64,000 bases of DNA from Mobula birostris. Lineage: Eukaryota. The notes beneath the pieces are model-generated. The model did no database searches. It saw only the letters and a list, made by a program, of their open reading frames with translations, and was not told the DNA's origin. Made by a program: the position numbers and the translations under genes. This document shows, piece by piece, positions 1-64,000 of this stretch. The stretch spans positions 53,152,709-53,216,708 of the forward strand of contig NC_092402.1 of the NCBI RefSeq assembly GCF_030028105.1, given 5' to 3'. Each line of letters opens with the position of its first letter. Within the stretch, counting starts at the first letter, position 1.

Positions 1-470
1 CCTTACTTATCAAGAACTTATCAACCTCCGCTTTAAATATACCTAATTAACTTGGCCACGTTACCCTCCGGCTAGAGAAATATCTCCTCCACCTCTGTTC
101 TAAAGGGACGCTCTTCTATTCTGCAGCTGTGCCCTCTAGTCCTAGACTCCCCCAGTATCGGAATTATCCTCTCCACGTCCACTCTATCTCGGCCTTCCGA
201 TATTCGATAGCTTTCAATTAGATTTCCCGTCATTCTTTTGAACTCCAGCGAATAAATTGTCCCCGGACTCTCTCAATGTCAACACATCCTTTTTTTTTAA
301 GCTATCGGGCCCAAAACTGCTCACAATAGTCCAACTGCGGTCTGACCAGTGCATTATAAACCCTCAGCATTACATCCTTGCTTTTATATTCTAGTCCTCT
401 CAAAATCAATGCTAACATTATATTTGCCTTCCTCACCACCGACCCAGCCTGCAAGTTCACCTGTCATTCT
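1..470 (-). mobile_element. CR1-type LINE, degenerate 3' ORF2 fragment
   Basis: Similar to the CR1 copies at 7000-7470 and 12100-12520 (ctagactcccc..., aatgctaacatt..., cctgcaagttcacct). No intact ORF. Confidence 0.75.
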
Positions 471-639
471 GCCTTGTCTCATCGACTCGCACCTCAGTAC
501 TCCTCCCACCCATGTACTAATCCAAACTTCTCTGAAGTGTTGCAATCAAACTCGCATCCGCCACTTCCGCTGGCAGTTCGTTCCACACCCTCGCCACCCT
601 CTGAGAGAAGTTCCCCTTTATCTTCCACTTAAATATTTC

Positions 640-1005
640 ATCTGGTGTACACACAGGCATTGCAAGTGTAAGTGTCGGGAAGTCACGTTCAGCTGTATAA
701 AACTTGGGTCAGACCGCACTAAGAGTATTACATTCAGTTCTGGTCGCTGTGGAGACTTTGGAGAGGGTGCAGAAGTGGCTCGCTAGGATGCTGCCTGGGT
801 TAGAGGGCATGAACAGTAAGAAGAGGTTGGTCAAACTTGGGTTGTTGTCTCTGAAGCCGCGGAAGCTGTGTGGAGATCTGATAGAGGTTTATAAGATTAT
901 GAGAGGCAGAGATACTGTATGGTAGACAGTCAACCTTTCCCCCAAGGTAGAATTGTCAAACGCCAGAGGACATGTTTTTAATGTTTGGGGAGGGGTGCTC
1001 AAAGG
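640..1005 (+). mobile_element. CR1-type LINE ORF2 C-terminal fragment
   Basis: ORF 704-925 reads LERVQK..RMLPGL..LGLLSL..RKLCGDLIEVYKIMRG, the typical CR1 post-RT C-terminus. Confidence 0.8.
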
Positions 1006-1345
1006 TGGCAACCTGTGTGTGTGTGTGTGTGTGTGTGTGAGAAAGAGAGAGAGAGAGAGAGACAGAGAGAGAGAATGACAGGAATAGAGAGTGAAAGCTA
1101 ACAAGACAAAAGGAGAGGCCGTGAGAGAGATGGAGATAGTAATTAAGAAAGACGATGTGAGAGAGAAAGATGGACAGAGTAACTCAAGCAGAAAGGGAGA
1201 AAATGGAGATAGAGGGGACAGAGATAGATAAATATAGAGAAAGGGAGAGAGGGGAACAACGATGTGTAAAAGACATTTAGGTAGACACATGAACAGGCGG
1301 GGAATGGAGGGATATGAACACTGTGCGAGCAAAGGTGATAAGTTG

Positions 1346-2466
1346 CAGTGGTGATAGAAATTTTGCGAACCCTGTAGAATTTTCTCTATTTCTTCATAAA
1401 TATGACCTAAATGTGATCAAATCTTCACACAAGTCCTAAAACTAGATAGAGAACCCAATTAAATAAATAACACAAAAACATTATACTTGTTCATTTATTT
1501 TTTGAGAAAAAATGATCCAATATCACATGTATTTGTTGGAAAAAGTATGTGAATTCTTTCTTTCAGTAATTGGTGTGACCCCCTTGTACAGCAATAACTT
1601 CAACCAAACGTTTCTGGTAACTGGTGATCAGTCCTGCACGTCAGCTTGGAGGAATTTTGGCCATTCCTCCTTACAAAACTGCTTCATCTCTGGGATGTTG
1701 GAGGGCTTCCTTCCATGAACTGTTTGCTTCAGGTCCTTCCACAACATTTCTATAGGACTTTGAAGTCGGACTTTGACTCGGCCATTGAAAAACATGAATT
1801 TCCGTTCTTTTTAAACCATTCTATTGTTGATTTACTCTTGTCTTTTGGATCATTGTCTTGTTGCATTACCCAAGTTCTATTAAGCCAGGTGAAGGACTGC
1901 TACCCGAACATTCTCCTACAAAATATCTTGCTACAATTTCGAATTCACTGTTCCCTCAATGATTGCAAGCTGTCCAGGCCCTGAGGCAGCAAAGCAGCCC
2001 CAAACCATGATGCTCCTTCCATCATGCTTCACAGTTGGGATGAGGTTTTGGCGTTGATGTGCGGTGTCCTTCATCTTCCAAACACCGTAATGTGCATTTC
2101 TGCCAAAAAGTTCAACTTTTGTCTCATCTATCTGCAGAAGCGTTGTAGAACATACAGGTGGTCTTTTGCAAACTTGAGACGTGTATCAATACGCAATATC
2201 TTTCCATGAACACCATTCTTGTTCAGTGTTTTTCTTATAGTGGACACATGAACAGAGACTTCAGCAAGTTCTGCAGGTCTTTTGCTGTTACCCTTGGGTT
2301 GTTTTTCACCTCTTTCAACATTGCACGCTGTGCTCTTGGTGCGATCTTTGCAGGATGCCCACTCCTGGGGAGGGTAGAAACAGTACTGAGTTTCCTCCAT
2401 TTGTAGACAATTTCCCTTACTGTGGACTGATGAACACTCGGGTCTTTAGAAATGATTTTGTAGCCA
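1346..2466 (-). mobile_element. Tc1/mariner DNA transposon, decayed and truncated
   Basis: Minus-strand fragments GYKIISK..VHQSTVREIVYKWRK..LPRSGHPAKI..RVTAKDLQ, VHVSTIRKTLNKNG and RLKFAKDHL are Tc1 transposase HTH motifs split by frameshifts. A CAGTGG-type terminal repeat starts at 1346. Confidence 0.88.
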
Positions 2467-4415
2467 GTCAGTAACATGAACTGGACGGAATGAATGAGAG
2501 TGATTGTGTGACAGAGAGGGGGGGGGGGGGAGGGAGTGAGTGGATGGCAGAGACAGGAGACCTAAGGAGAAGACGAAGAAGGTAGATAGGTGCTAGCAAT
2601 AGCCATATGTAGTGAGACAGACAGACAGACAAACCAGATGGAGCGAGACAGAACAAGTGGAACACATACACATAGATATAGGAAGAGGGAGAAGGACAGT
2701 TTGACAAATTGAGAGAAACAGGGATCGAGGAGACACAGATAGATATAGAGAGACGACATGAGAGGCAGAGAGACGGGGACACACACCCAGGTAGAGAGAG
2801 AGACATTCAGAACATAGAGATAGGAAAGCACAGAAGGACATAGGGAGACCCACTGAGAGGCAAATTGATGGCAGAAAGTGGGAAGGTCAAACACGTGCAT
2901 ACAGAGCTAGACAGAGCAAATGACAAATAGGCGGAAAAAGGGAAACAGAGAGCCAAAATGGAGGAAACACGTGCTGGAAATCAGAAATAACAGCAGAAAA
3001 CGTCAGAAACATTCAACAGGTCGAGACCGTATCCGTTCATAGAGAAACTCAAGGAATGTTTCAGGATATGAAGATCCTTCGTCAGAACACAGAGGGATAA
3101 AGTGTAGAAGGCAGAGAGAGAGAGAGAGAGAAACAGACAGACAGACAGACAGAGACAGAGACTAAGACAAAGAGAAACAGAGAGAGAGATTGGAGAGAGG
3201 GAAGGTGAGAGGGAGACCGAAAGACACAGAGAGGAAGAATAAAAAGCTTGTGGGGACACAGAAGCAGAGATTGAGGTAGGCCAGGGGAAATGCAGAGAGA
3301 GAGACAAAGATAGAGGGAGAGACGGGAGGGAGGGAGAAAGGGCGAGACAGAGAGAGCACGAAAGGGAAGGAGAGAGAGGGAAACAGAAGGAGAGAGAAGG
3401 AAAGAGAGAGAGGGCGAGAAACTGAAAGGTAAAGGAACAGGAAATAGAGAAGGGAGAGAGAGGGATATGAGGGAGAATGGTAGAGAGTGTGGGAGAGAGA
3501 GAGGAGAGAGACAGGGAGGGAAACAGAGGGACAGACGTACATTCAAGGAGACAGGCAGACTGGGAGAGGCAGAAAAGCAAGAGGCTAAATGCGCAGGCAT
3601 GGATTGAACTACTCTACAGCATCTGTAAAGCCATACCGTGTCAAAAAGCACTGCCCCACCTTCCAGGCAACTTCCAACCCAGACTCCGACCAGGCTTCAT
3701 CCTGGTGAGAAGTATTTCTGGGGGGATGTCGAGGCGGCTGAGGGTGGGGACGTGGAGACCGACGGGTGGATGGTTGGGGAGCTGGGTTGGTGGAGAGAGA
3801 GAGAGAGAGAGAGAGGTGAAAGCGAAGGATGGGGGAGGGGAAATAGACAGAGGAAGAACTGGAATGCATCTGTTTTCCAGATTGCATTCTTGAAAAAAAA
3901 CCATAGTAATGACATTGATATGGACTTCGAAATTTAATCTCTCTCTCTCGCGCGCGCGCGCTTTTTCATTTTCTCTCCGTTTCACCGCTCCTCCATCTCT
4001 CCGTTTATCTGTCTGCCTCTCTTTTTCTTTCTCCCGCTCTTTTCATCTCTTTCTTTGTCTTACCCCTGGCTTTATCTTTCCTCCTCTCTATCTATCTATT
4101 CATATGTCTCTTCCTGTCTATGTCTCTGTCTGTCTAGCTATTTATATGTCTATCTGTCTATCCATGTATCTATCTACGTATCTATGTATTATGTATGTAA
4201 CTATCTATCTATCTATCCATCTCTACTGTCTTCCACGCTATTTTCACATTACGTCGAGGTTGGTTGAATCTGTGTGCGTGGGTGGATTGAGGCGTGTGTG
4301 ATAAAAGGGAGAGTGGTATGTGTACGCATGTGACAGATTATGTGTGTTGGGGGGAAGTGAAGGAGAAAGGGAGCGGTGTGGTTGGGGGTATGTGATAGTG
4401 ATGTGTGTATGTATG

Positions 4416-4461
<46 letters not shown>

Positions 4462-5726
4462 TGGATGAGAGAGAGAGGGGAGGGGAATACAGCTTAACTT
4501 TAATTTGAGTTTAACGATATTTACCATGAACATCAAATCAGTGGAGGGATCCCACACATATCTCGGCCGGTGAGAGACTTCGAAGGTACATTTTTGTCCA
4601 CTAATCTCCTGAAAATGTTTTAAACAGCCGCTTTTCTCGTTTCACATCCGAAGAAAGCACGATCCAAGTCTGTGCGTCTCTCTTCCCCCGCCCCCTCCCC
4701 GTTCTCTCTCTCTTTGATCGCCACTTGGCTGGCGTATTTTTGGCCGTGACCCTCACTGTCTGCTGAGGTCGACGCAACATGACGCCACATTTCAGTTTTG
4801 TCCTTTGAATGGTGTTTATCAAGATTTCGGCGTCCGTGGGGCGGGGGGGGTGGTGGAGGGAGAGAGAGAGCGAGGTGGGACGGGTGGGGGGGAAGAGTGC
4901 CTATGAAACAACTAGCAAATTGAGTTATTATTGCCCCATGTACTGCGGTCCAGTGCAAAACTTGTCGTGCATACCGTTTATAATACAAACTCTATAAACT
5001 TTATACAGATCAGGTTAAGGACTCTCGCCGTCTGGGACGTGCCCGGTTCTTATTACTACCACCAGGAAGGAGGCAAAGGAGTCCGAAGGCCCTCACTTAG
5101 CACTTCTTGAGCAGGTTTTGCAGTCAGGTTTCTGAATGGTGTATTAGAAGGAGCATTACTTTGTTATTCCATTTTTTGGTGTTATTTATTTATTTCAAAA
5201 ATTATACTAGTTTTATGTTTTAGCCCAGTACAACTGCTACAGAAAGGCAAATTTCACTTCATAAAAGACTGCGTTAAAAAAAAACCTGATTCATTAGGTA
5301 AGACAATAACAGAATTGCAGAATTTACAGAGAAAGGGCAGTGCAGACAGACAATTAGGTGCAAGGACCACGACGAGATTGATTGTGAGGTCGAGTCCATT
5401 TTATCGTACAGGAGACCATTCAATAGTCTGATAGCAATAGTCTGATAGAAGCTGTTCTTGGGTCTGTGGTACGTGCGTGGGGAGGGAAAGAGATTGTCCG
5501 GAGTGAGTGGAGACTTTATGTTGGCTGGCTTACGGAGTCAGAGAGCAGTGTAAACGGGAGGAGAGGCTGAAATGTTGTGGTCACGGAGATGATGCATCCT
5601 GATAGGGTGCCTTCTATGGGTCATCAATTAAATTTGGTGAGAGCAGAATTTCTTTAGCCTTCTGTTGAAGTACAAGGGTGGCGGACTTTCTGGCCGTGCA
5701 AGACGAGGGCGTAAAGGAGAAGAAGA

Positions 5727-8040
5727 CCATTAGACTATAAGACCTAGGAGCAGAATTAGGTCAGTCGGCCTATCGAGTCTGCTCGGCCATTCCGTCATGG
5801 GTGATTTACTATCCCCCTCAGCAAGTATAGGCCTAGAACTCCTCATATATTACCCTTTCATTCCTGGGATGATTCTTTTGACCCTCTTCTGGACTCTCTC
5901 CAATGTCAGCACATCTTTTCTTAGATACTGTCCACAATGCACCAAGTGGGGTTTGATCAATGCCTTCTGAACGGTCAACATTGTATCCTTACTTTCATAT
6001 TCTAGTCCTTTTGGAATGAATGCTAACATTGTATTTGCCTTCCTTAACACCGACTAAACCTGCAAGTTAACCTTTAGCGAATTTGGCACGAGGATTCCCA
6101 AGACCCCTCTCTACCTCTATTTTTTTCAAATTTCTCCCCATTTACAAGATAGCCCACACGTTTATTCCTTCTGTCAAGGTTCATGACCATGCACTTCCCT
6201 ACATTATATTCCATCTGCCACTTCTTTGCACAGTTCCTCAATCTTCCTAAGTCATTCTCTAGCCTGCCTGCTTCCTTGACGTTACCTGCCCCTCCAACTA
6301 TCTTCGTATCGTCCGCAAACCTGGCCATAAATCCATCAATTCCTTCATCCAAATCATTGACACACAGTGCGAAATGAACCACTCCTAACAGGACCCTTTC
6401 GGCACACCACTATTCACCGGCAGCCAACCACAGTTCTCCTTTATTCCCACTCCTTGCCTCCTGCCAGACAGGCAATTCTTTTCACAGGCTAGTATCTTTC
6501 CCAAAATACTCTGGGCTCTTATCTTGTTTAGCGGCCTCATGAGCGGCACTTTGTCAAAGGCCTTTTGCTTGTTATTTCCTCAAATAATTCCAATGGATTT
6601 GTCAGGCAAGAATTCTCCTTTTTAAAAAAAACACGCTGACTTTGGCCTATTTTATCACTTGTCTCCAAGTACCCTGAAACCTCATCCTTAATAATAGACT
6701 CAAACACCTTTCCAACCATTGAGGTCTGGTCAACTGTCCTCTAATTTCCTTTCTTCTGCCTCCCTCCCTTCTTAAATATGGAGTGACATTTGCAATTTTC
6801 CAGTCCTCAGGAGCCATAAGACCATAAGACCATAAGACAAAGGAGCAGAAGTAGGCCATTCGGTCCATCGAGTCTGCTCCGCCATTTTTATCATGAGCTG
6901 ATCCATTTTCTCCTATTTAGTCCCACTCCCCTGCCTTCTCACCATAACCTTTGATGCCCTGGCTACTCAGATACCTATCAATCTCTGCCTTAAATACACC
7001 CAATGACTTGGCCTCCACTGCTGCCCGTGGCAACAAATTCCATAGATTCACCACCCTCTGACTAAAAAAATTTCTTCACATTTCTGTTCTGAAAGGGTGC
7101 CCTTCAATCCTTGAGTCATGTCCTCTCGTACTAGACTCCCCTATCATGGGAAACAACTTTGCCACATCCACTCTGTCCATGTCTTTTAACATTCGAAATG
7201 TTTCTATAAGGTCTCCCCTCATTCTTCTGAACTCCAAGGAATACAGTCCAAGAGCGGACAAACGTTCCTCATATGTTAACGCTCTCAGTCCCGGAATCAT
7301 TCTAGTGAATCTTCTCTGTACCCTCTCCAACGTCAGCACATCCTTTCTTAAATAAGGAGATCAAAACTGCCCACAGTACTCCAAGTGAGGTCTCACCAGC
7401 GCCTTATAGAGCCTCAACATCACATCCATGCTCCTGTTCTCTATTCCTCTAGAAATGAATGTCAACATTGCCATAACAGATCTAGTGATCATTACTAATG
7501 CCCCCACAATCTCTTCAGCTACCTCTTTCAGAACGGTGGGGTGTAGTCCATCTGGTCCAAGTGACTTATCTACCTTCAGACCTTTCAGCTACCCAAGCAT
7601 CTTTGCCTTAGTGATAGCAACTACACTCACTTCTGCCCCCTGAGACTTTCACATTTCTGGTATCCTGCTAGTGTCTTGCACAGTGAAGGTTTGCGCAAAT
7701 TACTTATTATGCTGCTCCACCAGTTCTTTGTCCCCCAGTAGTATCTCTCCAACGTCATTTTCCAGTGGTCCGATATCCACTCTCATCTCTCTTTTACTCT
7801 TTATATATCTGAAAGAAAGACTGTATCCTGTTTTATAATATTGGTTAGGTTACATTCGTAATTCATCTGCGTTCTCTTTATGGCGTTTTAGTTGCTCTCT
7901 GTTGGTTTTTAAAAGTTTCTGAATCCGCTACCATCCTGATAATATTTGCTTTATTATGTGTTCTCTCTTTTGCTCTTATGCTGTCTTTGATTCCCCTTGT
8001 CAGCCACGGTTGCCTCATCCTCCCTTCTTCAGCTTTGGAA
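5727..8040 (-). mobile_element. CR1-type LINE (RT fragments), interrupted by a nested CR1
   Basis: Fragments VNDLDEG..RFADDTKIVG..WQMEYNVGKC (6074-6382), VGKVFESIIKD..SCLTN (6537-6719) and PEDWKIANVTP. Short-repeat 3' tail near 5727. Element resumes after 7476. Confidence 0.85.
6820..7469 (-). mobile_element. 5'-truncated CR1 nested in an older CR1
   Basis: (CCATAAGA)n tail. ORF 7076-7339 LERVQRRFTRMIPG..LGLYSLEFRRMRGDLIETF. GCCATAA direct repeat at 6813-6819 and 7470-7476. Confidence 0.85.
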
Positions 8041-8265
8041 TGTATTTATCCTGCGCCTTCCGAATCCGCCTCCTCCCCCCCCAACCCCCAACGCCATGAA
8101 ACCCCAGCCTTTGCTGTTCTGGTGTCATTCCTGCCATCCTCTTCTTACCCTCACTGGCAGAAATCCACAGATTAGCTGAGGCCCTACTTTACAGCTTCCT
8201 GTCTAACTCTCTATATTATTTCTTCAAGACCTCTCTTTTCCTACCTATGCCGTTGGTACTAATAT

Positions 8266-8759
8266 AGAACATATAGAACATAGAATAGTACAGCATAGTA
8301 CAGGCCCTTCGGCCCACAATGTTGTGCCGACCCTCAAACCCTGCCTCCCATATAACCCCCCCACCTTAAATTCCTCCATATACCTGTCTAGTAGTCTATT
8401 AAACTTCACTAGTGTATCTGCCTCCACCACTGACTCAGGCAGTGCATTCCACGCACCAACCACTCTCTGAATAAAAAACCTTCCTGTAATATCTCCCTTG
8501 AACTTCCCACCCCTTACCTTAAAGCCACGTCCTCTTGTATTGAGCAGTGGTGCCCTGGGGAAGAGGCGTTGGCTATCCACTCTATCTACCTCTTATTATC
8601 TTGTACACCTCTATCATGTCTCCTCTCATCCTCCTTCTCTCCAAAGAGTAAAGCCCTAGCTCCTTTAATCTCTGATCATAATGCACACTCTCTAAACCAA
8701 GCAGCATCCTGGTAAATCTCCACTGTACCCTTTCCAATGCTTCCACATCCTTCCTATAG
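8266..8759 (-). mobile_element. 5'-truncated CR1 with (ATAGAAC)n tail
   Basis: ORF 8245-8580 TRGRGFKVRG..FFIQRVVGAWNALPESVVEA is a CR1 C-terminus. TAATAT flanks both ends. Confidence 0.82.
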
Positions 8760-8904
8760 TAATATGTACCAAGACTTCCGGCGGGTCACTCCTCCACTTT
8801 AGACACGATCCAAGATGTCTCTGGCCTCTGCAACTGGGAGGCTACATACCACCGGGTGTCTCGTTCACGTTCACAGAATCTCCTTTCTGCTATCACTACT
8901 GCAT

Positions 8905-10215
8905 TGGATTGCACTGACAGGATTGGTCCGAGTCAGCATGGATTTATGAAGGGGAAATCCTGCTTGACTAATCTTCTGGAATTTTTTGAGGATGTAACTA
9001 TGAAAATGGACAAGGGAGAGCCAGTGGATGTAGTGTACCTGGACTTTCAGAAAGCCTTTGATAAAGTCCCACATAGGAGATTAGTGGGCAAAATTAGGGC
9101 ACATGGTATTGGGAACAGAGTACTGACATGGATTGAAAATTGGCTGGCTGACAGAAAACAAAGAGTAGCGATTAACGGGTCCTTTTTGGAATGGCAGGCG
9201 GTGACCAGTGGGGTACCGCAGGGTTCAGTGCTGGGACCGCAGCTGTTTACAATATATATTAATGATTTAGATGAGGGAATTAAAAGTAACATTAGCAAAT
9301 TTGCCGGTGACACAAAGCTGGGTGGCAGTGTGAAATGTGAGGAGGATGTTATGAGAATGCAGGGTGACTTGGACAGGCTGGGTGAGTGGGCAGATGCATG
9401 GCAGATGCAGTTTAATGTGGATAAATGTGAGGTTATCCACTTTGGTGGTAAGAACAGGAAGGCAGATTATTAACTAAATGGAGTCAAGTTAGGAAAAGGG
9501 GAAGCACAACGAGATCTAGGTGTTCTTGAACAGCAGTCACTGAAAGCAAGCATGCAAGTACAGCAGGCAGTGAAGAAAGCTAATGGCGTGCTGATCTTCA
9601 GAACAAGGGGAATTGAGTATAAGAGCAAAGAGGTCCTTCTGCAGCTGCACAGGGGCCTGGTGAGACCACACCTGGAGTACAGCGTGCAAATTTGAGGAAG
9701 GACATTCTTGCTATAGAGGGAGTGCAGCGTAGGTTCACAAGGTTAATTCCCGGGTTGGCGGGACTGTCATATGTTGAAAGATTGGATCGACTGGGCTTGT
9801 ATACTCTGGAATTTAGAAGGCTGAGAGGGGATCTTATTGAAACATATAAGATTATTAAGGGATTGGACACAATGGAGGCAGGAAGCATGTTCTCGCTGAT
9901 GGGCGAGTCCAGAACCAGAGGCCACAGTTTAAGAATAAGGGGTAGGCCATTTAGAACGGAGTTGAGGAAAAACTTTTTCACCCAGAGAGTGGTGGATATG
10001 TGGAATGCTCTGCCCCAGAAGGCTGTGGAGGCCAAGTTTCTGGATGCTTTCAAGAAAGAGATGGATAGAGCTCTTAAAGATAGCGGAATCAAAGGTTATG
10101 GGGATAAGGCAGGAATTGGATATTGATTGTGGATGATCAGCCATGATCACAGTGAGTGATGGTGCTGGCTCGAAGGGCCGAATGGCCTACTCCTTCACCT
10201 TTTGTCTATTGTCTA
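8905..10215 (+). mobile_element. CR1-type LINE reverse transcriptase and 3' end
   Basis: ORF 8856-9473 QHGFMKGKSCLTNLL..YLDFQKAFDKVPH..GVPQGSVLGP..KFAGDTKLGG (FADD changed to FAGD). ORF 9692-10126 is the C-terminus. Stops and deletions present. Confidence 0.92.
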
Positions 10216-10778
10216 CTTCTCTTCTCCCCTCTGCCAGAGACCTCGTCACTGTGACCCCCCCCCCCCCGGTAGTTCGTCTCTCCCCCTAGCAGTATCCAAA
10301 GCGATATACTTATTATTGAGGGGAACGACCACAGGGATTCTTTGCACTAGCTGCCTAATCCCTTTCCCTCTCCTGACAGTCATCTAGCTACCTGCCTCCT
10401 GAAACATAGAGGTGACCACCTCCTTGTAGCTCCCATCTATCACCTCCTCATTTTCCCGTATGAGCTGAAGGTAGACGAGCTGCAGTTCCAGCTCCTTAAC
10501 AGGGTCTCAAAGGAGCCACATCTCAATGCACTCTGTGTACATGTAGTCGTCAGGCAGACCGGAGATCTCCCAGATTTTCCACATCCCACACAAAGAACGT
10601 ACCACAAATTCTGGATGGGCTCATTCTCAGTGCACTAGCTGTATACTAACAGAAAAAATAACTTACTAGAAACGTTCTTGCTTCCTTACTTAGAACCTCA
10701 GCCTGTACTTGCCCAAGCCTACTCTCGGTGAAGCCTGTTGAGCGACAGACCGCCCGTTTTAACAAGAACAAGAAGGAA

Positions 10779-10859
<81 letters not shown>

Positions 10860-11974
10860 AATTGAAGGAGAGCGAAATGAAACCAAGGAATTAGGAACAG
10901 ATCACTGACCCGGATAAACTGGAATTGGAATTAGTTTATTAATGTCACATGTACCGAGATACAGTGAAAATACAGAGGTAGAATAAATAAAACAAAAACA
11001 GAATACAGAATAAAGTGTTACAGAGACAGATAAGATGCAGTGCAGGTAGACAATAAGGTGCAAGGGCCAGCACGAGGTAGATTGCCAGGTCCATTTTATC
11101 GTACAAGAGGTCTATTCAAAGTCTTTTAACTGCGACAGAAGCTATCCCTGGGCCTGGCTTTTGTACTTCTGACAACAGGACTGAATGTAATGACCATAAA
11201 CATAAAACTTTTGCAACGTTCCTTCTTTTGTATTTCTATTTTGAATAAAGTTAATTTTGTTTGCATATGTGATGACATGAAATTTGTTAATTTGCCACAG
11301 CAGTACAGAGTTAAAACATAAAATTTCTATAAATTGCATAAGTAAGTACATAGTGCAGATAACAAAAGAAAGAACGAGGGTCATGGGTTCATCGACAGTT
11401 CTGGTGGTAGAGAGGAAGAAGCTGTTTCTGTAACGTTAAATGTGAGTCTTCAGGTTCATAGATCTTCTCATCGGTGGTAGTAATGAGCAGAGCGTATGTT
11501 CCAGATGGTGGATGCCGCTTCCTTGAGGCATTGCTTCTTGAAGATGTCCTCGATGGTGGGGAAGGCTGTACACGTGATGGAGCTGGTTGAGTCTACAAAT
11601 CGCTGCAACCTGTCGGGGTCCTGTGCGTTAGAGCCTCTATATCAGATGGTGGTGCAACCAGTTAGAATGCTCTCCACCGTACGTATGTAGAAATTTGCTG
11701 GAATCTTTGGTCACAGAGTAATGGCTGACGGAGTTTCATCTGGGATAGGGTGATGTGTGGCAGTTTCAGAGGTCAAATGCACAGGGAAAAGCATACAGTT
11801 AATGGCAAATTAGTAAATTGGCTACTATTGACACATACACCCAAATACAGTGAAAAACTTGCGCTGTAGACCATTTATACGGATCATTTCATTACAACAG
11901 CGCATTGAGATAGTACAAGGACAAACAATTGCAGAATGTACAATAAGGCGTCACAGTTACAGAGAACGTGCCGT

Positions 11975-12730
11975 GCGACATAGGACCATAAGGCAATAAA
12001 ACGTACAAGCCGAATTAGGCCATTCGTCCCATCGAGTGTGTTCCGCCATTCCGTCATGGCTGATGTATTATCCCTCTCAGCCCCATTCTCCTGCCTTCTC
12101 CCCATAACCTTTGACCCCTTACCAATCATCCTCCACTTTATATACACCCAGTGATGGCCTCTGCGGCCGCCTGTGGCAATGAATTCCTCAGATTCACCAC
12201 CCTCTGCTAAAGAAATCTTCCTCGTCTCTGTTCTGAATGGAAGTTTCTCTATTCGGAGGCTGTGCCCTCTGGTCCAAGACTCCCCCACTATTGCAAACAT
12301 CCTCTTAACATCCACTCTACCAAGGCCTTTCAATATTCGATAGGTTTCAATGCGATCTCCCACCCCCTCAACCCCTTACGATACTCCGTGCGGTTTGATC
12401 AAAGTCTTATATTCTAGCCTTTCAATGCCTTTCTTTTATATTCTAGCTTTCTCGAAGTGAATGCTAACATTGCATTTGCCTTCCTTACCACCGATTCAAT
12501 CTGCAAGTTAACCTTCAGGGAATCCTGCAAAAGGACTCCCAAATCCCTTTGCAGCTCTGGTTTCAGAATTTGCTCCCGGTTAGAAATTAGTCTACACTTT
12601 TATTCCTTCTGCTAAAGTGAATTTTCCTTTTCCTACATTGTATTCCATCAGCCATTTCTTTGCTCGTATTCCTAACCTGCCCTGGTCCTTTTGCAGACTC
12701 TCTGCTTCCTTAACACTACGTGTTCCTCCA
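11975..12730 (-). mobile_element. Degenerate CR1 3' fragment, within older LINE remnants (about 10915-12890)
   Basis: ORF 11884-12363 GDRIETYRILKGLGRVDV..TRGHSLRI. The sequence on either side resembles the LINE remnants at 5290-5700 and 10915-11160. Confidence 0.7.
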
Positions 12731-12904
12731 CTTACCAGCCAGACAGTAAGGTGGTTGGTGATAGCGAAGTAGATTGTGAGGTCAAGAGCCAATCCAAGAG
12801 GTCCGTTCAAGTGTCTTACAACAGCGGGGTAAAAGTTGTCCTTGGACCTGGTAGTGAATGCCTTTAAGCTTCTGTATCTTCTGCCCTAGAGAGAGAGAGA
12901 GAGA

Positions 12905-13430
12905 GATACTGAGAGAGAGCTGTACTGAGGCAGGGCTGCACCGTGGGCGACATGCATTGACGGAAAAGTTGTACTGACGCGGGCTACACTAAGGGAGAAG
13001 GTACTGAGGAAGAGTCATACTGAGGGAGAGTTGTATTGTGGTAGTGCTACACTGTGGTGTGGGGATATACTGAGGGAGAGTTTTACTGAGAGAGAGCTGC
13101 ACTGAGGGAGGGTTGCACTGAGAGAAGTTTGCACTGAGTAAGAGTTGTACTGGGGCGATGTACTGGGGAAGAGCTGTACTGAGGGAGAACTATTGAGGTG
13201 TTGCTATATTGTGTGTGTGGGGGGGAGCTATTCTAATGGAGAGTTGTACTGAGGGGGTAGCTGTACTGAGGGAGGCTCTACTGGTGGAATTTTGCACCGT
13301 GTGAGAGTTGTAGTGGGGCGATGTACTGAGGAAGAGCTGCACGGAGGGAGGGTTGTACTGATGAAGGTTTGCACTGAGTGAGAGTTGTAGTGAGGGAGGG
13401 TTGTACAGAGGGAGATCCGTACTGTGGAGT
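12905..13430. repeat. Degenerate ~16-bp minisatellite (GAGAGYTGTACTGAGG-like)
   Basis: Many diverged tandem units such as gagagctgtactgagg, gagagttgtactgagg and gagggttgcactgaga. Confidence 0.85.
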
Positions 13431-14039
13431 TGGGTGGGGCGGCATGTTTAATTGTCAGTGCAGAACGGAGGAACTGGATTGCTTGTGTTCAACGACCCGG
13501 CAACTATTTTTTTACCTGTCTGGTGTCGACGTGAGACTATGCTGTGTGAAGTTCAGGTAGGTGTACGAGCTAAACATTCCATGAATAACGTTCAAGCTGT
13601 GCCATCCTGGTTATTAACCCCCTGCCAATGGAAACAAGGTTCCTTATATCGTTCCACACTTCTTACATCTTCATACTAGCACGCCTCAGCTATATAACCA
13701 TAAACCTAGTTCAGAGGTGTCTACATACATAATGAAGTGATAGGTAATTGTCGGTTTAACTTCATGCAACAAGATGATGTAAAGCTCTTGAGTTGAATCG
13801 CAGGGAGAACAGGAGGCAACAAAAAAGGAGATTCCACTGGGTAATTATTACAGCCACAGAGACACAGAGCAATGCTACAAAGACACTGGCCTTTCGGCTC
13901 AGCTAGTCCATCCTGACCACTGTGCCCATCCACTTGCTTCCCCTCCTTCCACCTCAGAAGAGGATCGAGCTGAAACATTAGCCCGTCTCCTTCCCCCACA
14001 AATGCTGCATGATCGGCTTGATGGCTTCAAATCCAATGA

Positions 14040-14380
14040 AGGGACGTTGAATCCTCTAACAAACTGCTACAGATGTACTGTTGGAGGTGCCCTGACTGTT
14101 TGTATCACGCTCTGATGAGGCAATTCAAACACACAGGAACACAAGAATCTGCAGAGAGTCGTGGACTCGGCCCAATACATCATGGGCCAATGCCTCCCCT
14201 CCATCGGTAGTGTCTACAGGAGGTGCTGCCTCAGGAAGGTAACGTCCATCATCAAAGATCCCCACCACCCGGGCTGCTTATCTGATGCTATTTGCCCGTG
14301 ATGCAGCTGTAAGCTTTTCATTGCACCTGTGCACACATGGACTTTTGCAGGTAACAATAAACTTCACTTTGACTTTTGAC
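14040..14380 (+). mobile_element. LINE 3' remnant (Rex/Babar- or L2-like)
   Basis: Decayed ...LQRVVDSAQYIMG..LPSI..RCLRK..IIKDPHHP-like coding, followed by AATAAA and a short-repeat tail. Confidence 0.6.
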
Positions 14381-14382
14381 TA

Positions 14383-17300
14383 AGCAACACACATCAAAGT
14401 TGCTGGTGAACGCAGCAGGCCAGGGACCATCTCTAGGAAGAGGTACAGTCGACATTTTGGGCCGAGACCCTTCGTCAGGACTAACTGAAGGAAGAGTTAG
14501 TAAGAGATTTGAAAGTGGGAGGGGGAGGGGGAGATCCAAAATGATAGGAGAAGACAGGAGGGGGAGGGATGGAGCCAAGAGCTGGACAGGTGATTGGCAA
14601 AAGGGACATGAGAGGATCATGGGACAGGAGGCCCAGGGAGAAAGAAAAGGGGGAGAGGGGGAAAGACCCAGAGGATGGGCAAGGGGTATAGTGAAAGGGA
14701 CAGAGGGAGAAAAAGGAGAGAGAGAGAGAGAGAGAGAAAGAATGTGTGTATATAAATAACGGATGGGGTACGAGGGGGAGATGGGGCATTAGCGGAAGTT
14801 AGAGAAGTCAATGTTCATGCCATCAGGTTGGAGGCTACCCAGACGGAATATAAGGTGTTGTTCCTCCAACCTGAGTGTGACTTCATCTTTACAGTAGAGG
14901 AGGCCGTGGATAGACATATCAGAATGGGAATGGGATGTGGAATTAAAATGTGTGACCACTGGGAGATCCTGCTTTCTCTGGCGGACAGAGCGTAGGTGTT
15001 CAGCAAAATGATCTCCCAGTCTGCGTCGGGTCTCGCCAATATATATAGAAGGCCACATCGGGAGCACCGGACACAGTATATCACCCCAGCCGACTCACAG
15101 GTGAAGTGTTGCCTCACCTGGAAGGGCTGTCTGGGGCCCTGAATGGTGGTGAGGGAGGAAGTGTAACGGCATGTGTAGCACTTGTACTGGGAGGGAGATC
15201 GGTGGGGAGGGATGGGGTGGGGGGGGCGAATGGACATGGGAGTCGCGTAGGGACCGATCCCTGCGGAAAGCAGAGAGGGGGGAAGGGAAAGATGTGCTTA
15301 GTGGTGGAATCCTGTTGGAGGTGGCGGAAGTTACAGAGAATAATATGTTGGACCCGGAGGTTGGTGGGGTGGTAGGTGAGGACAAGGGGAACCCTATTCC
15401 TAGTGGGGTGGCGGGAGGATGGAGTGAGAGCAGGTGTGTGTGAAATGGGGGAGATGCGTTTGAGAGTAGAGTTGATGGTGGAGGAAGGGAAGCCTCTTTC
15501 TTAAAAAAGAGGACATCTTCCTCGACTTGGAATGAAAAGCCTCATCCTGAGAGCAGATGCGGCGGAGACGAAGGAATTACGAGAAGGGGATGGCGTTTTT
15601 GTAAGAGATAGGGTGAGAAGAGGAATAGTCCAGATAGCTGTGAGAGTCAGTAGGCTTATAGTAGACATCAGTGGATAAGCTGTCTCCAGAGATGGAGACA
15701 GAAAGATCTAGAAAGGGGAGGGGGTGTCGGAAATGGACCAGATAAACTTGAGGGTAGGGTGAAAGTTGGAGGCAAAGTTAATGAAGTCATCGAGCTCAGC
15801 ATGTGTGCAGGAAGCAGCGCCAATGCAGTCGTCGATGTAGTGAAGGAAAAGTGGGGGACAGATACCAGAATAGGTTTGGAACATAGATTGTTCCACAAAC
15901 CCAACAAAAAGGCAGGCATAGCTAGGACCCACACGGGTGCCCATAGCTACACCTTTAGTTTGGAGGAAGCGGGAGGAGCCAAAGGAGAAATTATTAAGAG
16001 TAAGGACTAATTCCGCTAGACGGAGCTGAGTGGTGGTAGGGGGGAACTGGTTAGGTCCGGAATCCAAAAAGAAGCGGAGAGCTTTGAGACCTTCCTGATG
16101 GGGAATGTAAGTATATAGGGACTGGACATCCATGGTGAAAATAAAGCGGTGGGGGCCAGGGAACTTAAAATCATCGAAAAGTTTAAGAGCGTGAGAAGTG
16201 TCACGAACATAGGTCGGAAGGGATTGAACAAGGGGGGATAAAACCGTGTCGAGGTATGCAGAAACGAGTTCGGTGGGGCAGGAGCAAGCTGAGACAATAG
16301 GTCTGCCGGGACAGGCAGGTTTGTGGATCTTGGGTAGGAGGTAGAAACGGGAAGTGCGAGGTGTGGGCACTATAAAGTTGGTAGCAGTGGATGGGAGATC
16401 CCCTGAGCGGATAAAGTCGGTGATGGTGTGGGAGACAATGGCCTGGTGCTCCTTGGTGGGGTCACGGTCGAGGGGTAAATAAGAAGAGGTATCCCCGAGT
16501 TGTCACTGTGCCTCGGCAAGGTAGAGGTCAGTACGCCAGACTACAACAGCACCCCCCTTATCGGCGGGTTTAATAATAAGGTTAGGATTAGTGCGGAGGG
16601 AGTGGAGAGCAGAGCGTTCGGAAGGAGTGAGGTTGGAATGGGGACAAGGTGCGGTGAAGTCGAGACGGTTGATGTCCCGTCGGCAATTAGCGATAAAGAG
16701 ATCCAGAGCAGGCAGAAGACCAGAGCGGGGTGTCCATGAAGAAGAGGAGGGTTGAAGACGGGAGAAGGGGTCATCGGTGGGGGTGGAAGAGTCCTTGCCG
16801 AAGAAGTAGGCTCGGAGACGGAGACGGCGGCAGAAGAGTTCCGCATCATGGCCAGCACAGAACTCGCTGAGGTGTGGGCGAAGGGGGACAAAGGTGAGGC
16901 CCTTACTGAGAACAGAGCGCTCTGCCTCAGAGAGTTGAAGGTCGGAGGGGATGGTAAAGACCCGGCACAGATGAGAGCTGGGATCAGAGGAGGGAGGTGG
17001 AGGCTGGGGGTGTCAATGGAGAGGGGAGGGTTGGGGTGAGAGGAAGATGGAGCCTCTGAGGACCCAGGAGCTGACGGTGGGATCTGAAGGAGACGGGATT
17101 GCAGAGTATTGGTGGGGGAAGGGGAGACGGGAGTCACAACAGCAGCACATAAAGACCCGGCCTGGAGTTCAAGGCTGGAGTCGCAGTTGGTGGTTGCGCA
17201 ATCGCTGTGAAGGTGTCCATGGTCGTTGCTGGAGTCCGGGTTTTGAATATGCCCTGAGGTGTTGGAGCCGGCGAGATCAATGGCAGAAGCCGCAATCTGA

Positions 17301-17470
17301 AGTTCATGCCTGCTCGCGTCGGGGCCAGCAGGCTCTGGCATCTGCAGATGTAGGATCTCGCGATCTTTGCCTAACATGACAAAGTCAAAAAAACGGCGAT
17401 TGCAGGCATGGATCCGACGGAGGATGAAATAACGAGCAGGTCCATTACAGACGGCGAAGAAACTCAGAGT
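14383..17470 (-). mobile_element. Near full-length Penelope-like retroelement (RT + GIY-YIG endonuclease), frameshifted
   Basis: ORF 15708-16370 has FYLLPKIHK..GRPIVS..FTMDVQSLYT..GVAMGTRVGPSYACLF..YIDD (PLE RT). 14789-15240 has CESAGVIYCVRCSRCG / YIGETRRRLGDHFAEHLRSV (GIY-YIG). 3' terminal repeat at about 14383-14520. Confidence 0.93.
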
Positions 17471-18264
17471 CTCAGCAGTTTGTACTATTTACAGGAGGCA
17501 ATGCAAACTCACCACCTCTCAACTAGAAGGACAAGAGCAGCAAAAGCACGGTGAGCACCATCCTCTGGAAATTGCCCTGCCAGCCACACACCACTCCGAT
17601 TTAGAAATATATTGATAGTGGTGTTGTTTTATTACTGCCACCTGGACACTGTTCCTTCACTGTTCTGTTCACACATCGCTGCTCGTTCACCGTCACTATA
17701 GGCCAAAACCCTGCAACTTCCTCCCCGACAGAACTGTGACGTCCACCCACAGCTCGACGGTTCAAGAAGGCAGCTTCTCAGGGCAATTGCATCCTGGTCC
17801 AGCATGCGAAACACAAATCCCTTGCGTGAATATCGAAAAAAAGATCAAATCTTCTCGTAATAAAGACCAGCATACCATTTGCCCTTTTAAGCACTTGTTT
17901 TCCCTGTATGGGGTCCTTCAGTGACTGGTATACAAGGACAGATGCTCCTGAACATCAACACCACCCCTATCTTTCACCGTTGAACAAGGTAGCTCTATCT
18001 TTATTGTGTCATCGATCACGAACAAAACACAATTCGTTGACTTACAGGTAAAATTTTATTTATAGTTATATTTCTTATATTTTAACTTATGAAGGACAAG
18101 TTTTTATTTACAGAGAGAGAGTGGTGGGTGCTTGGATGCGCTCCCAAGGGTGGTGATAGAAACGGATACCTGTGCTCTTCATTACTTACTTAAACATTGT
18201 TTGTCCAATGTCATTATTTTTCAGTGAATCTCCCAGTTAACCGCAAGCATCTCACTTTTCAGAA

Positions 18265-18473
18265 ATACACATCAAAGTTGCTGGTGAGTGCAGCAGGCCC
18301 GGCAGCATCTCTAGGAAGAGGTAGAGTCGACGTTTCAAGCTAGTCCTGACGAAGGGTCTCGGCCTGAAACGTCGACTGTACCTCTTCCTAGAGATGCTGC
18401 CTGGCCTGCTGCGTTCACCAGCAACTTTGATTTGAGTTGCTTGAATTTCCAGCATCTGCAGAATTCCTCGAGT
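18265..18473. mobile_element. Short Penelope-derived insertion made of inverted terminal repeats
   Basis: 18267-18336 is the near reverse complement of about 18366-18434 and matches the 3' end of the Penelope at 14383. 13-bp TSD TCACTTTTCAGAA at 18252-18264 and 18474-18486. Confidence 0.88.
18342..18377 (+). ncRNA. Minimal type I hammerhead ribozyme motif (Penelope-associated)
   Basis: agtc-CTGACGA-a-gggt ctcg gcct-GAAAC-GTC-gact: helix I AGTC/GACT, CUGANGA and GAAA cores, minimal palindromic helix III, GUC cleavage triplet. Confidence 0.7.
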
Positions 18474-18589
18474 TCACTTTTCAGAAGTTCCTTTAGTTAG
18501 ATTTAAAGCTGTCATTTTGTTTTGAATCACAGCACATCGCGTTTCAATGCAGAGTCAAGTTCTACTTTAATGTCTGATCCCCTCTCTCG

Positions 18590-19150
18590 TCTACTCCTCT
18601 GCTGACTTCCCCCCTGCCCATTCCCACTTCTGCTGGTTCCCTCTCTCCTAGTTCTGTCTCTGGTGCATTCCCTCTCTGCTGGTTTCCTTTCCCTGCTGGT
18701 TTTCTCTCTACTGGTTTCATTCTCTACTGGTGTCTCCTTTCTACTGATCCCTTTCTTTACGTCTGTTTGCCGGGTTCCCTCCTCTTTGGGTTCCCGCTCT
18801 ATAGGTGGAACCTTTCCACTGGCTTATGCTCTCTACTGGTTCCTCCTCAGCTGGTTTATCCTCTCGGTTCCCTTTCTCCTAGAGTCAATTCTTTGCCAGT
18901 TTATCAGTTTATACGCTGCTGGTTCTCTCTCTCTGCTGTTTCTTCTCTGATGGATACCCCATTCTGCCAAATTCCCTCTCCGCTGGATTCCATCTCTGCT
19001 GATTTACCTCTCTGATTCCACCTTTGCCGTTTTCCCGTCTGTCCAATCCCCTCCCTGCTGGTTAACTTTCTGCTAATTGCTCTCTGTTGGTTTCCCTGCT
19101 CTGCCGATTCCCTCACTGCTGGTTTCCTTACTCGACTACCTGTTGATCCA
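18590..19150. repeat. Pyrimidine-rich degenerate minisatellite (ctctctgctggttccc-like)
   Basis: Repeated ~15-16-bp diverged units. Confidence 0.7.
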
Positions 19151-20355
19151 TCCATGTATCTCTGTCTGCCTGCATGAAAGGGACTGACGGTCGCATGGGG
19201 AGATTGGTGAGAGGTTTACACAGAGTGACCCCAATGTAACCGAGTGGATAGAAAAATGTGGGCTCGGGGAAGAAACGTCAAATGAGGAAGTTCAACTTGG
19301 GAGAACTTAGATACACAAGTGAGTCCATTAGTACTGTACGTGCGTGAAAAGTAAGTGACATGTTAAATGGCGCAGCATATTACACAGTGTCATAGATTGT
19401 TGGATGCGTGGGACAACAGTTGTGGGAGATATGGGCGTAAATGGATCAGAAGGCAAGGGAGATGTATCACGTACAACAGGAAAGAATGTAGCAAGACAGA
19501 CAGAAAAGTAGAGAGAAAGATGGAGGGACTGACACGCTGAAAGTCTGGCTGGCAGAAAGACAGGTATACAGAGAGACAGGGAGACAGACAGAGAGGCGAA
19601 GATCTGAGAGATAGACAGACAGGCAGAGAGAAAGAAAGACAGAGACCGACGGGTGGGTTGGCTGATAGATAAACAGAGAGAGAGAGAGACATATAGACAG
19701 ACTGAGAGATAGGTAAAAATTCATAAGAAGAGATTGAGATGGACAAAGAGAGATGACAGAAGAGAAAGATAGACAGGCAGACAAAGCGCGACATAGATGG
19801 AGATAGAGAAACATAAAGCTTGAGAGATATAATAGATAAAGATAGAGAAAAGCAGATAGATAGATAGACACAAAAAGAAATGCTGCGATGGGAAGTAGAA
19901 CGGATCGTGCGGGTGAATGATTACCGCCACAGAAATGTGTGTGTGTGTTGGTGCGTGTGTGCGTGTGCGCATGTGTCTGTATGTCTGTGTGAATTAGCAC
20001 GATAGATATAGAGATGCATACTATATAGCGGGGTTGTGCCGGCAGTTATAATTAAGACGGATAGAGCAGATACAGGTATATAACTCATGGGGAGATGTAC
20101 AGATATAGGTATATACATGTGGCAGATAAAGAGACGTGTAAATATATACTCCAGGCAAACGTCTTAAATTAACCACGAGCGAATCCCCGGGACTGCTTCA
20201 GTGTCTCAGTGGAGCATGTTTAAACAGACATCAGAGCCCCTAACGTCGCAGAGCCTTGGCTGCAATATATATGAGTGCATGAGAGATGAAATACATATCA
20301 CACAACAGTAAATAGAGACCCAGTGAGAGGAGTTGGACGCGGCGGGGGGAATCTG

Positions 20356-20394
<39 letters not shown>

Positions 20395-23019
20395 TAGAAA
20401 CACGTACGTAGATACTTAAGCACAAACAGAAAACACACACAAAGAGAATCAGACACCCACTCAAAGAAACGTATGCGCATACACATGGAAACATACCGAA
20501 GCACGCGTTCACACATACAAAATGTCTCTCGTACGCACACGGAAGCACATAGCGTCTCTCACACACATAGAGTAACACATTGTCCTTCCCTTATATAGGA
20601 AATCACGTACAGACGAAAACAGAATCTCATGCTCACACACACCACACTAAACACACAAGAGTATTATATGCACACGGAATTACACAAAGAACCACACACA
20701 TACGCGCGCATATTATTGTGCTTGGCGATTTTACCCATCCATATCTGAATGCAGACTGTATCAGTCTCAATAAATCCACCCGCTCTGCTTTACCAGTTAA
20801 CTCTCCTCTAAATCGAGTTCAACACAAATAATTAAAAATTAAGTACAAGCCAACCAAGAAAAGCAAGCATTTCCGCTCCGGGGATTTAACGAGTTTCCAA
20901 GTCTGCAAAAGGGATAGCTGTCTCCCTGTAGTTAAATGTAACATCGGTTTTCTTAATTTCTCCCCAGTTTAATTGCCTTGAATTCGTTCATTAATTTTAA
21001 CTCAAATTTGCAATTATTTTTCTCAATGTTGGAATGCTCAAACTCGCCGCCTGATTTCACAGAGAGCGCGGGAATGAGTGAGAGAGAAAACAAGCGCGCA
21101 GACAGCTTAGACTGTGCTAAAAATAGGAGGCGGGTTTCTCAATGCCGTCTGCAATCAACGATCTAAAATACAAATGCCGTGGTATCAATAATTCCCTAAC
21201 AGTGACGGGGAGTGAAAATACCTTTGGTCTGGCCTTTTCTTATATATTTTAATACCTCTCTTATTATCAGATCTGCTTTGTTAAATAAGATCCCAAAATA
21301 GATTTTTTTTAGAAATAAAATCCTCACTTAATGTAAAAAAAATCGTCCCATTGCATTGTGAGACCACGGCCTGACAAGCTGATTACTTATAAATTAACGT
21401 GCAATTTTTCTCATGTTTTGAGGTTAAGAACTCGAGCAGTCTTGTCTAAGATAATTAAGCTTAAGTGGGAGTAATTGTACCGTCTCTCTTTCTCTCTGTC
21501 CCCGTGTCGAAGTCCGGCAACGTTCCCTCCATCCACCGCCGAACGAAATGTGTTTTTCGCTCTCCCGCACACGCAAAATCTACGTGAAATCTTGACCTTG
21601 ATGCCAAAACCATCCCCAAACCGCGGTTCGATCGGTAGAAGCGTCGATTTTTTTTCTTTAGCCGTAGAATAAAGAAATAATTAAGCTATTTAATGCGTAA
21701 TTCTAAATATATCAGTCACTGTGCGCATTAAGTTTTATACGTGTGGAGATCTGCAGCAATAAAGAAACAATTTACTATTTTACGCTTAATTCTATCCATA
21801 TCTGTTGCTATGCGCGTTACGTTTTATATGTATAGGAATTCAAAGCCGTGTTTAATCCGAATACACTCTTACACTAAAATCGAATGTTCCGAAACTTGAA
21901 TTAATTTAAAATTATATAAACAACAGAAAGATAAATAATCACGTTTACACTAAAATCTATAATTTGTAATTAATTTATCTTTCGAATTAAATCGGGTTTT
22001 GCGATTATATTTTCAAAAAGATGTCAGATTGAACAAATACCGTTCAAATTTCACGTCAAAGATAATCTACCCGAGTCTACTTGGAAAATAAATAAATTCC
22101 GGGGGATTTTCAAGATTTCCTGGAGAACTTCAGGGCCGCGGTACAATTCACTGCCTTTGTTTCATGTGGCCGCGCGGTTTCTCTTAATGAAAAAAAAATG
22201 ACTGTAAACTTCAAACCGTTTGGGAGTTCGCAATTTTAAATTTAAAACTATAAAGAAAAAAATCGTCACTGCCACGATTAAAAGGATTGTGTACATCCAC
22301 GTAACGCAAAATGCCATTAACTTTTCAGTTTATTTGCTCAAACACATTAACAAAAATAGCGCGTATTTTGACAGTGAGTTCGAGGCAGTTTTATGCAAAG
22401 CAAATATAACGTTCGACTTGTTCTCCTAGCCGAGAGCTTCGAGAGGAACCAGGAAATCCGGAGTTTAAAAACAAAATGCGGAGTGCTAATAAATAAAAAG
22501 CAGAATTATTTGAATATTTTTCGGGCTGAGGAAGGAAATGCAAGATTTTTAAGTCGCGAAAGTTAAACAAAAATAAATTACTTAAGTCTCCTTGTTCATT
22601 GATATGCAATGAAATGGATGAGATNNNNNNNNNNNNNNNNNNNNNNNNNNNNNNNNNNNNNNNNNNNNNNNNNNNNNNNNNNNNNNNNNNNNNNNNNNNN
22701 NNNNNNNNNNNNNNNNNNNNNNNNNNNNNNNNNNNNNNNNNNNNNNNNNNNNNNNNNNNTCTATCTGTGTCTCAGTACTCTCTGGCAGAAATAGGGAATA
22801 TTTGGAGGTGGTTCGAGTGACGGGATAGCGGCATTGGTGGGGAGAGAATTGGACGGAAGTGGCTGTAGGTGGTGGCGGTTGGAATGGGAGGAGAGGGAGA
22901 ATCCGACCTGCCGCGGTGCCCTTCTCCCTCGACTAGGTGCCGCTGTTGCTCCATCTGGGACCCTCCGCCTCGCTGCCCAACTTGAACCAACAGATGTCAT
23001 CAAGGTTGGCAGACTCAAG

Positions 23020-23062
23020 GCCATTTTCAAATTTCATTGGCCTACCGGTCACGTGGGCGGCC
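23020..23062 (+). promoter_or_regulatory. HoxC10 proximal promoter: reverse CCAAT box plus E-box
   Basis: tttcATTGGcctaccgGTCACGTGg, about 300 bp upstream of the CDS. This ATTGG + CACGTG pairing is typical of vertebrate Hox promoters. Confidence 0.65.
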
Positions 23063-23355
23063 TTTGCTTCCACCTTCCCCATCATCTCCAACTTCCTCCT
23101 CCTCCACCCCTCCCCCTCCCCAACTCTCCCGAAGAAACCCAGGCCCATAATAATTCTGTTGATGAATATATATATATATATAAATAATTACTTTTGGTCA
23201 AAATATTCTCCCATTTACCACTTCCCTCAAACCAGTCCAACGCAACCCAACGCAAACCGTCCCATCTTGAAAGATGTCAGCCCTCAGTGTGTGACGGGAC
23301 TCGCAACATTTGAAAATGTCATGGTTCGGACGGGTTTGATCCCCAGGTTTTCACC

Positions 23356-23977
23356 ATGGATCCCCCGGCGAGGCCGGCCAGAGGTGAGAACTTCAGAGGC
23401 GTTACCGATCTCTGCCTTCAGTCAGCAGGCGAATACGGTGGCGATGTTCGGAGCTGCTCCCTGCTGTCCTCCCGGAGTGAGCTGGGTTTTGCTCGCCTCG
23501 GGCTCGCCGGCTTTCCCTGCCTGAAAGACTTGCATGTGTGGAACGAGGCTCTCGTTGCCCGCGACTTGGACACCTACCCTTTCCCGGTGAAGGAGGAAAG
23601 CAGCTGCTGCCTCTACGGGACGGAGACCGGGCGGAAGGTGGCACAATCGGAAGACACTGTTCCCGGTTACTCCTGTGCTGCCGAAGCCTATTCGCCAGAC
23701 TGTCCTGCTAGCCCAGGCATTAACACCAGGACCATTGACAAGTCAACACCGCCGGGTGGTGAAGGAGGAGGCAATGGCGATAGAGGAGACGAGGAGCTCG
23801 GAAAGGAGAAAATCCGCACAACCACCAGAGCTGAAGACGAGAATAGAGAGCGGCGGGATGGCGAGGGCGATTCCAAGGGCGGCGGGGCACCAGAGGCGGC
23901 GCAGAAAAGGGAGCGAGCCAGTGGAGCGGCGAAGGAATCAGAGTTAAGTTCCGACGCTTTGGAAAACGAAATTAAAG
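23356..23977 (+). CDS. HOXC10: HoxC10 exon 1 (from the in-frame ATG in a strong Kozak context)
   Basis: Contains YPFPVKEESSCCLY (cf. Hox10 VKEENVCCMY), VPGYS and SSDALENEIK (cf. HOXC10 SPDTSDNEAK). Donor G|GTAGAT, phase 1. The start is uncertain, see findings. Confidence 0.85.
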
Positions 23978-24070
23978 GTAGATCGAGCAGAGAAAATGCA
24001 AATAAAAGGAAAAAATCTGACTGCGAGCGAAAATATTAATAAAAATGTTCTAATTAATTCAACCTACTTC

Positions 24071-24109
<39 letters not shown>

Positions 24110-25201
24110 TTCTTTCACACACACACGCGCGCTCATTCACCGACTCTATTCCACTCGAACCGCCTCTGTATTATATATCTCGTTAACTTTAATAACACAA
24201 AACAGATGTTTTACCCTGAGCTCACTCGAAGACTTAAAATCAATCTCTTGCTCTCGAGTGTTGAATACACTGGTAACATTGAGAAGTAAGGTGACACAAG
24301 AAATCCTACATTCTCCTTTAATATATTTTAATTAATCATTTGCGCCAAATTCTGAGCCAACGACGAGCAATGTAGCACGCGCCTCTGTATTCCCGCATAG
24401 TTTAAGGATTTTATGCATGGGCTCGGTTGCAATTACTTACAATTTTTTTAAATAAATTGCATTCAGGTGATTAACCCCCACTGCCGCGTATTATATTATT
24501 TAAATTATATGTATACAGTGCGCACATTAATGAGTTGGTACACGGCTGGGTGTACTGAGATTTCTTTTTTTTTAGTTTGAAGCATAAGCTTAAGGAGCAC
24601 TTTAGCTAAGCGGAGAATGTTTGGGAAAGTCTCCGCTCGGGTTTCAATCACACAGGTCAAGTTGGGGTTTAAATTCCTTCAAACACGCCCCACAGGCGTC
24701 TGAAGAGGCGATGATACTGGGCAACACAGCGTGCAGTTCGTTTTCTCTTTTTCTGTTTCAGTCTAAGATCCATTTATCTCTCTAAATATGAAATCTGTTT
24801 GTTATTAACTTCAATACGAACAAACGCACGATGTTGCGCAGCACAGAGACTCGTTGTTTACAATAGTTCTTCCGACTGGCCCGGGAGAATCTATCTTGAA
24901 GATTCAACCGACCCGCCAAAGGCTGACGGGTGTACAAGACTAAAGTCATTCGATAATTATCTGTTTTAGCTTTGTACGCTCCCGACTGTAGAAAACAGCT
25001 TTACAGGTCCAATTCAGGGGGTTTTGTCATTCAATGTGCGCTGAGGTGCCGCCGATTGCGGTGCTGCTATCGCCATAGAGATCTGGGACTGAGTTCACTG
25101 CTTAAAAACGATTTTGATTTAAAATTATGTTTGGAAGTATTTGTAGCTTTAACCACAGATGATCTGCCCCAGTTATTTTTTCCAAATGTTACAACATATA
25201 A

Positions 25202-25232
<31 letters not shown>

Positions 25233-25630
25233 TACTCTCCCTCTCCCCTTTAACACGAACGTGCACTCGATGTTATACAGCTTACTGGGGGCATTACGTC
25301 TAAAGATTCTTTCTCCTTCTTTACTGTTTCGAAAGAACAGGATCAGAAATACTAGGCAACGAATTTTTCCACTTCAGTACCAGGTCCCACTCACAAGTAA
25401 AGTTAATTTTCCAGAGATTTCACTAACTGGTATACCTCGCTTTTGAGAAGAGTCACTTTTGCTCTGTTTTTTCTCTCTTTCTCGTTCTTTTCTCTTTTTT
25501 GTCTATCTAGTTATCTATTTAATCATCCATCTAATAATTTATGTATCTAATACATTATTCGTCTAAAATTTAATCTATTATTTGTGTACTAATAATAGCC
25601 GCGCTCTGTACCTCCTTAACAGTCTCTATT

Positions 25631-25678
<48 letters not shown>

Positions 25679-40200: not shown

Positions 40201-40899
40201 CACTGCTGAGTACTTTAGTGTTTTTCGCCCACGGAAACGAGATGGCAAAACCCCCACAGCTGTATTTTTACCGGAACGATTTCCTAATCCTTGGCACTGC
40301 GTTCATGTGCGAAAGAAATGGGATTCTGATGGGAGATGAGGCGTTTCTGTTTAGCCTAACCGTGTCTGTCTGACTTTCTCTCTATCCATCTCTCTCCCCC
40401 CTCTCTCTCACCCTCCCTCTCACTCTCTCCCTCTCTGTCTCCCTCTATCTCCCTCTCTCTCCCTCTCCCTCTCTCTCTCTGTTACCTATCTCAATCTGAT
40501 TTCGCCTTTTCTTTATCTCTATGTAATTTTCCCCAAACCTGCCCTCACATGTTTCCACCTTTTTGTCTCGCTTTGTATGCTCATCTATTTTTCGTCTTTC
40601 TGACTAATTTTCCCCATTTCCTCTGTATATCCTTCCTTGGAGCCCTCTCATTCTGTCTCGCCCTGCGCTCATTTACCCTAATCTGGTTATGGCTTTACTT
40701 TTCATTCCTCTCCTCATTTTGATTCAGCTATCATCTTCTGCGTCAAAGTTTTACAATTTCCCATTTACTAATTCTCTCTCAGCTTTATTGATCACACTAT
40801 TTATGTTATTTAATTTTAATTACTTCTGTTCAATTTTCCATTAACATATATTTATCTCTCTCCCCAACTAATTTTTTCTTTCACTCTTTTATATTTTCT

Positions 40900-42560
40900 G
40901 CTGCATCTATCTAATCTATTCTCTCTCTTTTATTCAATCCCCTCGCTGTTAAGATTCATCTATTCTTCAAGTGCTCCATTACCCCATTTTCAACGATAAA
41001 TACTTTACCTCTTTCTCTATTTGTATTTATGACTATATCATTTAATCCCCAACCTACACATCCACGTTTCTCAACCTTTCTATCAACCTATTTCTATTTA
41101 TATTTTTTACCTTTTTCTCCATTTCCTTAGTTTTATCATTTCTGCTTATGAGCATTTCTCTATCACACAATTCCCCACCATTTTTGAATAGTTGATTCTT
41201 AATCTCTCTCTCTCTCTTTCTCTCGTTGCGCTGCTACTTATATTTACCCCTATATTTTACTCCATTTTATAATTTATATTTATGACTCACTAAGTCCTAA
41301 ACTCACACCCAACCTATACCCCTTGTTTCTCGACCCATCTGTCGTCATTTTTATTTATATTTTTTCCTCTTTCTCCATTTTCCCAAATTTTCTCATTTGT
41401 GCGGAGATCTATCCCACTGTTCTATTTATATACATCTGCTTCTCAATCTCTCTGTCGCCCCATTTCCAATCATTTATACTTTTGTATCTCCATTGCCCCT
41501 TTTCTATCTCTTCTATTGTGGCTGTCTCTCCAACATATAATTCCACATCCTCCTTATATCGTTGATTCTCAATCTCTCTATAGACCATTTCTTTTTTTTA
41601 TTTTTACAACTTTTGCTATTCCTGTTTTTTATTTTTTTCTCTATTTGTGACTCCCTATCACTTAATTCCGCCGCCTTCTTTACACCCCTCTGTGCGTCAG
41701 TCTCTCTGCCCCTTCTGCAATATTTCCAATAATTTATATTTTACCCCTTTCTATTTCTTCCCTTAGTGTTTATAATTTCTCCTTCTCTCTGTCTCTCTTT
41801 CACGTTCGGCACATAATCCCCACTCTACTTATATCATTGTTTCTCTATCTCTCTATTTCTCTGTCTCCCAATTTCCAATCATTTATATTTCACATATTTC
41901 CATTTATTTCCTTAGTTTTTTTCATATATTTCCTATTTATAAAGCTCTCAATTCCTTTACACAATTTCCCACCCTGCTTCTCCGTCGCCCCATTTCCAGT
42001 AACGTATATTATATCTTTTCCCCCGTTTATATAGTTTCTACTTATGACCCTCTGTCATTTCACCCACTCTACTTATATATCCTTGTCTCTGTATCGCCCC
42101 ATTTCCAGTAATTTATATTTTTGCCCCTTCTATCTATGGTTCTTTCCTCCCTTTTATAAAATTTCTGCTTATGACTCTACACTTAAACCCCCTCGCTAAC
42201 TGCAATTTTAAACTGTGTTCCTCAATCGCCCTTTCCCCCCTGCCCTTTATTTGTCTCTCCCATTTATATCTTCAATATCTCTTTCGCCTAGTTTCCAGCA
42301 ATTTATAGCTTTTTAAAAAATTTCTTATTATTTCTTTCCCTTTCTCTTTTTTCATTTCTATTTATGTCTCTTTCCTCATCCTATTTATCTCCCTTTCCCA
42401 TTCTCTCTATTGCTCTAGTTTCCATTTATTTCCCTTCTCCCATTCCCCACATTTTAGTTCCCTTTTCACATTCTCTCCTTTGCTCTAACTCCTAGTAATT
42501 TATATTTCTTTTCCTTTTCCTTCCTTCTCGATTTTCTATCTAGGGTTTCTCATCGTCACT
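40900..42560. repeat. Old pyrimidine-rich degenerate tandem repeat
   Basis: The motif cccatttccartmatttata recurs at about 41458, 41866, 41988, 42097 and 42287; ttctrcttatga also recurs. Confidence 0.6.
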
Positions 42561-44028
42561 CAAATTCCTTTGTCTGCTTTCACATCCAGCGCACTAGAAT
42601 TCAACTCTCCATTGCTTGAGTTCCAATTATGTTACATTGTATCTATTTCCCTCTTTTTTCTCCTATCTCTATTTTACATTTTTACCTTCTACCACTTAAT
42701 TTCCTGACCCATTTACAAATTTATTCTCCATTTCTCTGTATCCTTCTCCCATTTTCCCACTCTTGCATATTTTATTATCATCTCTATTTTCACTTCTTGC
42801 CCAATCTTTGTTTGCATTTTCTCTTTGGGGATCATTCTCTCACTATAACCTTCTCCTCCTACTCTATTTATATTTTCTTTCTCATTCCAAAATTATCTCT
42901 TCGCTCTGCCCCACTATTTTGTTATCCATTGATCTCCTTTTCCCCCAGCTTCCTATTTACATTTTCTATTTACAATTCCCTCTCCATCGCTATTTACGCC
43001 TCTTTATCACCTACGTCTCCTGACTCTTTATTTATTTTCTCTCTACATATCATTTCCCTTTGTCTATTTACATTTTTATATTCATCTGTCCCTATCACCG
43101 CTTCATTTCTATATTAAGTGTCTATTTATCTGTCGTAGTGACTCATTTGTATGTTCCTCAGCTTCTCTTTCTTTCCCCACTTCCCAATTAATGCTTTCAG
43201 TTGGAGACATAAGATACCGCAGATGTTAGTATCTGCAGCAACAAATATCCTTTTGATTATTGAATTCTTTTTGTTACGTTGACTTTATGGTCTTTCTGAT
43301 TTCTCCTTTTTATCAACAGTGCATGCGCATGTTTTTCCTTCACAGTCTGTCCGTTTACTAATACCTCCCTGTATATCTTTCCTGTATATTGTATATTCTC
43401 TCTTTCTCTCTCTGTATTTTCTCCACTTCTCCCCCTGTCCCACCCACTCTTAATTTTCCGCTTTTGCATTTTTACATTAAATTCATGTTTCTCACTGATC
43501 GCCATAGTTAGTTCCTTCTCTCGCTTCCCTGTCAATATCCTTGCCCTTAACGTTCTCCCTATTTACTTTTCGTGACTTATCACTCCATCTCCTTGGCATT
43601 TAACATCGTTAATTTTTTAAGTACCCCCCTTCATGCAACTGCTTGAACAACTTGAACTCGTAAAAGAACCTGATTTCCATCGCCTCTTTATTTTTTGTCT
43701 CGTCGTTCGCCTGTTTTACCCCAATCGGATCATTTGCATCTTTAAACTGTCAACCTTACAACTTTCCTTCGCGCTGTGCGCCCAGTAACTTTGATCGTTT
43801 GATACGTTTAATTTCCTATTCAATCTCTCTCTATCCATCTATCTCTATCTCTCTATCTACCTATCTCTCTTTCTCGATCTATCTATCTAACTCTAGGTTT
43901 TTCTTCCCGGCACGCAGTTGGAAGGAAATCCTTTGTTTGATAAATGATAACATCCAGTCGCTCTTGAGAGGGACGAACCTGTCTAATTGTTTAAAAACTA
44001 GCATTCGTCTGTCGCCTGATAAACCTTG

Positions 44029-44115
<87 letters not shown>

Positions 44116-45617
44116 ACAACTTCCTGTCTGATTTATAACCCTACCCCTTCCTTCCTATCCAACAGCAGGTTATTGCAACTGAATGATCTTGTTTGCGGTG
44201 AATTCGTTATTAAATACGGAGCCTTATTTCCCAGAACCGTTGATCGATCTTATCACTTAGAGGGGAGGCTTCTGAAGAAGGAGCGGGCAGGCTGTTACAC
44301 TGTTTTATGTTGGGAAAAAAACTGTTTCGACCTGCGATTTACTTGGGAGCGATGGGGGTAAAATTGTTGGCTTGCTAATCGGCCCTCGAGATTTGTTTTC
44401 GTAAATTGGAAGTCAACTGNNNNNNNNNNNNNNNNNNNNNNNNNNNNNNNNNNNNNNNNNNNNNNNNNNNNNNNNNNNNNNNNNNNNNNNNNNNNNNNNN
44501 NNNNNNNNNNNNNNNNNNNNNNNNNNNNNNNNNNNNNNNNNNNNNNNNNNNNNNNNNNNNNNNNNNNNNNNNNNNNNNNNNNNNNNNNNNNNGCTGGGGT
44601 TATTTTCCACAGTGGAATCAATGTTCGCAGGAGATAAGCAGATGCGATGTAGGACTAAATATCTGGTACTAACAAAATGTTTTTCAAAGAATATTAATTG
44701 TGATCAAATATTTGCAACAGTGTTCACCTTCACTCTTCCTTTCCCTCTCTCTCTAGTTTCCTTAATTTATTTCATCCTAATTAATCTTTACAACTCTAAG
44801 CATCCATCTATCTATGTATCTATCCAGCTATCTATTTATCTATAATATATCACTTATTTTTCACTCATTTATCTCACTCAATCTATCTCTCGACTCTTCT
44901 ATTTAACTATCTTTCTATCTCTTTCTATCTGTCTCTCTAGGTACCTATACACACCTGCAAATACAATTATAATGTTAGTTTTACAACACGCAACTCTCGA
45001 CATTCATTAGACAAATAGGGCTAGACATTTAAAAATATGGATAACGATATATTTCAGAGGAATTCGACATCATAAAAACTTTATTGAAATAATTTCTTTC
45101 AAAAAAATCACATGCACAAATATATAGTCACTTCGTAGATAGAAATTTGGACCGAATGCTTGCTTGTGCAGTCAAATAATCTGGGGTTATGAGAAATTAT
45201 GGAGCATGGATTTAATTTAGCAAGGGGAAGGAAAGGATCTGGACTGTCAAGACAGAATGACTATAATTATTCTGTCAAGGATCCGGAAGGCGAATTTTAA
45301 CAGGGCTTTCGAAAAAAGAAAATCTGCAATCGTTTCAAATAATGATCCGAGGGCGTGCAACCGCTATGATAAAAAAAGTTGTATCTATTTCAATTCAACT
45401 CATTACCTTCCTAGTCTCTGACGGTTTTTTTAATTAAAATTAAAGCACGTTATTTCACTGTTGGGACTCGTAGAAAAAGCGTTAACACATTCGGGAAAAC
45501 CCCTCGTGTCCTTTTATCTCTCCTTCTCTGGTGACGCTGGGGGAGAGCTGGTGGATCGGGGAAAGGGGGTGTTAGAGAGAGGAGGTGGTGGTGGCGGGAG
45601 GGAGGATGGGAGGGGGC

Positions 45618-45660
45618 AAAAAAATCCATGCAATCACGTGGTCTTCGGAGACCCAATGAG
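45618..45660 (+). promoter_or_regulatory. HoxC9 proximal promoter: E-box plus CCAAT box
   Basis: aatCACGTG (45635-45640) and CCAATgag (45653-45657), about 270 bp upstream of the ATG. Confidence 0.65.
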
Positions 45661-45766
45661 TTCTCACCCATCCAAACATACACACAATCACCTGCTTTGG
45701 TGTTTGTGTGTGTGGGAGAGAGAGGGAGAAAGAGAGGGAGAGTGGGAATGTAAAAACGTTTTGTGA

Positions 45767-45837
<71 letters not shown>

Positions 45838-45911
45838 TATGCATGTGTCTATGCGTGCGTGCGTGAATGTATGTGCGTGAATGAGCTGTTCGCGCTTTGA
45901 TACCGGGTGAT

Positions 45912-46413
45912 ATGAGCAGCGGCGGCGCTTTGAACAGTTACTACATCGATTCTCTTATAAGCCATGACGGTGAGGATATGTACACGGGCAGGTTCGGAAC
46001 GCCGACCTCTCACCCGACTGCGCCACTGATGGGTGACTGTATGGATCTCCCGGCGCCCTGCTCCTACTCCGCCGCGCCGAGAGCACCCAGCTTCACCAAC
46101 TCCTGGGCCCCTAGCACGGTGCCCAGCGGGGGCATCTACCACTCCTACCCCCACCAGCCACACCTCGTCCCCGACTCCAGATGCGCACGCCCCTGGCTGG
46201 AGCCGCTGCCGGGCGCCGTGTCCTTCCACGGGTTCCCCGGCGGCGGCCGGCCCTATTCCATGAAACCGGAGTGCGTGGCCGGCGCCGGGTCGGCTGCGAG
46301 CGACGGGCGCTGCTTCGCCGACTACCTTTACGGCTCTCCCACGGAAAGGGTAGCGCAGTGTGTCGGCGCGCCGGATGCGAGGCCCAAGGAAGACAAAGCG
46401 GAAATCGACCCGA
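45912..46413 (+). CDS. HOXC9: HoxC9 exon 1
   Basis: MSSGGALNSYYIDSLISHDGED..WLEPLPGAVSF..GGRPYSMKP..DYLYGSP..KEDKAEIDP follows HOXC9 as recalled (DSLISHDNED, WLEPLSGAVSF, DYMYGSP, KEEKADLDP). Donor A|GTAAGT. Confidence 0.96.
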
Positions 46414-48500
46414 GTAAGTTTCCCACCCATCCCACCTCCCCTCCTTCCCCCTTCCCCCACCACCATCCCTCCAAAATCTATTCCAGAACCTTACCCCACC
46501 CCACTCCCGCCCTAGCCACCAACCATGTTTAATGAATCAAGTTTACAGACACGCGTTCCCTCCTCTTTCTCCCGAGGTGAAATAACGTTTTCAATCTGGT
46601 TGAGAGGGGTGTGTGTGTGTGTCTGTGTTGGGGAGGGGCGGGGGTTGGTGAGCGCTAGCCGGGAAGTAGGAAGGGTTTATCGTTGGGGCGAAGCTGCCGG
46701 GGAGGAAAGAAGGCGTTGAGCCCACACGGACCCTCTCCTTTGGGGTGTGTTGGGGGAATGCTGTCGTTGGGTTATTGGGGTGGGTACAATGTTTCTTGTA
46801 GAACACTTAGCACTGGGTCTTGAGCTTATGGGCGATGTGGTTAGGATTGTCTTTGGGTTAGGGGTGAGTACAGTGTTTAGTGTAGAATTGTTGTCCCTAA
46901 GTCTTAAAACATTAGACAGCAGGTGGTGTAGCCTTGGAATTGGGTCTGAGCAGTTGTATAGGAAATTGAATAAAAATCAGAATTAGGTTCATCATCACTG
47001 GCATCAGCAGTGTTGTATTGCGGCAGCAGTAAAAATCACTCTGTTACAATAAATAAATAGAGCAAAAGGGGAATAGTGCAGTGAAGGCAGGTGTATGCAT
47101 GTGTGCGTTTGTGTGAATATTTGTGTCTGTTTGTGTTTGGGTGTGTGTTTGCATGTGTGAAGGAGAGCGAGATAAGGGGGAAAGTGGGATACTCTACATA
47201 CAGGTATAGAGAGAGGAAAGGACAGAGGAGAAGGGAAGATAGAGACGGTTGGAGATAGGGAATGAGTCAGAAAGAGAAGAGAGAGAAAGCCGGGATAGAG
47301 GTAGAGGTAGAGAGAGGGGAAGAGGTGATGGACAGAATGGAGAGATGGAGAGACGGGTTGGGGGAGAGGCAGAGATGAGGAGAGTGATGCAGAAAAATAA
47401 AGAAGCTGATACTTTTTTAGGAGGGGTGAGAGAGAGGGAAAGGCGGCAGGGAGGGGAAAGTGAGAAGAGGATCAGAACATATGGGAAGAGTAAGGGAGGG
47501 AGAGAAAATGATAAACAGACCACTCGGAGGATACAGACAGAGGGAGAAATTAGACGTCCACGGTATAAAAGCTAATATATCTGGTTAAGTCACTATTTGA
47601 AAAAAAAGAACAAAACTGGGCGGTATTTTAATTATAAGTTAGTATAGCAAAATGTTTTTTTATTTTGTCTCGAAACGTATAAAAAGTGCGCCTTAAACAA
47701 AAGTCAAATGGATTTTGAAAGGGGCAGAGGCTTTGAAAATGACTTTACTTAAATCCTTTATTTTAGAGTGTCTGCCCTGGGCCAACATTGTTGATTCTAC
47801 ACCACAGCCTCCAGCGTCTGTTCTGTGAACTGCCATTATGTTAAAAAGAAACCCCTCAGCCCTCCCTAGTACCAACTAAGTTCCGCTCGATCTTCCGAAA
47901 TTATATCGCCGTAACGGCAGCAAGAGGCGTAAACTTATAAAATTAGATTAAGAAGCTGGGGATCCCACTAACCCGAATTCTAACCCAAACTCTAAAGGGT
48001 GAGATCAAATTTTCAAGCAAATTCAGGGAGAGGGGAGTTGGGGTTAGGTGGAGACAGACAGAGTGGAGGGGCAAGTGATATTTTTATAGGGAGACTAGAG
48101 GAGGGAGAAGTGAGACGGGCAAGTGTTTAAGGAAAGGGGAGGTAAAATTAACATATGGTAGGGAGAAAGAGAAGGGAGGGAGAGGAGAAGAGAAAGTGGA
48201 GGAGAGAAGAGAAGAGAGGAGCGAAGAGAGGAGGGTTGACAGGGAGAACGAGAGTAACCGAAGTACAGAGAGTGAAAGAGGGAGAGAGAAAAAAGAGGGA
48301 TGTGAAAAAGAAAAGCAGAGAGAAGGAGACGGGGAGACGAGAAGGAGAGGGCAACAGCATAGAGAAACGGGGAGAAAAAGGGGGCAGATGTTTGGGATTT
48401 AGGGATGGGGTGATTCTTGTCATCGTGGTGACTATGCGCGCGGTTTTCATTTGAAAGTAAATTCCCACCCGCACTCAATCCTCATTTCACACCGCTACAG

Positions 48501-48739
48501 GTAATCCGGCCGTGAATTGGATACATGCCCGGTCGACGCGGAAAAAGCGTTGTCCTTACACAAAACACCAAACGTTGGAGCTAGAGAAAGAATTCTTGTA
48601 CAATATGTATTTAACCAGAGACCGACGCTATGAGGTCGCTCGTCTCCTGAATCTCACCGAGAGACAGGTCAAAATATGGTTCCAAAACCGGCGGATGAAG
48701 ATGAAAAAAATTAATCGCGAGAAAACCGAAAAAACTTAA
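48501..48739 (+). CDS. HOXC9: HoxC9 exon 2 (homeodomain); spliced protein 246 aa
   Basis: Acceptor tacag|GT. Reads [60 protein letters not shown]; the NWIHAR motif and EKT tail are C9-like. Confidence 0.96.
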
Positions 48740-51700
48740 CGTCTTCCGTCATTTTTCTTAAGCCTCGTGGCGTGGACTGGAAGGAAAATCAAAGCAAAAA
48801 AGGAAGTCATTTTTCAGCATAGAAACATTTAAAATTTTTCTTCTCACTGGATCCGATCCCAGAGCAAAAACTCAGACGTTCACCCCACCCCCTTCTTTTG
48901 AAAGGTTTATATAATTTAACAAAACGTAAGTTTTAGTTTGAAAAGATTTTCGTTTAATATTGTATAAATTGTACAATAATTATTGTCACCGTGGTAAGGT
49001 TGTACAGAAGGAAATGTGTCTTTTTTTTGTAAAAATATTTCGGAGTAATTTGATGTGGTCATGTGTCCATTTGTGATGTCACATTTCGATGGCTGTATGT
49101 TAAGTATTTAAATATATTTCAGACTGGACAGAACATGCTTAACTCTCTTTTTTTGAGGAAGGGGAATAGGTTTGTTTAAATATATACGCATAAACAACAC
49201 CGAGCGCTGAGTGCGGGCGTCTTTGAAGTTGAAAGTAAAATACACTTAAGACATAGTTATACGGACACACACCTGTGACTGCGCAAACACACACACACAA
49301 AGTAGTTCACCTATACATTCAAGCTCGCGCGCACATATTCTCGCAAACATGCCAACTCTCAGACACAAACACATCCCTTACACACTCACCCACATGGGCA
49401 CATTAATTCATACATGCACATTAACACACAGACATGCCATCTCTCTCTCTCACACACATACACACACACACATACACACACACACACATATAGACATGCA
49501 CATACTATTCATACACAATCTCTCACACCCATACTCTCTTTCCCTCTCCGACTCTACCTCGTCTCACACACACAGACAAATTCATTGTTACTTTCCTGTT
49601 ATACAATTTAAAAAGTCAAGTTCCAAACGTAATCAAGAAGCATCCATACAGAGAAAAATAAACCTTTATTAAGACATTGCAAGCTCATTACATTTCATTA
49701 ACACTGGCACAGACGTTGATTTGACTATAATAATCGAATTAATATACAACTTGCATCTGTTAATTGGTTTACAATTGTCCCCCGATCCTAGATAATTGAA
49801 ACAGTGCAAACTAAAATGCACTCTTGCCGCTACCAAACACTCATAACATCTCTGTTGTCAAGATGAATTGTCTGTTGTTTTGGAATCGCTCCCTCTCCCT
49901 TCAAGCTTTGCATAGCAACTATATCTGTCCCTTTCTCGCCCTTTTCTCTCTCGCTCTCTTTCTCTCCCCCCCCCCCCCTTTCTCCGCCTTTTATATGTCT
50001 ACTGAAAATCCACAAACGCCACAAAATAGAAGCGGGAAAGGCGCGTTGGTATTTTTAAAAACTAAAATGCTTGCAGGCGAGATATGTCCCGCTGAAAAGA
50101 ATCAGCGTGAATGGGATTTGGAAGATAGGTAGATGTGCGAGTCAGTCCGTTTTGCAAGTGCATTTATTTGTACATTTGTGTGTGTGTTGATATGGTGTGA
50201 TAGATAGATAAATATATACCTGGATACATATATCTGATAAATGGATATAGCTGATAGAGAGCGAGAGATCGATAGATACAGAGGAAACACAGAAAAATTG
50301 CTGTATAATTGGATAAGGAGGGAAATATATCAAGAGTTAAATGATATATGACGAAAAACACGTGAAAATCAGTTCGAATTTACCAATAGGAGGATGCATA
50401 TATCGGAAATATTCAGATCTATTTTGCATTTGGAAGACGATTGTGTAGACTCTGGTGACTCCGACCTTCATGTGAACAGGGANNNNNNNNNNNNNNNNNN
50501 NNNNNNNNNNNNNNNNNNNNNNNNNNNNNNNNNNNNNNNNNNNNNNNNNNNNNNNNNNNNNNNNNNNNNNNNNNNNNNNNNNNNNNNNNNNNNNNNNNNN
50601 NNNNNNNNNNNNNNNNNNNNNNNNNNNNNTACACTCTTCCTAAAATTCATAAAGGTAAATAAGTATCGTTCATAGACTTCCAAAATGTAAACAGTCGGTA
50701 AACGAGAGAGAGAGAGAGAGGAAGGAGTGAGAGTGAAAGAGTGAGTGAGTGAGTGAGTGACAGAGAGAGGGAGAGAGAGGACTGGTCTCAGGAATTAAAG
50801 GGAAGTATTTACAACCGCCAAACACATCCCACTGGCGCAGAGAGATACGAGGGTTATGGACAATTGCAGGTTCAATTCAAATAAATGTTACTTCAAGCGA
50901 CTCTCTCCTCTGTGGATGCGCTTATATATTCGGGGAGAGCATGGGACGAGATGGTGTATTTGAGTGGGGGCTCGAAGGTGCGGCTGATTTTATTTGACAG
51001 TCAAACAACTCACCACTACTATTTTAATTTGATGTTTACCAATTAATTCGTTCTAGCCAGCCAGTAGTCTGAAGTTCAATATATGAGGACAATTATATCT
51101 TAGAGTTTTGAACTAAATCCACAGCCCCGGGTGCCAATGGCCTCCTGTGTATGGGTGTATTCGTGTGTTACTCTATGAGCTTGTGTGTATTTGTGTGTGG
51201 GAGTAGAACTATCTGTCTTTACTCGTGGTGTTGGCGTCAGTGTGAATGTGTGTGTGTGTGTGCGTGTGTGTGCGCGCGCGCGCCCGCGCTTGTGAGACAG
51301 AGAATCTCTGTGTAAGAGAGAAAGAGTCGGTATGTGTGCATCCGTATGGTGCGTACGCGTGTGCGAGATTGTATGTGTGTGTTGCTATACGCATATATCT
51401 CTATGTTGTGTTTATCTGTGTGCTTTCACCTATATTTATCTGCGACCGTATCGATAACCGCATTGTGCGCGTGGCTACATTTTTATATACAGTACACAAT
51501 GTATGTGAATGTTTCATGTGTGCTTTTCCATATTGCGCACCTAAATAAGAGCATGTGCGTTTTTAAAATTGTTTGTTTCTGTATTTGTGTGTACCACTAT
51601 CTATCTATGCATATGTACACATACTCCGCGTTCTTTTATGCGTGCGTTTCTGAACGTTTGTAAGGATATTCTTGTGTAAATATCTATATGTTTTCCTACT

Positions 51701-52515
51701 TATGGTAACTGTGTGTGTGTTTGTTTGCCCGCGTATCTACATTGCTGCGTGTGCTTGCGTGTGAGTCCGTGCTTGTGTCAATATTTGTGGGTTTGTCTGT
51801 TTTATCTCTATTCATATAGCAAAATTTCTATTTGTGAGTTCATAAGAGAAGAGAGATGAGGAGAGAATTTTTTATATACACCTATATGTTTAGTTTGGTA
51901 TCTTTGTGTGCGAGAGAGAGGGGAGAATGGGAATGTGCTTGTTTATATACTTCTATGTCTACCTAATTCTGTGTGTGTGTGTGAGAGAGAGAGAGAACTG
52001 AGAATTTGTTTCTATATCTGCAGTTTACCTATTTAACTGAGAGAGAGAGAGAATGAAAGTGTGTTTGTAGGTGTATAATCTGTTTCGCTACTTAACTGTG
52101 TGAGAGAGAGACAAAGAAAAAGATTGAAAGGGAGAAAGGGACGCCAAGATTTGTCTAATTATATCTGTGTGGAAGTTATTTGCGTGTATATCGGCATTTA
52201 TGTCTCAGTGTGCCTGAGTCTATCTGCGTTTGTCAATTTGTCAACGTGTGTGTGTGTGTGTGTGTCTGTCTGTCTGTCTGTCTGTCTGTGTGCCTCTCTG
52301 TGTATGTTAATTGATGAAATAGAAAGCGAATTTATGTCACACAGCCATTACCCCCGGCGCTCTGCTCACCTCGTAGCCCGCCTGTAGTTGAAGGTGAAAC
52401 TCTCCCAAGCCATAAAACGAAGATCTTAAGTAGCGCTGTGTAGAATTCCAAATGACCTTCCATCTCTTAGTTTCCTGTGTTCACACGAAGCAGTTAGGAA
52501 ACCTGAAGGTATTAT

Positions 52516-52582
<67 letters not shown>

Positions 52583-52932
52583 ATCTATTTTAAAAGTTTT
52601 AAAAAAATTCCACTTCTTCCCCCAACCACCCCACCGTGTAAAATTGGGGCTCCTATTTTTGTTATTCTTGGAGAGAGGAATGATGGTGTAGAGGTGTAGG
52701 CGCGGGGGGGGGGGGGTTGGCGTGGGAAGGGAGGTGAGATCGTCTGAAGATTTAAGTCATTAAATGGCCGTCCTTTCAGATTTGAAGTAAAGAAAGAAAG
52801 GGGGGAGATACACAGAAAAGAGAGAGAGAGGGGGGGGCAGAGAGAGAGAGAGAGACAAACAGACAGACAGACGGACAGAGAGGGAGAGAAAGAGACAGAA
52901 AGACACAGACAGAGAGAGAAGGGGGGAACAAC

Positions 52933-52979
<47 letters not shown>

Positions 52980-53015
52980 GAGACCGAGAGAGAAGGTAGG
53001 TTTCCGAAGTTAGAA

Positions 53016-53135
53016 GGAAGTATTTACAACCGCCAAACACATCCCCCTGGCGTTCGGAGACACAAGGGTTATAGACAGCCACAAGAGATACAGGCTAGAC
53101 GTCTGGGTTTAATTATTTTATCGCTTTATGGCGGA
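53016..53135 (+). promoter_or_regulatory. Probable ortholog of the Hoxc8 early enhancer
   Basis: GGCTAGACGTCTGGGTTTAATTATTTTATCG (53093-53123) matches the mouse core as I recall it (GGCTAGACGTCTGGGCTTAATTGTTTTATGG). It lies between C9 and C8, with a Cdx-type TTTATGG at 53125-53131. Confidence 0.78.
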
Positions 53136-53729
53136 CTGGGGCACGCAATGTCGTCTAGATTGTTTGTGCGCGTATCGTAAGGGAGCGCAAGAAACGGGGT
53201 TGGGGGTGGGGTAGCTTCTAACCCATTCTTGCATTTGTTGGTTTATTGATGAAATTCCTCGCCACCCCCACCCTACCACCGCCCACCATTCCCCCAAAAC
53301 GACTTGGCTAAGGAAAATGCAGCAAATAATCTAAACTCGAGGGTCAACGACGCCCTCCCGTGTATGTATGTGTGTATATGAAAAAGGATTCTGATTCTGT
53401 GGGTCGGTGCCAAGACACAAAAATGCTATAAATTACAAATAACTAGTGGGAAAGAGGTATAATAAGGTAGTGAGGTTGTTTTCACGAACCATTCAAAAAT
53501 CTCATGGCAGAGGAGAAGAAGCTGTTCCTAAATCGTTGAGTTTGGGTTTTGAGGCTCCTTTACCTCCTCTCCGACGGTAGTAATGAGAAGAGGGCATGTC
53601 CCAGATGGTGACTTATCAATTACTGTTCCAGTGTGTGTGTTTATTTATGTGTGTAATGACTAGATATCTGTTAGTGCTTCAATGTATGTGTTTATGTGTA
53701 TAAATATATGTGTTTTGAGCATGTGTAGC

Positions 53730-53953
53730 AACCCCCGACAAACCCGATTAACTCAAACTTAATCGCAGGGCAATTTACAATAACCAATTAACATACTCTG
53801 TACGTCTTTGGACTGTGGGAAATACCCGGAGGACCTGGAGAAAACCCACGCGTTCCACGGAAATGAAGTACAAACTCCTTACAGAACAGCGCCGGAATTG
53901 AACTCCGAACTCCCGAACGCCCCGTGTTAACCTCTACGCTACCTTGGCGCCCA
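53730..53953 (-). mobile_element. tRNA-derived V-SINE (HE1-like)
   Basis: Minus strand has an A-box-like GGTAGCGTAGAGG, a B-box GAGTTCAATTCC and the V-domain-like GCGTGGGTTTTCTCC..CCCACAGTCCAAAGACGTAC. Confidence 0.82.

Positions 53954-64000: not shown

Follow-up and report, generated by a model that had tools for sequence, protein, structure and literature searches.

The window, by which we mean the whole 64 000-nt stretch analysed, carries a two-exon HoxC10 gene on its forward strand. The coding part of exon 1 runs from an internal methionine codon, in the context ACC ATG G, to a GT donor (23356–23977, + strand), and its translation is 100% identical to the RefSeq model XP_072105525.1 (Hox-C10-like, Mobula birostris), which assigns the window to this species or a very near relative. 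Splicing at 23977 was found in contigs assembled from two sequencing runs, X5 and X15. The intron (23978–26929, +) ends at a tandem CAG/AAG acceptor (26927–26932), which accounts for the RefSeq isoforms X1 (299 aa) and X2 (298 aa), one residue apart. Exon 2 (26930–27207, +) encodes an intact homeodomain (residues 226–282; Pfam PF00046, E = 1.4e-20), identical to that of chimaera HoxC10 at 58 of 60 residues, and closes with the stop codon.

On the same strand, the gene is followed 3' by a mir-196 precursor (31316–31391, +; Rfam RF00256, 65.2 bits), a Hox9 gene and a further homeobox of Hox8 type. This is the position expected of HoxC10, and the order by itself cannot tell cluster C from cluster B. 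In a tree of 21 selected proteins, containing no A10 or B10 rows, the window protein grouped with that of the sawfish (100/100) and with shark C10 (100/99); D10 stood apart (100/100). No protein named A10 or B10 appears among the best 120 of 3457 matches. The gene at 23356 is HoxC10. It shares with the shark, chimaera and bony vertebrate genes (Heptranchias XP_067832498.1, Heterodontus XP_067881045.1, Callorhinchus P0009) the two exons, the Hox10 homeodomain, an internal MD(P/S)L motif and the position upstream of mir-196, Hox9 and Hox8. Searches with the exon 1 protein yielded no further ray HoxC10 (1 match among 558 candidates; 2 in a 50% representative library; 1 of 3437 with the sawfish exon 1 as query).

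The 23 kb 5' of HoxC10 (window 1–23000) hold no further homeobox motif, and an ORF at 8946–9473 is presumably a LINE reverse-transcriptase fragment, consistent with an enlarged, repeat-invaded cluster. At the other end, the Hox9 homeodomain (∼48560–48740) reads F-L-Y-N where the aligned Hox10 homeodomains read F-L-F-N, at a site that is usually invariant. The stretch 45600–45911, immediately 5' of the intact HoxC9 start (45912), is mostly GA and TG microsatellite and contains 12 ATGs, several of which open ORFs of 5–13 codons; a Hoxc9 uORF is reported to be conserved in other vertebrates (PMC8892498).

The N-terminal 13 residues and the ATG at 23316

Thirteen residues precede the internal methionine in chimaera, horn shark and sevengill shark HoxC10, and exactly 13 lie between the first methionine and the internal M/L-D/E in 47 of the 124 proteins compared. 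Thirteen residues predict a spacing of 39 nt; the window has 40. The ATG at 23316, in the context ttgaaaATGtc, lies 40 nt 5' of the ATG at 23356 in a different frame, and opens an ORF of 7 codons (23316–23339, +) that ends GTT TGA, with the stop at 23337–23339. The sequence-only reading had described this ORF and its displacement in the same terms, and re-reading the sequence bore out the description along with all the coordinates given there. The main frame is shut upstream by an in-frame TGA at 23311–23313, so that a longer product cannot start in frame. The 13-residue N-terminus, a trait of HoxC10 orthologues, is absent from the reading frame and present solely as an out-of-frame relic.

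Single-base removals across 23319–23355 were scored against a profile built from 18 distinct Hox10 N-termini. Removal of one G from the pair at 23323–23324 (+) was best, with a score of 13.3 against 4.9 for the runner-up, and marks the likeliest site of the extra base, a placement made by protein profile only. Other placements within the interval fitted the profile more poorly (≤4.9) and were rejected. Since 13.3 was reached by only 4 of 1885 other ATGs in the window and 12 of 3000 shuffles, the likeness to a Hox10 N-terminus that had been noticed after removal of this G is above chance. Natural N-termini score 42–54 on the same profile, and the relic matches five orthologues at 2–4 of 12 positions, whereas over the 12 coding positions that follow the count is 5–8. 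A lungfish HoxC10 model, which runs into its own leader, reads L-K-M-S at the ancestral methionine, as does the window. Judged by these comparisons of sequence, the relic is real yet worn, the ATG at 23316 is the ancestral HoxC10 start, and an inserted base, most likely in codon 3, split it from the coding frame. A literature search for work on what the N-terminal motif of Hox10 proteins does turned up nothing usable, and two metagenome scans for the HoxC10 leader in stray vertebrate DNA gave 45 pattern matches, none confirmed, and 0 matches.

An assembly error had been among the explanations proposed, with the suggestion that reads be checked for the one-G form. Contigs from 4 of 24 listed runs (X5, X8, X15 and X20) were compared with the window over 22800–24060. 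X5, another sample of the same organism, differs over 23197–23977 by one synonymous substitution and no gaps; X8 (organism B) differs over 23197–24060 by 31 substitutions and no gaps; X15 (organism D), which shares the splice, differs over 23204–23977 by 56 substitutions and one 10-nt gap at 23236, with none at the site. X20 is gap-free and has coverage from 23328 on, thus short of 23316 and uninformative for the site. The 40-nt spacing from 23316 to 23356 is present in all three runs that span it, from three organisms, and no run has the one-G form. In favour of a single spurious G in the consensus, the extra base sits within a GG pair, and the compared runs exclude those marked as a possible source of the window DNA. 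However, X5, X8 and X15 align across the site without a gap, and the M. hypostoma model, from an independent assembly, begins at the same methionine. The probability of a consensus error is thereby negligible: the runs refute it, barring an artefact common to three organisms.

The frameshift is common to at least three ray organisms. The RefSeq models of Mobula birostris, M. hypostoma and the sawfish Pristis pectinata all start at the same internal methionine; given the sawfish start, the shift is probably not recent and may be old in rays, the sawfish start being annotation alone. Annotation can truncate at this methionine, as happens in one Lonchura model, although RefSeq gives that species a complete N-terminus. 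The two ray orders split well over 100 million years ago, and a genuine sawfish start would make the loss older than that split.

Transcribed leader and upstream ATGs

The 5' leader (23197–23355, +) lies on the same contig as the spliced junction of exons 1 and 2. The X5 contig (record 5) covers 23197–23977 and the X15 contig (record 2) 23204–23977; both run on into exon 2, and because they skip the intron they were classed as RNA. Three upstream ATGs stand in this leader. The first opens uORF1 (23274–23294, +; 6 codons), with A at −3 and T at +4; the second is the ancestral start, now uORF2; the third opens uORF3 (23321–23524, +; 67 codons), with a weak T at −3 and G at +4, and overlaps the main ORF out of frame. 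None of the three combines a purine at −3 with G at +4. The sequence-only reading gave the ATGs at 23274 and 23321 correctly and omitted those further 5' at 23162, 22994 and 22884, which are relevant solely if transcription begins that far upstream. The uORFs are retained in organism D as far as its changes are listed. Predicted folding of the leader RNA showed no excess over shuffles (z = −0.85).

The leader extension of lungfish HoxC10 reads K-R-C-Q where the window frame over the ATG at 23274 reads E-R-C-Q, and uORF1 is probably an old HoxC10 leader uORF. A Hoxc10 uORF is reported as conserved in tetrapods (PMC8892498), and uORF1 may be this element. The ray leader as a whole resembles the inhibitory uORFs of Hox mRNAs (Ivanov et al. 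2022, PMC8892498) in its short uORFs, their suboptimal context and their place in a Hox leader. Each of the three upstream ATGs has the trait reported there, lacking a −3 purine, a +4 G or both, and uORF1 and uORF2, with A at −3 and no +4 G, match the Hoxa11 uAUG. It differs from the uORFs described in that paper in having three upstream ATGs, one of them the former main start.

The 57 nt at 23309–23365, which take in the old and the new start, have no listed organism D substitution, against 7.7% in the coding part. The chance of so empty a stretch is P ∼0.01 at the coding rate and 0.06 at the leader rate, for a stretch picked post hoc. The sameness may reflect constraint on the leader DNA or RNA.

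A TATA-like run of AT dinucleotides at 23166–23182 (+) is, from its sequence, a candidate core promoter. The depth of the RNA-like contigs is ∼10-fold higher 3' of this run than 5' of it (89.6 versus 8.3 in X5; 43.4 versus 3.6 in X15), the drop falling across 23083–23196, a stretch left out of the run alignment as repeat. The step is a weak hint of a promoter at the AT run, at the resolution of contigs that cannot place a start. X5 and X15 also each have a separate upstream contig over 22800–23082, ∼10-fold shallower than the HoxC10 contig, which may stem from transcription that starts upstream or reads through, or from DNA carried into the library.

If most transcripts began 3' of 23321, the same short protein would be made from a main mRNA that lacks the relic, and the upstream ATGs would be irrelevant. 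Contigs cannot show where transcripts start, a de Bruijn contig does not represent a single molecule, and mouse Hox leaders are reported to be generally shorter than their annotation (PMC8892498). Against this, a single unbranched contig runs from the leader (starting at 23197 or 23204) through the splice junction in two organisms, the fall in depth sits further 5', and the leader that remained would be <35 nt. We therefore consider such a downstream start unlikely. The earlier proposal that a transcription start downstream of 23321 would remove the case is answered in part: the spliced contigs extend 5' of all three ATGs, at that same resolution.

Initiation at the internal methionine

The ATG at 23356 has A at −3, G at +4 and T at −6. 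This context had been called ideal; ACC ATG G is indeed strong, but the T at −6 leaves it short of the full consensus. Met14 follows L, F, H or P in every one of the 47 proteins whose N-terminus is long, and all codons for these amino acids begin with a pyrimidine, so that the ancestral −3 position of Met14 would have been weak; the window has ACC. The strong context at Met14 fits selection for its use as a start. Taken with the 40-nt spacing, the relic and the open spliced frame, this supports the earlier suggestion of an N-terminally shortened HoxC10 whose old start is now a uORF. It is probable that the locus is a living ray HoxC10, making a functional 299-aa protein from a start relocated 13 residues on.

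Under relocation of the start, the conserved internal Met14 would have gained ACC and become the working start, the product being a 299-aa HoxC10 without its first 13 residues. Leaky scanning through the three upstream ATGs, together with reinitiation, would bring ribosomes to 23356. Some should leak past, because each of the three lacks a −3 purine, a +4 G or both. After the uORF1 stop, the ATG at 23316 follows at 21 nt, that at 23321 at 26 nt and that at 23356 at 61 nt. A plausible route is that the 6-codon uORF1 is translated, scanning resumes, 23316 and 23321 are passed and initiation restarts at 23356; the first two ATGs would tend to be missed because a ribosome needs time to reload initiator tRNA. 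The old start would now act as a short inhibitory uORF, and we infer that output is attenuated by the uORFs, probably damped and not lost.

Short uORFs with AUG-proximal stops are reported to make reinitiation and escape from decay possible (PMC10275272), and uORF1 and uORF2, being just 6 and 7 codons long, may permit both. A smaller distance from uORF to ORF may also favour reinitiation (PMC10275272), and the skipping route is therefore one option among several. The arrangement is like that of GCN4- and ATF4-type leaders and post-stop reinitiation (PMC10275272), with a short first uORF, an overlapping out-of-frame uORF, and an in-frame AUG that comes after an early stop. Unlike the cases treated there, the ray change is fixed across species and is not a disease allele, and the spacings are far shorter than in GCN4.

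A different use of the old start would be programmed +1 frameshifting, with initiation at the ancestral ATG and a shift at GUU-UGA that adds a 13-residue N-terminal extension. In antizyme-type +1 frameshifting, the second ORF is not known to have a usable start of its own. The HoxC10 main ORF, in contrast, has its own strong ATG 16 nt after the uORF2 stop, which makes recoding unnecessary. In favour of a shift, uORF2 ends GTT TGA (23334–23339) and the +1 frame there is the open main frame, as in an antizyme-type arrangement, and the lack of listed organism D substitutions at 23309–23365 would suit it, with the same post hoc P-values. Some fungi, algae and crabs naturally shift at GUU-UGA in their antizyme mRNAs, but chordate antizymes are listed with UCC only in the accessible text of the same source (PMC1874602). 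Moreover, the shifted product scores 4.3 against the ancestral N-terminus, and a predicted hairpin 3' of the uORF2 stop does not go beyond shuffles (z = −1.46, in a pseudoknot-free model). That the relic is an active recoding element, yielding a long HoxC10 isoform in addition to the short form, is very improbable. If it were true, Hox dose or isoform ratio would be under frameshift control, and the sameness of 23309–23365 would reflect recoding.

Selection on HoxC10 and its history in rays

The HoxC10 reading frame is open, and splicing preserves it in the transcripts of two organisms. Between the two Mobula models, 20 of the first 225 residues have changed and none of the last 74 (P = 0.005); the sawfish shares 64 of those 74. 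Against organism D, 14 of the 28 listed changes in codons 1–121 are synonymous where a quarter is expected (P = 0.003; pN 0.051, pS 0.157), a count taken from the 40 listed of 79 substitutions and presuming that the list is complete to 23718. All 22 listed organism D substitutions that are not shared with organism B fall at or before 23718 (P = 1e-4 if random), so the list appears to be ordered by position and is probably complete there. As far as these substitution patterns go, purifying selection acts on the HoxC10 protein. Compared with shark, chimaera and bony vertebrate HoxC10, the window gene has a shorter and faster-evolving exon 1, its first 13 residues out of frame and a strong context at the internal methionine. 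Changes in exon 1 private to the window lineage (11 non-synonymous, 5 synonymous) are indistinguishable from neutral (P = 0.33), and the batoid branch is long in the tree (0.65). Two single-residue changes stand out at sites conserved in the other Hox10 rows: Gly-to-Arg at residue 225, just before the homeodomain, in the M. hypostoma model (P0003), and Cys-to-Ser at residue 207, in the N-terminal arm, in the sawfish model (P0005).

These near-neutral changes, the Gly-to-Arg adjoining the homeodomain and the absence of HoxC10 from the gene lists of the Atlantic stingray, Caribbean electric ray and red stingray would all be expected of a decaying, transcribed pseudogene or near-null allele, in which the uORFs block most translation and the gene drifts toward the loss seen in other rays. 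The coding record argues otherwise. The coding part of exon 1 is gap-free in all four runs and no stop occurs among the listed changes; the last 74 residues are invariant between the two Mobula species, the excess of synonymous changes against organism D holds, and the improved context of Met14 suits selection for translation. We regard decay as improbable, and the early pseudogenisation raised by the sequence-only reading as poorly supported, in view of the in-frame splice and the two comparisons above.

HoxC10 is unlisted for the red stingray in the accessible text of one preprint (bioRxiv 2025.06.08.657570) and for the Atlantic stingray and Caribbean electric ray in that of a second (bioRxiv 2025.02.26.637739), which does list it for the sawfish, lesser devil ray, white shark and sevengill shark. 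The second preprint, in the same text, also leaves C10 unlisted for the horn shark, for which a RefSeq model exists, so the gene lists are incomplete. HoxC10 looks dispensable in close relatives of Mobula. Erosion of the elasmobranch HoxC cluster is already known (bioRxiv 2025.06.08.657570; 2025.02.26.637739; PMC13097845), and the window shares with the clusters described in the first two of these an enlarged, repeat-rich structure, fast-evolving members and lineage-specific gene content; their accessible text describes gene presence and divergence, and no start-codon shift.

The short protein is likewise already recorded, in the RefSeq Hox-C10-like models of Mobula birostris (299 aa), M. hypostoma (299 aa) and Pristis pectinata (276 aa), whose names are silent on the frameshifted ancestral start and on the uORFs. 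A literature search on elasmobranch, batoid and Mobula HoxC10, with most subscription papers and the preprint supplements outside its reach, found the frameshifted start undescribed. What is new is the frameshifted relic start; the short protein, HoxC erosion and Hox uORFs are known. With the short protein on record in RefSeq and no phenotype linked to it, the interest of the locus is moderate.

The coding start of a Hox gene rarely changes. If the start was relocated as proposed, HoxC10 of these rays would be a natural case of a Hox gene whose third codon was frameshifted and which persisted by promoting an internal methionine, its old start becoming a uORF. The leader would offer a simple system for testing the effect of a new uORF on Hox dosage, and the survival of the gene suggests that HoxC10 can do without its first 13 residues, conserved though they are. 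Within the erosion of elasmobranch HoxC, the ray gene, not abruptly lost, would represent one intermediate, between the intact gene of sharks and chimaera and the apparent loss in stingrays and the electric ray: truncated and probably damped.
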